DNA of 64,000 nt from an uncultured virus (IMG/VR IMGVR_UViG_3300043423_000026) (IMGVR_UViG_3300043423_000026); one strand, 5' to 3'. Counted from the first letter of the stretch, positions 1-64,000 are shown. Notes: generated by a model from the letters alone, not told the origin. Translations and numbers: made by a program.

Positions 1-765
1 TATTGTAAAACCAGAACCATAATCAGGTATATTAAGTACATTACCTATAAAAGTAGCATTACCACTTGTTCCAGTTGTTGTTAAAGTGATACTACCCTGC
101 TTATTATTAAAAGTATTCCAATCTGTAGCACTAAGATACCCATCAGTAATCGTACTTGATTGATTTACTGTTACTACATTATCTGTATCAACTAATGGCG
201 AAATAAAATCGTATACACCTACTGGATCAATATTAGGATTTACAAATCCCGGATACACCGCAAAGGTATAAAACTTATCCTCTAGTATACTTCCATTAGC
301 ATTAACTGATTGTATTACTGCATCTACAAAATTAGGGCTATCTACAACAGTGGTTATACTTATAACTTTGTATATACCAAAATTGTTTAGATTGTCGCAT
401 TGTGCAATTATAGCAGCTTGATCTACTAATGTTGTTAAATAGTTAGCTACACTGTTTCCAGATGTTGCAAATTTACTTATTCTTAAAGTTGTTATACTTC
501 CAAATGAAGTACCTGTTCCTCCGCCACTTACAAATGTTATTGACCCCTGCTTTCTACCTGGAGCAATATTATTTTGGAAGAAGAAATTATTCTGGCCAGC
601 AATAGCAATAGCGCTTATTTCATTATAAAATTCAGCTATCTTGCCAACCTCGAAGTTCTTAGTTACATTTTTTTTCTTTCCGTTGACTATTTTAGTCGAC
701 GAACCTATGATAATATCTGTAGCTAGTATGTTTGCGTTATTTGGATAGCTGTATATTACTGACAT
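1..765 (-). CDS. Tail fibre-like protein, 5' part (runs off the left edge; not in ORF track)
   Basis: Translated by hand from ATG at 765: MSVIYSYPNNANILATDIIIGS..VTKNFEVGKIAEF...GYLSATDWNTFNNKQGSITLTTTGTSGNATFIGNVLNIPDY. Both the TKNF N-terminal motif and the TDW.TFN.KQ..ITLTTTGTSG motif recur in the 1234-aa fibre at 48905-52609. Confidence 0.75.
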   Translation of the reverse strand, partial: MSVIYSYPNNANILATDIIIGSSTKIVNGKKKNVTKNFEVGKIAEFYNEISAIAIAGQNNFFFQNNIAPGRKQGSITFVSGGGTGTSFGSITTLRISKFATSGNSVANYLTTLVDQAAIIAQCDNLNNFGIYKVISITTVVDSPNFVDAVIQSVNANGSILEDKFYTFAVYPGFVNPNIDPVGVYDFISPLVDTDNVVTVNQSSTITDGYLSATDWNTFNNKQGSITLTTTGTSGNATFIGNVLNIPDYGSGFTI

Positions 766-783
766 GTTTCTTTATATATTGTA

Positions 784-1014
784 TTATCCTATTTCTACTA
801 TGCTTGTTACTAAACCGTTTACAACCGTAATGCCCTTTAAATCTCTCGATTCAAAATACCCACTGGCTCCGTTTAATATTGTTTGGCCAGTTAATTGTAT
901 TACTTGGTCTATTGTAAAGTTCTTAGTTAAATTACCATCCTCGCTAAGTTTTGTACCTAACAAAAGATCGTCTGTAGCTGGTGTTGCTACTGGATATGTT
1001 ACTATTCCTGACAT
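784..1014 (-). CDS. Small virion/tail-associated protein, homologue of 52625-52858
   Basis: MSGIVTYP..DDLLLGT..NLTKNFTIDQV vs MAKISTYP..TDFLLGT..NTKNFEIADV. Confidence 0.6.
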   Translation of the reverse strand: MSGIVTYPVATPATDDLLLGTKLSEDGNLTKNFTIDQVIQLTGQTILNGASGYFESRDLKGITVVNGLVTSIVEIG

Positions 1015-1015
1015 A

Positions 1016-1237
1016 TTATTTTTTATTTGTTTGTTTCTTTATCTTTTCACCTTGCTTAAGCATTGCTTTTGTCGGTTTTTTACCGCTACCGGCGTTAGCC
1101 CTAACATTATCCCATAGCCCTCTCTCGGAAGTGCTACCGTCTTTTCGCTTAATCATTTCTTTCTTCGGCAGTGTTTGCCCAGATTTATTACTCATAACTC
1201 CAGATTTCTTCGCTGTAGGTTCAACCTTCTTTTTCAT
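1016..1237 (-). CDS. Small basic protein, homologue of 55923-56141 (start trimmed to MKKKVEP)
   Basis: MIKRKDGSTSERGLWDNVRANAGSGKKPTKAM vs LIKRKDGSVSQRGLWDNIRDAKGSGKKPTKKM. Confidence 0.65.
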   Translation of the reverse strand: MKKKVEPTAKKSGVMSNKSGQTLPKKEMIKRKDGSTSERGLWDNVRANAGSGKKPTKAMLKQGEKIKKQTNKK

Positions 1238-1238
1238 A

Positions 1239-1484
1239 CTATTTAGTCTTATAATGTTTACCACTTTCTTTTTTAGTTCCGATGCCATCATTACCTCTAT
1301 TCTGAGCAGGCGATTCCCACCGTTGATTCTTATGGTCCCAATCTTTACCTTTAGCTCCTTTAGGATCATCTCTTCTCTTTCTCTGTGCATCAGCTTTCTT
1401 AGCTCTCCTATCAGGTGTTTTTGCAAAAGCAAGATCTCTAGCTGCTTTCCTTTTTGCCGCTTCCGGGCTCAATTTCTGTGCCAT
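1239..1484 (-). CDS. Small basic degenerate HNH-like protein (start trimmed to MAQKLSP)
   Basis: GKDWDH...NRGNDG resembles 16232-16510 (GLDMSH...NRGRNG). Confidence 0.5.
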   Translation of the reverse strand: MAQKLSPEAAKRKAARDLAFAKTPDRRAKKADAQRKRRDDPKGAKGKDWDHKNQRWESPAQNRGNDGIGTKKESGKHYKTK

Positions 1485-2175
1485 ATAAATACATTTATTA
1501 TACCTTTTATACTCACGCATATCCATAGGATTTTACATTGTTTAATAATGTGACATTAGCCCACTACTTATATTATAACTAGCTATCGTCGCACTCCAAA
1601 GCTACGCATAAAGTATATACCCGAAGGGTTTTTTTTGAAAAATTGAAAAGCTGAAAGCAAAAATTTGTTAATTATTTCATAGTTGCATTGTAATAATAAG
1701 GTAAATGTAAATTTGTTATTAGATATATAGATATAAGGGGTTATATACTAGTTTTAAACTTACTTTTCTAAAAGGAAAACACATTTGATTTCACCCAGCC
1801 CCCTGCCTTTTAAACTAATTGTTGAAAAAGTTTTGCCTTTTGGTTTGATTTTGCGTGAATATCTAGGCTTTTGCTCGGGAATCAGCTACAGTGTTACGTT
1901 GGTTGCTTGTTACGGGTCACATACGTTGTGTGTGTTGCATCGATTGTGTACAACACTGGTGTAACGTAGCCTAACCAAATACGTTGCGATACAGCGATCA
2001 TACACGGAGCGAAGCGGAGTGTATAGCATACAGTAAGGACACGAGGTGATCTTGATAATATAAGTGTAAGTAAAATAAATTATATCACTTACAAATTTAA
2101 TTTAATAATATACCCTTTACAGTATTAATACGGGGTGGTTATGATAATATAAGTGTAATTAAAACAACAATTATT

Positions 2176-2400
2176 ATGGAATCAAATGTAAGAATAACAA
2201 AGTTAGTAAGAGTTAAAGAATTGTGTCGTGAGGATTACTTGGATCTTGTTGAAGAGACGAGGTTACAATTGGGGTATGATCATACGGAATTATGTATTCA
2301 AAATAATGTTCCTATAGATGCAATGTGTAATTTCTCACACACAAGACAAGGTGAGGATTATTGGGAACATAGAGCATTTGGTAAAGAGTTTAAATTATAA
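2176..2400 (+). CDS. Hypothetical early protein
   Basis: ORF directly downstream of motif copy 2, with an A-rich leader. Confidence 0.6.
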   Translation: MESNVRITKLVRVKELCREDYLDLVEETRLQLGYDHTELCIQNNVPIDAMCNFSHTRQGEDYWEHRAFGKEFKL

Positions 2401-2464
2401 CCCTTTACAGAATGAATACGACGAGTAATTGATAATAATAATGTAACTAATAAATAATAATATT

Positions 2465-2824
2465 ATGGCAACTAAAAAACAAACATCAGAAGAAGTAGTT
2501 AAAACTAGCAAAGAATTATTAAGTGAAGCTATCGCTAAATTAACTCCGGAGGAATTAGCATTGATCTACCCTCCAATCGAACGAGCTAACTTTGTAGTAC
2601 GTAAATCATGGATGGGTCGTAATCAAGTGATCACATTTGTCAACAACAAAAATCAAAAAGTAACGTACAATCACGACGACGTGTTGAATGTAATGCTTCC
2701 TAAACTATCAATCATGCCTTGCTGGATCAAACGTGAATACTGGTCACAATCAACCGATATGCCGGCTAATGTTAGACATTTAGCAACTATCGAAAACCTT
2801 GAAGTAGCTGATGGGGTGAAATAA
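2465..2824 (+). CDS. Hypothetical early protein
   Basis: ORF downstream of motif copy 3; codon usage looks biased like a highly expressed gene. Confidence 0.7.
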   Translation: MATKKQTSEEVVKTSKELLSEAIAKLTPEELALIYPPIERANFVVRKSWMGRNQVITFVNNKNQKVTYNHDDVLNVMLPKLSIMPCWIKREYWSQSTDMPANVRHLATIENLEVADGVK

Positions 2825-2898
2825 CCCCTGAAGCTATACATACAGAGAGAATACGACGACCTAATGATAATAATAATGTAACTAAAAACAAATAAGAT

Positions 2899-3039
2899 AT
2901 GCCAACAAAAAGATATGAAATTTATATTAAAGGAATACTATCCTTTGTAAAGTTTAATCGACAAGAGTTTGAAAGAGTTTGTTCAGATATGAATAAGCTA
3001 AATGTAAAATATACAACTGAAATTATTGATTTAATTTAA
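2899..3039 (+). CDS. Hypothetical 46-aa protein (not in ORF track)
   Basis: MPTKRYEIYIKG...TTEIIDLI*, downstream of motif copy 4. Confidence 0.5.
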   Translation: MPTKRYEIYIKGILSFVKFNRQEFERVCSDMNKLNVKYTTEIIDLI

Positions 3040-3052
3040 AAACAAATAAAAT

Positions 3053-3244
3053 ATGAAAAGTAAAACTAAAACAGATATATGTAACAAATTTTGTAAAGGT
3101 TGTGAAGAATATACAGATAAGTTAGATAATTGGGGTACAGATGGTATTGATTTATGTGAGGAATGCAATGAAAATTATGAAAATACAACAGGTTATTGCT
3201 CTATACAATGTTCTTTAGGATGGGGATGCGATGGTAGTTGTTAG
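3053..3244 (+). CDS. Small Cys-rich (putative Zn-binding) protein
   Basis: CxxC pairs and C-terminal CSIQC...CDGSC. Confidence 0.55.
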   Translation: MKSKTKTDICNKFCKGCEEYTDKLDNWGTDGIDLCEECNENYENTTGYCSIQCSLGWGCDGSC

Positions 3245-3278
3245 TATTATAATTAAAAACTTTAAAAACAAATAAGAT

Positions 3279-3482
3279 ATGAAACAATGCGAATGTTGTA
3301 AAAGAGAAAAAGAGTTAAGATTTGGATTTTGTTTTGATTGTGCAGATGCAGAATCAATTATAGAAGAAGGGGTTGATATGTATGATAAAGAAATTCCTAA
3401 ACAAGAAGGAATGAGTACGTCAATGAGTAAACTTCAACACATACTTAAATTATATGGTTTAATACAATTTAAAAACAAATAA
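3279..3482 (+). CDS. Small Zn-finger-like protein
   Basis: CECC...FCFDC; ends FKNK, overlapping the AAAAACAAATAAGAT junction motif. Confidence 0.55.
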   Translation: MKQCECCKREKELRFGFCFDCADAESIIEEGVDMYDKEIPKQEGMSTSMSKLQHILKLYGLIQFKNK

Positions 3483-3483
3483 G

Positions 3484-3678
3484 ATGAAACAAACAGCAGT
3501 AGAATGGTTATCAAAAGAGTTATTAAGAGAGCATCCTATACAAACAAATCACGATGTTATAAAACAAGCCAAAGAAATAGAAAAGCAACAGATTATTGAT
3601 GCTTATCAAGAAGCTATAACAAATGGTTTTTATGATGAAGATGCGGAACAATACTATAACGAAAAATTTAATAAATAA
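3484..3678 (+). CDS. MKQTAVEWL-type small phage protein
   Basis: MKQTAVEWL...QQIIDAY...AEQYYNEKF; tightly packed + strand cassette. Confidence 0.65.
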   Translation: MKQTAVEWLSKELLREHPIQTNHDVIKQAKEIEKQQIIDAYQEAITNGFYDEDAEQYYNEKFNK

Positions 3679-3679
3679 G

Positions 3680-3976
3680 ATGGAAAATACAATGAACCAG
3701 ACAGTAGGAGAACAATTTTTAGAATGGTATAATAGCTATGTAAAAGAACACGGATGCTCACCAAGTGACTTTGATGTTAATTTTTTCTGGACACATAATT
3801 TTCTCGAAAAAGAAAAGGAACAACAAGATATTTTTGCTATTGGTTTTGCAGAATTTTCAATAAATTATAACTATCATCCAACGCACAAAGTTTGGATTAG
3901 ATATGATAAAATGGCAAATGAAAAATTTTCTACAAAAGAACTATTAGAAATCTATAAAAAAGAAAAAGGATTATGA
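3680..3976 (+). CDS. Small phage protein ending KKEKGL (start trimmed to 3680)
   Basis: FAIGFAEF...LEIYKKEKGL; paralogous to 11763-11972. Confidence 0.6.
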   Translation: MENTMNQTVGEQFLEWYNSYVKEHGCSPSDFDVNFFWTHNFLEKEKEQQDIFAIGFAEFSINYNYHPTHKVWIRYDKMANEKFSTKELLEIYKKEKGL

Positions 3977-4206
3977 CGCCAAAAGAAAAAGCAAAAGAGT
4001 TAATTGATAAATATATAATTTTGGATATTAATCAATTTGAACATTGTTGGGTTTGCGTAAATGGGGCTAAAAATTGTGTATTAATATTAGTTGATGAAAT
4101 ATTAAATGCAATAAGCGAAATGTTTGAAACCTACGAAGAAAGAAAATATTGGGAAGAAGTTAAACAAGAAGTAAATTTATTTAAAACAGAAGATTATGAA
4201 ATATAG
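3973..4206 (+). CDS. MTPKEKA-family small protein
   Basis: MTPKEKAKEL...C.LI.VDEI...YW.EVKQE; paralogues at 12714 and 13144. Confidence 0.7.
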   Translation: MTPKEKAKELIDKYIILDINQFEHCWVCVNGAKNCVLILVDEILNAISEMFETYEERKYWEEVKQEVNLFKTEDYEI

Positions 4207-4471
4207 AATAGTTATAAAAACAGAAGCAAGCGGTAAAAAAAAGAAGGAAACACTTGAAGAATCTGCTGAATATTACGCACACAATTATTTTGAAATGCAC
4301 GATACAAATAATTACAAAGCATTAAAGCAAGGATTTGAAGCAGGTGCTAAATGGCAACAAGAACAAGACAAGAATAAGTATAGTGAGGAAGATATGAAAG
4401 AAATGTATTCGTACGGATATAATAATTTTTTACCATTAGAAGAAGCGTTTAAACAACTTAAAAACAAATAA
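4196..4471 (+). CDS. Small phage protein (ETLEE..GAKWQQEQ type)
   Basis: Overlapping ORF in the cassette array; ends LKNK at the junction motif. Confidence 0.6.
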   Translation: MKYRIVIKTEASGKKKKETLEESAEYYAHNYFEMHDTNNYKALKQGFEAGAKWQQEQDKNKYSEEDMKEMYSYGYNNFLPLEEAFKQLKNK

Positions 4472-4474
4472 GAT

Positions 4475-4738
4475 ATGAAAAAATTACTATTATCTACATT
4501 GGCCATCTTTATGGTGTCTTGTAGTCAGGATGATACATCCAACACGCCTACTGCTGATTGCAATTGCGATAGAGTTGTGCAAGTAAATACTTTTGGGGTT
4601 ATAGGTACGGTTGAGAGTCCAGGTATGCACTATTTCTCAACATACACAACCATCAATGATTGTACACAAATACAGAGAGAGAAAACATTCAATACAACCA
4701 ACCAATCATTGAGCCCTCAGTTAGGTCAATGCCGTTAA
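4475..4738 (+). CDS. Lipoprotein, possibly surface-exported
   Basis: Signal peptide MKKLLLSTLAIFMVS-C followed by SQDD; four further Cys. Confidence 0.7.
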   Translation: MKKLLLSTLAIFMVSCSQDDTSNTPTADCNCDRVVQVNTFGVIGTVESPGMHYFSTYTTINDCTQIQREKTFNTTNQSLSPQLGQCR

Positions 4739-4748
4739 ATAAAACAAT

Positions 4749-4949
4749 ATGAACAAATATATAATATCTTATTGGAAAGAAACCAATGATGAAAAAGACT
4801 GCTTCGAACGTGAGACTTTAGCAGAAAATATATACGATGCCTTAAACGAATTTAGAACTAAGAACCCATTCACTAAGGTTGATAGCATAAAGCTAGTCTC
4901 AGATGAGAAGTTTAATTTCTCCATTGATAACACAGAGGCTAATGATTAA
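4749..4949 (+). CDS. Hypothetical protein
   Basis: ORF in + strand array. Confidence 0.5.
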   Translation: MNKYIISYWKETNDEKDCFERETLAENIYDALNEFRTKNPFTKVDSIKLVSDEKFNFSIDNTEAND

Positions 4950-5025
4950 GAAGCAGATAGTCAACGCTTTAATGATTGTGATTTACTTTTTTGTTATAGC
5001 TTTAATACTATTCTTTACGCTTTAA
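4942..5025 (+). CDS. Small single-TM peptide (not in ORF track)
   Basis: MIKKQIVNALMIVIYFFVIALILFFTL*; overlaps the previous stop. Confidence 0.35.
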   Translation: MIKKQIVNALMIVIYFFVIALILFFTL

Positions 5026-5062
5026 TAATAAATTTAAAATATGCTTAAATTAGCCAAAAAAA

Positions 5063-5461
5063 ATGAAAGATTGGAAAGAAACCGATTTGTTTAATTGGCT
5101 AAAAGAAAACATATACCCTGATTTAGTTAAAGCTAATAATCCAATATCAAGATGGGACTGCTATAGTCCTAAGACGGGACACAGATTAGAATTGAAGTGC
5201 AGAAGGAAACACTATGGAGCACTACTGATTGAGAAAAAGAAATACGATGCAATGATACAAGAATGCAATAAGCATTTAGATACCCCGATGTATTTTAATT
5301 CAACACCCAATGGTATATATAGTTTCAATCTAAACATAGTAAACCCCAAGTGGGAAATCAATGATAAAAATCCGGCCACTACTTACTTCAGAAACAATCA
5401 GAAGATAGAGAAAGAGGTGGCCTATTTAGAAATCTCAGAATCAAATATTTATGAAAGATAA
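5063..5461 (+). CDS. PD-(D/E)XK-like nuclease
   Basis: WDC...LELKCR motif. Confidence 0.55.
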   Translation: MKDWKETDLFNWLKENIYPDLVKANNPISRWDCYSPKTGHRLELKCRRKHYGALLIEKKKYDAMIQECNKHLDTPMYFNSTPNGIYSFNLNIVNPKWEINDKNPATTYFRNNQKIEKEVAYLEISESNIYER

Positions 5462-5738
5462 AATTGTAGAACAAGTAACCGATAGCTTTAACGAACGTTC
5501 AAGGATTGGTATAGAGAAGTACGGAACTACCTTAGAGCGTGGAGACCTAAACTTATTGGATTGGCTTAACCACTTACAAGAAGAACTAATGGATGCAACA
5601 CTATACATTCAGAAGTTAAAGAATGAATTGGGTGACAATACAAATGGAATTGTAATAGCCAAGGAATCTTGGGACAAAGCAGATAAGATAACCCATAACG
5701 GATTTATCTATGTAAAATACACAGACCTAACGGAGTAA
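5451..5738 (+). CDS. MazG-fold nucleotide pyrophosphohydrolase-like protein
   Basis: GIEKYGTTL...HLQEELMDATLY (EExxD). Confidence 0.5.
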   Translation: MKDKIVEQVTDSFNERSRIGIEKYGTTLERGDLNLLDWLNHLQEELMDATLYIQKLKNELGDNTNGIVIAKESWDKADKITHNGFIYVKYTDLTE

Positions 5739-5740
5739 AT

Positions 5741-5836
5741 ATGAAAGAAAAACTAATAAGCTTATTGGCTTGGATAGTAGCAATATCTTCAGTAGTATTA
5801 TCAATATTATTAATAAAAAATTATGGAAACTATTAA
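5741..5836 (+). CDS. Small single-TM peptide (not in ORF track)
   Basis: MKEKLISLLAWIVAISSVVLSILLIKNYGNY*; similar to 13332-13424. Confidence 0.4.
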   Translation: MKEKLISLLAWIVAISSVVLSILLIKNYGNY

Positions 5837-6149
5837 AAAGCATTTAGCAAGAACTACAGACCCTGAGAGAATTAAGGAGTTAACCTATATTGTGAATAGG
5901 GGAACTATCACTCTTGAGCAGTGGCGTGATACCGGCAAATTTTTTGACGCAAGCCAATACAAAAAAGAACTAAGCAAAGACTGCGTTCAAGTAGTTGAGT
6001 ATGCGGGAGGCTCAATTATTGAGCTTATTAAAAAAGATAATGAAAGCTTTATATTTTCAATCAAAGGTACTGAGAGCCAAAACCTTGACAAGGTAGAGGA
6101 CGCATTATGGAAAGAAGTATGCGAGAAACTTTGGTGCGAAAATTGTTAG
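5823..6149 (+). CDS. Hypothetical protein
   Basis: ORF in + strand array. Confidence 0.6.
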   Translation: METIKKHLARTTDPERIKELTYIVNRGTITLEQWRDTGKFFDASQYKKELSKDCVQVVEYAGGSIIELIKKDNESFIFSIKGTESQNLDKVEDALWKEVCEKLWCENC

Positions 6150-6191
6150 AAAAAATGTAAAAAAAATGAACGATATATAATGTTTTATTAT

Positions 6192-6199
6192 TATCTTTG
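6192..6199 (+). promoter_or_regulatory. Bacteroidota-type -7 promoter box TATCTTTG
   Basis: Matches TAnnTTTG; 22 nt upstream of ATG 6222. Confidence 0.55.
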
Positions 6200-6221
6200 T
6201 TTTTTAATTAAATCAAATCAA

Positions 6222-6524
6222 ATGAAAGAAGATATATTTAACCAATATGTTGATAGGATTGTTGATATATTCAACATCACAAAGGAAGAATTGTTCTCTA
6301 AATCTAAGAAGAGACATATAGTTGATGCACGTCAAATGCTATATTACTTATGCCATAAAAGACCAATGAAGTATATTATTATTCAGAAATATATGATGGA
6401 TAATAAGTACGAAATTGCCCACAACTCAATCATCAATGGAATCAAAGTAGTTGAACAAAGAATAGAGGCAGACAGAGATTATCAGTTCATAATCAAGGAT
6501 ATAGAGAAAGCAGTATTTATATAA
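6222..6524 (+). CDS. DnaA C-terminal (domain IV)-like DNA-binding protein (start trimmed to 6222)
   Basis: FNITKEELFSKSKKRHIVDARQMLYYL...HNSIINGIKVVE resembles the DnaA domain IV signature. Confidence 0.7.
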   Translation: MKEDIFNQYVDRIVDIFNITKEELFSKSKKRHIVDARQMLYYLCHKRPMKYIIIQKYMMDNKYEIAHNSIINGIKVVEQRIEADRDYQFIIKDIEKAVFI

Positions 6525-6545
6525 TTTTAAATCAAATCAAATCAA

Positions 6546-7196
6546 ATGGAACAAAAAACAACTTACGAAAAATTGTCGGCTATTAATGTTAACGACAAAG
6601 CAGAGAAAAAGAATGGACTAACTTACTTGTCTTGGGCTTGGGCTTGGGCGGAAGTAAAGAAGGCTTGCCCTGACGCAAGCTATAAAATCGTGTATGACTT
6701 ATACCATAACAAGCCATACTTCTATGATGATAAGCTTGGATATATGGTAATGACTGAGGTAACTATCTCAGGAGAAACATTAGGAATGTGGTTACCTGTA
6801 ATGGATGGTGCAAATAAAGCTATGACAGCCACATCATACACTTACTCAACAAGATACGGAGAAAAAACAGTTGAAGCAGCTACTATGTTTGACATCAACA
6901 AAACATTAATGAGATGTTTAGTTAAGAACTTAGCTATGTTTGGTATGGGTATATATATCTATGCCGGAGAAGACTTACCTGAGACTGAGACTACCGTAAA
7001 ACAAGAAGCTCCTGCTCCTACTCCTGCTTCAGCTTTAGAGACTTTGAAAAAAGGAACTGATTCTTGGGAAAAGGTAGTTAATTATGTTACCACAAACAAA
7101 GCATTAGGTCTTGAGTCTATTGGTAAACAACTTAATAGAAAATACGTAATTACTCCTGCCCTTAAAAAAGAGATTGCCACTTTAATTAATTCATAA
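6546..7196 (+). CDS. Sak3/DUF1071-like ssDNA annealing protein
   Basis: KKNGLTYLSWAWAW...WLPVMDGANK...FDINKTLMRCLVKNLAMFGMGIYIYAGEDLP. Confidence 0.8.
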   Translation: MEQKTTYEKLSAINVNDKAEKKNGLTYLSWAWAWAEVKKACPDASYKIVYDLYHNKPYFYDDKLGYMVMTEVTISGETLGMWLPVMDGANKAMTATSYTYSTRYGEKTVEAATMFDINKTLMRCLVKNLAMFGMGIYIYAGEDLPETETTVKQEAPAPTPASALETLKKGTDSWEKVVNYVTTNKALGLESIGKQLNRKYVITPALKKEIATLINS

Positions 7197-7945
7197 TGGC
7201 AGAGGTCAATTTACAAGTAGTACTTGAGTTATTGAAAGATGACAGAGAGTATTACGGAGGTATTGGTAAAAATTACCTATCCAATTCAGATATTGGAACC
7301 TTATTAAACAACCCTAAATTTTTTGGAAAGCCAAGAGAGGACAATAAAGCATTTATGGATGGTAGATACTTCCATCAGTTGATACTTGAGCCTGAGAAAG
7401 CAAAGGACTTATTGTATGTTGATGCGAGTACACGTACTACAAAAGTATACAAGGACTTCTGTGAAGAGCACAACGTTCCGTTCTGTATGCTTGAGAAGGA
7501 GAAAAAAGACATTGAGTCTTTAGTATCTATTATCAACAAAAACATTGTATTCTTTGAGGAGTTGTATAAAAAAGGTAACCAATATGAGATACCGGCCATA
7601 GCAGAGATTCAAGGTATGATGTGGAAAGGAAAGGCTGATATTGTTACGGATGAAATGATTATAGACCTGAAGACCACATCTGATATTGATAAGTTCAAAT
7701 GGAATGCTAAGAAGTATAACTATGACTCTCAGTGTTACATTTATCAAATGTTATTTGGAAAACCTTTGGTGTTCTATACCATTGATAAAACATCAGGTAT
7801 ACTTGGTATATTCAGACCCACTGAAGCTTTTGTTAAATCGGGAGAAGAGAAAGTAGGTAGAGCTATTGAGGTGTATAACAAATACTTTGGTTCCAATCCA
7901 TCAGATGATATTGAGAACTATTACATAGACGAATTTCTATACTAA
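7196..7945 (+). CDS. RecE/DUF3799-like PD-(D/E)XK exonuclease
   Basis: LSNSDI...GRYFHQLILEP...KGKADIV...IIDLKTT...YNYDSQCYIY; adjacent to the annealase. Confidence 0.8.
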   Translation: MAEVNLQVVLELLKDDREYYGGIGKNYLSNSDIGTLLNNPKFFGKPREDNKAFMDGRYFHQLILEPEKAKDLLYVDASTRTTKVYKDFCEEHNVPFCMLEKEKKDIESLVSIINKNIVFFEELYKKGNQYEIPAIAEIQGMMWKGKADIVTDEMIIDLKTTSDIDKFKWNAKKYNYDSQCYIYQMLFGKPLVFYTIDKTSGILGIFRPTEAFVKSGEEKVGRAIEVYNKYFGSNPSDDIENYYIDEFLY

Positions 7946-7951
7946 AAAAGT

Positions 7952-8122
7952 ATGAAAAGTAAAGTATATGCCTATACAAAAAATGCTTCTGTAGCAAATA
8001 TAGGAGAAGAGTTTGATGATATAGAGAGAACTAAGAATGGTACATTATTTTATCTTAAAAGAAACTTAGTATTATACCTACCTAACGATATAATATTTTA
8101 TATTAAATATAAAGAGTTATGA
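7952..8122 (+). CDS. Hypothetical 56-aa protein (not in ORF track)
   Basis: MKSKVYAYTKN...YIKYKEL*. Confidence 0.4.
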   Translation: MKSKVYAYTKNASVANIGEEFDDIERTKNGTLFYLKRNLVLYLPNDIIFYIKYKEL

Positions 8123-8630
8123 CGGTTCGATTCCGCTCGTTGATTGAGGTTACGGTAAGCAGGCGACAAGGTTCGATTCCTTGCAATTAGTTGGTACTGC
8201 GGACAATCTGACAGCTTGGAAAGACAGCAAAGGTTAAACATTGAATACCTTTGTAAATACCTAATTAGGCGACTGAAGTTGCCTTCTAATAGGTGGGTAA
8301 GTTTTACATAAAGATACTATCAGTAATGGTAGATGTGTAGTCTCCTTGAGAAAGAGATGAGTGATGGTTCGGTAATGTGCAAGTCCCTACACAAATGAGT
8401 TCTCAGCAAGTAGTTAATGAAGAGTCCGACTGACTGATAATGGCTCATTTAGAAATAGATGGTAAGTGGTTTGAATCCACAATTTAACTACGTGACCCTA
8501 CTCTTATAGGCCTAATGCAGCCCGAAATGCAAGATAATAAGAAAGAGGGTGCTAAACAGTATGACCTTAAATAAACATTCAATTGTTTATTTAACAGTTA
8601 TAATAATCAGCTTCTGTAAAAAGTAGATTA
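8121..8630 (+). ncRNA. Large structured non-coding RNA, possibly GOLLD-like
   Basis: No long ORF; three T-loop hairpins, three GNRA-capped hairpins with G-U pairs, and long-range helices (8334-40/8387-93, 8410-17/8484-91). Confidence 0.65.
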
Positions 8631-8633
8631 AAT

Positions 8634-8760
8634 AGTCAGGTGGCGGAAGGCTCGGGATGTCTCGGGCGTGGTAACGCACATATAACGAGAGTTCTCGAGG
8701 CTCGACCATAAACAGAGTTATATGGTGGTATAAATACAGGTTCGAATCCTGTCCTGACTA
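8634..8760 (+). ncRNA. tRNA-like element with expanded D-loop and anticodon domain (no assignable anticodon)
   Basis: Acceptor AGTCAGG/CCTGACT-A; T-arm ACAGG-TTCGAAT-CCTGT; D-stem GCG/CGC with TGGTA; 127 nt long. Confidence 0.7.
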
Positions 8761-8836
8761 CAACACCAACTACGAACCTAGCCTTAGAGGTGAGGGTTGG
8801 TTCAAATAGACTAAGGCAAACTTAAAATTATTTACA

Positions 8837-9157
8837 ATGTCACAAGAACAAGAAAAAATTTTTGCAGATGGATTTATCTTCAAAAGAAACGAGAAAGCAC
8901 CTGAATTTGTAATCGGAAGATTATCAATGAAAGTTGATGAAGCGATTGCTTTTATCAAACAACACGACAAAAATGGTTGGGTTAACCTTGGGGTTAAACA
9001 AGCAAGAAGTGGAAACTTCTATGTGGAGTTAGATACGTTTGAAGCAAAGAATGATAGTGCGGTAGACAAGTACGAAGCAAAATCACCCAAGCCAAACACA
9101 CCAGCGCAACAAGTTCTAAGTGAGCAAGAGCCTGACGATTTGGATTTGCCCTTCTAA
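8837..9157 (+). CDS. Single-stranded DNA-binding protein-like
   Basis: Short beta-rich domain, Pro-rich linker, acidic tip DDLDLPF; between the recombination and primase genes. Confidence 0.65.
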   Translation: MSQEQEKIFADGFIFKRNEKAPEFVIGRLSMKVDEAIAFIKQHDKNGWVNLGVKQARSGNFYVELDTFEAKNDSAVDKYEAKSPKPNTPAQQVLSEQEPDDLDLPF

Positions 9158-9165
9158 AAATGAAT

Positions 9166-9191
9166 AGGGGAATTTAGGTTCCCCTTTTTTT
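9166..9191 (+). terminator. Intrinsic terminator
   Basis: AGGGGAA-TTTAGG-TTCCCCT followed by T6. Confidence 0.8.
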
Positions 9192-9201
9192 AGCTTTTTA
9201 C

Positions 9202-9370
9202 TATGTCGAAAATATTTTTCTCTACTATATATATATAATTTATATTATTATTATTATTTTTTTGAACATATTTGGTTTTTAAAATTAACATTTTCGACAG
9301 AAGTATTTATAATCAATTAGTTAAGTCTAAATAATCAACACAAAATCAACACAAAATCAACATAAGATGT
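9202..9370. other. Putative replication origin A
   Basis: 10-bp inverted repeat TGTCGAAAAT/ATTTTCGACA around an AT-rich (TA)n tract; IHF-like AATCAATTAGTTA (9311-23); three 11-bp-period AATCAACA repeats; abuts primase-helicase. Confidence 0.55.
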
Positions 9371-11760
9371 CGCACACAGTAACAATCTTCCAAAATATAC
9401 GTGATACGGACACTCCGTTCTTCAGGGATGTACACATTATCCTTGATAGAATAAAGGAGGGAGCCGGCACGACCAAGGAAATAGTTAAGCGTATCAGATT
9501 AGAGAAAGACAAGTCTGAGCGTAACGAGATTAAAAAACAATTACCGGCTATTTGCTTTAGCGGTAAGTTCACAAAAAGAGAAGACTCTTCTTTGACTGAA
9601 CATTCAGGACTTATATGTTTGGACTTTGATGGATACCAAAAACAAAAAGAGTTACTTCAAGATAAAGAGACTTTATCTAAAAACAAATATGTTTACTCTG
9701 TATTTATCTCTCCATCAGGTAATGGTTTAAAAGTATTAGTTAAAGTTCCTGCAGAACCTGACAACCATAAAAATTATTTCAATAGCCTTGAGAAACATTT
9801 CAATTCTCCTTATTTCGATAAGACAAGTAAGAACATAAGCAGAGTATGTTACGAGAGTTATGACCCTCTTATCTTTATAAACGAAAATTCTTCGATTTGG
9901 GACACGATTGAGGAGCCTGAGTACGTAGAGGTTAGTCGAACAAGAGATAAGGCCACAATCCCTATTACTGATGAAAACAAGATAGTAGAGATATTGGTAA
10001 AATGGTGGGAGAAGAAATACCCTATGCAATCAGGACAAAGAAACCAAAACGCTTATGTCCTTGCAATGGCCTTCAATGACTTTGGGATTAATAAAAGCCT
10101 CGCTTCGTATGTACTTAACCAATTTGCTTCTCAAGACTTTTCGTTGGCAGAAATAGCTACTACAATTGATTCAGCATACAAAAACACAACTAACTTTGGT
10201 ACTAAGTACTACGAGGATGAGGAACGCATAAATAACATAAAAGCAAAGCTAAGAAGAGGTGCTTCAAGGAAAGATATAATATATCAGCTTCAAGAGTCTA
10301 ACTTGGATGAGGATATTATTGAGTCGGTCCTGCATAAGATTGAAGAGGAAAATGCAAAAATGACATTTTGGACTAAGAATGATAAAGGGATTATAAAAAT
10401 AGTTCACGTTCTATTCAAACAGTTCTTGGAGGATAATGGATTCTATAAGTTTTGTCCTGAAGGTGGAAAGAACTATGTGTTTGTAAAGGTTACTAATAAC
10501 CTTATCGACCATACCTCAGAGAAAGAGATTAAAGACTTTGTTCTTGGATACCTACTTGACTTAGACGATATGTCAATTTACAATTACTTTGCAGACAACA
10601 CAAGATTCTTTAAGGAAGAGTTCTTATCTCTTTTATCGACTATAGAGATTTACTTCATTGCCGATACAAAAGATTCTTCATACTTGTACTACAAGAATTG
10701 CGCAGTTAAGATAACCAAGGATGCTATAACAACTATTGACTATTTAGATTTAGGTGGTTACGTTTGGAAAGACCACGTTATTGATAGAGTATTCAACATT
10801 GGGAAAGTTACTGATGCTTGTGACTTCAAGAAGTTTATATCTAATATCAATGGTTCAGATAGCAGTAGAGTAAAATCTATGGAGAGTACTCTTGGCTTCT
10901 TGATGCACGGATATAAGAACTTATCCTTTTGTCCGGCAGTCATTTTAAATGATGAGGTTATTAGTGATAACCCTGAAGGAGGAACAGGTAAGGGTTTACT
11001 TATGAGCGCATTGAGTAAGATGAAGAAGGTTGTCACTATTGATGGTAAGTCTTTTACTTTTGAGCGAAGCTTTGCTTATCAATTAGTATCGGCCGATACT
11101 CAGATACTTGTATTTGATGATGTTAAAAAGCATTTTGATTTTGAGAGATTGTTTTCTGTTGTTACAGAAGGGTTGACTCTTGAGAAGAAGAACAAAGATG
11201 CTATTAAGATTCCTTTCTCTAAGTCTCCGAAGATTGCAATAACGACTAACTATGCGATAAAAGGCTCAGGGAACTCATTTGCGAGACGAAAATGGGAATT
11301 AGAGCTCCATCAGTATTACAATAAAAACTTTACGCCACAGGACGAATTTGGTAAGCTATTGTTTGGAGATTGGAATGATGATGATTGGTTTCAGTTCGAC
11401 AACTATATGATTCAATGCTTAAAGAGTTATTTGTCAACAGGATTAGTTAAATCTAAATCAATAAATGAAAGTATAAGAAATCTATCTCAAGCAACTTCTC
11501 ACGAGTTTATAGAGTGGGTTGGATTGGTAGACAACGATGACAAGACAGCTACTATACCTACAAATGTTAGGGTATATAAAAATGAGTTATTCAATTCATT
11601 CATTGAGGACTATCCTTTCTACGGAGTTAAAGGCAAAGATGGATTGAGTAGAACTAAATTCTACAGATTTATAACTTTATACGCTAAGTTTAGAACAGAC
11701 TTGACTTACGATGAAGATAGAGACCATATTGGTCAATGGATAATGCTTAAAGAGATATAA
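9367..11760 (+). CDS. Primase-helicase (VirE-N/BT4734-like primase, PriCT-like domain, P-loop helicase)
   Basis: LPAICFSGKF..HSGLICLDFD, FISPSGNGLK, GQRN, Walker A GGTGKG, Walker B LVFDD. Confidence 0.85.
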   Translation: MSHTVTIFQNIRDTDTPFFRDVHIILDRIKEGAGTTKEIVKRIRLEKDKSERNEIKKQLPAICFSGKFTKREDSSLTEHSGLICLDFDGYQKQKELLQDKETLSKNKYVYSVFISPSGNGLKVLVKVPAEPDNHKNYFNSLEKHFNSPYFDKTSKNISRVCYESYDPLIFINENSSIWDTIEEPEYVEVSRTRDKATIPITDENKIVEILVKWWEKKYPMQSGQRNQNAYVLAMAFNDFGINKSLASYVLNQFASQDFSLAEIATTIDSAYKNTTNFGTKYYEDEERINNIKAKLRRGASRKDIIYQLQESNLDEDIIESVLHKIEEENAKMTFWTKNDKGIIKIVHVLFKQFLEDNGFYKFCPEGGKNYVFVKVTNNLIDHTSEKEIKDFVLGYLLDLDDMSIYNYFADNTRFFKEEFLSLLSTIEIYFIADTKDSSYLYYKNCAVKITKDAITTIDYLDLGGYVWKDHVIDRVFNIGKVTDACDFKKFISNINGSDSSRVKSMESTLGFLMHGYKNLSFCPAVILNDEVISDNPEGGTGKGLLMSALSKMKKVVTIDGKSFTFERSFAYQLVSADTQILVFDDVKKHFDFERLFSVVTEGLTLEKKNKDAIKIPFSKSPKIAITTNYAIKGSGNSFARRKWELELHQYYNKNFTPQDEFGKLLFGDWNDDDWFQFDNYMIQCLKSYLSTGLVKSKSINESIRNLSQATSHEFIEWVGLVDNDDKTATIPTNVRVYKNELFNSFIEDYPFYGVKGKDGLSRTKFYRFITLYAKFRTDLTYDEDRDHIGQWIMLKEI

Positions 11761-11762
11761 AA

Positions 11763-11972
11763 ATGAAACTAAAAGAAAAGTTTAAAAGTTTAAATACAAA
11801 TTTTGGTCGTGATACAAAATATTATCATCATAATTTAAAAAAATGCGAAAAAATAGCAGATGAATTTGCTATTGAGTTTGCGAAGTGGTCAGTAGCAAGA
11901 GCTATTGGATTAGATTCTTTTAAATTAAATAACGGAGAATTAGAAACATTTAAAAAAGATAAAGGATTATGA
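11763..11972 (+). CDS. Small phage protein ending KKDKGL
   Basis: ADEFAIEFAKW...FKKDKGL; paralogue of 3680-3976. Confidence 0.6.
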   Translation: MKLKEKFKSLNTNFGRDTKYYHHNLKKCEKIADEFAIEFAKWSVARAIGLDSFKLNNGELETFKKDKGL

Positions 11973-12196
11973 TTAATTATAAAAAAGAGTTTGTAAGGTA
12001 TCTTAAAAAATACCATACAGAAACATCTGCAAAACATTTAATAGTTACTTTAGAATCTGAAAAAAAATTTTTGGAAACAGATTTGAAAGCATATTTATTA
12101 GCAAGCGAGGATTACGAATATATGAAAGCTTTGATTGATAGAATATCAGAAGTAAATGAACAAATAAAAATTGTTAAAAAAGAAAAAGGATTATGA
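11969..12196 (+). CDS. Small coiled-coil protein ending KKEKGL
   Basis: ATGA overlaps at both ends; shares 3' DNA with 3680-3976. Confidence 0.55.
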   Translation: MINYKKEFVRYLKKYHTETSAKHLIVTLESEKKFLETDLKAYLLASEDYEYMKALIDRISEVNEQIKIVKKEKGL

Positions 12197-12402
12197 GTTT
12201 ACTTTACAAACCTTACGAAGAACAAACTACAACAATGGAAGTAAAAACATTTTCAAACGACACGTTAATAGTCGTTCATTTTTATAGAGATTGTGGAAAG
12301 TTTGGAACTGAAGAATCATTAACCTGTTTCACATTAACAGCAGATAGGCTTCTTCAGATATTGCAAGAACGAGAAGATATAACAGATGAAGAATTAAATT
12401 AA
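12193..12402 (+). CDS. Hypothetical protein
   Basis: ATGA-coupled ORF. Confidence 0.5.
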   Translation: MSLLYKPYEEQTTTMEVKTFSNDTLIVVHFYRDCGKFGTEESLTCFTLTADRLLQILQEREDITDEELN

Positions 12403-12408
12403 AAAACT

Positions 12409-12711
12409 ATGAAAAATTTTAAAGAATTAGAAACATTGGTAGAACAATGGGCAGAGCAAAAAGGAATATTAAAAAACGCTACTACATTTAGACAGGCAGA
12501 AAAAACCCACGAAGAAGTATTAGAACTACTACACGCAATAGATGAAGATGATAAGGTAGAAATAAAAGATGCTATTGGTGATATAATGGTAACTCTAATT
12601 ATACAGGCAAAGATGCAGGGAATGACTGTAGAAGAATGTTTAAACGCAGCTTATGATGTAATAAGCAAACGCACAGGTAAAATGGTTAATGGTCAATTTT
12701 TAAAAGATTAG
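12409..12711 (+). CDS. MazG-like NTP pyrophosphohydrolase
   Basis: EEVLEL..DAIGDIMVTLII..AYDVISKRTGKMVNGQF. Confidence 0.8.
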   Translation: MKNFKELETLVEQWAEQKGILKNATTFRQAEKTHEEVLELLHAIDEDDKVEIKDAIGDIMVTLIIQAKMQGMTVEECLNAAYDVISKRTGKMVNGQFLKD

Positions 12712-12713
12712 AT

Positions 12714-12959
12714 ATGACACCAAAAGAAAAAGCAAAAGAGTTATTTAATAAATATTTTTTATTAAACGAAAGTGCAAGTGATGAAAATGGCGTTTGGATA
12801 ATTTCAGCATTAAATAAAGGATTGACCAAAAAATGTGCCTTAATATCAGTTGATGAGATTATTAATGTTTGTTTGCCAAGTTCAGAATATGGTGGAGTAA
12901 TTACAGATAATACTGTTGAATATTGGAAAGAAGTTAAACAAGAAATAGATAAGTTATGA
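12714..12959 (+). CDS. MTPKEKA-family small protein
   Basis: Paralogue of 3973 and 13144. Confidence 0.7.
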   Translation: MTPKEKAKELFNKYFLLNESASDENGVWIISALNKGLTKKCALISVDEIINVCLPSSEYGGVITDNTVEYWKEVKQEIDKL

Positions 12960-13147
12960 AAATAAAAATAGAATGTATAATAGAAGTTGATGAGGACCTT
13001 TGGTACTCACACGCTGACAACGAAGAACACCAATGGTTCAAATCATTATTAGATAATGAGGAAGGTATGACTAATGTAAGACTATGGAGTAATGAAGTTG
13101 GAGACGAGATAGGAGTGACGTCTGATTTTAAATACGAAATACTATGA
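12956..13147 (+). CDS. Hypothetical acidic protein
   Basis: ATGA-coupled ORF. Confidence 0.55.
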   Translation: MKIKIECIIEVDEDLWYSHADNEEHQWFKSLLDNEEGMTNVRLWSNEVGDEIGVTSDFKYEIL

Positions 13148-13335
13148 CACCAAAAGAAAAAGCATTTGATTTATTTAGAGATATGGAGTTTGAAATTCCA
13201 TATACTCAAGACCCAACAGAGCCACAAAGTGATTATATTGCCAAACAATGTGCATTAATAGCGGTTAATGAGCTTATTAAAGAAACAGGTTCTAAGTATT
13301 GGTATGATGTTAAACAAGAAATAGAGAAGTTATGA
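13144..13335 (+). CDS. MTPKEKA-family small protein
   Basis: Paralogue of 3973 and 12714. Confidence 0.7.
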   Translation: MTPKEKAFDLFRDMEFEIPYTQDPTEPQSDYIAKQCALIAVNELIKETGSKYWYDVKQEIEKL

Positions 13336-13424
13336 CAAAGAAAGAAAAATTTTTTATAGAAGCGGTAGCGTGGCTATCAGTAATTGGAATTGTAGCATCA
13401 GTATTATTTTTAATATTTAATTAA
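13332..13424 (+). CDS. Small single-TM peptide (not in ORF track)
   Basis: MTKKEKFFIEAVAWLSVIGIVASVLFLIFN*. Confidence 0.4.
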   Translation: MTKKEKFFIEAVAWLSVIGIVASVLFLIFN

Positions 13425-13426
13425 TT

Positions 13427-13555
13427 ATGTCAAAGTATTTTAAACCCTTAACAAGGATAAGAAAAGTAATGGAGTTCTACTACAAAAGAGGAGTGAACTC
13501 AGAGAGAGTAAATGAATTATATCGTAAAATTTTGAAAGATGAGCGATATAGCTAA
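13427..13555 (+). CDS. Hypothetical 42-aa protein (not in ORF track)
   Basis: MSKYFKPLTRIRKVMEFYYKRGVNSERVNELYRKILKDERYS*. Confidence 0.45.
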   Translation: MSKYFKPLTRIRKVMEFYYKRGVNSERVNELYRKILKDERYS

Positions 13556-13769
13556 ATGTAATGACACCCTTTGTCCTTCCAAGGATTTCTGTTATAGATT
13601 CACTGCTCCGGCAAATGAGTTTAGACAATCTTATGGTCAATTCAATAGAGAGTCAGACGCTTATAACTGTACTATGTTTTGGCATAATGGTATATGTAAA
13701 CATTGTCATCAAGAAAATGGAAACCACAAGATGAGTTGTCCAACACAAAAAACACAAATAAACTTATGA
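13539..13769 (+). CDS. Small Cys-rich phage protein
   Basis: DIAKC...CPSKDFCYRF...C..FW plus a CxxC..H..C tail. Confidence 0.6.
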   Translation: MSDIAKCNDTLCPSKDFCYRFTAPANEFRQSYGQFNRESDAYNCTMFWHNGICKHCHQENGNHKMSCPTQKTQINL

Positions 13770-14101
13770 AACAAAACCAAGCAGTTCACATAGGTATGAT
13801 AAATTCATACAATGTATTAATTAATAATGCAAGATTAGACCATATTTTCTTCTCAGGGATTGGTTTATTTGCTCACTCAATGGAAGAGAAAGACGCTTTG
13901 GAAAGTGTAGAGTTTATGATTAAATACTTTCAGGATGTAGAGATGTATGACAAGTGTGCTAAACTACAAGAGTATATTAAAAAAACCTTTAACGAGGATG
14001 GTTCTTACAAGCAAGAAGTTTGCTCTTGTGAGATGCCTGAAATAGAGAAGTATATTCCAATACCAAAATGCGAAATATGCAACCTGAAAATAATCAATTA
14101 A
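13766..14101 (+). CDS. Hypothetical protein with UVR-like helix and Zn ribbon (start trimmed to 13766)
   Basis: YFQDVEMYDKCAKL; C-terminal CSC..CEIC. Confidence 0.55.
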   Translation: MKQNQAVHIGMINSYNVLINNARLDHIFFSGIGLFAHSMEEKDALESVEFMIKYFQDVEMYDKCAKLQEYIKKTFNEDGSYKQEVCSCEMPEIEKYIPIPKCEICNLKIIN

Positions 14102-14496
14102 TAGAACGAAACTTAGGGTTTAGTAATTATGAGATGTGGCAGCAGTGTGAGATTCTAAAAAAAGTAGTATGCTCTACAATAGAATCTAAAGTAGGTAGGG
14201 GTAAAAATGTTAAGTTGGTACAAAGCTACAAACATAATACCCCTACTCTAACAAGAGAGAAAATAATTAATAGCTGTGAGCATTATAAATCATTACACGA
14301 AAAAGATATGATAAAAAGAGAAGTAGGAAGTCTTGAAGTAATTAAATATAGATTTGATTATATAAATGGAGACCCAAAAATAATAATTGATACAGTAAAA
14401 GTATTAGATAAAAATGGTGCATATATTAAGTTTGCAAAGCTTGAAGGTGTTATTGATTACCTATCTAAGTATCCAATAAAATTTAAGCAGTTATAA
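14068..14496 (+). CDS. Hypothetical protein (start uncertain)
   Basis: ORF track; fills the gap before the HNH gene. Confidence 0.5.
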   Translation: MRNMQPENNQLIERNLGFSNYEMWQQCEILKKVVCSTIESKVGRGKNVKLVQSYKHNTPTLTREKIINSCEHYKSLHEKDMIKREVGSLEVIKYRFDYINGDPKIIIDTVKVLDKNGAYIKFAKLEGVIDYLSKYPIKFKQL

Positions 14497-14497
14497 A

Positions 14498-15019
14498 ATG
14501 GAAGTACAAAAAATTATAGACCACGATTATATAAGATATACTTATATTAATGGATACAACAGGGCTTATAGAATTTATGAAGATGGTGAAGTTTGGTCTG
14601 TTAAATCAGGAAAATTTTTAAAGCAAGAAACTCTAAAAGGATATAAAAGAATTACTTTATCTACTAATGGTAAAACAAAAAGATTTCAAGTACATAGATT
14701 GGTTGCAATGTATTTCATTGAAAATCCGTTAAACAAGCCTTGTGTAAACCATATTGACGGAGATAAAGAAAATAATAATCTTAATAATTTAGAATGGTGC
14801 ACATATTCTGAAAATGAAAGACATTCTTATGGCGTATTAAATAAATTAAATACAAATAGAAAGTTATCGAAGCTAGATGTAATTGATATTAGAAAAAATT
14901 GTATAAAAGGAATTAATCATAATAATAGAGGTAATGTTTCAGATTTTATGGTTAAATATAAAGTAGTTAAAAAAACTATTTTAAATATTTTAAATAATAA
15001 ATATTATGTTCGAACTTAG
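14498..15019 (+). CDS. Free-standing HNH homing endonuclease
   Basis: VHRLVAMYFIENPLNKPCVNHIDGDKENNNLNNLEWCTYSENERHS. Confidence 0.85.
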   Translation: MEVQKIIDHDYIRYTYINGYNRAYRIYEDGEVWSVKSGKFLKQETLKGYKRITLSTNGKTKRFQVHRLVAMYFIENPLNKPCVNHIDGDKENNNLNNLEWCTYSENERHSYGVLNKLNTNRKLSKLDVIDIRKNCIKGINHNNRGNVSDFMVKYKVVKKTILNILNNKYYVRT

Positions 15020-16235
15020 AGATTATCAATTAGATATTATAACTAAAGGAACTGACATTATAAATAAATATGGGTTTGTTTATTTAGCTATGGAGGTTCG
15101 TTGCGGCAAGACCTTAACAAGTCTTGGAATAGCAGAAAAGATTTCAAGTCGTAACGTTTTGTTTTTAACAAAAAAGAAAGCGATTAGCAGTATCGAAAAG
15201 GATTACGAGATGTTGAGACCTTCTTATCATTTAACAGTTACTAATTACGAGAGTTTACATAAAGTAGAAAGAACAGATTGGGATTTGATTATTTGTGATG
15301 AAGCTCACTCAATGGGTGCGTTTGCTAAGCCAAGTAAAAGAGCTATTCAGGTGAAAGACTTAATAGCTAAGACAAAAGCTAATGTTATTTTGTTATCAGG
15401 AACACCTACTCCTGAGTCATATTCTCAGATGTATCACCAGGTTTATGGCATACCAAAAAATCCTTTTAAAGAATATAAAAATTTTTACAGATTTTGTGAT
15501 AAATTTGTAAAAGTTACAACGAAGATTATTAATGGACTTTCTATGAATGATTATTCGAAAGGATATGATACCATTATAGAGGAAATGAAACCATATACAA
15601 TCAATTATACTCAGGAAGAAGCAGGGTTTGTTGCTAAGATAACTGAGGAAGTTTTCGAGGTTGAACTAAAAGAATCAACCTATAAGTTGATTAAAAAGTT
15701 GACAAGAGATTTGATTGTAGAAGGTAAAGAAGAAGTAATCTTGGGAGATACTCCTGTTAAGTTGATGGGGAAATTACATCAGTTGCACTCAGGAACAATA
15801 AAATTTGAGAGTGGCAAGTCGATTGTATTAGATACTTCAAAAGCAGATTTCATTAAATCTCAATGGGAAGGTTGTCAGATAGCAATCTTCTATAAGTTCA
15901 AAGAAGAACTTGAGGCATTGAAGCAAGTATTTGGAAATGAACTAACAACTGATTTGGATGAGTTCAATAGTAGTTATAAAAACATAGCTTTGCAAATTGT
16001 ATCAGGACGAGAAGGAATATCTTTAAAGAAAGCTGAATACCTTGTATACTATAACATAGACTTTAGCGCTACAAGTTATTGGCAATCAAGAGATAGAATG
16101 ACAACTAAGGATAGACCTGAGAATGAAGTGTTTTGGATATTCTCTAAAGGAGGTATTGAACACGAGATTTATAAAGCAGTAACAAAGAAAAAAGATTATA
16201 CATTAGCACACTTTAAAAAAGATTTTTACTTATGA
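15006..16235 (+). CDS. SF2 (SNF2-like) helicase
   Basis: LRDYQ, MEVRCGKT, ICDEAH, LSGTP, GREGISL, QSRDR. Confidence 0.85.
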   Translation: MFELRDYQLDIITKGTDIINKYGFVYLAMEVRCGKTLTSLGIAEKISSRNVLFLTKKKAISSIEKDYEMLRPSYHLTVTNYESLHKVERTDWDLIICDEAHSMGAFAKPSKRAIQVKDLIAKTKANVILLSGTPTPESYSQMYHQVYGIPKNPFKEYKNFYRFCDKFVKVTTKIINGLSMNDYSKGYDTIIEEMKPYTINYTQEEAGFVAKITEEVFEVELKESTYKLIKKLTRDLIVEGKEEVILGDTPVKLMGKLHQLHSGTIKFESGKSIVLDTSKADFIKSQWEGCQIAIFYKFKEELEALKQVFGNELTTDLDEFNSSYKNIALQIVSGREGISLKKAEYLVYYNIDFSATSYWQSRDRMTTKDRPENEVFWIFSKGGIEHEIYKAVTKKKDYTLAHFKKDFYL

Positions 16236-16510
16236 AAAACAAATTAGCGGGTAAGCACCCATCTTATGACAAGTTAGGTATGTCAGAGGAAAGAAGAAAA
16301 AAGAAGTTAGCTTATGATACAAAGTATCAAGCAACAGAGAAGAGAAAGAACTACAGAGTAGAGCTTAACAAAGCCAACAGAGAGTCCGGTACTTATGGTA
16401 ATGGAGATGGTCTTGATATGAGTCATACCAAAACAGGAAGACTTGTAAAAGAACGTATGGCATCCAATAGAGGTAGAAATGGTCATAACGGTAAAAGCTC
16501 AAAGAAATGA
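16232..16510 (+). CDS. Small basic degenerate HNH-like protein
   Basis: GNGDGLDMSH...NRGRNG. Confidence 0.5.
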   Translation: MKNKLAGKHPSYDKLGMSEERRKKKLAYDTKYQATEKRKNYRVELNKANRESGTYGNGDGLDMSHTKTGRLVKERMASNRGRNGHNGKSSKK

Positions 16511-16839
16511 TTAAGTGTGTTTGCATAAATGATACAGATAGGCCATCAAAAATACCTCAGCATAAATGGCTAGAGAAAGGAAAAGAATATACGTTGGCCT
16601 TTACTATGACTGTACTTCCTCAAAAGAAGTTGGCTTTTCAAGTTCAAGAGATTGACCTCGATGATAGTTGCAGTCCATTCACGTGGTTCCTCGCAAACCG
16701 ATTTGCGTTCAGACAGGAAGACCTTGACAAATTAGCTGAGTTTATTCAAGAATGCAATCACATTACTTTTTCATTGAAAGAGTTGATGAAAGAAACCAAC
16801 ATAAATGAAAGAAAGTCAGATACAGTCGAAAAAAATTAA
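16507..16839 (+). CDS. Hypothetical protein
   Basis: CVCIND..P..IP..KW..G.EYT...RF; ATGA overlap. Confidence 0.6.
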   Translation: MIKCVCINDTDRPSKIPQHKWLEKGKEYTLAFTMTVLPQKKLAFQVQEIDLDDSCSPFTWFLANRFAFRQEDLDKLAEFIQECNHITFSLKELMKETNINERKSDTVEKN

Positions 16840-17047
16840 GGAGCTTGAGTCTCAGGGATACTATGTAATCAAGTTAATAAAAACTAATAAGAATGGTATT
16901 GCTGACATCATTGCCATACCCCGTGACGCTAATGTTCTATTTGTTGAAGTAAAAGGACCTAATGGTAAATTATCTCCATTACAGGAATACAGAAAGAAAG
17001 AATTGGAAGCGCACGGTATTAAAACAGAAATTCATAAACCACTTTAA
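16805..17047 (+). CDS. VRR-NUC domain nuclease
   Basis: ESQIQ...GIADII...FVEVK...GKLSPLQ. Confidence 0.85.
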   Translation: MKESQIQSKKIKELESQGYYVIKLIKTNKNGIADIIAIPRDANVLFVEVKGPNGKLSPLQEYRKKELEAHGIKTEIHKPL

Positions 17048-17051
17048 TTAA

Positions 17052-17519
17052 ATGGAATCATTAAAAAAGATTATAAACGAAATATTTTCAATAGATATAG
17101 ACTCAGAAAAAAGAAAAAGAAGTGTTGTAGATGGGCGTAGAGTATATTCTAAGATACTTAGAGACCTAGGTTATGTGTATGAAGATATTGGTGACTCTTT
17201 AGGTAAAGACCACGCAACAGTTATACACTACATAAAAACAATAGATAGTCTTTTAAATTTCGATTCTGTATTTAATAAAAAATATAATATATGTAAGAAA
17301 AAATTTCTATTAGAGAATAGAAAAATAATAATGAAGTCAAATGATGATATACATTTGGAAGCAATATCTTTAGCCGAAAGATTAGAGAAAGCAATTTTAG
17401 AAAGAAATCAATTGTTAAGTAAGTTTGTAGGACATCTTGAATCTTACAAAAAAGAAAACAAAAAAATGCCTAACATTGAATATTGCAAAGAAGTTATATT
17501 ACCATTGTTTGATTTATAA
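17052..17519 (+). CDS. Second DnaA domain IV-like HTH protein
   Basis: RKRSVVDGRRVY...EDIGDSLGKDHATVIHY matches the DnaA IG..F.RDHTTV.H box-binding helix. Confidence 0.7.
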   Translation: MESLKKIINEIFSIDIDSEKRKRSVVDGRRVYSKILRDLGYVYEDIGDSLGKDHATVIHYIKTIDSLLNFDSVFNKKYNICKKKFLLENRKIIMKSNDDIHLEAISLAERLEKAILERNQLLSKFVGHLESYKKENKKMPNIEYCKEVILPLFDL

Positions 17520-17530
17520 AATCAAATAAT

Positions 17531-17707
17531 ATGGAACAAGAAAGAGCCGAGAGAATATCTCGAAGAATAGAGGAATACCACAGAGTATTGGCTGAAATTT
17601 ATGAGAAATTAGTCGATAGAGAATTTAAGTCTGTTCAAAAAGATTTACATTTCTTAATTTTGGAGGTGCGTTGTATTTTAAAATCAATAGAAGAAGATGA
17701 CTTTTGA
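17531..17707 (+). CDS. Hypothetical 58-aa helical protein (not in ORF track)
   Basis: MEQERAERISRRIEEYH...KSIEEDDF*. Confidence 0.5.
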   Translation: MEQERAERISRRIEEYHRVLAEIYEKLVDREFKSVQKDLHFLILEVRCILKSIEEDDF

Positions 17708-18104
17708 AACAGAACAGGATTTAATCAGAGAGAAAAAAGCTATACAAACATTTGTTAGTATTTTCTCAGGCTCATTCAAAAAACTTGACCCACAAGACGT
17801 CGACTATAAGGTATTCGATAAAGACGGAAGCCTAATAGCCTATGCAGAGGTGACAGGAAGGATTAGGACTATCTATAACGCCTACCCTTTACCTATTACA
17901 GCTAAAAAATTAGTTAAACTAATAGACAAAAGAATCTCGCCTGTAGTTATATGGGCCTGTGAGGATGGTATAATTTACGGTAAGGCTAATAAATTAAAAG
18001 GAGAAATCAAGTGGTCTAACCCACTAGATAACTCCTTTTATAATTCAGAACTTATGGTCTATTATGATAAACAGAAAGAACTTAAATATGTTAGATATAT
18101 TTAG
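17697..18104 (+). CDS. PD-(D/E)XK-like protein (EVT instead of EVK)
   Basis: VDYKV...AYAEVTGR. Confidence 0.45.
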   Translation: MTFETEQDLIREKKAIQTFVSIFSGSFKKLDPQDVDYKVFDKDGSLIAYAEVTGRIRTIYNAYPLPITAKKLVKLIDKRISPVVIWACEDGIIYGKANKLKGEIKWSNPLDNSFYNSELMVYYDKQKELKYVRYI

Positions 18105-18112
18105 ATAAAATA

Positions 18113-21100
18113 TTATTTATCTTTTTTTATCTCCTCTTGAAGTTGCTTTATCATTTTATACATCTCAGGGTCTGTTTTCTTTGACTCTTCCATATCCATT
18201 CCGTCTTCATTCTTAGACATCTTTATAGATTTCTTAACTATAGAAGTCATATCAGGGCTACCTACACCAATTACAGAAGAGACAAATAAAGGAGCTATTA
18301 ATAATTTTAATTTGTCAGCTTTATTTTGAGATATTTCTTTTTTGTTCCCATAACTATCTGTATATTTATTAGTATAAGCCAATCTTCCTAGTAAATATAA
18401 ATCTTTTGCTTTCTCTAAAGGTATTCCATAAGTACCAAATGCACTTAATGCAGATTTCTCTTGAGAACCAAATAATTTAGTTTTTTCCTCTTCAGGAATG
18501 TCCCTTAAAGATTCTATCTCTTCTACGCTATATGACATTGCGTCTTGTAAAAATGGGTCAGCTAATGGTATAGGAGAAAAAGTATCAGACATAAAAGTCT
18601 GAGCTGAACCTTTTAATAGGTTGTTTACAAATTTTTTATCGTCCTCTTCATCATCATCTCCCATTATAGATTTTGCAGCTGAATACATTAGTAAAGAGAA
18701 TCCAATCTGTAAGGCTCTATATGCAGCAGCCTCTAAAACATATCCTGATATAGACCTTAATGCTATGATTTTATCTTCTTTTGTAGATGTATTCCAATAT
18801 TCTAAAGTACTTAAATCAGACCCTAATCTTGATGATTGATTCATTCTAAAACTTGAAAAAGGCATAAGCATTTTAACGAATGCTTTTTGAGACTTCTCTT
18901 CACTTGTAAAAAAATCTCCCGCTAATGAATGATTAGATATGTTTTGCTGTCTATCTACCATTCTTTGAGCATAATTTGCAGCTTCTTTATTTACCTTATG
19001 CTTGCTATAATCTATTCCTTTTTTAGTTACTGTTCTCTCTCCACTATCTGTTTGAACTGTTTCAGAAGTCTCGTAAAGACCTTGTTTTTTTAAATACTGC
19101 TCATAATAAGCCTTAAATGAGGCTCTTGCAATCCAAACATCAAAATTAACCAATAATACTTTTAATGCTTTATCATTTGTTTTTTCTAAAAATTTCAATG
19201 CTTTATCAAGAGGCATATCCGCGGCCTTATCTATAAGCTTATTTAAAGAATCAATTTCAGCCTGAGATTCTACACCTCTATTAGATATAGCATATCCTAA
19301 ATCATTAAGCCAATTATTAAAATTTCTATTAATTGACGCACCTAATCCTACACTACCTGCATTCATAGCAGTACTAAACATAACCGGAATAGTTTGTTTG
19401 AATGGTTGAGATGGAGATGCTAGTGATGCTGTTACTCCAAATTTAGCTAACTTATCTGCTTTTCTTAAGAAATCAGATATTTCTTCATTTGAAAAAGGAG
19501 TTTTCTTTCTTGTTAATCTAACAAATTTCTTTATTCTTTTATCTATAAGATTAGCATCTTTTGCTGATGGAAATATTTTTCTAAAGCTTTCAGATTTTAA
19601 AAACGAACCTACTTTTCTAATATCAAATGCTGTATATAAATCAGTCAAAGCATCATTCATAGCATTTGCATTTTTTTTATCAAATGAAAAATCCACATAC
19701 ATATCTTTAGGTATACTTCTATTCTCTTGCTTATCTATTAAACTTCCTGATTTTTTATCATAAAGAACATCATCAGTATTGGCAAAAAATTGAGAATCAA
19801 TATCTTCTAAATTAACATCACCCATCTTATTCTGTAATTTTCTTATCCTATCAGGTGTAAAGTTTAAGTCTCTTCCTAATACTTTATTATAGAAGTTAAG
19901 AGCTAAATTAGATAATGATTCATATTTATTAGACCATTCTTTTACCCAATAATCAACAGCTTTTGTGTTATTAATATCAGTTTTAGCCCTAACATCGTTT
20001 ACATTTTCTGAACCATCCAATATCTTATCATATACTTTTTGTAAGATTTTAGCAGTTTCTATTTCTGAATCATTTCCATTTTTAGATAATAATTCTATAG
20101 CGCCTAAAACTTCTTGTTTTCTTTTATCAAAAACTTTTTTCATTCTTGATTCGCTTCCTATTACATTTCTAAGAACGTGAGCGAAAACTCCTCTTTCAAC
20201 ATCGTTGTATGCTGAATTAAAAGACTCTCCATTTGCTTTTGTTTTATAGAACTGACTCACATATTTTTTAACTATATTATTTGATTCAGACTCTGCTTTA
20301 GAGCTATTATTAATTAAATCAGAAAGACCTGTTAATTCTTCAACTCTTAACGCTCTATTTACTCCTTTGAACATTTTTTCAAACAATACAGGTAGTGATG
20401 TTACTGATTTACCAAGTGCTAATCCTAAATTTGCACTCCAATACTTTCTAAGTCTTACTGCTTTTAATCCTTCAGACTCTGCTTTCTTGCCACCTATTAT
20501 ACCTTCGAAATCAGCAATTGGTTTTAACATACCTGCTGTAGATTTATTCTGTATAAAGTTTATAAGAGAGTCAACGGTTCTAAGTGCTTCTTTTGTATCT
20601 TCTAATTTAGAAGGGTCTATTTCCATAAACCTTTTGATTATGTCTTTTTCTTGCTCAGTAAAAGTAACTTCTTCTTCCGTGAAAGGGTCGATTCCTGTGT
20701 TTAGCATATCGTTTATTACAGTAGAATAAATATCAAATGCCTTTTTAATAGTAGCTCTAACTATTTTTTCATCATCTTTAGATAAATCTTTATCTGATTC
20801 CAATAAAGCTTCTATTTCTTCAGCACTAAATTCAGAAGCATCTACTCCAAATAAATCTTGCAACTCTTTAAGTTTTTCTTCTTTTATTACTGATTCTTGT
20901 TCTTCAATGGTTTCTTCAATATAAGAAATAGTGTCTTCGATATTTATTGTTTCTGCAAACTTAACATCAGCTTTTCTTATTTTAGAGCCATCTACTGCTG
21001 CTTTTAATTTATCGGCAACTTCATTATACTTATCAATATTATCTACTAAAGAAGGGTCTATTTTTACAAACTCAGAAGCAACAGCTCTAAGGTTTGCGTT

Positions 21101-24100
21101 TTTACTTTCGTTCTTGGATAATTTCTTTAATGAAGCTAAAGTTACTCTTGCTTTAGATAATTTATCTTTATAGTTTGCATCGTTAAATATTTTTACCATA
21201 TAATCAGTAAATCTACCAACAGACTTCTCACTAAAGATATTTACCTTAGAAAATCTTTTAAGTATTGCTCCAACTTGTTTACTATTTATCTTCCCTTCTT
21301 TATTTAATTTATTTAGTTCATTAGTTAATTCTTCTGTTTGTTTTTTCCAAACCTGTATAGATTCTCTTGCACCTTTTGCCTTATCTTTTATTTGTTTTAT
21401 AAGTAAGTCTTTCTCACGCATTGTAACCTTCTTGATGTCTTTAATAACACCAAATAGCTTATCTACAGACGGAGCCGACTTCTGTCTTAAACCAAATCTT
21501 TTACGAACATCACGAACTAATAATTCTCTTTGAACATCAGTTGCGTTTTTGTATACATCAGATTCTTGAACATAATCTAATACATCCTCAACACTATTTC
21601 CTTCTTTTATTTGATTATCTATTTCAGAAGAAAGTTCATTGTATCCTGGAGCCTCTATCTCAGATATACCCTCAGACTTATTTTCGTTGATTTTAGACAC
21701 TATATCTAGTGCGTCTATGATTTTATCAGAAGCAATGTTATAGATGTTAGAAACGTTGTTTATGGCCTCCTGAAGGGTTATTCCTGCGTTAACTAAAGCT
21801 TTCAATGTTTTCACAATAGCTTTAGCTGTTGCTACAGCCATAACTCTTGTAACATCATTAAGTTCATTAGGGTCTAAATCCAAAGATTTATCAGCTCTAT
21901 CTAAATATTCAAGTACTCTATTAAGACTGTCTTTATCCTTGGTATCTAAATCAAGTAGGTCTTTAGTATTATTTTCTTTTGATTTTATTTTTTCTACTTT
22001 TCTATTTGCCTCTGTATCCGCACTTGCTACTTCTATGCCTAACTCTTTAGCAAGCTTAGTTAGTATTTTTGTAGCTGCTAATTTATCTTCAACCACGTAA
22101 TATGAATCAGCTATAAATTTATCTGAATCACTTATAAGTGTAGTAAAGTTATTTCCGCCCTGCATTTCTCTTGAGTATCCATAAAATAGGTCAGCCTTTC
22201 TTAATGCATTAGTTAATTTTCTTGTATTGTTAGTATCAATACCTCTTCTTATTAACTTCAATATAAGACCATAAGCGTATCTATTTGAAAAAGACCCATC
22301 TTCTTCAATCTTTCTTGTTAGTCTATTATATCTTTCTATTTCTTTTTTAATAGACTCGTTATCTCCGTCATACTCTAATTTAGGAGAATCACTATCTATA
22401 TTTTTACGTAATTTAGAATTTTCATTATCAGCTCTATCGTATATTTCATTAGCAATATCTTGTTCGTATTTAACAGTAGGACTTTCCGTAACAGCAGATT
22501 CTTCTGCCTTAACATCAACAAGAGTTGATTGAACAGTAGCCGCTTCTTTTATTGGTTTTTCTATAGGTGCCTCTTGAGTTATTTCAACATTAGGTTGTAA
22601 TGCTTCTCTCTCAGCTTTAGTTAAAGGTTCTTTAGGTTGTTTTAAAGTTCTTTGCTTACGCTTAGCTTTTCTAGTAGTTTTACCCTCTCGCTCAGCGGAA
22701 GGCTGTCTAACTTCTTCTTCAATTCTGATAGCCTCGTCTGCGAGCTCGTTTGCTTGTTCAATTTGTTCATCTGTTCCATTTTGTTCAAAGTCTTTAAGTT
22801 TCATTTGGTAAACTATTTGGTCCGCTTGTTGACCTCTGAATGTTCTTTTTTGACCATCCTCAGTATCAAGTGTAACACTGTAGTTACCATCTTTATCTTG
22901 GTTTATTGCAGCATCAGGACTGCTGTAGTTATTCAAATATGTTTTACCGCTTACATTCACACTATTATCCTCGTTCAATGTAATATCTAGTTCTTCTTCT
23001 TTTTGAATGCCGAAATCAGCCAATGTGCTATCAGCTAATTCGTCAACATTACCTAAGTCGATTATTTCTGTAGGAGTTTCTAATACAACAGTTTGACCTA
23101 TTGTAGTTAACTGACCTTTCTTTCCATCATAAACATAAACACCTGCTGCATCATTTAATGCTTCAGATATAGGAGCTGTTGGCTCCTCGATGATAGTTTG
23201 CGGTGCAGTTACTTCTTCTTGCGTAACCTGCTCGGTAATGACTTCAGGTTTTGTTTCGGATACTCCTGTCTCCACTGTTTCGCTAATTCCGGCTTCTGAC
23301 TGAACAGGAATCTCTGTTGTGCTTTGCTCTTGAATGGCATCTGCTTCACTTAATTTAGTTAATGAATCATTTATTTCTGTAATTCTATTTTTTTGTTTTA
23401 CAACTAACGCAGGGTCTTTTCCTTCAACATAATTCTCTAAATCTTTCTTTTCTTTCAAAAGATTCATAGCTTCTTTTCTTTGTGCAGTATCAAGATTATC
23501 GGGTAGCTGTCTAAATAAACCAACTGAATTTCTGTAATTATTTAATTGTTCTTTAGCTTGAGCTACAGTCAACTCTCCATTTGTTATTTTACTTTTTAAG
23601 CTTGTAATGTATGCACTTTGCATTTTTTCATCATTAGCCATATTAGCGAATGTTTCAAACGTAGCGTCATCCATTTTTAAAAATCCTTTTTCAGAATATG
23701 CAGCACTTACAGCAGAAGGTGTACCTAAAACAAAACCACCAACAGCTTCTTGAGCTCCTGCTACAACTACATTCTGTACTAAGTCAGATATTGAGTCAGG
23801 AGTCTTGAACATTTCTTTTCCTTTAATCAAATTGTAAACATCTTTAAACTTTGTTTCTGCCAATTCTTGAGCAGCACCTGTTTCAAACTCAGACGCACCC
23901 GCAGCAGTAAGAGTAAGTGCTCCTTTTGCTAACATACCATCTACTTCATTTTCGACTAATTCTCTGAAAGTTTTAGCAGTAACTCCTCTTCCTGTTTTAC
24001 CTAAAACATTTAAGGTTATTCTATTGATTAAACCTTGACTACTTTTTAAATTTCTAAAACCTAACTCTTCTAATGTAGCAGCAACTATACCAATAGGCAT

Positions 24101-25801
24101 AGTAACGGCTAGTTTTTCATTCTCTGAAATATTATCAAACTCAGGGTTACTCTCCATTTCTTTAGATAAACCGTCAGATATTTGAGCATACATTTGAGCT
24201 GTTCTTTGAGCCCAACCTGCCGGACCTGAACCTCCAATCATTGCTGGCAATGATTTAGAAACTCCTAAGATAGCTCCTCCCCAAAAATCTTTTTCTTTTA
24301 AGCTAGCCCATTGTTTTGTAGTTTGAGTATCTCCAAACACATCTCTATTTGCTACTCTAATAATTGGAATTGTTTCTTTTTTAATGCTTTTCTTAACATA
24401 GTCATCAATCTCATCTTCTACATAATCTTTATTTGTTTCTGTAAGTGATTTTTTCCAATCATCATAACTTTGACCTTCTGAAGGACCTTTTATGTTTAAT
24501 TTTTTAGAGATAACTAAAGCCTGTTTATTTAATTCATCTACACTTAGCATTTTTTCATTAGGACGAACTTCTGCTAAAAAATCAATAGTTAAATCAGAAG
24601 ACCCTGCATTAATAGCATCTGAACCTTCAAGTATTGCATTCCAAATACCTCCTCCCCAACTACCTTGCTTTGCTTTCGTTATAGAATATTTAGCAACAGC
24701 AGTGTCTAATTTTTTACCTTTTTGTTTTATCTTATCTTCTTCTTGAAGAATTGATTTCATTTCAGAATCAAGAGCTATTTTTTTATTGTCTAATTCTTTT
24801 ACTTTATTTATAAATTCCTGAGTATTTCTTAAATTATCAGGAGTATTACTTAAATTTGCGTATTGTTTTTCAAGTTCTGATTTTTTTGCTAAAAATTGTT
24901 TTTGCTTAGCATTTAAGCTTGTGGCTTCATTAGCAATAACTTTTACATAATCATCTACCTGTGCTTCTGAATTAAACTTTCTATCTTGCTCTTTCATAGT
25001 TTTTTCAAGAACAAAAAGCCCCTTAGCAGGAGTATTATCTTTTATGAATTTTTTTAATTCTTCAGCTTGCTTTGTAGATTTGCTATCTAATAAATTATCT
25101 AAAGATACTTCTTTAGATTTTCCATTAGGAGCTTTTACAGTCATATAATCTCCAAGAGCTCCTGTAGTCTCAAATTTAAAGCCTAAGTCCCCAAATTGAT
25201 ATTTCATCTCTTCTACAACATTATCTTCTGTGTTATTCATCAAATTAGTATTGATGGAAGATAATCTCTCGTTTAGATATTTATTATCTGCTACATTTGG
25301 TTTTATATTTAATTGTTTATCAAATATATCTCCATATTTTTTCTTTTCAGCTGTAGTCTCTTGATTTCTCTTATCTAATTCTTGAACTACTTTATTAGCT
25401 TTTGAAGCTTTTTCAGGATTGAATATAGGTTTCCCTGACATATCTGTAGGTACAGATTGCCTTTTAGCCATAGCTTTCTCAAGACCATTTTGGTCAAGAG
25501 TAAGCATAACATTTTGTGGATTAGTAGATTTTGGCGATACCGATGAACCAGGTTCCGAAGACAAGTCCAAAGCGAATTTTTTTTTTTGAGCAGGAGCAGC
25601 TTCAGGCTTAGCTTCACCTTTACCAACTAGACTAGAGAATGAATTAATGTCTTTTTTGTATCCCTTAGCCTTTACATAAGAATACATATCATTCATTACT
25701 TCAGAATCATTATGTAAAAGTTTTATAAATTCTTCTCTATTTTTTTGATAGCCTTTTGATTTCGCTCTTGAATATAAATCGTTGATTACTTCTTCATCCA
25801 T
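18113..25801 (-). CDS. Giant internal virion / DNA ejection protein (2562 aa)
   Basis: Helical low-complexity protein at the end of the late operon; Gly/Ala-rich membrane-like segment; C-terminal MPFSSF motif; position typical of podovirus ejection proteins. Confidence 0.6.
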   Translation of the reverse strand: MDEEVINDLYSRAKSKGYQKNREEFIKLLHNDSEVMNDMYSYVKAKGYKKDINSFSSLVGKGEAKPEAAPAQKKKFALDLSSEPGSSVSPKSTNPQNVMLTLDQNGLEKAMAKRQSVPTDMSGKPIFNPEKASKANKVVQELDKRNQETTAEKKKYGDIFDKQLNIKPNVADNKYLNERLSSINTNLMNNTEDNVVEEMKYQFGDLGFKFETTGALGDYMTVKAPNGKSKEVSLDNLLDSKSTKQAEELKKFIKDNTPAKGLFVLEKTMKEQDRKFNSEAQVDDYVKVIANEATSLNAKQKQFLAKKSELEKQYANLSNTPDNLRNTQEFINKVKELDNKKIALDSEMKSILQEEDKIKQKGKKLDTAVAKYSITKAKQGSWGGGIWNAILEGSDAINAGSSDLTIDFLAEVRPNEKMLSVDELNKQALVISKKLNIKGPSEGQSYDDWKKSLTETNKDYVEDEIDDYVKKSIKKETIPIIRVANRDVFGDTQTTKQWASLKEKDFWGGAILGVSKSLPAMIGGSGPAGWAQRTAQMYAQISDGLSKEMESNPEFDNISENEKLAVTMPIGIVAATLEELGFRNLKSSQGLINRITLNVLGKTGRGVTAKTFRELVENEVDGMLAKGALTLTAAGASEFETGAAQELAETKFKDVYNLIKGKEMFKTPDSISDLVQNVVVAGAQEAVGGFVLGTPSAVSAAYSEKGFLKMDDATFETFANMANDEKMQSAYITSLKSKITNGELTVAQAKEQLNNYRNSVGLFRQLPDNLDTAQRKEAMNLLKEKKDLENYVEGKDPALVVKQKNRITEINDSLTKLSEADAIQEQSTTEIPVQSEAGISETVETGVSETKPEVITEQVTQEEVTAPQTIIEEPTAPISEALNDAAGVYVYDGKKGQLTTIGQTVVLETPTEIIDLGNVDELADSTLADFGIQKEEELDITLNEDNSVNVSGKTYLNNYSSPDAAINQDKDGNYSVTLDTEDGQKRTFRGQQADQIVYQMKLKDFEQNGTDEQIEQANELADEAIRIEEEVRQPSAEREGKTTRKAKRKQRTLKQPKEPLTKAEREALQPNVEITQEAPIEKPIKEAATVQSTLVDVKAEESAVTESPTVKYEQDIANEIYDRADNENSKLRKNIDSDSPKLEYDGDNESIKKEIERYNRLTRKIEEDGSFSNRYAYGLILKLIRRGIDTNNTRKLTNALRKADLFYGYSREMQGGNNFTTLISDSDKFIADSYYVVEDKLAATKILTKLAKELGIEVASADTEANRKVEKIKSKENNTKDLLDLDTKDKDSLNRVLEYLDRADKSLDLDPNELNDVTRVMAVATAKAIVKTLKALVNAGITLQEAINNVSNIYNIASDKIIDALDIVSKINENKSEGISEIEAPGYNELSSEIDNQIKEGNSVEDVLDYVQESDVYKNATDVQRELLVRDVRKRFGLRQKSAPSVDKLFGVIKDIKKVTMREKDLLIKQIKDKAKGARESIQVWKKQTEELTNELNKLNKEGKINSKQVGAILKRFSKVNIFSEKSVGRFTDYMVKIFNDANYKDKLSKARVTLASLKKLSKNESKNANLRAVASEFVKIDPSLVDNIDKYNEVADKLKAAVDGSKIRKADVKFAETINIEDTISYIEETIEEQESVIKEEKLKELQDLFGVDASEFSAEEIEALLESDKDLSKDDEKIVRATIKKAFDIYSTVINDMLNTGIDPFTEEEVTFTEQEKDIIKRFMEIDPSKLEDTKEALRTVDSLINFIQNKSTAGMLKPIADFEGIIGGKKAESEGLKAVRLRKYWSANLGLALGKSVTSLPVLFEKMFKGVNRALRVEELTGLSDLINNSSKAESESNNIVKKYVSQFYKTKANGESFNSAYNDVERGVFAHVLRNVIGSESRMKKVFDKRKQEVLGAIELLSKNGNDSEIETAKILQKVYDKILDGSENVNDVRAKTDINNTKAVDYWVKEWSNKYESLSNLALNFYNKVLGRDLNFTPDRIRKLQNKMGDVNLEDIDSQFFANTDDVLYDKKSGSLIDKQENRSIPKDMYVDFSFDKKNANAMNDALTDLYTAFDIRKVGSFLKSESFRKIFPSAKDANLIDKRIKKFVRLTRKKTPFSNEEISDFLRKADKLAKFGVTASLASPSQPFKQTIPVMFSTAMNAGSVGLGASINRNFNNWLNDLGYAISNRGVESQAEIDSLNKLIDKAADMPLDKALKFLEKTNDKALKVLLVNFDVWIARASFKAYYEQYLKKQGLYETSETVQTDSGERTVTKKGIDYSKHKVNKEAANYAQRMVDRQQNISNHSLAGDFFTSEEKSQKAFVKMLMPFSSFRMNQSSRLGSDLSTLEYWNTSTKEDKIIALRSISGYVLEAAAYRALQIGFSLLMYSAAKSIMGDDDEEDDKKFVNNLLKGSAQTFMSDTFSPIPLADPFLQDAMSYSVEEIESLRDIPEEEKTKLFGSQEKSALSAFGTYGIPLEKAKDLYLLGRLAYTNKYTDSYGNKKEISQNKADKLKLLIAPLFVSSVIGVGSPDMTSIVKKSIKMSKNEDGMDMEESKKTDPEMYKMIKQLQEEIKKDK

Positions 25802-25820
25802 TTTTATATATATTTAAGTT

Positions 25821-27458
25821 TTATTTTACAATATAATTCACCCCTGAGTTCCCGCTATTCCCGCGTGCTTTTAGATATTCTCCTTTGTAGTAAGCTTTTG
25901 CTTCTGCAATATCTCTAAAGTTATATCCTTCTTTGCTACTTGGATTAGGTATTTCCGTTATAATTGCCGACATAAGACCTGCATTTATATCGCTATTACC
26001 TCTAAATGCTATTTTTTTAGCAACTTTTGAACCCTTTTTACCTGTTCCTATTTTTTTTGATTTTTTTCCTTCTTCAGTTTTATCATTTATATCTGTTTCT
26101 ACTCCTGAAGACGTCTCTCCTGATGATTGGTATCCTACAATTTCAAGAGCTCCTGTTTTATTATTATATCCTATATCAGTAATTTCATTCTCTATACCTG
26201 CTATTTCTTTAATCACTGCATTTTTTAATTTTTGAGATACTCCTGTAGGAACTTTATTTCCTTTGGAATCAGTTCCTTTTACTACAAGAATTTCTCCTCC
26301 CTGAACAGGTGGTGGGGTATCTTTATCTCCTGAGCCATACATATAAGCAGCTCTTGCTTTTGCAGCGGCAGTCTCATCAAGTTGACCTACTACTTGAGCG
26401 TCTTCTTCATAATTGTACTGAGCTCTCATATTGGCTCTAACAAACTCTTGAGCGTCTTTTTTCTGAGCCTCTGTTAATTGGTATGTAAATCCTCCTGAAC
26501 TAGGGTCAACTACTTTTAATATGTAATTGTTTCCTTTTTTAGCTTCACTAGGGTCAGTTGTAATTTTATAAGGCTGCATATTAGGAGCCGTTATAGCGCT
26601 GTCAAAAAGTATTCTTGCTGAATCTAAATTAGTTCCTGCAATCTCTTTAACTTTTTCATCTTCTGCTTTCTTAAAGTCAAACAAAATTTGTTTAGTCTCA
26701 GGGTCTAAATCTGTTCTTCTTGTAATATCATCAATACTTTTTGATAAACCTTGAGCCCCTACTCTACCAAGAGCAACGGTTACTTTCTTTTCTTTACCTA
26801 AATTATCAACAAAGCCTTTTACTTTAGATTGGTAGTCGTATCTATCTATTCTACCTAAGATAGCTTGGTTTAGGTAATCCATACTTCTTAATCCTCCTGG
26901 AGTTTTATCCAAGGTTCTTACCTTTTTACCATCAATCTCTTCTTCTACCATTTTACCTGCCATAACAGTTCCATCAGGAGCTATATGCCAACCAATGTTA
27001 CCCCAATCTCCAAAGCCTTCAACTTCAGCCCAATTCTCAGGTTCTAAACCTGAGCTGATTCCGTCTCTTTCTCTTTCTTTGGTTAAACTCCAATTCTCTT
27101 GATAAGATTTATTTGCATTGAACGCAAGATTAGTACCATCAATTATATTTTGTCTAAGTATCATATAATCTTTAGGACTTAATTGACCGCTTTTTAATTG
27201 TTGGTCAGCTAATCTTAAAGTATTTGATGCGGTATCTGCATAATTTAATATAGATGTTCTTGCTCCGGTATGCTCTCCATTAGGAGTTTCGGCAAGATAT
27301 TTCATCGTCTCACGCTGAGCTTCATCTAAAGCAGCTTTCTTTTCCTCTCTTACACGATTAGTTTCAGAGAGCATATCGCTCAATCCTTTACCAACTTCAG
27401 CCCAATTTATCTGTGAGTCGGCATCTCTTTCTGCATATTTATAGTATGTACCTGCCAT
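25821..27458 (-). CDS. Putative internal virion protein (545 aa)
   Basis: Position between the pilot-like and giant genes; N-terminal NWAEVG coiled coil. Confidence 0.5.
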   Translation of the reverse strand: MAGTYYKYAERDADSQINWAEVGKGLSDMLSETNRVREEKKAALDEAQRETMKYLAETPNGEHTGARTSILNYADTASNTLRLADQQLKSGQLSPKDYMILRQNIIDGTNLAFNANKSYQENWSLTKERERDGISSGLEPENWAEVEGFGDWGNIGWHIAPDGTVMAGKMVEEEIDGKKVRTLDKTPGGLRSMDYLNQAILGRIDRYDYQSKVKGFVDNLGKEKKVTVALGRVGAQGLSKSIDDITRRTDLDPETKQILFDFKKAEDEKVKEIAGTNLDSARILFDSAITAPNMQPYKITTDPSEAKKGNNYILKVVDPSSGGFTYQLTEAQKKDAQEFVRANMRAQYNYEEDAQVVGQLDETAAAKARAAYMYGSGDKDTPPPVQGGEILVVKGTDSKGNKVPTGVSQKLKNAVIKEIAGIENEITDIGYNNKTGALEIVGYQSSGETSSGVETDINDKTEEGKKSKKIGTGKKGSKVAKKIAFRGNSDINAGLMSAIITEIPNPSSKEGYNFRDIAEAKAYYKGEYLKARGNSGNSGVNYIVK

Positions 27459-27474
27459 ATCTTATTTATTATTA

Positions 27475-28311
27475 TTAATAACCAACTCCACTCCAATTTG
27501 TGCCTGCAGGACCATAAGCCCCTCCTACTTGAGGTAATTGAGGTCCGTAAAGTGGATTTGGAGCGCTAGGATTCCAATTCACACCCGCAGGTCCGTAAGC
27601 TCCTCCTGTTTGAGGCAATTGAGGACCTTGTGTAGGTAACGTTCCGTATGGATTTTGAACCATAGGATTCCAATTTACACCCGCAGGTCCGTAAGATTGT
27701 TCTGTACCCGGTAAAGGGTTTGTTGGAGCAGGTCCGGGAGTAATTGCAGTAGGTGGGACTTTTTGATATAAATTAACAAAATCTAAACCTTGCTGAGCAG
27801 TAGATGCTAATCCTTGAAACCCTTCACTCATAGCTGCTGTAGACGCTTCTTGAGCATCTCTCGCTGCTAATTGAGCTCCTTCTGCTTCGCCTAAATCTAA
27901 TTGCACACCTAAGTCTCTAAGTCTACTATTTTCATTAATAATATCTTTATTAATATCAGTTAACTCTTGACCCATAGTACCTCTAATATCAGCTTGACCT
28001 TGATTCATAGCCATCTGAACTTTACCTGCTGTGGTTTCGGCACCTCTTTCTGATTCTTGACCGGCTCGAATAGCTTGTGCTCCTGATGAAATCATAGCTT
28101 CTCTAGCAAGTTCGTAAGGTTCTTTTTGTATAGACCTTTCTTTTGCGTAGTTTATTTCAAGTTTTTTACGAGCTGCCGCCATTGCAGCTGCAGCTGCCGC
28201 TTCAGCCTCTCTTTGCTTTCCTTTTTGTGCACTTGATTGAACAAATGACATTGCGGTAGATGCTCCTGAAACTGCTAAACCGCCTATCGCTATTGCTGTT
28301 GCTACTCCCAT
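27475..28311 (-). CDS. Putative ejection/pilot protein with Pro/Gly C-terminal repeats
   Basis: Hydrophobic Gly/Ala N-terminus, Ala/Gln coiled coil, YGPAG(V/T)NW x3. Confidence 0.55.
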   Translation of the reverse strand: MGVATAIAIGGLAVSGASTAMSFVQSSAQKGKQREAEAAAAAAMAAARKKLEINYAKERSIQKEPYELAREAMISSGAQAIRAGQESERGAETTAGKVQMAMNQGQADIRGTMGQELTDINKDIINENSRLRDLGVQLDLGEAEGAQLAARDAQEASTAAMSEGFQGLASTAQQGLDFVNLYQKVPPTAITPGPAPTNPLPGTEQSYGPAGVNWNPMVQNPYGTLPTQGPQLPQTGGAYGPAGVNWNPSAPNPLYGPQLPQVGGAYGPAGTNWSGVGY

Positions 28312-28312
28312 T

Positions 28313-28723
28313 TTATAATAATTTTATCATTTCACTTGTGTATGAATCTCCTTTAGTGTAACCCAAGTCCTCATACGTTTTGATTAAACTGTTGTTTTTT
28401 ATTAAAGCGTAGGCATATTTACTGCCTGACATTCTACTAATATTTGTAAGAGACTCTATAAGTAATCTTATTGCTTCTCTTCTTTTTTCTTTTTCTCTAT
28501 AATCTTTATTCGATACTATCCAATCAACCCAAGCTACTCTTGAGTTGGTTATATAAATAAATCCTGCACAGATAGGGGTTTCTTCATCATAAACTATATA
28601 GCCTCCCATTCCATTATCAGGAAGAAAATCTTTCTCAGGAGCCGTCCAACCCCATTGTTTCCACCAATCAACAAGTATTTCTTGGTAGTCAGTCTCGTTA
28701 AGTTGTCTAATAGTTAGTTCCAT
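28313..28723 (-). CDS. GNAT-like acetyltransferase
   Basis: LTIRQL...GYIVYD...AGFIY...LIKTYEDLGY; same slot as the acetyltransferase-like genes before ejection proteins in podoviruses. Confidence 0.55.
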   Translation of the reverse strand: MELTIRQLNETDYQEILVDWWKQWGWTAPEKDFLPDNGMGGYIVYDEETPICAGFIYITNSRVAWVDWIVSNKDYREKEKRREAIRLLIESLTNISRMSGSKYAYALIKNNSLIKTYEDLGYTKGDSYTSEMIKLL

Positions 28724-28744
28724 ACAGAGACAAAGATAATAAAA

Positions 28745-29560
28745 TTAAGGGAAACTTTTCATAACTTCTGATTCAACTGAAAATAATTCTATTTTACTAG
28801 TTGAATTATTTTGTAAAGTAAAGGTGCAATAATGCCCTAAAACTCCGTGAGACTCAGCAACTGAGTTCTTAACGTAGAAGAAAAAGTTTACATCAGATGG
28901 TATCGGAACCGACACAGGACTAAACATTGCGTTATCTATAATAATTTGGTTTAAACCATTTGGTAAGTCAACGTTTATAGATTTAACTTTACCTGCAAAG
29001 CTAGGTGTTGGATGTCCAAAATAAACATAATCACCCACACTTATAATGCTTCCAATAGATATTAATGGAGATATACTGAAATTAATTGCAGTATCAGTTG
29101 TTCCTGCATCATCTACAGTAATACTGTTACCAATACCATTTAAACTTCTAAGAGCAAACTCTCCAATAGTATTATTTCTAACAAAAGCATAATAAGAGGC
29201 TTCTTTCTTTTCAAACCAAGATAAGTCAATGAATCCTGATACTTGTAGGTCTGTTTGTAATGTAGCTCCCCAAGGTGCATCTCCTTCTAAATTAATGGTT
29301 TTAAATAACTTATTCTCAAGCGCTGAGTTATTGAATACACTCTGAATAGAAGTTGGTGTAAAGGCACCTAAAGGTTGCCCTAATCTAGTCCACCAAGGTT
29401 GGTAGAATGTATTACGTGAAGCATTTACATTATGCTTATACATATTACCACCTTTAAATGTGTAAAAATAATTATTCATTCCAATCATCCACTCAGGATA
29501 ATAAGAGTAAAAAGAAACCCACCCGGCTACTCCTTCGCTATATGATAACGTATATTCCAT
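28745..29560 (-). CDS. Tail protein resembling the C-terminal part of nozzle/stabilisation proteins
   Basis: TLSYSE..GWVSFYSY.P...KLFKTINLEG...KE..YYAF...ELFSVESE. Confidence 0.55.
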   Translation of the reverse strand: MEYTLSYSEGVAGWVSFYSYYPEWMIGMNNYFYTFKGGNMYKHNVNASRNTFYQPWWTRLGQPLGAFTPTSIQSVFNNSALENKLFKTINLEGDAPWGATLQTDLQVSGFIDLSWFEKKEASYYAFVRNNTIGEFALRSLNGIGNSITVDDAGTTDTAINFSISPLISIGSIISVGDYVYFGHPTPSFAGKVKSINVDLPNGLNQIIIDNAMFSPVSVPIPSDVNFFFYVKNSVAESHGVLGHYCTFTLQNNSTSKIELFSVESEVMKSFP

Positions 29561-29562
29561 AA

Positions 29563-30498
29563 TTATACACAGTTTGTTATTGCAATTACTATTCCTTCTT
29601 TTACCTCTATTACTTTGTTTCCTCCTGCTACATTATTACTCAAGTAATGACCATCAGACAAAGGAGCAGACCCAAAAGCATCTAAAAATATATAATCATA
29701 TAGTCCTACATAACTATCTGCATCCGTATGTACTTTTGCAAAATAATATGTTTGAGTTAATGATGTACCACAAGGTATTGATGATGAACCATATTCTGTA
29801 GAACCTGAGAATGAAGGTAACAAATCAGGGCAAGATACATCTATAGTCCAAGCAGTACTACCACAAGGGCCTAACATCTTAAAGTTTATTATATTTGGAG
29901 TTGCTGTTGTTTTTGGTATCACCATAACGCACTCACCTGGAGAGGAAGGACCTAAGTCTACATCTCCCGGATTTATGGTTATACTTTGAGTGTTTCCTGT
30001 TGCAACAAAAGAAGTTCCATTATATAAATATTCAGTAGCCGCAGGTATATTAGTTATAACCCCTGCTAATCCACAATCAGATGCTGAATTACCTACAATA
30101 GTAAATCCTGTTGGGTCAGTACTTTTATGTAGACCATCTACAGGAGAGCTTAAAGTATTGTAAGTGCTTCCATTGTAATCTACTTTTATACCATCAGGTA
30201 CATTCTGAGGGTCAAATTTAATAATTATAGCCCCTATGTCTGATGGAGTACTTCCTGTATCTGAATTTAAAAGATACAAACCTGTACCTCCGCTTCCTGC
30301 TATAGCAGTACCGCAAGGTGTTCCGCAACTAGGACAAGCACTAGCAGTCAAAAGTATTCCTGATGACTGCTGTCTTGATATTGTTCCGTCTCCATAAAAT
30401 CCATCAGGAGCTATTAGAGACAACGCTGAATCTAAATATACGGCTGTCGCTGTTGCTAAATCAGCCGCATTTAAGTAAAAAGTTGAATTTATTGCCAT
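29563..30498 (-). CDS. Cys-rich virion/tail accessory protein
   Basis: Beta-rich; shares a ~50-aa module with the C-terminus of the 1615-aa protein. Confidence 0.55.
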   Translation of the reverse strand: MAINSTFYLNAADLATATAVYLDSALSLIAPDGFYGDGTISRQQSSGILLTASACPSCGTPCGTAIAGSGGTGLYLLNSDTGSTPSDIGAIIIKFDPQNVPDGIKVDYNGSTYNTLSSPVDGLHKSTDPTGFTIVGNSASDCGLAGVITNIPAATEYLYNGTSFVATGNTQSITINPGDVDLGPSSPGECVMVIPKTTATPNIINFKMLGPCGSTAWTIDVSCPDLLPSFSGSTEYGSSSIPCGTSLTQTYYFAKVHTDADSYVGLYDYIFLDAFGSAPLSDGHYLSNNVAGGNKVIEVKEGIVIAITNCV

Positions 30499-30505
30499 AT
30501 TTTAA

Positions 30506-33500
30506 TTATATTTCACAACCACAAGAGCTGAATGTTATTGTTGCTGCAACCAATGGATTGCTGCAAGTTGGAGCTCCAATACTACAGATTGGATAATCAA
30601 TAGTGTCTTTATATATAACTACCTCTTGATAGTAACCATCTTGATTATAGAATCCAACAAGTACCGTTGATGCAACTGTGTTACTTACAAGGTAAGTGTT
30701 ATAAGGAGTCGGACAAGACTCAGTACAATTACAGCAAATATCATTTGCATCTGAACCGTAACACAAAAGTACTTCAACACTACAAGGTGCGCAAGTTTGA
30801 ATAGGTAATAATGCTCCATCAACTAACTCTCTAACAGTTCCTCCAAAAGAATAGAATCCATTTGCAGCAAATGTAGTCATATTTGCATCTGTAAATATAG
30901 ATGTTGAGCTTTCAAAAGAAGCATTTAAGTAATAATAACTTGAAACACAATCACAACAAGCATCTATAGCTGTAGCTGCAAAACATAACTCAGTTAATAT
31001 AGAGTCTCTTAAATCCCAAATTAAATACAGGTAATCTCCTGCCGCAGGAAGCACAAAGTTTGCATAAAACAATGGACTTGTTCCTAAATTTGGTGTAATA
31101 GTTGTTGTTGAAGGGTCACTTAATAAAGCTTGAATATCTGTATTATTGTTTTCATAAAGCACAGAGCTTCTAAGGAATTTAAACTTATCTTGAGCAATAT
31201 TAAAATCATAAGTATCAGGTGTTATTTTATTAGTAGATAGCGTAACGGTGCTACCATCAGTAGGGAATCCTCCTGTCCCAACAAAACCTGTAGTTATATT
31301 GTATCTTGAAACAAGAGGTGTAGCACTTCCTGAACCAAATACAACTAGGTTAGATAGTAACGGACCTACAAAAGCTCCATCAGTATATCTGTATTGAGTA
31401 TGTATAGTTTGGTCTGCTTCTGAATCATTAGTAAGAACAACCTCTACAATATTTAAAGTAGCAGTATTGCAACAATCCGCCAAAACAGTAACGGTCATAT
31501 CCCCTGTATAAGTAAGAGTTATCTCTGCTGTTTCAACTAATATATTATCTTTATTAAATGTGATTTGACCATCAGCATCTATAGGTCCTGAGCTTACTGT
31601 TGTGCCATCGTAAATAACACTTACATCAAGAGTCTTACCTTCTTCAATATCTGAAAATATCCAAGAAATATCAGTATATCCAACTGTAGGGCCTAAGTCA
31701 ACACAGTAAGTAAATGTTTTAGATACCTCTTGGTCAATGCTTAACGTAAATGTTTGATTGATACCACATCTTGTACATTGTGTATTTACAGGCAGCAATA
31801 CATCATTAGTACTCAACACATACTCATTCATATAAGGGTCAAATCCTCCGAGTTTTTGAGTGTTGAATGAATCATTAAAAGTATCTCTAAACCAAGTTCT
31901 CATATTTTGGTTTGATATAACAACTAATTGGTCACTCTGAAATGAATCTCCTTTTATTTGAATAACAGCACCTCTTTTTACATCTGTAAAATATCTATCG
32001 TAACCCCACTGAACGTAGCTCTCAGCATTAAAACTAATACCATACTTCTCAGTACGTGCTATTTGCGTTCCTAATACCTCAGGAGTCGCTGTAACTATAT
32101 TTCCAGCACTTGCATCAGACAATAAATTTTTACCCGCTAAAACGTAAGATATTTTATCCTCTTGTAAAGTAAGCACATCAGTCTCTCTTCCATCTAATAT
32201 AGATATTTCTCCAAAAGAAGCCTCACAGTTTTTATAGTTAGATAATCCTTTGTTAAACTCGTTTAGTCTATTTACATTAGTCTCTTGATTGTAATTACCA
32301 CTATAGGTAATATCTGAGAATCTATCAGCTCTTTTATAATCTTGTTCAGCAACAGTAGTAACTCTTTCTCCAAAATTAAAACTTTTTCCTACGATTGAGT
32401 CTCTTATTTTATAGCTCTCAGCTCCGTTACCAAAAGAGAAACAGTTAAAGAACTCAGTATCAACTATTGCCGGAACAGTACTTGATTGGTTCTGAACGTT
32501 ACCTAAATGGTTTCCATTTGAATCAATACCAAAAGATAAATTGTTTTCAAAGAATATATCAGGCAAAGCATCTTGAGGTTCTGTCTCGAATATAATCAAA
32601 TCTAAAGCTCTAAATACTTCAACCTTAGATGTTACACAATACTTTCTTGAGTTTGGATAACCTACTCCTGTACAACTTTTACCTGTTGACAATTGAAGAG
32701 ATAACCTGTTTGTAACAGGGTCTCTATAAAACTGAAGGTACATTATTGTAGCATCTGTAAGAGTAAGTATTCCATTAGTAGGTATATATTCTAATTCTGT
32801 ATCTCCATCCTTAGATGTTCCTGTGCTTAATAAAGCAGCAACATTATCTCCGTTCCACCAATCAATAAAGTTATCATAATTGGATGAAGAAGTTAATCTT
32901 CTTTCAAAATTATAACCTCTTCTCTCACAAGAGTTTCCAACACCTGCTCTATCCCAATCTAAACTTAAATTAATAATACTACCTGCAGGAACACTATAAT
33001 CTTCGTATTCCCAAAGTGGATGTAACGGGTCAAATCCTGCACCTTTATTTATATTTACAGTATATGTTGATATAGCAAAATTTCCTCCTTTTGGAGCGCA
33101 TACTTTTTGCTCTCCTAAGTTAACTATAGCGTTAGGGTCAAGAACAGCAGAGAAGCTATTAGGATTGATTTTTATATACAATCCTGCAGGAACTGTTACA
33201 TCTCCAACAGGGTCTATAAATCCTGAAGCCTGGGCTTGTTTATCTAAAACAGTAGCATAAGCACAATTTGTTTTTGGCCCGTCTGTATCTGCTTTAACTA
33301 TTAATTTATCTCCAACCTCTACCTTCTTAGTATTCTCTCCTTCCAAGTAAAACCAAACAGCATTTGTATCAGGGTCTGTGAAGAATAGATTAGAGTATAT
33401 TGTCTCATAATTTTCTTCATCAGGTTTGATAACAAACTTATATCGTTTAGCCCAATAAGGAGCTCTTTGAGTAGGTGGTATAACTACTTGTATTGAGTTC

Positions 33501-35353
33501 TTATTTGCAGAAAGTCCGCAAGATATATGTATTGCATTATTAGGACTTACTAAAGCTGTAGAAGCTCTATTAAAATCATCCATATACACAATACCAATTT
33601 CATATCCTCTATTACTATGCAAGCTTCTTGGATTTCCTATTTCTTGAAAAGCAGCGTCAGCATAAGTTATTTCATAATATTCATATACAAAACCTGTAGG
33701 AGTTGTTGGATTATCAACATACTTCATAGCGCATATTTGAAATCCAATCTCTGTACTTGAAGGAGTTGTTATTATTTTTATAGGTTGATTTATCCCCGTA
33801 ATACCACTCCCGTATTTCTGTAAAGAATCTAAATTATTTGGTAAGATACAGTTAAACGCATCTGTAAAAGTGATTCCATCACAAGATGTTTCAGCTCCCG
33901 GTGTTGGGTCGTAAACAGGAAGTATATTAGCAGCGGTACCTACAGCTTCCTGAAATTCAACACTTGAAGCTAAAGCATACACAGAGCTATAGTCTGCATT
34001 CAAGAAAAAGTCAAATGCAACCTCTGTATTATTAGTTGTTTCAGAAGGAGGTGAAAGAGTTCCTGAAAATGAATTATGAGTAAAGTTTATAGTTAAAGTA
34101 ATAAACGAACCTGCCACAAGACTAACGCCTGCTAAATCTATATAAACAATTGAGTTATTTACAGATAATGGACCGTCTATTGCATAATCACCTGTCTGTG
34201 TATTGTCAGGTATATTTATTAAACCAATCTCTTCTGTTACTAAATTAGCTCTATACTCTAATTTAACAGGTGTACCAAACTTATCTAACAAATCATATCC
34301 CTCAACGTAGTTTCCATACATAAGCCTATTACCCATAATGGTTTGAGCTTTTGAAAGTAAAGGAACGTTATCATAAAGTCTAAGTATCTCTGCTTCACTT
34401 AAAACAGTAAATATTTTACTATTATTAAAAGAAAATTGATATACTTGATTATCAGCAAGACCTGCGTCTGCTTTATTTATTTTCTCAATAATTTTAATTA
34501 TGTTGTTGTTTGATTGTTTGAAAAGCAAATCAATACCAACAACTAATGGCCCTCCTGAGTTATAACTAACTATAGCTGTGTTGCAGAAATTAGTCATACC
34601 TTCATTAAGCATACTATTGATACTAAATTCAAAAGGATTTGGTATAAATGCAATATCGGACCACTGAGAGGTAGCAGAGTACTGACCGTTGTCGTACTCA
34701 TATCTATATGCAAAAGAAATAAATCTTTCTTGCAAATAATTCTCTTGTCCACTTGTATTTATCAATTCTACAGTAGGCGACTCTACAGGTGGTTTTTTAA
34801 TAACAAGAATAGATTCTGCACTAAATTGGTCTATATTAGCTACAGGATTTGCATATCCTTTAGTTATATCTATTTGTCTTGGAGGATTATAATCATCTGT
34901 GATAAATAATAAATTACCAATAATATTAATACCTGTTATTAAATATGAAGGATTAAAATTAAGTGTTGTATTTACTCCATTACCATCATTAATACTAATG
35001 ATGTGATATTTTAAAATAGATGTGTTTACATTAAATGACACCACTAAATCTAACTTGCCTGTTGCTCCAATAGAGAAACTAGGGTCGTGTACACACCAAT
35101 AAATAGTTTCATTAGCGCTATCTTCAATACCTCCAATACATCTTGCATCTACACTCAAAGGAGTACCATCAATATAGGCCAAAGACGTCAAAGGTAAATT
35201 ACCTTTAGTATTCTCTATAACACCAACCTCAGCGTTCTCTGTAGAACCCATTCTGATGTTCATAGCGTCAACATATTCTCCATCAGGAAGTAGTCGTTGG
35301 TCAACGACTTTATTCATTCTTCCCGCTATAAAATTTCTTGTTATATTTGCCAT
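30506..35353 (-). CDS. Tail nozzle/muzzle (stabilisation)-like protein, 1615 aa
   Basis: RNF.AGRMNK..D.RLLPDGEY.DAMNIR start; FAYRY, NRLMYGNY, YEIGIVY.D, GGFDPY. Confidence 0.65.
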   Translation of the reverse strand: MANITRNFIAGRMNKVVDQRLLPDGEYVDAMNIRMGSTENAEVGVIENTKGNLPLTSLAYIDGTPLSVDARCIGGIEDSANETIYWCVHDPSFSIGATGKLDLVVSFNVNTSILKYHIISINDGNGVNTTLNFNPSYLITGINIIGNLLFITDDYNPPRQIDITKGYANPVANIDQFSAESILVIKKPPVESPTVELINTSGQENYLQERFISFAYRYEYDNGQYSATSQWSDIAFIPNPFEFSINSMLNEGMTNFCNTAIVSYNSGGPLVVGIDLLFKQSNNNIIKIIEKINKADAGLADNQVYQFSFNNSKIFTVLSEAEILRLYDNVPLLSKAQTIMGNRLMYGNYVEGYDLLDKFGTPVKLEYRANLVTEEIGLINIPDNTQTGDYAIDGPLSVNNSIVYIDLAGVSLVAGSFITLTINFTHNSFSGTLSPPSETTNNTEVAFDFFLNADYSSVYALASSVEFQEAVGTAANILPVYDPTPGAETSCDGITFTDAFNCILPNNLDSLQKYGSGITGINQPIKIITTPSSTEIGFQICAMKYVDNPTTPTGFVYEYYEITYADAAFQEIGNPRSLHSNRGYEIGIVYMDDFNRASTALVSPNNAIHISCGLSANKNSIQVVIPPTQRAPYWAKRYKFVIKPDEENYETIYSNLFFTDPDTNAVWFYLEGENTKKVEVGDKLIVKADTDGPKTNCAYATVLDKQAQASGFIDPVGDVTVPAGLYIKINPNSFSAVLDPNAIVNLGEQKVCAPKGGNFAISTYTVNINKGAGFDPLHPLWEYEDYSVPAGSIINLSLDWDRAGVGNSCERRGYNFERRLTSSSNYDNFIDWWNGDNVAALLSTGTSKDGDTELEYIPTNGILTLTDATIMYLQFYRDPVTNRLSLQLSTGKSCTGVGYPNSRKYCVTSKVEVFRALDLIIFETEPQDALPDIFFENNLSFGIDSNGNHLGNVQNQSSTVPAIVDTEFFNCFSFGNGAESYKIRDSIVGKSFNFGERVTTVAEQDYKRADRFSDITYSGNYNQETNVNRLNEFNKGLSNYKNCEASFGEISILDGRETDVLTLQEDKISYVLAGKNLLSDASAGNIVTATPEVLGTQIARTEKYGISFNAESYVQWGYDRYFTDVKRGAVIQIKGDSFQSDQLVVISNQNMRTWFRDTFNDSFNTQKLGGFDPYMNEYVLSTNDVLLPVNTQCTRCGINQTFTLSIDQEVSKTFTYCVDLGPTVGYTDISWIFSDIEEGKTLDVSVIYDGTTVSSGPIDADGQITFNKDNILVETAEITLTYTGDMTVTVLADCCNTATLNIVEVVLTNDSEADQTIHTQYRYTDGAFVGPLLSNLVVFGSGSATPLVSRYNITTGFVGTGGFPTDGSTVTLSTNKITPDTYDFNIAQDKFKFLRSSVLYENNNTDIQALLSDPSTTTITPNLGTSPLFYANFVLPAAGDYLYLIWDLRDSILTELCFAATAIDACCDCVSSYYYLNASFESSTSIFTDANMTTFAANGFYSFGGTVRELVDGALLPIQTCAPCSVEVLLCYGSDANDICCNCTESCPTPYNTYLVSNTVASTVLVGFYNQDGYYQEVVIYKDTIDYPICSIGAPTCSNPLVAATITFSSCGCEI

Positions 35354-35354
35354 A

Positions 35355-36278
35355 CTATTTAATTACCTTATCCATTCCTCTTAAATTCATCAATAGTCTT
35401 CCAGGATGAATGTTACTAATTCTTATTTTTGCATTTCTTAATAAAGCTGATTTTTCTTTTCTTGCTCGAGAAACAATATACTCTTGAACTCCAAGTTTTG
35501 AATTTAAAATCTCATAAGTAATATAAGCGTAAATATATTTCTCAAATAACTTGTTTACTGTTACAGAAGAATCATCTCCGCCTTCCATTCCATCAGATAC
35601 ATACTCAAGAATACATAATTCTCCGGCCATACCTGAATCAAAATTAATAACACCTGCTTTTTTATCAATATTAAAAGTCGGGTTAAAGTTTGCAGTCTCT
35701 GTATTTAAACCAAAGTGAGTTTGAACTCCCACTTCAAAATACCAATTTCCATTGTAATTCCATCCTTCCATTCCATCAAATTGGCTACCTCTATTTAGGT
35801 AAATGCTTTTCTTTGAACGATGTAGTCTATCGTAGTCAATATCAGAGTATTGAGGTTCAAGAATATTTCCATTTTGGTCAAATAAAATATTACCCTTTTG
35901 GTCTTGAAGATAAGCATTTGAAGAAAGCGTTTGAATGTTTTCTGTCAAAGGTCTTAACCAACCATCTTTGTATAATGAAATTCTTACCCAATTCACATAA
36001 TCTGAAGGCAATACAAATCTCAAAGAATCAGTAACACTTAGTTCTAATACTTTGATTTCTTTGAACGCATCATAGTTTAACTCCTGAACAGCACGCTTTG
36101 CGTGAAAGATAATCTTATATCTCTCTTCATTGTTTACCAAGGAATGGTTTCCTGAGTACATTAATAAGTAATTGTTTACTACATCTTCAAGACTAATATA
36201 TTGGTAAGAACCCCAATTCTCATTCTCGGGTTGATTACCATTATTGTCATAGTATTGATATTGCGATAAATATGCCAT
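35355..36278 (-). CDS. Head-tail adaptor/ring-like structural protein
   Basis: LPSDYVNWVRIS...LEYVSDG; position between capsid and nozzle genes. Confidence 0.55.
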   Translation of the reverse strand: MAYLSQYQYYDNNGNQPENENWGSYQYISLEDVVNNYLLMYSGNHSLVNNEERYKIIFHAKRAVQELNYDAFKEIKVLELSVTDSLRFVLPSDYVNWVRISLYKDGWLRPLTENIQTLSSNAYLQDQKGNILFDQNGNILEPQYSDIDYDRLHRSKKSIYLNRGSQFDGMEGWNYNGNWYFEVGVQTHFGLNTETANFNPTFNIDKKAGVINFDSGMAGELCILEYVSDGMEGGDDSSVTVNKLFEKYIYAYITYEILNSKLGVQEYIVSRARKEKSALLRNAKIRISNIHPGRLLMNLRGMDKVIK

Positions 36279-36290
36279 ATTGTTTTAAGT

Positions 36291-37241
36291 TTATTGTTGA
36301 ACACTAAATGTAGGTTGTTCGTGTGATTGTTGAAGCATACCAAATTGTGTAACCTCTGTCTCACGTATCGACATACCACAATACTCAAGTATTTTTGTAG
36401 CCAATTTATAAGCATCTTCTTCAGGAAGCTCAAAGTCTTGATAATCAGATTGTGATTGGTCAAATACAGGCTCTCCGTTTGTTAATGAAATATAAGTCCA
36501 TTTTGGAGGTAAAGGATGTCTAAAGTAAATAGCCTCAACCTGACCATAAGAATTTATAGTTGTAGGGTATATTTTTATTTTATCCCCCTCTAAAGTATAA
36601 GAAGGGTATAAAAGATTTGGTTTAGTCAATAAAGAACTATTTAACATTGTTATTTTACCAACGCTAACTTTGTCAGCTTCTTTTGCTGCTTGAGATATTA
36701 CGGCAAAATTCTGAGGTGTAGATGTAAATATGTCTTTATCTAAATTTATTATTGTATCTGAAAAAACAGAAGTAACTTTAGCTGCTTGGTTAGAACTTAA
36801 ATTCACAACAATATCGTCAGGAACTATTCCCCAAGTAGTGAACTGACCTGAAGAACATATAAGCTCATTTGCCGATACAGCACTATTTGTTCCTTGAACT
36901 AATACACCTGAGTGACATAATACCTTTAAAATATAATAAGCTGTGTTTCCGGTAGTTACAAGAGAAGGTGCTGAGTATGCACTTCCTGATATATTAGATA
37001 AATAATTAGTAACTAAAAAAGTTTCTAAAGTCTCAGCTAAAGGAGCCTCTATATCTGCATAATCTGTACCTGAACCTCTTGCATTCTCTGAGTTTATTAC
37101 TTTATTGTAGCTGCTAAAATACTCCTCGTATATCTCCATTTGAGCATTCTCTGCGAATAAATTGAAGTCTGAAGGAGAAATATATCCGTAATTGTTCTTA
37201 TTTAGAACGGACAATACTGTATTTCTAACTTGGTTTATCAT
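36291..37241 (-). CDS. Head-tail adaptor/ring-like structural protein
   Basis: LNKNNYGYISPSDFN.FA..AQ...Y.R.P..PKW...DFELP. Confidence 0.55.
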   Translation of the reverse strand: MINQVRNTVLSVLNKNNYGYISPSDFNLFAENAQMEIYEEYFSSYNKVINSENARGSGTDYADIEAPLAETLETFLVTNYLSNISGSAYSAPSLVTTGNTAYYILKVLCHSGVLVQGTNSAVSANELICSSGQFTTWGIVPDDIVVNLSSNQAAKVTSVFSDTIINLDKDIFTSTPQNFAVISQAAKEADKVSVGKITMLNSSLLTKPNLLYPSYTLEGDKIKIYPTTINSYGQVEAIYFRHPLPPKWTYISLTNGEPVFDQSQSDYQDFELPEEDAYKLATKILEYCGMSIRETEVTQFGMLQQSHEQPTFSVQQ

Positions 37242-37267
37242 TTTAAATCTTTTTTACAAATATACAT

Positions 37268-37298
37268 AAAAAAAAAGGACACAATACGTGCCCCTTTT
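37268..37298 (-). terminator. Intrinsic terminator
   Basis: - strand GGGGCAC-GTATT-GTGTCCT then a T-run. Confidence 0.65.
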
Positions 37299-37321
37299 CT
37301 TAATAATTAAAAAACGAATTT

Positions 37322-38062
37322 TTATTCAAGTATAGCTTCTAACATCTTTAATGAGTCTATACCTTCATCGCTTCTAAGGAAGTGACCTACCATTTCGTAA
37401 GGCTCTTCTCCGAATGGTATAGATAACATTTTTTTCTTGTTAGTAGATGTATTAAACCAAACTTCTCTGTCGTTGTTTCTAAGAGCTAATAACTTATTCT
37501 CAAAGAACAAACGTACCTTAGCTTGAAATTGAAGTTCAGGGTCGTTTAATATGTTTAAAAAGTCTCTTGGTTCGTTTCTAGCATAAACTAAAATGTCTCT
37601 TCTTAATATATCCGTAGGATAGATTGAAGGGTCTTTACCAAACATAACTCTTGTTAGTGTCTCTATTTGTTCCATAGAAAGTTCTCTTGCCGCAATTAAT
37701 GCGTCAATTTCTACATTCATATCTGCAACTTCTTCTTCTGCTTCTTTCTTCTCATCTACTTCTGAGAACACTTTTCCGTTCAAAGGGTGATAATGTAAAA
37801 ACTCCTGTAGCACAGGATTGGTTTTTGAGACAGCTAAGAATCCATCTTCGAATATGATTGGTTCTACGATAGCATTACCATCTTGTTCATCCTCGAAAGG
37901 TGACTTTTGGTTTACCGCATATCTTAAAGGTCTGTTTTGATTTTTGTCTTCATCATACCACATTAAGGGGAATCTTGATTGATTTCTTGATGCTAAACTA
38001 TATGAGAGTGGACTTCCTATTAATAATTTGTAGACTTTGTCTACGGATGTTGTCTTTGCCAT
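37322..38062 (-). CDS. Conserved hypothetical protein downstream of the capsid gene
   Basis: Long clean ORF with late-gene codon usage. Confidence 0.65.
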   Translation of the reverse strand: MAKTTSVDKVYKLLIGSPLSYSLASRNQSRFPLMWYDEDKNQNRPLRYAVNQKSPFEDEQDGNAIVEPIIFEDGFLAVSKTNPVLQEFLHYHPLNGKVFSEVDEKKEAEEEVADMNVEIDALIAARELSMEQIETLTRVMFGKDPSIYPTDILRRDILVYARNEPRDFLNILNDPELQFQAKVRLFFENKLLALRNNDREVWFNTSTNKKKMLSIPFGEEPYEMVGHFLRSDEGIDSLKMLEAILE

Positions 38063-38093
38063 TTTATAAAATATTTAATTTAATTTAATTTTT

Positions 38094-38130
38094 AAAAAAA
38101 TATACAGAGGGACGTTGATGTCCCCCTGTA
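38094..38130 (-). terminator. Intrinsic terminator after the capsid gene
   Basis: - strand TACAGGGGGAC-ATCAAC-GTCCCTCTGTA then TATTTTTTT. Confidence 0.75.
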
Positions 38131-38146
38131 ATATTTAAACTATATA

Positions 38147-39577
38147 TTATCCGAAACGGAATAATACGAAGTTGTTAGCACCTAAAGTACATACACATCT
38201 TTCAGACAAGAAGTTAACCTCCATTGCATCCAAATCAGATGTTTGAGCACCTCCAGCAGAACCTGTAATCCAAGTTTTGTAACGTCTGTCCTCAGCTTCA
38301 GAAGCACGGTATCTTACGTGTAAGAATGGACGTTTAGCGTTTTTACCTAAGATTTGGTCGTATACTGAAGTAGAACCTGCAGGAACTAATAAACCTGTTA
38401 CAGTACCTGTAGCTGTAGCTGCAGTAGTGTTTAAACCACCTCTCATTGTTGGGTCGTTTAAGTATTTCCAATCAGATTTGTAGAAATCATAACCTCTACG
38501 GAATCCTGTGAAACCTAAGTTTAACGCCATATTAATATCATTGTCGAATAAACCGAATGATGCAGACTGAGCAACACCACCTGAAGTGTATCCATTCAAT
38601 GTAGCTAACATATTGTCGATGTCGAAAGACAATCCACGGTTAACGAATAAAGCATTTTCTTCAATAGCTCCTTGTTTATCTAAACGAGAAACGATTGTAT
38701 CCCAATCTTGTAATGTAGTTGGTGTACCACCACCCCAAACATTTCCTCTGTTGTTAACAACGTAGAAGATACCTTCAGACCCACCTTGTCCGTTACCACC
38801 TAATACAGCAGCAGCACCTGAGTTATTCTCAGCAGGAACAGCTTCAATCATAGCAGTTTCTAAGTAGTCTTCGAAACGTAGACGAGTTTCGTGCTCAGAT
38901 TTCAAATACCATAAGTATCCTGTAGCTCCATTTTCAGTTGTAACTTCAACCCATCCAATTTGAGCCATATCAGAACCATTAACAGAATATTTATCTTTAA
39001 TGATAATAGGCTTGTTAGAGAAGATTTCGTCTTCTGATTCTAATGAACCAACCATTCCGTTAGTTCCTTTTTTGAACTCAGAACCGTAGATGAATACAGT
39101 ACATTGAGTAGACACAGCAAAAGATTGTCCTGCTGCTTCGTAGTAAGCTACTGTGAAAGTAGTTGCTGAAGGAACCGCAGTAACGATTGCTTTGTTGTAA
39201 ACACCTGAAGTGTTGTTTTGAATCATAACAGTTTGTCCAACTCTGATAGCGATGTAAGTAACACCTGAATCAGCTACAGTAAAAGTAGCAGTGTTAGAGT
39301 TGATTGCTGCTGCAGAAGTACAGTTAGTGTACTTAATGTGAAGACGACCTTGTTCTGCCCATTTGATTTGGTCAGAGTTAGAAGGCATCTCTGCACCTAC
39401 CATTCTCAAGAATGATGCGATGGTTCTATTACCATAACGCTCAAATTCTTTCTCGTAAGTATCAGGAAGATACTGATTCAAGAAGTTGAAGTTGGTAATG
39501 TAGTTAGTCTGTAATGCTACTTGCTCAGCGCTTGGCTGTAAAGCATAAGTAGGATTGTTTAATAAAGCACTTGCCAT
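38147..39577 (-). CDS. Major capsid protein
   Basis: 476 aa after portal and scaffold; strong codon bias; followed by a terminator; WAEQGRL, RFEDYLE. Confidence 0.8.
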   Translation of the reverse strand: MASALLNNPTYALQPSAEQVALQTNYITNFNFLNQYLPDTYEKEFERYGNRTIASFLRMVGAEMPSNSDQIKWAEQGRLHIKYTNCTSAAAINSNTATFTVADSGVTYIAIRVGQTVMIQNNTSGVYNKAIVTAVPSATTFTVAYYEAAGQSFAVSTQCTVFIYGSEFKKGTNGMVGSLESEDEIFSNKPIIIKDKYSVNGSDMAQIGWVEVTTENGATGYLWYLKSEHETRLRFEDYLETAMIEAVPAENNSGAAAVLGGNGQGGSEGIFYVVNNRGNVWGGGTPTTLQDWDTIVSRLDKQGAIEENALFVNRGLSFDIDNMLATLNGYTSGGVAQSASFGLFDNDINMALNLGFTGFRRGYDFYKSDWKYLNDPTMRGGLNTTAATATGTVTGLLVPAGSTSVYDQILGKNAKRPFLHVRYRASEAEDRRYKTWITGSAGGAQTSDLDAMEVNFLSERCVCTLGANNFVLFRFG

Positions 39578-39596
39578 TTTTTTTAATTTTTAAATT

Positions 39597-40742
39597 TTAC
39601 ATTTTTTTTATACTTCGGATTTTTAAGCCCCTGCCCGAATCAGGGTTTACCTCTCTAACTTGCATCCCATCATTTTGCTTTGTAACTTCAGGCGCTCTTC
39701 TCTCAGACATTTGAATATTTTTAATATTCTTCATTGTCCCGTCTACAGCATCTGATTTACCTTGTTCGTAAAAGAACTTAGCAAACTTCTCAGGATTCAT
39801 AGCTACAGCTAAAGCTTTATGATAACCTTCTGCGTCTTTAATTAAACCTTGCTCATCTAAAAACTTATTGATGAAGTTTTCAGGAGTAGATTGTAATTTT
39901 CTCAACTCATTTCGGTCTCCCGGATTGAAAGCGACTTTTTTATCATCTAAGTTGAACTCAAAACCTTTGAATCCATCTGAGAAAACTTCGTCAGACTTTT
40001 GGTTAAACCATTGTCTTTTTCTTTCATTCTCCTCGTTAACAGTCTTAGCCTGTTTGGTATATTGCTTATAGCTTTCATAGATTTCCCTTTCTTCTTCAGA
40101 AACTAGAGGGCCACTTGACTCAAGTGGAACTCTGTATTTTTCCTTTTGGGAATTGAAAAACTTTTTAGCCTCGGCAATAGCTTTTTTGGTTTCTAATTTA
40201 ATTTTTCTAATTGAAGATTCATCATCAATGTCTTCATCATATCTATAGTCGTCCATAAGAACTTCTATATCATCTGCGTCAAGACCATCTTGAGTAGAAG
40301 ACAGATACTCTCTTAAAAGAGTTTCAGGCTCCATAGAATCTATGTCTTTGTTTAATTTCATAAAATCATCAATACCTCTACCTGTTTCTTGTTTGTACCT
40401 TAAATAGGTAGCTACGTCTTCAGGCAAGTCTACTGACTCTTTTCTTTCAGCCATTAAATCTTCAAACGATTTAATTTCTTTGTTGTATTTTTTACCAAGA
40501 TATGAAAGAACTTTTTCTTCTGATAACTCATCAGAACTATCATCTTGCGGTGCGCTGTGCTCAATTACCGGTGGTGTATCATCAACAACCGGTGTGTCAT
40601 CAACAACAGGAGCATCATTATTGGCTCCATAATTATTTACTTGAGCAAATTGCTGCTCGTGTCTATCGAGCAATTCTTGCTCTACTTGAACAGCGCTTTT
40701 TTCTTCAACACCGTCCAATGCTCTTACTTTGAAATTTTCCAT
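39597..40742 (-). CDS. Capsid scaffolding protein
   Basis: Very acidic and helical; FYEQGKSDA near C-terminus; between portal and capsid. Confidence 0.65.
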   Translation of the reverse strand: MENFKVRALDGVEEKSAVQVEQELLDRHEQQFAQVNNYGANNDAPVVDDTPVVDDTPPVIEHSAPQDDSSDELSEEKVLSYLGKKYNKEIKSFEDLMAERKESVDLPEDVATYLRYKQETGRGIDDFMKLNKDIDSMEPETLLREYLSSTQDGLDADDIEVLMDDYRYDEDIDDESSIRKIKLETKKAIAEAKKFFNSQKEKYRVPLESSGPLVSEEEREIYESYKQYTKQAKTVNEENERKRQWFNQKSDEVFSDGFKGFEFNLDDKKVAFNPGDRNELRKLQSTPENFINKFLDEQGLIKDAEGYHKALAVAMNPEKFAKFFYEQGKSDAVDGTMKNIKNIQMSERRAPEVTKQNDGMQVREVNPDSGRGLKIRSIKKM

Positions 40743-40789
40743 TTGATTAAATTTAATTTGTTACAAATCTATAACTTTTTTTTTAATTT

Positions 40790-43225
40790 TTAACGGGGTT
40801 CAAATTCCCCTAAATCAAACCCATCTAAGCTATCCTCATTTGATTCAAAATTCAATGGAGGTAGATTGTTTTTTCTTTGATTTATTAATTTTGATTGCTC
40901 TGTATTTTGTTGGCTTATTCTTTTAGCCTTTGCATCTTCTCTTTCTTTCTCACGAGTACTTAGGTTCTCAACCTCCATACCTCTTAATCTCTGATTGTAA
41001 TTAAACTCTTCAGCCATTAATTGAGATTTCATTTCTGATTGTTTTTCTAATAACTGAATTTCAAAAGCAACCTCTGCTTGTTTCAATTGCATTTTAGATT
41101 GAGTCTCCATTTGTGTTTTCTGCATAGCCATTTGACCTGCCATCTCTTGAGATTTCAATTGCTGTTGAGCCATCATCGCCTGTTTCTGTGTTTCCATTTG
41201 CTCTTCACGCTCTTGTTTTTTAACACGCTTCATTTTAAGCAATTGGTTTGCAAGTTTAAGGTTTCTAAGTTCACGAATATCAATAGCATCCTCAAGATTA
41301 ATATCTCCTTTAGATAAGGCCATTTGTACATTTGCTTCAAGCTGTGCTTTTTGCTCTTCATCAGGAGAAACTTCAATAAAGATACCAAAGTCGTAAATAT
41401 ACAACTCCTTAATATCGTTTAGTATAGATACATTAAACCTACCTATTTTATTTATAAAATCCTCTTTAAAATCAGAGTACTCTAATATATCGGCAATTCT
41501 ATATGTCAATGCTTCTGCTAATGTTCTATAGATAAATAAACTACTATCTAAGATATGTCTTGTAGCTGTATTTGAATTAAGAGCTGCTAACTTCTGAACA
41601 CCAACTAAAGAGTTAGGGTCAGGACTAGAACCATCTCTTGCTTCATTTAATCCGGTTACAGACCTAATCATATCCATATAATGGTTATAGTTAGCAATAA
41701 GCATTTGTGTTTTTGCTGCTCCTGAGTTTGATGTTAACTGAGTAATAGGCACTCTTGCATTGTTGAACTCTCCGTCTTGAGTATAACTACGTCCAATAAC
41801 AGAACCTGTTTGGAAGTATAATCTTAAAGCATCCTCGGGATTGTATGCTGCTCCTGTACCTAAGTCAACTTCATTTAAACCATCAGCATCAATGAACACA
41901 CCATCAGGTACCGTTCTATTAACTACTTGTTGAAGTTTTAAATGCGTTACCTGGATAAGGTCGGCAAAAGGAATCATTCTTCTAACTAAAGACTCGATAA
42001 CACCTTTATACATACGTGGGGCTGCTGCTACGTAATTTGGTATTGCGTGCTGAGACGCAGACTTAGGTCTTACCATATTTTTAGACAACTCCCACTTTAA
42101 AATGATATTGGTACCCATTACCATAACACCTTCATACCACACATCAATAGTCTTTTCGATTTTTTCGAAATTACCTTCCTCCATCATTTCAACAGGAGGA
42201 TTGAATGTATCGTCTTTCTCTATAACACGAGTATTACCGTTATCAAGAATTTTTTTCTTGTAAACAATTTTCTTAGTGGTCTTGTAGTTGAAATACATTA
42301 ATGTAGCAGTATCTCTTGAGAATACACTATTCTCATAGAACTGAGCTACATTGTAATAATCATACCACTGCTGACTGTATTGAGTAATCTCTTGAAGGTC
42401 ATCCTTAGTTAAAGTAGGGTCTATCTTCATCAACTCAGTTATAGGAAGTGTTTTAATTTCTCCCCAATAAAAACAATCTTTAAAATACGGGTCTTCTGTA
42501 TAGGAATAAACCACGTTCGCAGGGTCAACATAAGATATTTGAACACCTGAACCTTGAAGGAACTCGTGTTTCGCAATTCCAATACCAATTACAGTAGCAT
42601 CATAATCTATTCTTTTTCTGATATTGTCATAATGGTTTTCATCAAACATAGTATTGATAGCCTCTTCTTCGGCAATCTCAATAGCAGGTTTGTAATTAAG
42701 TTGCATATATAATGATAACTCCTCATCTGTATTAGGTAATTTATCAGGGTCCATAATAAACGGATTAACTCCTGATAGCTCTTGTATTTGAGTAAGAACC
42801 TCTTTACCTGCAACTTGAGACTCAAGCATCTCTTGATACTTGCTTCTTTTTGATTGAGACATTGCGTCTTGTGCGTATGCTTTTACTTTAAAAAGTCTAT
42901 CAGACATACCGTTTACCACAATATCAACAAACTTAGGGATAATAGGGACAGGAGTCCAATCTAAATTAAGATAAGATAAATCTCCATCAATTGCTAATTC
43001 ATTTTTATACTTTGCAACAGACTGTTCTCCTCTTGCGTAAAGTCTTAATCTATTGAACTCCCTCCATTGGCTGTAATATCTACAAGAGTTTCCGTCTTTT
43101 CTAAACCATTCGTATTGAATAGCTTGCCCTACTTGCAACCCAAATTGGGAAGATGCTTTTTCAGCATCAGAAGCTAACTGACTTGGGAATGCTGACGATG
43201 TAATATCTATTGTTATGTTTTTCAT
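40790..43225 (-). CDS. Portal protein
   Basis: 811 aa after terminase; PIIPKFVDIVV, TGLNEARDG, Gln-rich C-terminal coiled coil. Confidence 0.8.
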   Translation of the reverse strand: MKNITIDITSSAFPSQLASDAEKASSQFGLQVGQAIQYEWFRKDGNSCRYYSQWREFNRLRLYARGEQSVAKYKNELAIDGDLSYLNLDWTPVPIIPKFVDIVVNGMSDRLFKVKAYAQDAMSQSKRSKYQEMLESQVAGKEVLTQIQELSGVNPFIMDPDKLPNTDEELSLYMQLNYKPAIEIAEEEAINTMFDENHYDNIRKRIDYDATVIGIGIAKHEFLQGSGVQISYVDPANVVYSYTEDPYFKDCFYWGEIKTLPITELMKIDPTLTKDDLQEITQYSQQWYDYYNVAQFYENSVFSRDTATLMYFNYKTTKKIVYKKKILDNGNTRVIEKDDTFNPPVEMMEEGNFEKIEKTIDVWYEGVMVMGTNIILKWELSKNMVRPKSASQHAIPNYVAAAPRMYKGVIESLVRRMIPFADLIQVTHLKLQQVVNRTVPDGVFIDADGLNEVDLGTGAAYNPEDALRLYFQTGSVIGRSYTQDGEFNNARVPITQLTSNSGAAKTQMLIANYNHYMDMIRSVTGLNEARDGSSPDPNSLVGVQKLAALNSNTATRHILDSSLFIYRTLAEALTYRIADILEYSDFKEDFINKIGRFNVSILNDIKELYIYDFGIFIEVSPDEEQKAQLEANVQMALSKGDINLEDAIDIRELRNLKLANQLLKMKRVKKQEREEQMETQKQAMMAQQQLKSQEMAGQMAMQKTQMETQSKMQLKQAEVAFEIQLLEKQSEMKSQLMAEEFNYNQRLRGMEVENLSTREKEREDAKAKRISQQNTEQSKLINQRKNNLPPLNFESNEDSLDGFDLGEFEPR

Positions 43226-45468
43226 CTAATTAATTGACTATTAGTTCCATCATTTGAATACCTTGCGAAGTTAATAATAATTTTTGAATCTTTTTTCTCA
43301 GGTTGATATAAATGCTTTTGATTAGCCATAATAGCTAATCCCGAGCTAATAGAGGCATCAAACTTAGTTCTATCGTTTATATCGAACTTGGCCCAATCCT
43401 CTAAAGTTCTTGTAAAAGGCATATTTCCTATTTGGTCAGAGTCTCTATAGTTACCTGCCATATCAAATCCAATGTATCTTTCAATGTAAGACTCAATTGC
43501 AGATGCGTGAGATTGTTTAACATCTTCAGAAGAGTTTGGTATACCTCCTAACTCACGTTCTGTTTTTGATAACTTATTATATTGCTTGTCGGGTCTATTT
43601 AGACAGTAATGTCTATACCCTCTATTTTTAAAGTGATAAAGTAATCTAGGCTTGTTATTCTCTATTAGAATAGGCATACCATAAAATACACAGGCCATTA
43701 ATACTTCTTCAAAAAATATCTCGGCCGTCTGTGGTCTTGCTATATATTCCAAGAAGAACTCATTAGAAGGAGCATCATCCATATTAAATTTAGTAAGTCC
43801 GTGAAGAGAACCATTAGACCCTCTTCCTCCTACTACTGCTGATATATCATAGGAGTCACATCCAAATGAACCTATGTGTTCATTACCAGGATACTTTACT
43901 CCATTTCTTATATGCACATTATTCTGTAAATGTTTAGCAGGAGTCCAACTAACTAAGAATCTACCCCTGTTGTCAGGAGTAAACATAACCTTAGTATCCT
44001 TTATACCATCCTGCCAATGAAAAGAACCTCTTGTTGTATAGTGTTCTTTTATCAAACTGTCGTTATAGTCAATCTGTTGGTATATCTTTGTAAGGTTGAA
44101 TAAAGACTGTTTACTTTCATCTCTAAATGCGTGAGATTCAGTTCTTGGGAACTGTCTGTAAAACTCATTCAACGCATCAGCATCACTCTTTAATGAATCA
44201 ACCTCTGCTTCCCAATAATCTATAGCTCCATTTTTTACCAAAACTCCATCAACACCCATTACAGGTTCAGTAGGTTTGTAGAAAATAGGCATACCATATC
44301 TATCAATGAATCCCTCCATATTCCATTCCATAGGAATAAATAAAGAGTATAGACCTGATTTTGTTTGACCATTGGCATTTCGAACAGAAGCATTAGAGTC
44401 TTCATACATATCTTTGTAGTTCTGACCTCCTTTTGATAAAGCATTTGACGTAGAACCCATCATACATTTACCGATAATCTTAGAACCTAAACGAAGACAG
44501 GTTTTAGTTACACGCCAATTCTCCTTGATATTATTAGGCTTTGTCCATTTACCCGACTCATCGTGAGCTAAGAATAAAAGTTTCTCCCCATCATAGGAGT
44601 TATCTTCTGTATTCTTCCAATCTATTGATGTATCTAACCCCTCTATAATCTCAGCCTCAGAGTCATACATATTCTTCTTGGTAATCTTAGACGCAGGAAC
44701 CCTAAAAGCTAACTCCGTCTTTGGCTTATCCATACCATCCATAATAGGTTTAAAGAAGAAAGGAAGTCTGCTATTTATAGGGACAACCTTATCTGTAAAC
44801 ATCTTTTTAGCATCAGCCCCGGTCTTGGATAATATACCAACCCTTGAATCTTTTGCAAGAGTACCTATATTTACCGACTCTGAAGAAGCCATAAAAGAGA
44901 ATCCTGAACGTCTAATCTTCAGGTATATCATACCGAAGCTACGGCCATCAGCTTTACAAGCTTCCCAAAACAACCAATATATTCTATTGGCTTCACGGAA
45001 GTCAGGATAACCAACGTCAATACTTGACCATTGTAAATACATATAGTGAGAACCTGTTATATATGTTTTAAGTCCGTTGTTTACAAACCAAAAACCTTGT
45101 TCTCTATAATCAAACTCTTGTTCAATATACTCTACCCATCTGTTTTTAAATTCAGCCGGCATTTCATTCCATTGGAATATTGACTGTATTTTTTCTAAAG
45201 GTTTAGGTATAGGTTGTCTTTCCCAATATTGCTCAGACTTTGTTGAACTTCTCTGAAAGCATTTGTCAGGAGTAGGAGGTATAGCAATGTAAAGACCTGA
45301 TATATTAATCACATCTCCAATTTGCCCTGTTTTAGATATTACTATAACATCGTATTGGTCATTATATCCATACGCCCAAGACCTGTTTCTATTTTTATTA
45401 GAAACAATAGTTTTAGGTATATAGTCAGTGACTACCGTGTATAATTTATCTTGACCTTCTTTCTGCAA
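43222..45468 (-). CDS. terL: Terminase large subunit (probable TTG start at 45468)
   Basis: KIRRSGFS Walker A-like, HDESGKW Walker B, GSTSN motif III, FGCDSYD nuclease, KFDASISSG. Confidence 0.85.
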   Translation of the reverse strand: MQKEGQDKLYTVVTDYIPKTIVSNKNRNRSWAYGYNDQYDVIVISKTGQIGDVINISGLYIAIPPTPDKCFQRSSTKSEQYWERQPIPKPLEKIQSIFQWNEMPAEFKNRWVEYIEQEFDYREQGFWFVNNGLKTYITGSHYMYLQWSSIDVGYPDFREANRIYWLFWEACKADGRSFGMIYLKIRRSGFSFMASSESVNIGTLAKDSRVGILSKTGADAKKMFTDKVVPINSRLPFFFKPIMDGMDKPKTELAFRVPASKITKKNMYDSEAEIIEGLDTSIDWKNTEDNSYDGEKLLFLAHDESGKWTKPNNIKENWRVTKTCLRLGSKIIGKCMMGSTSNALSKGGQNYKDMYEDSNASVRNANGQTKSGLYSLFIPMEWNMEGFIDRYGMPIFYKPTEPVMGVDGVLVKNGAIDYWEAEVDSLKSDADALNEFYRQFPRTESHAFRDESKQSLFNLTKIYQQIDYNDSLIKEHYTTRGSFHWQDGIKDTKVMFTPDNRGRFLVSWTPAKHLQNNVHIRNGVKYPGNEHIGSFGCDSYDISAVVGGRGSNGSLHGLTKFNMDDAPSNEFFLEYIARPQTAEIFFEEVLMACVFYGMPILIENNKPRLLYHFKNRGYRHYCLNRPDKQYNKLSKTERELGGIPNSSEDVKQSHASAIESYIERYIGFDMAGNYRDSDQIGNMPFTRTLEDWAKFDINDRTKFDASISSGLAIMANQKHLYQPEKKDSKIIINFARYSNDGTNSQLIR

Positions 45469-45730
45469 AACCTTGTCTTGTATCAGTTCGACTTCCACCT
45501 TTTTCAGATAATTCAATACTTTCTTTTTCTGCCTCAATTCTATTAAGGATTTCAAAAGCATCAAATATAGCTAATTTCTTTGTCGCTGCCGCATTTTTTA
45601 GTTTATCAGCAGCCAAATCATCTCCTTCGCTGTTTGGGTCCAATATGGAGTCCTCAGCGACTTTGATTAGTTCTTCTACGGCTTTATGTCCTGCCGCTAT
45701 AATTTTCAGTTTTATTTCTTTTGTACTCAT
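45446..45730 (-). CDS. Putative terminase small subunit
   Basis: Small helical protein overlapping the terL start. Confidence 0.4.
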   Translation of the reverse strand: MSTKEIKLKIIAAGHKAVEELIKVAEDSILDPNSEGDDLAADKLKNAAATKKLAIFDAFEILNRIEAEKESIELSEKGGSRTDTRQGFAERRSR

Positions 45731-46290
45731 AGCTTCATAGTTATTTGATGGTCATACATCCTGTACAACTTCTCTCCGTCAACAGTAAATTCATATTCAC
45801 TGTCAGGTTTGAAGCATACTAAGTCTCCTGAGTTTAAGCCTTGGCTTGATAGGTATTCATTTGGATAAACCATCTTACCCATCAATGGCTCTTCGTTAAA
45901 AGGTTTTTTGATATATGATTCAATTGCAGGGATTGGTTTTACAAAGCAGTATTTATCATACGCAAACCACTTATCCTTTTTTTGATACATAAAGAATTGG
46001 TCTGTTTCAATAAAGAACAAATCATCTTTAAAGAAACTCTTACCGCTTTTTTGACGACCTCTCATATCATTATAATACTTAAAAGCATTATGATGAACAA
46101 GTAAGGTATCACCTACCTCGATAGGACCTGTATAACCTAAAGGTACCTCAATTACTTCAGCGTATCGGTTTGAAAATTTATAGTCTTCTTCCGAAGTACT
46201 TACTATAAATTCAATGCCCGCTATCTCTTTAGTATTATTGTATCTTTTATTATTTTTAGGCTTTGCTATAAAATAAAAAGGAGATTTCAT
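45727..46290 (-). CDS. Tandem GroES-like domain protein
   Basis: Two repeats: AEVIEVP..IEVGDTLLV and GKMVYP..LNSGDLVCF..EYEFTVDGEKLYRM. Confidence 0.5.
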   Translation of the reverse strand: MKSPFYFIAKPKNNKRYNNTKEIAGIEFIVSTSEEDYKFSNRYAEVIEVPLGYTGPIEVGDTLLVHHNAFKYYNDMRGRQKSGKSFFKDDLFFIETDQFFMYQKKDKWFAYDKYCFVKPIPAIESYIKKPFNEEPLMGKMVYPNEYLSSQGLNSGDLVCFKPDSEYEFTVDGEKLYRMYDHQITMKL

Positions 46291-46517
46291 TAAAAGTCTA
46301 TATTAAATTCGATTGAAATTGGAACCGTAAAGGTAAACTCTTTCCACAAAACTACCTCATTTTTTCTGTTAATAATGTAAATTTGTATAGATTCTCTTGT
46401 TTTATCGAATTTAATTAAGTGAATTTCGTTAGAATCACCTAGAACTTTTTGGCCAACTAAGTAGTGCATAGCTCCACTTTTATAGTCAGGTCCGATTGAT
46501 ATTTTTCTTATATCCAT
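46290..46517 (-). CDS. Conserved hypothetical protein
   Basis: IRKISIGPDYK..AMHY.VGQ...WKEF...PISIE. Confidence 0.6.
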   Translation of the reverse strand: MDIRKISIGPDYKSGAMHYLVGQKVLGDSNEIHLIKFDKTRESIQIYIINRKNEVVLWKEFTFTVPISIEFNIDF

Positions 46518-46699
46518 TATATTAAATTTAATTCTTCTGTTGTGTATGGTTGTTCGTCATACCAAGTCCATCCATCGACAGGGTACTCGTAAGTATCTTT
46601 TAATTCTTTATCTAAAGTATAATCAGGAGCATACACAAAGTTAGGTGCATACAACCAATTCTCATCTTCTAATTTGTAAAATCCTGCTGTTGTTTCCAT
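46517..46699 (-). CDS. Small protein, possible fibre partner/chaperone
   Basis: Follows the LRR gene; YEYPVDGWTWY. Confidence 0.5.
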   Translation of the reverse strand: METTAGFYKLEDENWLYAPNFVYAPDYTLDKELKDTYEYPVDGWTWYDEQPYTTEELNLI

Positions 46700-46703
46700 A
46701 TTT

Positions 46704-48899
46704 TTATCCTGTTACTGTCCATCCTTTAGTGGTTGCTATTGTTCTTGTACATCCAGCCGCTCCTGTGCAGCTTGTTATATTGATTGTTTTTCCAACTACT
46801 ACGGGTAAATCCGTAAATAATTGATTTAATGCTGTAATTCCTAAATCACAAAAAGAAACATTTATTTGTGGAGATGAGCCTGTATATTGACCCGCTGATG
46901 CGTTTAATAACCTTAATGAATTTAATTTATTAAAATTCTGTGTTGTTGAATTTCCATTTAAACTCAATTGCGAAAAAGGACAATTAAAACTTAATGAAGT
47001 TAATAAATTTGAAAAAGAAGCACTTCCATTTGTCATAGTTGCACCTACTAACGGAGTTGATGTTAAGCTTCCTACCTTATCTAAATTATTTATTGTTGTT
47101 AAATTTCCACAACCAAAAAACATTTGATTTATAGAAGTAACAGCTGATGTTTGAGTAGTGGGAAGTGTTAAAGTTTTTAAATTAAAACAACCACTTACAA
47201 GATTTGAGTAAGCTGATAAAGAAGCTGAAATTGTACTCGGTAAAGTTATAGATGTAATTGAATAGCAATTAGAAAAAGTACTTGTAAAGTTAAGGCAATT
47301 GGGCATACTTGTTGGTAAAGTAATTGACAATAAGCCAAAACAATTAAAAAAAGTACTACCCATATTAGTAACAGCCCCTAATGAACTTGGTAAAGTGATT
47401 GAGCTTAACACGTAACAATTACTAAATGCAGAATTTAAAGTTGTTAAAGCATTTAAACTTGTTGGTAACACAATAGAAGACAATCTGTAACATTGCTGAA
47501 ACGCAGTCGCCATACTTGTAATGCTATTTTGCGAATTATTAGGCAGTGTAATTGACGTGACAGAAACACATCCATTAAAAGTATTTGCTAAACTTGTTAT
47601 TAACCATCCTGATGGTATTGTGATTGATTCTAACGACCAACATTGGTTAAATGCTTGAGATATGTTAATCCCACCTGACGCAACTGTCGTTGGAAGCGTA
47701 AGGTTTTTTAAACTATAACAAGTACTAAATGCCGAACTTAAATTAGCTAAATTTGGCATTGCTGACTGAAAAGTAATGCTTGTTATTGCATTACAGGCAC
47801 TAAAACATCCTGATAATACCGAAGCATTAAAGTTAGTAGGAAGAACAATGTTTTTTAAATTATTACACCCATTAAAAGCATTTGAAAAATCATATATTGC
47901 ATTTGATGAACAAGAGTTAGGTAAATAAATATTTTGCAATTTTGTACAAGTTTGGAAAGCCCCTGAAAAAGTCACAGCAGTTCCTGTTGATACGGGCGCA
48001 GGCATTGAAGTAATTTTAACCCACTGCAAAGAAAAACAACCTGCAAATGTAGTTTGCAAACTATTTAATAAGTTAATACTTGGTAGCGTTATGTTTTTTA
48101 AAGCAACGCATCCGTTAAACGCGCTTGCCATTGTAGTACAACTATTCAACGTAGCTGGCAAAGTGACACTCCTTAATTTCTGACAACTACTAAAAACGCT
48201 TGATAATTGCGTTATTTTCGTTGCGTTTGATGGAAAAACTATATCTAATAAATTGTAACAGCCATTAAATGTTAAGTTAAGTATACTCAATGAGCTCGCT
48301 GAAGTTGGCATTACAACTACATATAAATTATTACAAGTTTGAAACATATTTTGCATTTGACTTGTCCAAGAAACAGTAGCTGGTAATTTAACATATTCTA
48401 ACATCATAAAATTTCCAAATCCGAGTGTGGTTGAATATGAAGTAAAATAATTTGCAAAAAAAGCAGATGTACTACAAGTTCCATCTCCAAAATAAGCTTC
48501 TAACAATCCAATCCCATAATATGGACTACCTCCTGTTGCTGAAAAATTCGGAATATGCCTTGCATTTGTTATTACACAAGTTGCATCCCCATAAATTCTT
48601 ATCTTCCAAGTATTATAACCCCTTGAACAAGGCGTTCCTCCTGTTGAATAGATATGTGATGTGTCTATTGAAGAAACAGTTGTAATTGTGTCAATTGTTC
48701 CATCTCCCCAATCAATATATATATTACCAGACGTACGAGTAAATGTAGTTCTAATTGTAAAAGCTTTTGTTCCTGTATCAGCTACTAAAAATTGTACTTC
48801 ATTAGGAGTATCTGTTATTGCTACCCAATCGGAAGGTCTTACCCAATCAGGTGGGGTTGGAATTGGAGCTATTGAATTTATAGGTACATTAAATGCCAT
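46704..48899 (-). CDS. BspA-type leucine-rich-repeat protein with a PKD-like N-terminal domain; candidate receptor-binding protein
   Basis: Roughly twenty F.xC..L.S(I/V)TLP repeats; IDWGDGT. Confidence 0.75.
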   Translation of the reverse strand: MAFNVPINSIAPIPTPPDWVRPSDWVAITDTPNEVQFLVADTGTKAFTIRTTFTRTSGNIYIDWGDGTIDTITTVSSIDTSHIYSTGGTPCSRGYNTWKIRIYGDATCVITNARHIPNFSATGGSPYYGIGLLEAYFGDGTCSTSAFFANYFTSYSTTLGFGNFMMLEYVKLPATVSWTSQMQNMFQTCNNLYVVVMPTSASSLSILNLTFNGCYNLLDIVFPSNATKITQLSSVFSSCQKLRSVTLPATLNSCTTMASAFNGCVALKNITLPSINLLNSLQTTFAGCFSLQWVKITSMPAPVSTGTAVTFSGAFQTCTKLQNIYLPNSCSSNAIYDFSNAFNGCNNLKNIVLPTNFNASVLSGCFSACNAITSITFQSAMPNLANLSSAFSTCYSLKNLTLPTTVASGGINISQAFNQCWSLESITIPSGWLITSLANTFNGCVSVTSITLPNNSQNSITSMATAFQQCYRLSSIVLPTSLNALTTLNSAFSNCYVLSSITLPSSLGAVTNMGSTFFNCFGLLSITLPTSMPNCLNFTSTFSNCYSITSITLPSTISASLSAYSNLVSGCFNLKTLTLPTTQTSAVTSINQMFFGCGNLTTINNLDKVGSLTSTPLVGATMTNGSASFSNLLTSLSFNCPFSQLSLNGNSTTQNFNKLNSLRLLNASAGQYTGSSPQINVSFCDLGITALNQLFTDLPVVVGKTINITSCTGAAGCTRTIATTKGWTVTG

Positions 48900-48904
48900 T
48901 AGAT

Positions 48905-51900
48905 TTAAGTTGTTTGTGTTATTACTATATCAACCACCATATCATCTTGTGGTGGAAATTGTGAGTAGAATGTAGCTACTCCTGCTGCAACATCTACAAA
49001 TGGTAGTACTTGAGCGTTATATGCTGTTAGGTAACTTGCGTTTTGAGGTGTTACTGAAACATCGCAAGTAGTGTCTATATTTACATTACTAAATGCGTAA
49101 GTATAATAACTACCAACTAATGTCCAAGAACCTTCTGTTAAAGTTTGTGATGTAAGTTTAACAGGAGTTGAACCTCCACCTCCACCACTATACTGAGGAA
49201 TATTTAAAGTAGCACCAACTAATGTAGCAGGTCCACTTGTTCCTGTAGTAGTTAGTGTTATTGTATTTTGTTTTGAATTGAAAGTACTCCAATCCGTAGA
49301 AGATAAAGCACCTCTATTAGCCGCTGATGCGGTAGGTACGTTTAAAGTTATTACAGGGGTTGTGGTTGGATTAGCTACTGTTGAACTTAAATCAGTTCCT
49401 GAAGTACCTAAAGTTAATGCAGCTACTGAAGTAACAGTACCTGAACCACCACCTCCGCCTACAGCAGTCCAAGCTGTTCCATTGTATTGGTATAGAGATA
49501 ATAAATCCGTATCGTAAACAATTAAACCTGTAGCAGGAGAAGATATTGCGTTCTTCTGAGCGGTAGTCATACGTGGCGTAAGAAGCCCCTGTGTTGTTGA
49601 TGTCAAATCTAACTGAGCAGATGGATGAGGCAATGAAAGTCCTACTGCTAAACTACTACTAGGTATACTAACTACATTTGAACCACCAAATGATGAAGAT
49701 ATTGAACCGCTAGCCATCTCAAAGGTAGCCGATGATGGGTCAAAAGAAATCATATTACCACCTGCTGCACATACTAATCTTTCAATAGCAGATGTTCCTG
49801 TTCCTAATTTTATATCTCCTTTTACGTGTAATCTTTCGTCAGGTGTAGCTATGCCTATACCCAATCTATTATTAGTATCGTCCCAAAAGAAATTAGCATT
49901 GTCTTGTGCTATTGTAGTTCCATTAGAAAACAAAACAGAACCGCTTGTAAGAGCAGGTAATGTAAATTTAGCATTCCAAGTTGCTGCTGAAGCTATATAA
50001 GCATCCGCAATAGCTGTAGCATTCCATATTCCTGATGTAACTGTTCCTAATGCAAATGAAGCTCCATTTGTAACTCCAATTACCTTAGATGTTCCTTGTC
50101 CATCAAATGTAATATTTCCTCCTAAATACCAAGTCTTTGGTGCTGCTGAAGAAGTAACAATGTTACCATTTGCTAAGAATAATGATACATTCCCACCATA
50201 AGTAAGTCCTGCATCTCCATTCTCGGCATCTCCGTATAATCCAATATTGTAATTTCCTGTATGTGTATCTGTAGCATATCCTCTAACACCAACAGCAACC
50301 CCTGTATCAGCGGCTGTGCCAACGTGTCCTTCTCCTGTTACTCCTGTTCCTCTACCTGTTCCTGTAGAGTTTGTATATCCCGCTCCATAAATACCACTAG
50401 CCCAAGTACTTCCTACACTCAATCCTTCAGACATAAGTCCTATATACAAGGACTCATTATGTTGAACCCCCAAAGGAACATTACTTATAACAGATAAAGC
50501 ATTAGGAAATCTTGTAAAGTTTGCAGAAGCAGAAGGACCGGTTAAGAACTTCCCTGAAAGCAAAGTATATGTGCCTAAATCAAGATTTGATGTAGCTCCT
50601 GTATAAGGAACATAACCTGTTAAAGAAGGTATATCACTTGTTAAAGCAATTGTTCCTGATGCGTCAGGCAAATCAAAAGTCTGACTAACTGTTAGGTTAT
50701 CGGTACTAATTCTAGCCTCAATAAAATTTGTTTTGTTAAGGAAAAAAGAGCCGTCTCCAAAATAAAACAAACTATCGCCTGATGCGCTCGTTGCGTAAAA
50801 ATAGTTTTGGGAAGACTGCATAGACATATAAGCATTCTCATCAATGTCCCAAATATTAAGCGTGCCAATGCTTGCAGGTAGTATAGATATATTTCCTGCA
50901 GATAAAACTTGGTCTAAAGTAGGTGCTGGGTCCGATGTTAAAGCTATTGTACCCGATGCGTTTGGTAATTGAAAAACTCTTGTTGCCGTTAATGAAGTTG
51001 TTCTTATTGTAGCCTCTATTACAGGAGACTCAAATATAGTTAATCCACGTGGTTCAACACGAAATACATAATCACCATTATAATCAGTAAAATAAAATGT
51101 CTTATCATTTGTGGTTATTTTTGAATATCCCGAACCTGCAAAATCATACAATCCAAGTGCACTACCGATATTAGCATCTAATAATGAGCTGTTTCCAACC
51201 GTTAAAACGCTGTTTAAATCTTGCGAACCACCTGTAGTAACAGACCCGTCTGCCATTAAAAACTGAGAAGATGTTCCTCCGTCTTTAACAAAAGAACCTC
51301 CTTTTACAGCACCTCTTAATCGAGTAGATGTAATCGCAGAACTACCTAATGTAACAGTATTGTTTCCTTCCCCAACAGCATTTGCGCCAATAACAATTTC
51401 ATTAGTCGAAGATGTGTTGAGAGATTTTGAACTATAACCTATAAATATACTTTCTGTAGCTGTATTTAGATTACCTGCTGAAGAATATCTACCTGCGTCC
51501 CTACCTAAAGCTGAAACGTAATTTGATAAAGAGTTTAATAATGAAAAATTACCAATTGCTACATTATAGTTTCCTGTAGTGTTTGCTCTTAATGCTTCTT
51601 GGCCTACAGCGGTATTAAATGTACCTGATGTATTTGAGTTCATTGTTTCAGCACCTATAGCTGTATTTTTATCAGCTACATTATTTTCTAATACTCTATA
51701 TCCTACAGCAGTGTTAAAACTACCAACAAGATTTCGATACAATGAATAAGTTCCGATTGATGTATTAGACGCTCCTGTTGTACTTATTGGACTTGATAAA
51801 AGACCAACTGCTACATTATAGTTTCCTGATAAATTATTTCTTAATGAAGCGTAACCATTTGCTGTATTATAATTACCACCAATATTATCTCTTAAAGATT

Positions 51901-52609
51901 GAGCTCCTATTGATGTGTTATAATTTCCACTAGTATTATTTGCTAAAACAGTTGCTCCAATAGCAGTGTTATATAAAGAATTACCTGCACCTCTTCCTAT
52001 TCTAAGTCCATTTATATAAATGTCTTGATTAGCAGTATCTCCTACAGACACAACATCCCCTAATGTAGGAGTTGTTGAAGTAGGACTATTTATCCATCTT
52101 ATCCCCGATGCAGTCTTAGAAAGAATCTGACCTGTGGTACCAATTCCCGCAGTATCATCTTGAATGTTACCCGGAATTATTTTTGTTGAGGTAATATTCC
52201 CAACAATAGTAATATTTTGAGTTGCAGTATTACCTGCATCAAGAACTGATTGAAGATTACTTACAGGTAAATCAACCCAATTAATACTTGTGGCTCCTTT
52301 ACTAAGAAACTGAAAAGTAAGTCCTTGACTTCCGCTTGTATCCTCAATATTATCAGGTTTTATCAATGTAGCATCAATAGTACCTGTTAATGTAATATTT
52401 TGAGTTGCGGTATTTCCTGCATTCAATACAGCTTGTAATGTTGCTGCAGGGAAGTTAGCAGAAAATAATTGTAATAGCTCCCCTAACGAAAAGTTTTTAG
52501 TGGCAAGCGGTGTTCGTGAAGGAACAGGTCTTGGTGCTTCCGTACCTATCAACCTATCGCTTAACTGCAATGGCGTGTCGGCCAAAGCATAGGTAGCTAT
52601 TTTTGACAT
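48905..52609 (-). CDS. Tail fibre protein (1234 aa, modular)
   Basis: LQ.VL.AGN repeats, NTA(I/V)G beta-roll repeats, LP.ASGTIALTSD x2, NRLGIG, L.PRMTTAQ..AI.SPA.GL.VYDTD. Confidence 0.8.
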   Translation of the reverse strand: MSKIATYALADTPLQLSDRLIGTEAPRPVPSRTPLATKNFSLGELLQLFSANFPAATLQAVLNAGNTATQNITLTGTIDATLIKPDNIEDTSGSQGLTFQFLSKGATSINWVDLPVSNLQSVLDAGNTATQNITIVGNITSTKIIPGNIQDDTAGIGTTGQILSKTASGIRWINSPTSTTPTLGDVVSVGDTANQDIYINGLRIGRGAGNSLYNTAIGATVLANNTSGNYNTSIGAQSLRDNIGGNYNTANGYASLRNNLSGNYNVAVGLLSSPISTTGASNTSIGTYSLYRNLVGSFNTAVGYRVLENNVADKNTAIGAETMNSNTSGTFNTAVGQEALRANTTGNYNVAIGNFSLLNSLSNYVSALGRDAGRYSSAGNLNTATESIFIGYSSKSLNTSSTNEIVIGANAVGEGNNTVTLGSSAITSTRLRGAVKGGSFVKDGGTSSQFLMADGSVTTGGSQDLNSVLTVGNSSLLDANIGSALGLYDFAGSGYSKITTNDKTFYFTDYNGDYVFRVEPRGLTIFESPVIEATIRTTSLTATRVFQLPNASGTIALTSDPAPTLDQVLSAGNISILPASIGTLNIWDIDENAYMSMQSSQNYFYATSASGDSLFYFGDGSFFLNKTNFIEARISTDNLTVSQTFDLPDASGTIALTSDIPSLTGYVPYTGATSNLDLGTYTLLSGKFLTGPSASANFTRFPNALSVISNVPLGVQHNESLYIGLMSEGLSVGSTWASGIYGAGYTNSTGTGRGTGVTGEGHVGTAADTGVAVGVRGYATDTHTGNYNIGLYGDAENGDAGLTYGGNVSLFLANGNIVTSSAAPKTWYLGGNITFDGQGTSKVIGVTNGASFALGTVTSGIWNATAIADAYIASAATWNAKFTLPALTSGSVLFSNGTTIAQDNANFFWDDTNNRLGIGIATPDERLHVKGDIKLGTGTSAIERLVCAAGGNMISFDPSSATFEMASGSISSSFGGSNVVSIPSSSLAVGLSLPHPSAQLDLTSTTQGLLTPRMTTAQKNAISSPATGLIVYDTDLLSLYQYNGTAWTAVGGGGGSGTVTSVAALTLGTSGTDLSSTVANPTTTPVITLNVPTASAANRGALSSTDWSTFNSKQNTITLTTTGTSGPATLVGATLNIPQYSGGGGGSTPVKLTSQTLTEGSWTLVGSYYTYAFSNVNIDTTCDVSVTPQNASYLTAYNAQVLPFVDVAAGVATFYSQFPPQDDMVVDIVITQTT

Positions 52610-52624
52610 TGTATTATTTTTTTA

Positions 52625-52858
52625 TTAAACTACGATTCTAACTTCTCCTGTTGCCGTTTTGTATAATGTACCAACAGCTAAACCACCTGTTATAGCAGCA
52701 GCATTATCAGCAAAAGTAAGAAATGTACTACCTAACAAAGCAAGAACATCTGCTATCTCAAAGTTTTTTGTATTATCAGAATCACTTGTATCTGTTCCTA
52801 AAAGGAAATCAGTCAATGAAGGTGGATTTGGTTGAGGGTATGTACTTATTTTAGCCAC
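52625..52858 (-). CDS. Small tail-associated protein
   Basis: Shares the N-terminal KI.TY...TKNF motif with the fibre; FADNAAA..GGLAVG.LY. Confidence 0.6.
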   Translation of the reverse strand: MAKISTYPQPNPPSLTDFLLGTDTSDSDNTKNFEIADVLALLGSTFLTFADNAAAITGGLAVGTLYKTATGEVRIVV

Positions 52859-52864
52859 AATCTA

Positions 52865-53206
52865 CTAGTTTAAAGTTAATAAATATAAAGTCTTATCCAA
52901 TAAAGAAAGGATTTCGTCCATAATGTTTTGCAACTCAGAGCTGTAATTTGTTCTCTCTGTATCTACAATTGAACGTAATTCTTTTAAATGAGATACAGCT
53001 TCTACATTTTTAGATTCGGGAATAACTATCTCAACTCTTTTATTTCTACCAAAGTAAGCTTCAGTGAAAGTATCAGTTAAGTCAAGGATTCCATCATAAT
53101 AAGCGTTTAAAGCTTTATGCTCAGCATAACTTGTTGTTTGAAGATGAGCAATATGCATTGCATCTCTTGATTGGAACAATGTTCCGATAAATTTTCCCGG
53201 TGTCAT
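52865..53206 (-). CDS. Ferritin/Dps-like four-helix protein
   Basis: HIAHLQT.SYAEHKAL..YYD......D.F.E...ELQNI.DEI...KTLYLL. Confidence 0.6.
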   Translation of the reverse strand: MTPGKFIGTLFQSRDAMHIAHLQTTSYAEHKALNAYYDGILDLTDTFTEAYFGRNKRVEIVIPESKNVEAVSHLKELRSIVDTERTNYSSELQNIMDEILSLLDKTLYLLTLN

Positions 53207-53208
53207 AA

Positions 53209-53451
53209 TTATTCTGTTTTATGCGTTATCTCTCCTGTTTGAATATTGATAACAGCGTCTGCACCGTACTTCTCAATTAAAGTTTTTTCTTGTGTAGAAA
53301 ATTCTGTTTTCAATAATTCAATATGTTTTAAAATCTGTTGTTTCTGCAACTCAACATCTCCAATAGCCATTTTTGCCTTATTGAACTCTGAGTTTAATTC
53401 GTTGATTTTAGTAAGCTCTTCTTGTGTTACTGTTTGAATTGTGTTTTCCAT
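53209..53451 (-). CDS. Small coiled-coil protein
   Basis: Heptad pattern; ends EKYG...INIQTGEI. Confidence 0.6.
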   Translation of the reverse strand: MENTIQTVTQEELTKINELNSEFNKAKMAIGDVELQKQQILKHIELLKTEFSTQEKTLIEKYGADAVINIQTGEITHKTE

Positions 53452-53492
53452 TTTTATTTGATTTAATTGTTATGATACAAATGTAATAATTT

Positions 53493-53960
53493 TTAAGGTA
53501 ATATTTTAAATAACTTATTCCTGAAGTAAAAAATCAATATTGCTAATATCAATATCCAAAGCCACAACCAATAAGCTAAATGACTTTCTTTTTTATCTAC
53601 ATCTTTCTTAAATGCTTTAACTGAAGTATTCTTTTTAACGTTGGCTTTAATTAAGACCTTTTCAGACACTTTTATTTTTGTGGTATCTACGAATACCTTT
53701 TTTGTTTTTTTATATCTAATCTTGGCGTTTTTGTACGTTATTCCGTTTACAACCATAGGTATTGAGTCCGACAATGGACACACCTCAAACTCATCTGTAT
53801 CCGTTACAATACTAACGTGATTGTCTTGTGCAGATATAGTCTCTTTTTTAGTTACAGATGTACTATCTGTTTTTACAACAGAGTCTATTTTATCTACGTT
53901 TACCTTTCTCGCTCCGCAACTAATTAGAAATAAACAAAAAAATAATGTTATATATCTCAT
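53493..53960 (-). CDS. Putative unimolecular spanin
   Basis: Lipobox LIS-C at the N-terminus plus C-terminal TM (LAYWLWLWILILAILIFYF); directly after endolysin. Confidence 0.65.
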   Translation of the reverse strand: MRYITLFFCLFLISCGARKVNVDKIDSVVKTDSTSVTKKETISAQDNHVSIVTDTDEFEVCPLSDSIPMVVNGITYKNAKIRYKKTKKVFVDTTKIKVSEKVLIKANVKKNTSVKAFKKDVDKKESHLAYWLWLWILILAILIFYFRNKLFKILP

Positions 53961-54412
53961 ATTTTTATAAAATAATTAGCTGATTCTGATATTCTTCTTT
54001 TAGTCAATCCGTTTAAAACTTTACCTCCTGATTTATTCCATTTAAGAAACTCTTTAGCTATATTAGCATCGTTTGGATTGTTATTAACTAGTTTTAAAAG
54101 CGTAGAATTATTAAAGTTAGCCTTACCAACGTTATAACAAAAAGACACTAAGGAGTTAAATTGATTTTGATTTACATTAGATGTTACTTTTTTTGAAACG
54201 TGTTTAGCAAAATCATCAGCTACATCTTTAAATAACTCAAAAGCATCATCTATACTTATAGGCTTATCTTGTAAAGTAACCTTAGTACCGTCACTGTAGT
54301 AAGTATTTCCATATCCAATGGTAGGGCGTTTTGCGCTACATAAATATGGCTCTAGTGATAATCCTTCAAAATCTGTTATTAACTTATAACCTTTGTTATT
54401 TAGTGATTTCAT
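53957..54412 (-). CDS. Endolysin, GH24 lysozyme
   Basis: FEGL.LEPYLCSA..PTIGYG...NQNQF.SLVSF.YNVG...GLTKRR..E. Confidence 0.9.
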   Translation of the reverse strand: MKSLNNKGYKLITDFEGLSLEPYLCSAKRPTIGYGNTYYSDGTKVTLQDKPISIDDAFELFKDVADDFAKHVSKKVTSNVNQNQFNSLVSFCYNVGKANFNNSTLLKLVNNNPNDANIAKEFLKWNKSGGKVLNGLTKRRISESANYFIKI

Positions 54413-54830
54413 TTATGTCTTCTTTAACTTCTTTTGCTCTTAGAAATGCTTTTTTAAGTAAACTCCAAATCTTTATACTATAAGCCTCTTCTATATTTTC
54501 TTTTATCGAAACCAATTCAATAAAAATTAAAAGAATAGCACATATTTTAGTAAACATATAGTTTATACTTAGCCATTTAAAAATAAACTCATTTAAAATA
54601 AATTTATCAATAACGAATAATAATACAACGCAAATTTCGTATAGCAACATTTTTGATACAATCTGAGATAATCTTCTACTTCTAACACTCTTCCAACCAT
54701 TTAGCTTTACGCTTTTAAATACACCTGTGAATGTATCAAGAAAGATTGCAGCTCCTACAGCAATAAGTATTCCATATATGGGAACAAATAGGAGTATTAA
54801 TGACGAAAATATATAGTTAACGTATTTCAT
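54396..54830 (-). CDS. Holin
   Basis: Multiple TM segments, LDTFTG, ELVSI.EN; overlaps endolysin. Confidence 0.75.
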   Translation of the reverse strand: MKYVNYIFSSLILLFVPIYGILIAVGAAIFLDTFTGVFKSVKLNGWKSVRSRRLSQIVSKMLLYEICVVLLFVIDKFILNEFIFKWLSINYMFTKICAILLIFIELVSIKENIEEAYSIKIWSLLKKAFLRAKEVKEDINEITK

Positions 54831-54967
54831 TATTTTCCTTGTCCTTTGTATGGTTTAACATAGTTCTTGCTAGACTTAGACGTACTTGTCTTAGTCTTAG
54901 CGTGAACACCCTTTCGTTTTACCTTTGGATTTGCTTTAAATACCGATGTGTTAGTCTGTTTTGCCAT
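54830..54967 (-). CDS. Small Lys-rich protein, 45 aa (not in ORF track)
   Basis: MAKQTNTSVFKANPKVKRKGVHAKTK...KNYVKPYKGQGK*. Confidence 0.6.
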   Translation of the reverse strand: MAKQTNTSVFKANPKVKRKGVHAKTKTSTSKSSKNYVKPYKGQGK

Positions 54968-54968
54968 C

Positions 54969-55457
54969 TTACCAAAGAGCGTTTACAAGCGTTGCAGTTG
55001 TCCCTGTTGCTCTAAGTTTTAAAACTTGAATAGGTAGAGTAGTTCCCGCAGGCACTCCGCTAAAAGTAATTTGGTCCCCTCCTATTGTAATAACAGAAAC
55101 ATTTCCTGTTCCCCCTACATATAAAAAACAACCTGTATTACTAATACCTGATTGAGAAGATGAAGAATATAAAGTATATGCTTGTGCTGTTGATGTAAAA
55201 ATATCAGCATTTAAAGTAATCTGAGTTGCGCTGTCTACAGAAACAACAGTAGCAGAAGTACCTGCTGTATCATTATGAACTATATCTCCCGGATAAACAG
55301 GGTTAGTTATAAAGCTTGCAGCAGAATTTATTAATTTAAAAGCTGTAGCTGTAGTATTAGTACCTGTTGAATTTAAAGCCCCTGGATAAGCAAGATTTGC
55401 ATTATCAGAAGGATGCGCTCTATTTACTCGTGTAAATGTTGTTTTAAATACTGACAT
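54969..55457 (-). CDS. Putative virion protein
   Basis: Thr/Ala-rich beta protein; LYVGGTGNV.V...F..VPAGT.LPIQV. Confidence 0.6.
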   Translation of the reverse strand: MSVFKTTFTRVNRAHPSDNANLAYPGALNSTGTNTTATAFKLINSAASFITNPVYPGDIVHNDTAGTSATVVSVDSATQITLNADIFTSTAQAYTLYSSSSQSGISNTGCFLYVGGTGNVSVITIGGDQITFSGVPAGTTLPIQVLKLRATGTTATLVNALW

Positions 55458-55462
55458 AATTT

Positions 55463-55648
55463 TTATTTTGGGTTTATTTTATAAAATGTTTTGTTTATTA
55501 TTAAATTGGGATTGTTCAAATTGTTTTGTCTTCCGTTACAGCCGCAGTCTTTAATCCCCATTGCTTCTGTTACAAACTCGACAGCTTTTTTTATTCCTGT
55601 AGCTGCAGTTATTTTCTCAATTGTATCTCCTAATCCTTTGCTTTTCAT
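55463..55648 (-). CDS. Conserved small phage protein
   Basis: SKGLGDTIEKIT.ATGIKK.V...DCGC..RQ..LN. Confidence 0.65.
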   Translation of the reverse strand: MKSKGLGDTIEKITAATGIKKAVEFVTEAMGIKDCGCNGRQNNLNNPNLIINKTFYKINPK

Positions 55649-55660
55649 TGTGTAAAGATA

Positions 55661-55921
55661 TTAAAAATTTTTTACTGAATTTGTTGTTGGGTTGTATTTA
55701 AAATCATCAACCGGACGACCTGTTTTTTTAGATGCCCTGTCTTTTGCTCTTTCTTCTGCAGTCATTAAATTCCTCTTCATACCCTCTTTGGTATAAGTTT
55801 TTCCATCTGCTTTTAAATGACCTCTATCTTTCAGTATTCCTACTGCTAATTTCTTATCACCTACCTGAGCTGTAAGTCTTTCTAATAACTTACCTCTACC
55901 CATAAACTTTTGAGTAGCCAT
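55661..55921 (-). CDS. Small basic protein
   Basis: RLTAQVG...MTAEERAKDRA. Confidence 0.6.
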   Translation of the reverse strand: MATQKFMGRGKLLERLTAQVGDKKLAVGILKDRGHLKADGKTYTKEGMKRNLMTAEERAKDRASKKTGRPVDDFKYNPTTNSVKNF

Positions 55922-55922
55922 A

Positions 55923-56141
55923 CTACTTCTTTTTAGCGGTAGGTTTAACGTTTCCTTTTAAAAACTTCATAGGACCACTCAACGACTTTTTAGATTCGTA
56001 TTTAGCAGCCTTACTTATTATCTTTTCTTGAGTAATCATTTTCTTGGTAGGCTTTTTACCTGACCCTTTTGCGTCTCTAATATTATCCCAAAGACCTCTT
56101 TGAGATACTGACCCGTCTTTTCTTTTAATTAACTCTTTCAT
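55923..56141 (-). CDS. Small basic protein
   Basis: Homologue at 1016-1237. Confidence 0.65.
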   Translation of the reverse strand: MKELIKRKDGSVSQRGLWDNIRDAKGSGKKPTKKMITQEKIISKAAKYESKKSLSGPMKFLKGNVKPTAKKK

Positions 56142-56428
56142 TAGTATTTCCCCTTTCTGTTTTTTGGGTTAGGAGTAGTAGAACCTCCCGGTCCTGCCCA
56201 TAATTTTTTACACGCCCAATATCTTGGGGTTAGTTTATCATTTGCTGTATCGCAACTATGTCTTGCCTTAAAACTTCTACGAGCAGCAGGACTATAGTTA
56301 TTACCATAACCCTTGGCCCCAAAATGGAGAAGTTTTTCTTCCCCATTGGAGCAGGCTTTTACCATCATCTTCTTCCCCGCTCTATTTGAGGGAACAGGAT
56401 GGTTACATTTCATTTTTGACTTATCCAC
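56141..56428 (-). CDS. Small basic protein with SFKARHSC..RYWAC motif (GTG start inferred)
   Basis: HFGAKGY...ARRSFKARHSC...PRYWAC; GTG overlaps the stop of 56421-56570. Confidence 0.6.
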   Translation of the reverse strand: MDKSKMKCNHPVPSNRAGKKMMVKACSNGEEKLLHFGAKGYGNNYSPAARRSFKARHSCDTANDKLTPRYWACKKLWAGPGGSTTPNPKNRKGKY

Positions 56429-56570
56429 GGAAAGCTCTTGTTGCGTGACCCGGAGCGCTTTCTTCTGAAGCAACCTCGATTACTACAGGCGCTTCTTGTT
56501 TTGGCTTAGCAACCTCTACAGTCTCAACTGTTTTCTCTACTAATCCGTTTTTTGTTTCTTTCTTGCCCAT
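56421..56570 (-). CDS. Small protein, 49 aa (not in ORF track)
   Basis: MGKKETKNGLVEKTVE...APGHATRAFRG*. Confidence 0.5.
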   Translation of the reverse strand: MGKKETKNGLVEKTVETVEVAKPKQEAPVVIEVASEESAPGHATRAFRG

Positions 56571-56588
56571 TTTGATTTTATTTAAAGA

Positions 56589-56756
56589 TTAGCAATAAGC
56601 GTTTTTACCTTTTATTCCACCTTTTTTTGCAGCAGCCATAACTTTATTAGTTACAGTTTTGCTTCCTCCCATTTTTCTTGGAGTGCTACCACTTGAGCTA
56701 GGCATCTGCATACGAGATGAACCTGGTAAGTTCGGAGTGTCTTTTACTTTAGCCAT
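56589..56756 (-). CDS. Small basic protein, 55 aa (not in ORF track)
   Basis: MAKVKDTPNLPGSSRMQMP...KGKNAYC*. Confidence 0.6.
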   Translation of the reverse strand: MAKVKDTPNLPGSSRMQMPSSSGSTPRKMGGSKTVTNKVMAAAKKGGIKGKNAYC

Positions 56757-56923
56757 TATTTCTTTTTAATTACTGATTTAACAATAGCTTTTGCTGCAAC
56801 TTTTGCAGCTCCTTTTGCAGCGCCTTTAACAGCTCCTTTTACAGCAGCTTTAGCGACAGTTTTCTTTGCACCTTTTGGAGCCATCAATCTTGATGAAGCC
56901 GGTAAGTTTGGAGTGTCTTTCAT
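56756..56923 (-). CDS. Small Lys/Ala-rich histone H1-like protein, 55 aa (not in ORF track)
   Basis: MKDTPNLPASSRLMAPKGAKKTVAKAAVKGAVKGAAKGAAKVAAKAIVKSVIKKK*. Confidence 0.6.
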   Translation of the reverse strand: MKDTPNLPASSRLMAPKGAKKTVAKAAVKGAVKGAAKGAAKVAAKAIVKSVIKKK

Positions 56924-56925
56924 AA

Positions 56926-57054
56926 TTATTTCTTTTTTTGGTTTTTCATTGCCGCTTGGGCATTTTTAGCATAGTTCTTTCTAGCACTTGCTTTTAAGTT
57001 TGGATTACTTGCTTCTTTAATGTCGTAAGCCGTTTTTTTAGTTACTTTTTTCAT
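56926..57054 (-). CDS. Small basic protein, 42 aa (not in ORF track)
   Basis: MKKVTKKTAYDIKEASNPNLKASARKNYAKNAQAAMKNQKKK*. Confidence 0.55.
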   Translation of the reverse strand: MKKVTKKTAYDIKEASNPNLKASARKNYAKNAQAAMKNQKKK

Positions 57055-57066
57055 TGTTTTTTATAT

Positions 57067-57327
57067 TTATCTTACTATTTTACCACCCAAAGAAGTATTA
57101 AGTCCTTGAAGACTACCACCACTCTGTTTTCCTTTTGAATCCATTGTACTTCTTCTCTTATTTCTAGCAGATTCTCTAGCAGCATAAGCCGCAGCTCTTC
57201 TTTCATTAGAGTCTGATTGAATCTTTTTTAAACTTTCAGCTAATGTCTTAGGGTCCATATCATACTTTGGGCTTTCTGCCAAAGGCTTAGACTCTCTAAC
57301 TTCCGATTTTTTCTTAGTATCAGCCAT
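57067..57327 (-). CDS. Small basic protein
   Basis: ESKPLAESP motif. Confidence 0.55.
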   Translation of the reverse strand: MADTKKKSEVRESKPLAESPKYDMDPKTLAESLKKIQSDSNERRAAAYAARESARNKRRSTMDSKGKQSGGSLQGLNTSLGGKIVR

Positions 57328-57333
57328 AATTAT

Positions 57334-57717
57334 TTATTTTTTACTCCAATCTTTTTTAGATTGTTTTGCTCCGGCCTTAGATATACCACATTTACCTGAT
57401 TTAAAATTAGGGTCACTAGTATCGCAAGCAGGAACATCAGCTTTTTTGTTAGCGCTTCTTAATTGTTCTACAGACATTCCTCTTGTTGCAGCATTTTTTG
57501 CAAATTGGTCTTCAATTTTTTTTTCGGTAGCGACTCTAACAGAGTCTTTGTACTGCATAAATCTTTTAGCACCACCACTTGCTATAAGCTCTTTCTTTTT
57601 AGCTCCTTTCTCAGCCAATGTCATTTCAGCCCAGCTTTTCTTTGGCTTAATTGTATCTTGAACAACTCTTGGAGTTGGTGTAGCAGCTAAAGGAATATCT
57701 TTTCTATTGATAGCCAT
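57334..57717 (-). CDS. Small basic protein
   Basis: KDIPLAATP motif. Confidence 0.55.
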   Translation of the reverse strand: MAINRKDIPLAATPTPRVVQDTIKPKKSWAEMTLAEKGAKKKELIASGGAKRFMQYKDSVRVATEKKIEDQFAKNAATRGMSVEQLRSANKKADVPACDTSDPNFKSGKCGISKAGAKQSKKDWSKK

Positions 57718-57719
57718 AA

Positions 57720-57935
57720 CTATTTATTTTTTTTCAAATATTTGAAATCTTCAGGATGAGCAAGCTCGTCTTTTCTTGAAATAACAACTCCTGTAGCATA
57801 GCCACCATTATTATCCACTTTCTTAACTACTTTAGTTTTAGCAACAGGCTTTTTAGCCGGTGCAGGTTTAGGGGTTGGAGCTAACGGAGTGTCAGGTCTT
57901 TTTAATACTTGCTTAGTAATTTTAAGTCCTCTCAT
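57720..57935 (-). CDS. Small basic Pro-rich protein
   Basis: PDTPLAPTP motif. Confidence 0.55.
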   Translation of the reverse strand: MRGLKITKQVLKRPDTPLAPTPKPAPAKKPVAKTKVVKKVDNNGGYATGVVISRKDELAHPEDFKYLKKNK

Positions 57936-57958
57936 TTCTTTATTGTTTTTTTAATTAA

Positions 57959-57977
57959 TAACTTTGTAGCAAATGTA
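57959..57977. promoter_or_regulatory. Two face-to-face TAnnTTTG -7 boxes (TAACTTTG + strand 57959-66; TACATTTG - strand 57977-70)
   Basis: Both match the Bacteroidota -7 consensus; they lie between divergent genes. Confidence 0.55.
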
Positions 57978-57992
57978 ATAAAATTTTTTTAA

Positions 57993-58436
57993 ATGAAATC
58001 AAATACAGATAACTACTTGAAATATTGGAGAGTAATACGCCAATACGTAAAAATCAAATATGGCCTAACTCAATCAGACCTTGATATTATATTTTTTCTT
58101 TACTCCGAATCGTACTTTGACAGGGATAAGTTCCTTGAGTTTGATACTATACTTGGTTGGGATAAACAGCGCTTTGAGAAGTTGCGAAAAGCAGGTTGGA
58201 TAGAAGTATTTAGACAAAGAATGGGTAACCGAAAAGCTTTGTACCAATTGTCATCAAAAGCTAAGACAATGGTTCGGTTAGTTTATAACAAACTAAACGG
58301 GGAAGAAATCCCCGTTAGTAATTCTCAGAATAGAATGTTTGCTAGAAATGTATCATACACTGATAAAAGATACCGTGCTATGATATTAGAAATGAATGCT
58401 ATTATAAAACAACAACGACATCACGCTCCTGAATAA
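57993..58436 (+). CDS. Winged-helix (MarR-like) DNA-binding protein; the only + strand gene in the late arm
   Basis: LTQSDLDIIFFLY...FEKLRKAGWIEVF...LYQLS.KAK. Confidence 0.6.
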   Translation: MKSNTDNYLKYWRVIRQYVKIKYGLTQSDLDIIFFLYSESYFDRDKFLEFDTILGWDKQRFEKLRKAGWIEVFRQRMGNRKALYQLSSKAKTMVRLVYNKLNGEEIPVSNSQNRMFARNVSYTDKRYRAMILEMNAIIKQQRHHAPE

Positions 58437-58665
58437 TAGTGTGAGGTTTATCCTCTATTAGCATCGTAAATCCGTGAGACTTGTCGTAATAGATAACATC
58501 ATCCGCTTTGATATAATCCACCTCTGTACCTGATGATATTACGACAGCCTTTCTGTAACGCATTCCTTTCACATCTTCGCCTGATAACACCAAGCCTGAG
58601 TCTGTTCTTACTTCCTCGTCAATTGTTTTGACAATAATATTTTTTCCGATTGGTTTTAATCCCAT
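58402..58665 (-). CDS. groES: Co-chaperonin GroES
   Basis: LKPIG..IIV...EEVRTDSGLVL...AVVISSG...DVIYY...IIQERDV. Confidence 0.8.
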   Translation of the reverse strand: MGLKPIGKNIIVKTIDEEVRTDSGLVLSGEDVKGMRYRKAVVISSGTEVDYIKADDVIYYDKSHGFTMLIEDKPHTIIQERDVVVVL

Positions 58666-58690
58666 TTGTATTTAAATTTTAATTGTTTAT

Positions 58691-58942
58691 TTAATCGTTT
58701 ATTAAGTTTATAAATATTGGTGTTCTTTCTCCGAAGTATGACCCTTCAATATTGTAGAAGAAATAATCAGAGGCATCCTGATTAGTCCAATTGTTTCTCG
58801 ACATTAGAATCTCAATTATTGTGTCTGTAGAATAAACGAGACAGCCGGTGCTGCTTACACCAACAATAGCAGCATCGAAACCGTCCGCTTTTATATACCC
58901 ATCTTCAGGGTACATATCTAATATTTTAGTCAACAAATCCAT
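58691..58942 (-). CDS. Conserved phage hypothetical protein
   Basis: KADGFD.AIVG..VYS...YF.YNIEGSY.GERTPIF. Confidence 0.65.
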   Translation of the reverse strand: MDLLTKILDMYPEDGYIKADGFDAAIVGVSSTGCLVYSTDTIIEILMSRNNWTNQDASDYFFYNIEGSYFGERTPIFINLIND

Positions 58943-59162
58943 CCTCTTTTAAAAGTTTTATAAATTTACGTTTATCTCCATTCTTTGGATACAATGCAAT
59001 ATCAATAAATCCTGAGTCTTGTCTGTGTCGTAAAACTTTAACCTCATATCTGTTAAGATGTACAACAGCATTGACCAACAACTGACACTCTTCAATAGAA
59101 GCATCATAGCTTTGCATCAAACCGTAAATCTCTAATGTAATAAAATCAATTCCTCTTATCAT
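58926..59162 (-). CDS. Hypothetical protein
   Basis: Overlapping ORF between groEL and groES. Confidence 0.45.
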   Translation of the reverse strand: MIRGIDFITLEIYGLMQSYDASIEECQLLVNAVVHLNRYEVKVLRHRQDSGFIDIALYPKNGDKRKFIKLLKEDGFVD

Positions 59163-59361
59163 AATCTTTTGATTCGTCTTTCCAATTTAACCAAAATCCA
59201 ACTCCTACAATTATGTTCATACCCATAGAAGCAATTATCTCTGTAAGGTCTTCGTATATGTTTAAACTTAGATGAACGTGACCTATCGTCCAAAAAGGAA
59301 TCGATAGGTTACACGCTATCCAAATTATAGTGAATTTACAAAACCTCTTCAGTTTGCTCAT
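59146..59361 (-). CDS. Small two-TM membrane protein
   Basis: Two hydrophobic segments; overlaps the groEL stop. Confidence 0.5.
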   Translation of the reverse strand: MSKLKRFCKFTIIWIACNLSIPFWTIGHVHLSLNIYEDLTEIIASMGMNIIVGVGFWLNWKDESKDYDKRN

Positions 59362-60979
59362 AACTACGAGCCATTGTGATTATAGCATTCGTACTCAATA
59401 TCGTCACAGCAACGCTCACAGCGTTTTGTAGCGCACTTCTAGTTACCTTTAAGGGGTCTATGACACCCATCTTAATTAAGTCGCCCATTTGGCCTGTTTT
59501 TAAGTTGTAACCTTGACCTGCCTCAATACCATCAGGATAAATATCCTTAGCTTTCAGTCCTGCATTTGAAAGTATCTGTAAGAACGGAGCCATAAGAGCT
59601 TCGCTCAATACGCTAGCTGCTACATTTCTCTCTTCACTTGTACCATCACAAACATCGTTCACTTTCTCGCAAACGGATAGTAAAGCACTTTCTTCAAGTA
59701 AAGCTTTACCTGCACCTGGTAAGATACCTTCCTCAAGCGCTGAACGAACTGCGCAAACAGCATCATCAACTCTATCGTATAACTCTTTCTGCTCTAAGTC
59801 TGTTTGTCCACCTACGTAGATAACACCAATTCCACCTGTTAGCGATGCAATACGCTCTAACAAGAAATCCTTGTCCACTTTCTTAGTCGCATTTTTATGA
59901 GCGTCCCATAATTGGTCTACCCTTTCTTTTATCACAGACTCATCAGAACGAACGTCTGACTTAATGATAACAGTTTTATCTTTACTTATAATCACCTTAG
60001 AGGCGTGTCCTAAATCTCCGAAGTTAATGATACTTAAATCATCCCCTGTTTTCTCACTGAAGTAAGTAGCACCTACGCTGATAGCAATATCGTGCATAAG
60101 CTCGTGTTGCTTGTATCCAAAACTAGGAGGAGCAACAGCACATACTTTTAAATTCCCCTTCACGCTATTAGCAGCCAAAGTATTTACAACGTTAGCATTA
60201 CACGGAGAGATAATCAAAAGCTTTTTACCTTCTGTGATAATTGGTTTCAATACGTTCTCAATCTGCAAAATATTCGCAATCTCCATATCAGCAACCAACA
60301 CCATAACATCATCAAGAACACACTCGTCTTTCTTTTGGTCATTGATAAACATCGAGCTTAAATAACCTCTGTCAAATTTCAAACCTAAAGTAGTCTCAGC
60401 ATACGTCTCATCGTTTTGGCTTCTCTCTACAGTTACAATACCTGTCTTACCAACATTTTTGTAAACCTCAGAGATTATCTTCCCAATCTCTCTATCGTTA
60501 TTAGCAGATATACTAGCAACGTCAATAAGCATTGAAGATGAAAGTCTCTTACTCTTACGTCTTAGGTTGTCCACAACCTTATCGCTCATCTCCACCAATG
60601 CTCTAAGAACCTCCGTTCTGTTATGAGTATCTTTGATTTGGTTTAATCCACCCAATACTAAAGCCTCAGTCAAAACAATTGCAGTGGTCGTTCCATCTCC
60701 TGCATTAGTAGCCGTTCTTTCAGCAGCTTCCTTCATCATCTTAACAGCCAAGTTCTCTACAGGGTCAAACAAGTCAATACTCTTAGCAACAGTTACACCA
60801 TCCTTAGTCACAGTAATTCCGTGAGTGTGATTTGGACTCTCAATAAGTACAGTATTACCTCCTGGACCTAAAGTACTTTTTACAGACTTAGCCATTTTAG
60901 CTACCCCGTTAGCTAATTTCTTTCTTCCTTTATCCTCAAAATGTAAATCTTTTGGAGAATAACCTTGATTTTGTGTCAT
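59336..60979 (-). CDS. groEL: Chaperonin GroEL (Cpn60)
   Basis: TLGPGG, VTKDGVTVAKSI, AGDGTTTA, FDRGY, ERIASL.GG, AL.EGILPGAG, GVIDP.KVTRSALQNA. Confidence 0.95.
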   Translation of the reverse strand: MTQNQGYSPKDLHFEDKGRKKLANGVAKMAKSVKSTLGPGGNTVLIESPNHTHGITVTKDGVTVAKSIDLFDPVENLAVKMMKEAAERTATNAGDGTTTAIVLTEALVLGGLNQIKDTHNRTEVLRALVEMSDKVVDNLRRKSKRLSSSMLIDVASISANNDREIGKIISEVYKNVGKTGIVTVERSQNDETYAETTLGLKFDRGYLSSMFINDQKKDECVLDDVMVLVADMEIANILQIENVLKPIITEGKKLLIISPCNANVVNTLAANSVKGNLKVCAVAPPSFGYKQHELMHDIAISVGATYFSEKTGDDLSIINFGDLGHASKVIISKDKTVIIKSDVRSDESVIKERVDQLWDAHKNATKKVDKDFLLERIASLTGGIGVIYVGGQTDLEQKELYDRVDDAVCAVRSALEEGILPGAGKALLEESALLSVCEKVNDVCDGTSEERNVAASVLSEALMAPFLQILSNAGLKAKDIYPDGIEAGQGYNLKTGQMGDLIKMGVIDPLKVTRSALQNAVSVAVTILSTNAIITMARSYEQTEEVL

Positions 60980-61005
60980 TTGATTGTATTTAAAATTGAT
61001 ATGTG

Positions 61006-61013
61006 CAAATATA
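61006..61013 (-). promoter_or_regulatory. TATATTTG -7 box upstream of groEL; equivalent - strand boxes at 28731-38, 37257-64, 40764-71, 53478-85, 61600-07
   Basis: Each matches TAnnTTTG and lies 7-26 nt upstream of a - strand ATG. Confidence 0.6.
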
Positions 61014-61102
61014 GTACATAAAATTCTTAATACCTACACTAAAAATAAAAAAGTTTATACATCTTCAGAATATTATATAACATCATTCCGAGGATTATTA
61101 CG

Positions 61103-61287
61103 TATGTCAGTTTTCTTTTTTCCTATATATATATATATATTTTCTCTTATATATAGTTTATTTCTCACTGTATTTCATTTTTTTTTTCGACATTTCCGAC
61201 ATAAAGAAAATAAAAGACTAATAATCAGTTAGTTACAAAATTAAAATCGACATAAAAATCGACATAAAAATGTCAGTTTTTGACATA
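61103..61287. other. Putative replication origin B (homologous in layout to 9202-9370)
   Basis: TATGTC, (TA)n tract, CGACAT repeats, IHF-like AATCAGTTAGTTA (61223-35), AAAATCGACATA x2. Confidence 0.5.
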
Positions 61288-61293
61288 AGAAAT

Positions 61294-61328
61294 AAAAAAA
61301 GCGAGAAACTAAAAGAATCTCGCTTTTT
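61294..61328 (-). terminator. Intrinsic (possibly bidirectional) terminator
   Basis: AAAAAGCGAGA...TCTCGCTTTTT inverted repeat downstream of 61346-61579. Confidence 0.65.
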
Positions 61329-61345
61329 CAATAATCAATTAATGA

Positions 61346-61579
61346 CTAATCGCAATCAGAACATATACCCATTTCCGACATAGACTCTCCCATTGCAGTA
61401 CCTCTTGCAACAATTGAAATCTTCTCAGCAACTTTAGCTGACCTCTTAATCTGAGCAGCCTGTGCAATACCCGTTTGTCCATCAGGACGGTTGTTAATCA
61501 ACCTACCGTTTCTCACAGTCAACCCATCATAGGCAGTCTGACCGTAAATACTGTTCTTTAAATCTAATCCTCTTTTCAT
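61346..61579 (-). CDS. Hypothetical protein, first gene of the late arm
   Basis: Has its own -7 box and terminator. Confidence 0.6.
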   Translation of the reverse strand: MKRGLDLKNSIYGQTAYDGLTVRNGRLINNRPDGQTGIAQAAQIKRSAKVAEKISIVARGTAMGESMSEMGICSDCD

Positions 61580-62066
61580 ATTATATGTGGTTTAAGGTAC
61601 AAATATAAGAATTTATGAGATAATAAGATTGTTTGGATACTATACCCATTTTACGTGAGCGTGGCCGAAACGGAAACGATATTTATTTTAGGGGGTGGGG
61701 GTGCATTTCAAAAAAAGCGGGTCGGATTTTTTGGCGTTTTGGTGGGGGTGCCACACGTGGGCAACGTGGCCGTCTTTGTTGGGCGTGGCCGTCTTGCTTG
61801 TACGCTATACCGCCCCCAACGGGTGACGCTTTGCACTCTCGCTACACAATAGCCCGCAAGCTCTCAACAATTGCCCCGCATTTGGGCTAAACTTTCCCCC
61901 AAAATCCCTTATTTTATAGGGGTTAACACACTATTAAGGGGGGCTTTATCCCCCGCCTATTGTTTTTCACCCTCAAAAACTACAAAAATTTAACATTGGG
62001 GAACCCGCATAAACAAAGGACTTTCAAAAAAACTTTGCATAAAATGAAAAAAAAGTATCTTTTTAT

Positions 62067-62097
62067 TTTGTAATATAAAAGAAATGTACTAATATTG
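62067..62097 (+). promoter_or_regulatory. Putative early promoter TTTG-N19-TAATATTG
   Basis: Bacteroidota -33/-7 layout with one mismatch, upstream of the first + strand gene. Confidence 0.45.
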
Positions 62098-62158
62098 TCA
62101 AAGAATTGAACGGGTAAAAAGCCCTATTTTAACTTAAGTAACTAAAAATCAATACATT

Positions 62159-62461
62159 ATGAAAACATTGTTAAAAAAGATTGACTTAATTAACTCAATG
62201 ATTGAATCGGTAGAGCTATCGGAAAATATTCCTTTGACTTATTCGGGTGGAACATTCCCGCGTTATGTAGTAATTAAACCTATTAAAGTAAAAAATCAAT
62301 TTGTTACTATTGAGGCCAATATAAAAAGCTATTCGTTTATAGACGGCAAAGAGCGTTATAATATTAATAAGGCTTCTTTAATGGCTGATGAGTATTGCAA
62401 AAAACACCTTAATTATACTTTAAACATTATTTTAAAATCATTCAAAAACTCACTTAAATAA
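62159..62461 (+). CDS. Hypothetical early protein
   Basis: AATCAA.ACATTATGAAAACA leader shared with the next gene. Confidence 0.6.
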   Translation: MKTLLKKIDLINSMIESVELSENIPLTYSGGTFPRYVVIKPIKVKNQFVTIEANIKSYSFIDGKERYNINKASLMADEYCKKHLNYTLNIILKSFKNSLK

Positions 62462-62470
62462 TCAAACATT

Positions 62471-62812
62471 ATGAAAACAATTTCAGAAACTCAAAACTTT
62501 TTAAATTCATTAAACAAATTGACTTTTATTGATTCAGACGGCCAAAGCTTTACAACGTTGGAGGGCTTTATAGTATCGTATGAATTTAATATAATGGAGG
62601 TAACCAATAAAAGCTATCCGGTACAAATTTTATTTTATGTAAAAAAAGACGGGGCGCACGTTTTAACGTGGGGTTGCTATTCAAATGAATGTAACACATT
62701 TGCGGGGGCTTGGATACTAAAAATAAAATCCAAAGTAAGGGACGAAAAAAATTCAGTACAGGACGAAAAAAAGGCCATTGCAAAAGCTTTATTTAATGAA
62801 CTAATAAAATAA
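62471..62812 (+). CDS. Hypothetical early protein
   Basis: ORF track; followed by hairpin GGGGGC-AAAA-GCCCCC (62820-35). Confidence 0.6.
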   Translation: MKTISETQNFLNSLNKLTFIDSDGQSFTTLEGFIVSYEFNIMEVTNKSYPVQILFYVKKDGAHVLTWGCYSNECNTFAGAWILKIKSKVRDEKNSVQDEKKAIAKALFNELIK

Positions 62813-62852
62813 TATTAACGGGGGCAAAAGCCCCCAATTAAACCAATATAAA

Positions 62853-63233
62853 ATGAAAACAACTTTAAATTTTTGGGAAAATACAATTTTAAATAATATC
62901 AATTTGGACGGGTACGAGCTACAAAGCCCTCAAAAACATATCAAATTTGATAAGCTTAATAATTTTGATAAAGTGCAAAGCGTTTACAATATTTTTAAAG
63001 ATGAATATTTGCACGCTAATAACAAACATTTGGGCGCTGAGACTTTGTTTTGTGAGTGGCTTCAAGGCTTGCCCAATTGTTTAAGTGTGCCTTATATGAA
63101 TTACGAAATTTTAGAAAACGCCAAAAAATACGGTGCCTTTAATTTAGTAACCGAAATGCAAAAAGAAAACTTTTTAAATAACTATTGGCCAATGCTTGCA
63201 AAATCATTTTTTAACTTATCAATAAAATTGTAA
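62853..63233 (+). CDS. Hypothetical early protein
   Basis: F.EWLQGLP....PY.NYEIL motif. Confidence 0.65.
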   Translation: MKTTLNFWENTILNNINLDGYELQSPQKHIKFDKLNNFDKVQSVYNIFKDEYLHANNKHLGAETLFCEWLQGLPNCLSVPYMNYEILENAKKYGAFNLVTEMQKENFLNNYWPMLAKSFFNLSIKL

Positions 63234-63328
63234 TGAAATATTTTTTACAACACAAAAAGCCCCAATACATTTTTTGTATTATAGTAACCTTATATATATT
63301 AATTCAAATAATCAGAATAAATCTTTAA
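63233..63328 (+). CDS. Small TM peptide (not in ORF track)
   Basis: MKYFLQHKKPQYIFCIIVTLYILIQIIRINL*; TAATG coupling. Confidence 0.4.
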   Translation: MKYFLQHKKPQYIFCIIVTLYILIQIIRINL

Positions 63329-63332
63329 TAAA

Positions 63333-64000
63333 ATGAAAAAAATACATACCCCTCAAAATGTAGCGCATTTATTCGCTAATCAATTGCAAACAGAAGCAAC
63401 CACACAAGGACGAAATTTCTACTTTATCAATGAAAAAATTTATAGTTATGGAAATCATTTTTGTATCGCTAAATTTGTGGATAATTATACGCTTTTATTT
63501 ACTGAAAGAAGCTATAGCAATACAACCGCCAAGCATATAAACCACGTATACAACGCCACAAGCCACAAAAACAGAATCTTTTGTTATAACCCAATAGGGA
63601 CGCACGAACAGAATTTTAAATATTGGTTTGACCAAGCCGAGGAAATACTAAAAAAACTATCTAACGCCCGTAAACCTGAAATATACTTAAACCAATTAAA
63701 CCAAATCAAAGATAAAGCCACTAAATACACTAACTATTTCGGAATAGATATATTTAAGCCGTTGGAATTATTGCTATCCATTACGGATAAGGACGAGGTA
63801 AAAAGCTATTTGGAAACCAAACAAAAGTTAATCGAGGCCGACAAAAAACGCATTGAAAAAGAAAAAGCAAAGGCGCATAAAATAGCCCTTTCAAAGTGGC
63901 GCAAATTTGAATCGCAAACACTTTACACCCGTGACGGGTTCGACTATTTGCGAAAAGATAGCGAAAACTTTCAAACCTCGCAAGGGGTTAAAATACCTTT
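63333..64000 (+). CDS. Early phage protein, runs off the right edge (not in ORF track)
   Basis: Open from ATG 63333: VAHLFANQ...IYSYGNHF.IA...SYSNTTAKH...TSQGVKIP. Confidence 0.7.
   Translation, partial: MKKIHTPQNVAHLFANQLQTEATTQGRNFYFINEKIYSYGNHFCIAKFVDNYTLLFTERSYSNTTAKHINHVYNATSHKNRIFCYNPIGTHEQNFKYWFDQAEEILKKLSNARKPEIYLNQLNQIKDKATKYTNYFGIDIFKPLELLLSITDKDEVKSYLETKQKLIEADKKRIEKEKAKAHKIALSKWRKFESQTLYTRDGFDYLRKDSENFQTSQGVKIP

What the first reader, a model, noticed from the sequence alone, without database searches (positions are those of the whole stretch)
8121..8630. ~500-nt ornate structured RNA inside the recombination/replication operon
Seen: an ORF-free block in an otherwise gene-dense arm. 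T-loop hairpins: CGG-TTCGATT-CCG (8123-35), CAAGG-TTCGATT-CCTTG (8167-83), GTGG-TTTGAAT-CCAC (8466-80). GNRA-capped stems: CTATCA-GTAA-TGGTAG (8317-32), CTT-GAGA-AAG (8345-54), CATTTA-GAAA-TAGATG (8446-61). Also AGGCGAC-TGAA-GTTGCCT (8267-84), multibranch closers TGTGTAG/CTACACA and GTAGTTAA/TTAACTAC, and an 11-bp hairpin (8567-94). The G-U pairs and GNRA loops work only on the + strand, so selection appears to act on RNA. Known: GOLLD and ROOL are large phage-associated, tRNA-adjacent RNAs of unknown function. Inference: a GOLLD-like or new large ncRNA class.
Basis: partly seen in the sequence, partly recalled or inferred. Interest (0 to 1): 0.8.

Follow-up and report, generated by a model that had tools for sequence, protein, structure and literature searches.

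The report
Uncatalogued folded RNA gene of phages
The gene-free stretch holds a roughly 327-base, intricately folded non-coding RNA gene, flanked by two tRNA-like pieces, from a widespread phage-only RNA family that no catalogue lists and whose job is still unknown.

Summary
The core is a 327-nt RNA gene on the + strand (8229-8555). It sits between a tRNA-like minihelix (8140-8190) and an expanded tRNA-Leu-like element (8634-8760).

The RNA belongs to a family found at about 150 IMG/VR phage loci. Seven helices show strong covariation (0 of 500 shuffles reach the observed score). A loop-to-junction pseudoknot is supported by four independent compensatory variants.

Rfam 15 has no match, so it is not GOLLD, ROOL, tmRNA, RNase P or an intron. 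Cellular genomes essentially lack it. Among GenBank phages only Cellulophaga phage phi14:2 carries it, where it most likely is one of two abundant, unexplained "long non-coding RNAs" reported in print.

Neighbours are often tRNA or tmRNA genes, always on the same strand. No protein gene is a conserved neighbour.

My best reading is an autonomous, stable, trans-acting RNA cut out of its precursor by tRNA-processing enzymes. It may act on the translation machinery; that target is inferred and weak. The function is unproven.

This scan has already met the same family on other DNA (seven earlier notes).

The parts
8140..8190 (+). Upstream tRNA-like minihelix: a 7-bp acceptor-like stem plus a 5-bp T arm with loop TTCGATT, and no anticodon arm. 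Proposed 5' processing signal.
   Evidence: A strict acceptor+T-arm scan finds only two such modules in 13 kb of the window, and both flank the RNA. Fold (energy not special, z +0.82). Marine RNA-library contigs cover 8124-8227 with 4 and 9 mismatches.
8229..8555 (+). The family RNA gene, about 327 nt: H1-H7, a pseudoknot and a single-stranded 3' tail GCUAA.
   Evidence: Conserved blocks are shared with 112 of 116 examined loci. Alignment A1; covariation.
8229..8252 (+). H1: stem 8229-8234 / 8247-8252 with the near-invariant 12-nt loop UAAACAUUGAAU.
   Evidence: 6 of 6 pairs show changes on both sides; loop positions are at least 90% conserved.
8252..8308 (+). H2: stem 8253-8258 / 8302-8307, with an extra base pair 8252-8308. 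It encloses a variable insert that includes hairpin 8267-8284.
   Evidence: 6 of 6 pairs have double changes. The extra covarying pair is UA 56, AU 8, CG 1, GC 1.
8317..8332 (+). H3: CUAUCA-GUAA-UGGUAG, a GNRA-capped hairpin preceded by the conserved junction AUAAAGAUA.
   Evidence: Highest covariation of the alignment, e.g. CG 46 / GC 19 / UA 8 / AU 2.
8334..8393 (+). H4: long-range stem 8334-8340 / 8387-8393 closing the central domain (H5 plus a variable hairpin).
   Evidence: 99.2% of cells paired; 7 of 7 pairs have double changes.
8341..8357 (+). H5: 5-bp stem (8341-8345 / 8353-8357, with a C-A closing pair) and heptaloop UUGAGAA.
   Evidence: 5 of 5 pairs have double changes; the closing C-A pair is conserved in 69 of 75.
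8347..8405 (+). Pseudoknot: H5 loop UGAGAA (8347-8352) pairs with UUCUCA (8400-8405) in the invariant junction AAAUGAGUUCUCAGCAA.
   Evidence: Compensatory variants in L136, L142, L194 and L174; wobbles in L137, L141 and L200; mismatches in L212 and L148. All read by eye.
8410..8491 (+). H6: stem 8410-8417 / 8484-8491 enclosing a variable insert, here with GAAA hairpin 8446-8461 and T-arm-like hairpin 8466-8480.
   Evidence: 91.6% paired; 3 pairs have double changes. T-arm-like hairpins occur in 9 of 76 members against 0.3 expected.
8495..8550 (+). H7: outer stem 8495-8499 / 8546-8550, a conserved internal loop (AC / AAG), inner stem 8502-8507 / 8537-8542, and a variable tip.
   Evidence: Outer stem 95.7% paired; the inner stem has double changes in 5 of 6 pairs.
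8567..8594 (+). AT-rich 11-bp hairpin just after the RNA. It has no U tract; its role is unknown and it is not part of the family core.
   Evidence: Fold of 8556-8633 gives z = -4.47, 0 of 200 shuffles as stable. No terminator call here.
8634..8760 (+). Downstream tRNA-Leu-like element. Acceptor, D and T arms are kept. The D loop is expanded and the anticodon region is replaced by a long non-canonical domain. Proposed 3' processing signal.
   Evidence: Rfam tRNA 31.8 bits, E 1.6e-4. ARAGORN finds nothing. Fold z = -3.44. 85.6% identical over 97 nt to MW202828. The same element starts within 200 nt downstream of 7 of 86 members.
9166..9185 (+). Intrinsic terminator ending the + strand unit (RNA, tRNA-like element, 106-aa ORF 8837-9157).
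   Evidence: 8-bp GC-containing stem followed by TTTTTTT.

Best explanation
Window 8229-8555 (+) is a gene for a ~327-nt member of an uncatalogued, phage-restricted family of compactly folded RNAs.

Shown here: seven helices kept by compensatory change, a GNRA-capped hairpin, a loop-to-junction pseudoknot, near-invariant junction and loop nucleotides, + strand polarity, and absence from Rfam and from cellular genomes.

Inferred:
1. It is an autonomous, trans-acting, stable RNA rather than a leader of one gene, because its flanking genes differ from phage to phage.
2. It is transcribed within a + strand operon and released by host tRNA-processing enzymes. RNase P would cut at the 5' end of the downstream tRNA-like element or tmRNA. 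RNase Z or trimming would act behind the upstream tRNA-like element. This would resemble the stable RNAs made from phage tRNA clusters.
3. Its invariant unpaired nucleotides form a binding surface or active site for a conserved host component. Because the family travels with tRNA, tRNA-like and tmRNA genes, I consider the translation or trans-translation machinery the most likely target (my odds about 0.3). RNA-only self-assembly as in ROOL/GOLLD (about 0.12) and catalysis (about 0.1) are the main alternatives.

The molecular function is not established.
For: Family:
- The 17-mer GAGTTCTCAGCAAGTAG occurs at 117 IMG/VR stretches. Of 116 examined (115 loci plus the window; L035 and L091 dropped as chance hits), 112 also carry the 3' block GGGTGCTAA and 100 the 5' loop block.
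- A second, independent anchor gives 95 stretches. 38 of them lack the first 17-mer.

Structure, on 76 non-redundant members (A1; 76 of 81 representatives, see the full report):
- 89.0% of cells are paired, against 77.8% when shuffled.
- The covariation score is 0.271, against 0.095 shuffled (0 of 500 shuffles reach it) and 0.03-0.075 for slid partners.
- 40 of 55 pairs have double changes.
- Pseudoknot compensations occur in L136, L142, L194 and L174.

Strand:
- Helices hold 144 G-U pairs against 64 A-C pairs.
- Every tRNA and tmRNA gene that ARAGORN finds in 80 loci of up to 12 kb is on the RNA's strand.

Not a known family: 0 Rfam hits over the RNA in the window and in 20 member loci.

Phage-only:
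- 15 hits in 185,579 species' genomes, of which only 3 (MAG contigs L217, L223, L224) are real members.
- Only phi14:2 among 50,697 GenBank phage records carries it.

Autonomy: the first downstream ORF falls in 59 clusters over 75 loci, and the first upstream ORF in 60 clusters over 78.

Processing model:
- The only two acceptor+T-arm modules in 13 kb of the window bracket the RNA.
- A tmRNA starts directly downstream on the same strand in 9 of 60 loci (two confirmed by Rfam).
- The same tRNA-Leu-like element abuts the 5' end in 3 of 86 members and starts within 200 nt of the 3' end in 7 of 86.

Expression:
- In phi14:2 two long intergenic regions are transcribed rightward, above most protein genes, from the earliest time point and without later decline (preprint 10.1101/2020.03.07.982082, passages read).
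- Freshwater RNA-library contigs from three studies cover the family core at very high word depth: a 34-nt contig at 25,000 and a 98-nt exact contig at 498.
Against: - No experiment bears on function.
- The folding energy of the window's copy is no better than shuffles (z -0.06).
- 46 of 80 loci have no ARAGORN tRNA or tmRNA within 6 kb, so the link to translation RNAs is partial. ARAGORN does miss the odd tRNA-like elements, though.
- Strict flanking tRNA-like modules are found in only 7 of 63 loci upstream and 4 of 63 downstream.
- I found no base complementarity to co-located tmRNAs beyond chance: longest matches are 5-8 nt in 18 distinct tmRNAs.
- The mapping of the phi14:2 homologue to the paper's "g004-g005 junction" is my inference from gene spacing. 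The paper's numbering table is in supplements I could not open.
- The RNA-library data are contigs. They cannot prove transcription, strand or ends, and contig breaks coincide with the limits of conservation.
- Near-identity of core blocks between unrelated phages could partly reflect recent exchange (members are visibly mosaic) rather than functional constraint alone.
Confidence: 0.55

Rival explanations
1. It is a member of GOLLD or ROOL, one of the first reader's named options.
For: It shares their lifestyle: phage-borne, near tRNA genes, abundant, pseudoknotted, with no protein partner (ROOL/GOLLD traits from passages of 10.1101/2024.12.08.627333).
Against: No Rfam match at gathering score in the window. 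None at E up to 10 in 7900-8900. None in 20 other member loci. Members are 240-506 nt, against about 600 nt and over 800 nt for those families. The one cultured carrier infects a Bacteroidota host (Cellulophaga).
Confidence: 0.02
2. It is a cis-acting leader or processing platform that controls or matures the RNA or gene immediately downstream (tmRNA, tRNA or an mRNA).
For: A tmRNA follows directly in 9 of 60 loci. tRNA-like genes abut it. In the window there is no terminator between the RNA and the next ORF.
Against: What lies downstream differs almost everywhere: 59 ORF clusters over 75 loci. 46 of 80 loci have no tRNA or tmRNA within 6 kb. In phi14:2 the region accumulates as an abundant stable RNA. 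Sequence invariance in junctions far exceeds what a processing spacer needs.
Confidence: 0.1
3. It self-assembles into an RNA-only multimer (a cage or scaffold) like ROOL and GOLLD. The loop-junction pairing or other invariant loops would act between molecules.
For: Same ecological niche and abundance as the cage-forming RNAs. No conserved protein neighbour. Several invariant loops have no intramolecular partner found.
Against: Nothing here tests oligomerisation. The RNA is half the size or less of ROOL and GOLLD. The pseudoknot is sterically plausible within one molecule.
Confidence: 0.12
4. It is a ribozyme, for example one acting on tRNA-like substrates or on itself.
For: Ribozyme-like anatomy: a GNRA tetraloop, a pseudoknot and blocks of invariant unpaired nucleotides at junctions. 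It is co-located with tRNA-like genes.
Against: No match to any Rfam ribozyme, intron or RNase P model. No conserved cleavage-site signature was seen.
Confidence: 0.1
5. It is an anti-defence decoy, for example a mimic of a host CRISPR repeat or of a nuclease substrate.
For: An abundant early phage RNA. The H4-H5 region superficially recalls GUUG...CAAC-type Bacteroidota CRISPR repeats; that resemblance is recalled, not tested against real repeats.
Against: The H4-H5 pattern with up to 3 mismatches gave 37 single hits in 35 of 401 Bacteroidota-phylum genomes. That is about as many as the reversed control, and no arrays were found.
Confidence: 0.06
6. It is not an RNA gene: either a DNA-level element (origin, packaging or recombination site) or chance hairpins and decayed tRNA debris.
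For: It lies between recombination and primase genes in this window. Folding energy is not special. The flanks are tRNA-like fragments.
Against: Compensatory changes keep pairing, with G-U outnumbering A-C. Polarity always matches that of tRNA genes. The genomic neighbourhood is not conserved. The homologous region of phi14:2 is highly transcribed.
Confidence: 0.03

Closest known systems
The abundant intergenic "long non-coding RNA" of Cellulophaga phage phi14:2 (g004-g005 junction; Drobysheva et al., preprint 10.1101/2020.03.07.982082, passages read)
   Same: phi14:2 carries a homologue: 69.9% identity over 186 nt. It has all conserved blocks and helices, at record about 2913-3361, and is row L079 of alignment A1. 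That stretch lies in a 685-nt gap between annotated genes on the rightward strand.
   Different: The paper reports only that two long intergenic regions are highly and persistently transcribed. It gives no family, structure or function. That the homologue lies in "g004-g005" is my inference: these are the only two consecutive long gaps separated by one gene once ORFs under 50 aa are ignored. The numbering table is in a supplement I could not open.
GOLLD RNA (large phage/prophage RNA; traits from passages of 10.1101/2024.12.08.627333)
   Same: Phage-encoded, often next to or linked with tRNA genes, expressed during infection, elaborately folded, function unknown.
   Different: No covariance-model match. 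GOLLD is over 800 nt; this family is 240-506 nt. The sequence and helix plan are unrelated, and the host range differs.
ROOL RNA (same source)
   Same: Phage and prophage RNA near tRNA islands, with multiple pseudoknots, no known protein partner and very high abundance.
   Different: No covariance-model match. ROOL is about 600 nt and forms an octameric cage; nothing is known here about assembly. This family is essentially absent from cellular genomes and so from prophages.
Stable RNAs "species 1 and 2" of the phage T4 tRNA gene cluster (recalled from textbook knowledge; no paper read)
   Same: Small stable non-tRNA RNAs encoded among phage tRNA genes, co-transcribed with them, released by tRNA-processing enzymes, and of unknown function.
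   Different: Those are much smaller (about 120-140 nt, by recall), from a Proteobacteria phage, and were not compared here by sequence.

Membership tests
Uncatalogued phage RNA family (phi14:2 lncRNA family; unnamed) | Invariant junction AAAUGAGUUCUCAGCAAGUAG between H4 and H6 | tested here: met
   Exact 17-mer at 8397-8413, single copy in the window. Invariant in 76 of 76 aligned members, though by ascertainment.
Uncatalogued phage RNA family (phi14:2 lncRNA family; unnamed) | H1 with loop UAAACAUUGAAU, GNRA-capped H3, long-range H4, and H5 with heptaloop UUGAGAA | tested here: met
   All are present at 8229-8393 and match the consensus. The helices covary across the family.
Uncatalogued phage RNA family (phi14:2 lncRNA family; unnamed) | Pseudoknot between the H5 loop and the H4/H6 junction | tested here: met
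   UGAGAA at 8347-8352 is complementary to UUCUCA at 8400-8405. Four compensatory variants occur elsewhere.
Uncatalogued phage RNA family (phi14:2 lncRNA family; unnamed) | 3' domain: H6 (GUAGUUA/UAACUAC), GUG, H7 (ACCCU..AGGGU with AC/AAG internal loop), tail GCUAA | tested here: met
   Present at 8410-8555 and identical to the consensus blocks.
GOLLD (Rfam family; accession not checked) | Match to the Rfam covariance model | tested here: not met
   No hit at gathering score or at E up to 10 over 7900-8900.
ROOL (Rfam family; accession not checked) | Match to the Rfam covariance model | tested here: not met
   No hit, and none in 20 other member loci.
tmRNA | tRNA-like domain plus a tag reading frame, detected by ARAGORN or RF00023 | tested here: not met
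   ARAGORN finds 0 genes in the window and Rfam gives no hit. tmRNAs are neighbours of other members, not homologues.
RNase P RNA and group I / group II introns | Match to any of the Rfam models | tested here: not met
   No hit at E up to 10.
tRNA (for the flanking element 8634-8760 only) | Cloverleaf with a 7-nt anticodon loop | tested here: inconclusive
   RF00005 scores 31.8 bits (cut-off 29), but with inserts of 24 and 51 nt. It is missed at default filters and by ARAGORN. No canonical anticodon loop is seen.

The most novel reading that the evidence does not exclude
The family is a new class of large functional RNA: a ribozyme, or an RNA that binds the ribosome or the trans-translation machinery. 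Bacteroidota phages would deliver it together with tRNA-like and tmRNA genes as an RNA-only host-takeover module.
Probability: 0.15. Interest if true: 0.9.

Novelty: new variant of a known kind. Interest (0 to 1): 0.6.

Why it matters
Large, highly conserved structured RNAs without a known function are rare, and past examples turned out to be ribozymes, riboswitches or RNA cages. This family is widespread: about 150 phage loci from water, sediment, soil and wastewater samples. It is conserved to the nucleotide in its junctions, probably very highly expressed, and missing from Rfam.

One carrier, Cellulophaga phage phi14:2, is cultured and already has RNA-seq data. The function can therefore be tested directly by deletion, pull-down and structure work. 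Its repeated pairing with phage tmRNA genes and with non-decoding tRNA-like elements hints that some phages carry a whole set of translation-related RNAs whose purpose is unexplored.

Tried and rejected
- Rfam at gathering score on the whole window, at E up to 10 on 7900-8900 and on 20 member loci: nothing covers the RNA.
- ARAGORN on the window: 0 genes.
- Folding energy against shuffles: no signal.
- Second copy in the window: none. Second copy within 12 kb at 80 loci: 0 of 80.
- Conserved protein neighbour: none. The two largest ORF clusters (25 and 22 of 81 loci) are multi-copy small phage proteins at varying positions.
- CRISPR-repeat mimicry by H4-H5: hits no more frequent than the reversed control and no arrays in 401 genomes.
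- Pairing of invariant loops with co-located tmRNAs: only 5-8-nt matches.
- Further tertiary pairs by mutual information: only one extra base pair at the foot of H2.
- Homology of the 106-aa ORFs after the RNA in the window and in phi14:2: none.
- Pfam and PHROGs give nothing for ORFs 7952-8122 and 8837-9157.
- Fremin et al. 2023 (PMC10690425): passages read, and six contig numbers searched in the supplements with no occurrence. Files 1, 2 and 4 could not be searched, so the family may be among their 10,006 candidates.
- Literature searches for a named family found none beyond the phi14:2 remark.
- RNA-library contigs: ends at 8231 and 8226/8227 coincide with the limits of conservation and have loose ends, so they say nothing about RNA termini. 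Parts without cover are not evidence.
- Own-genome search was not possible because the assembly is not held. There are no earlier notes on this genome.

Full report
**Observation.** The stretch has no + strand ORF longer than 31 aa. ARAGORN finds no tRNA or tmRNA anywhere in the window, and Rfam 15 gives no match at gathering score. A permissive Rfam scan of 7900-8900 (E up to 10) returns only a tRNA-like match at 8634-8760 (31.8 bits, with inserts of 24 and 51 nt) and chance-level noise. Nothing matches GOLLD, ROOL, tmRNA, RNase P or introns.

**Boundaries and family.** A blastn search of GenBank phages hit Cellulophaga phage phi14:2, a crAss-like phage, at 69.9% identity over 186 nt. The hit lies in a 685-nt stretch annotated only with three tiny opposite-strand ORFs.

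Comparing the two sequences exposed blocks of 20-27 identical bases. One of them, GAGTTCTCAGCAAGTAG, occurs at 117 stretches of IMG/VR viral contigs.
- Two of these (L035, L091) are chance hits.
- Of the remaining 115 loci plus the window, 112 of 116 carry the 3' block GGGTGCTAA (at most 1 mismatch) and 100 of 116 carry the 5' loop block AAACATTGA.
- Conservation starts at window 8229-8231 and ends at 8555.
- Members range from about 240 to 506 nt. The differences lie in four variable inserts.

The window therefore holds a 327-nt member, not a ~500-nt RNA. A second, independent anchor (TAACTAYRYGACCCTACTC) found 95 stretches, 38 of them without the first 17-mer. The family thus has about 150 loci in this collection.

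**Structure.** I aligned 76 non-redundant members. These were 76 of 81 k-mer representatives. I left out L005, L027, L033, L076 and L096, whose 5' anchor was mislocated or which belong to a subfamily with a different 5' half.

I scored a structure read off the window's copy. The results were:

| Measure | Observed | Shuffled | Slid partners |
|---|---|---|---|
| Cells paired | 89.0% | 77.8% | 37-46% |
| Covariation score | 0.271 | 0.095 (0 of 500 reach it) | 0.03-0.075 |

- 40 of 55 pairs show changes on both sides.
- H4 (8334-8340 with 8387-8393) is 99.2% paired, with double changes in 7 of 7 pairs.
- H3, the GUAA-capped hairpin at 8317-8332, has the strongest covariation of all.

The structure was derived from one of the aligned sequences, which favours it against the slid controls. 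The number of double changes does not suffer from that bias.

**Pseudoknot.** The loop of H5 (UGAGAA, 8347-8352) is complementary to UUCUCA (8400-8405) in the invariant junction. In the first set both sides are invariant by ascertainment. The second-anchor set shows compensations, read by eye:
- L136: UCGAGA with UCUCGG.
- L142: UGAAAA with UUUUCA.
- L194: UGAGCA with UGCUCA.
- L174: GGCA with UGCC.
- L137, L141 and L200 show wobbles.
- L212 and L148 show single mismatches.

**Other structural tests.** A mutual-information scan found only one further pair, 8252-8308 at the foot of H2. Single-sequence folding energy gives no support: z = -0.06 on the + strand and -0.60 on the - strand.

**Strand.** Helices hold 144 G-U against 64 A-C cells, leaving aside the conserved C-A pair of H5. 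The GUAA loop is conserved. In 80 loci with up to 6 kb on each side, every tRNA and tmRNA gene that ARAGORN calls is on the strand of the RNA.

**Distribution.**
- Among 50,697 GenBank phage records only phi14:2 carries the core.
- In one genome for each of 185,579 prokaryote species the 17-mer occurs 15 times. That is fewer than my own rough expectation for random sequence.
- Only three of these hits (L217 and L223 on one 100-kb MAG contig, and L224) have the family's other blocks.
- The family is therefore essentially confined to phages, and it is not a cellular RNA that phages copy.

**Context.**
- Of 60 first-set loci with 700 nt on each side, 9 have a tmRNA gene directly downstream in the same orientation and 4 more have a tRNA on the same strand. 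Rfam confirms the tmRNA in the two such loci I rescanned.
- Of 80 second-set loci, 27 have tRNAs and 9 have tmRNAs within 6 kb. 46 have neither.
- No protein gene is a conserved neighbour. The first ORF downstream falls in 59 clusters over 75 loci, and the first upstream in 60 over 78. The largest clusters are multi-copy small phage proteins at varying positions.

**The window's own arrangement.** The RNA lies between a Sak-type annealing protein and a PD-(D/E)XK exonuclease upstream and a primase downstream. It is followed by a tRNA-like element, a 106-aa ORF of unknown family, and a terminator at 9166-9185.

A strict scan for acceptor-plus-T-arm modules finds exactly two in 13 kb of the window, at 8140-8190 and 8634-8759, bracketing the RNA. 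Across the family such modules end within 60 nt upstream in 7 of 63 loci (about 0.9 expected from their density) and start within 150 nt downstream in 4 of 63 (about 2.2 expected).

The downstream element has the acceptor stem, D arm and T arm of a tRNA-Leu-like gene, but its anticodon region is replaced. The same element, with a middle part of very different length (74-127 nt overall), starts within 200 nt after 7 of 86 distinct members and abuts the 5' end of 3 of 86. ARAGORN misses these, so the link to tRNA-like genes is under-counted.

**Expression.** I read passages of the Drobysheva et al. preprint. It states that two long intergenic regions of phi14:2, the g004-g005 and g005-g006 junctions, are transcribed rightward at higher levels than most protein genes. 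[quoted passage not shown]

If ORFs under 50 aa are ignored, the only two consecutive long gaps separated by one gene are record 2905-3589 and record 3911-4601. The first holds the homologue. The second holds an ARAGORN-predicted tmRNA. This mapping is my inference; the numbering table is in supplements I could not see.

For the window itself, two freshwater DNA runs hold it and may be its source. Contigs of three freshwater RNA libraries from three studies cover the conserved 5' half at very high word depth. In X19 one 34-nt contig has depth 25,000, and a 98-nt contig identical to 8231-8327 has depth 498. The 3' half has depth 4 or less in that run, which fits mosaic relatives rather than this exact phage. 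Contigs cannot show transcription, strand or ends.

**Mechanism.** The following is shown: a compact, pseudoknotted, GNRA-containing fold with invariant unpaired nucleotides; + strand polarity; a phage-only distribution; and independence from any protein neighbour.

The following is inferred:
- It is a stable trans-acting RNA.
- It is released from a longer transcript by RNase P at the 5' end of the following tRNA-like element or tmRNA, and by 3' processing behind the preceding one.
- It acts through its invariant junctions on a conserved host component.

I consider the translation or trans-translation machinery the most likely target, at about 0.3. The reasons are the company the RNA keeps and the chance odds: a single-copy tmRNA gene would by chance lie within 700 nt downstream on the same strand in well under 1% of 100-kb genomes. 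Self-assembly as in ROOL and GOLLD, catalysis, a cis leader role and an anti-defence decoy remain open.

Two specific ideas failed. A CRISPR-repeat mimic was not supported, and neither was base pairing with the neighbouring tmRNA.

**Comparison and novelty.** The closest thing in print is the unexplained phi14:2 transcript. By way of life the closest known kinds are GOLLD and ROOL (traits from passages read) and, by recall, the stable RNAs of the T4 tRNA cluster. Membership in GOLLD, ROOL, tmRNA, RNase P and the intron families was tested and not met.

Literature searches found no named family. The 10,006 candidates of Fremin et al. (PMC10690425) could not be fully checked.

Earlier agents of this scan met the same family on other genomes and reached the same identification. 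Their notes led me to the phi14:2 paper. I rechecked the family, the covariation, the pseudoknot, the Rfam absence and the tmRNA adjacency myself.

Noticed in passing
window 8634-8760; also L003, L018, L024, L052, L070, L090, L113 and L002 527-630: A family of tRNA-Leu-like elements shares the acceptor stem (AGUCAGG/CCUGACU, discriminator A), D arm and T arm. The anticodon region is hypervariable and often non-canonical, and overall length runs from 74 to 127 nt. ARAGORN misses them. They may be non-decoding tRNA mimics serving as processing signals, or possibly still chargeable, since by recall LeuRS ignores the anticodon.
   Followed up: partly
window 8140-8190: A 51-nt minihelix with only an acceptor-like stem and a canonical T arm. 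Stretch 8124-8227 recurs with 4-9 mismatches in contigs of a marine RNA library (X23), where another tRNA 3' end precedes it.
   Followed up: partly
window 8567-8594: An AT-rich 11-bp hairpin directly after the RNA (fold z -4.47), with no U tract. A similar sequence follows the RNA in L101.
   Followed up: no
window 8246-8253: TACCTTTG, in the conserved H1/H2 boundary, fits the Bacteroidota -7 promoter motif TAnnTTTG (motif recalled). Members with a different H1 lose it, so it is probably a coincidence.
   Followed up: no
L001 3913-4382 (phi14:2 record about 4031-4500): ARAGORN calls a 470-nt tmRNA (tag GSSVQKLAMVA) in the second long intergenic region of phi14:2, but Rfam's tmRNA model does not reach its gathering score there.
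   Followed up: partly
window 8258-8302, 8358-8386, 8418-8483 compared with L047, L031/L034/L059/L078 and L078: The variable inserts are mosaic. The window shares its H2 insert with L047, its central hairpin with L031, L034, L059 and L078, and its H6 insert with L078, while other parts differ. This suggests frequent recombination between family members of different phages.
   Followed up: no
A1 rows window, L003, L012, L046, L059, L066, L078, L081, L087: T-arm-like hairpins (4-bp stem, loop TTYRANN) are optional modules in the variable inserts of 9 of 76 members (0.3 expected in shuffles). They sit at three different insertion sites.
   Followed up: partly
L005, L040, L096, L123, L124, L154, L175, L187, L190, L217: A subfamily keeps H3-H7 and the UGAGA loop but has a different 5' part (no H1/H2 motif) and ...ATTGG(G/A)AGTTCTCAGC in the junction.
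   Followed up: no
L217 and L223 (one 100-kb MAG contig labelled Clostridium sp.): Two family copies, one of each subfamily, lie 8 kb apart on a contig of crAss-like genome size binned into a Clostridium MAG. This is probably a mis-binned phage genome.
   Followed up: no
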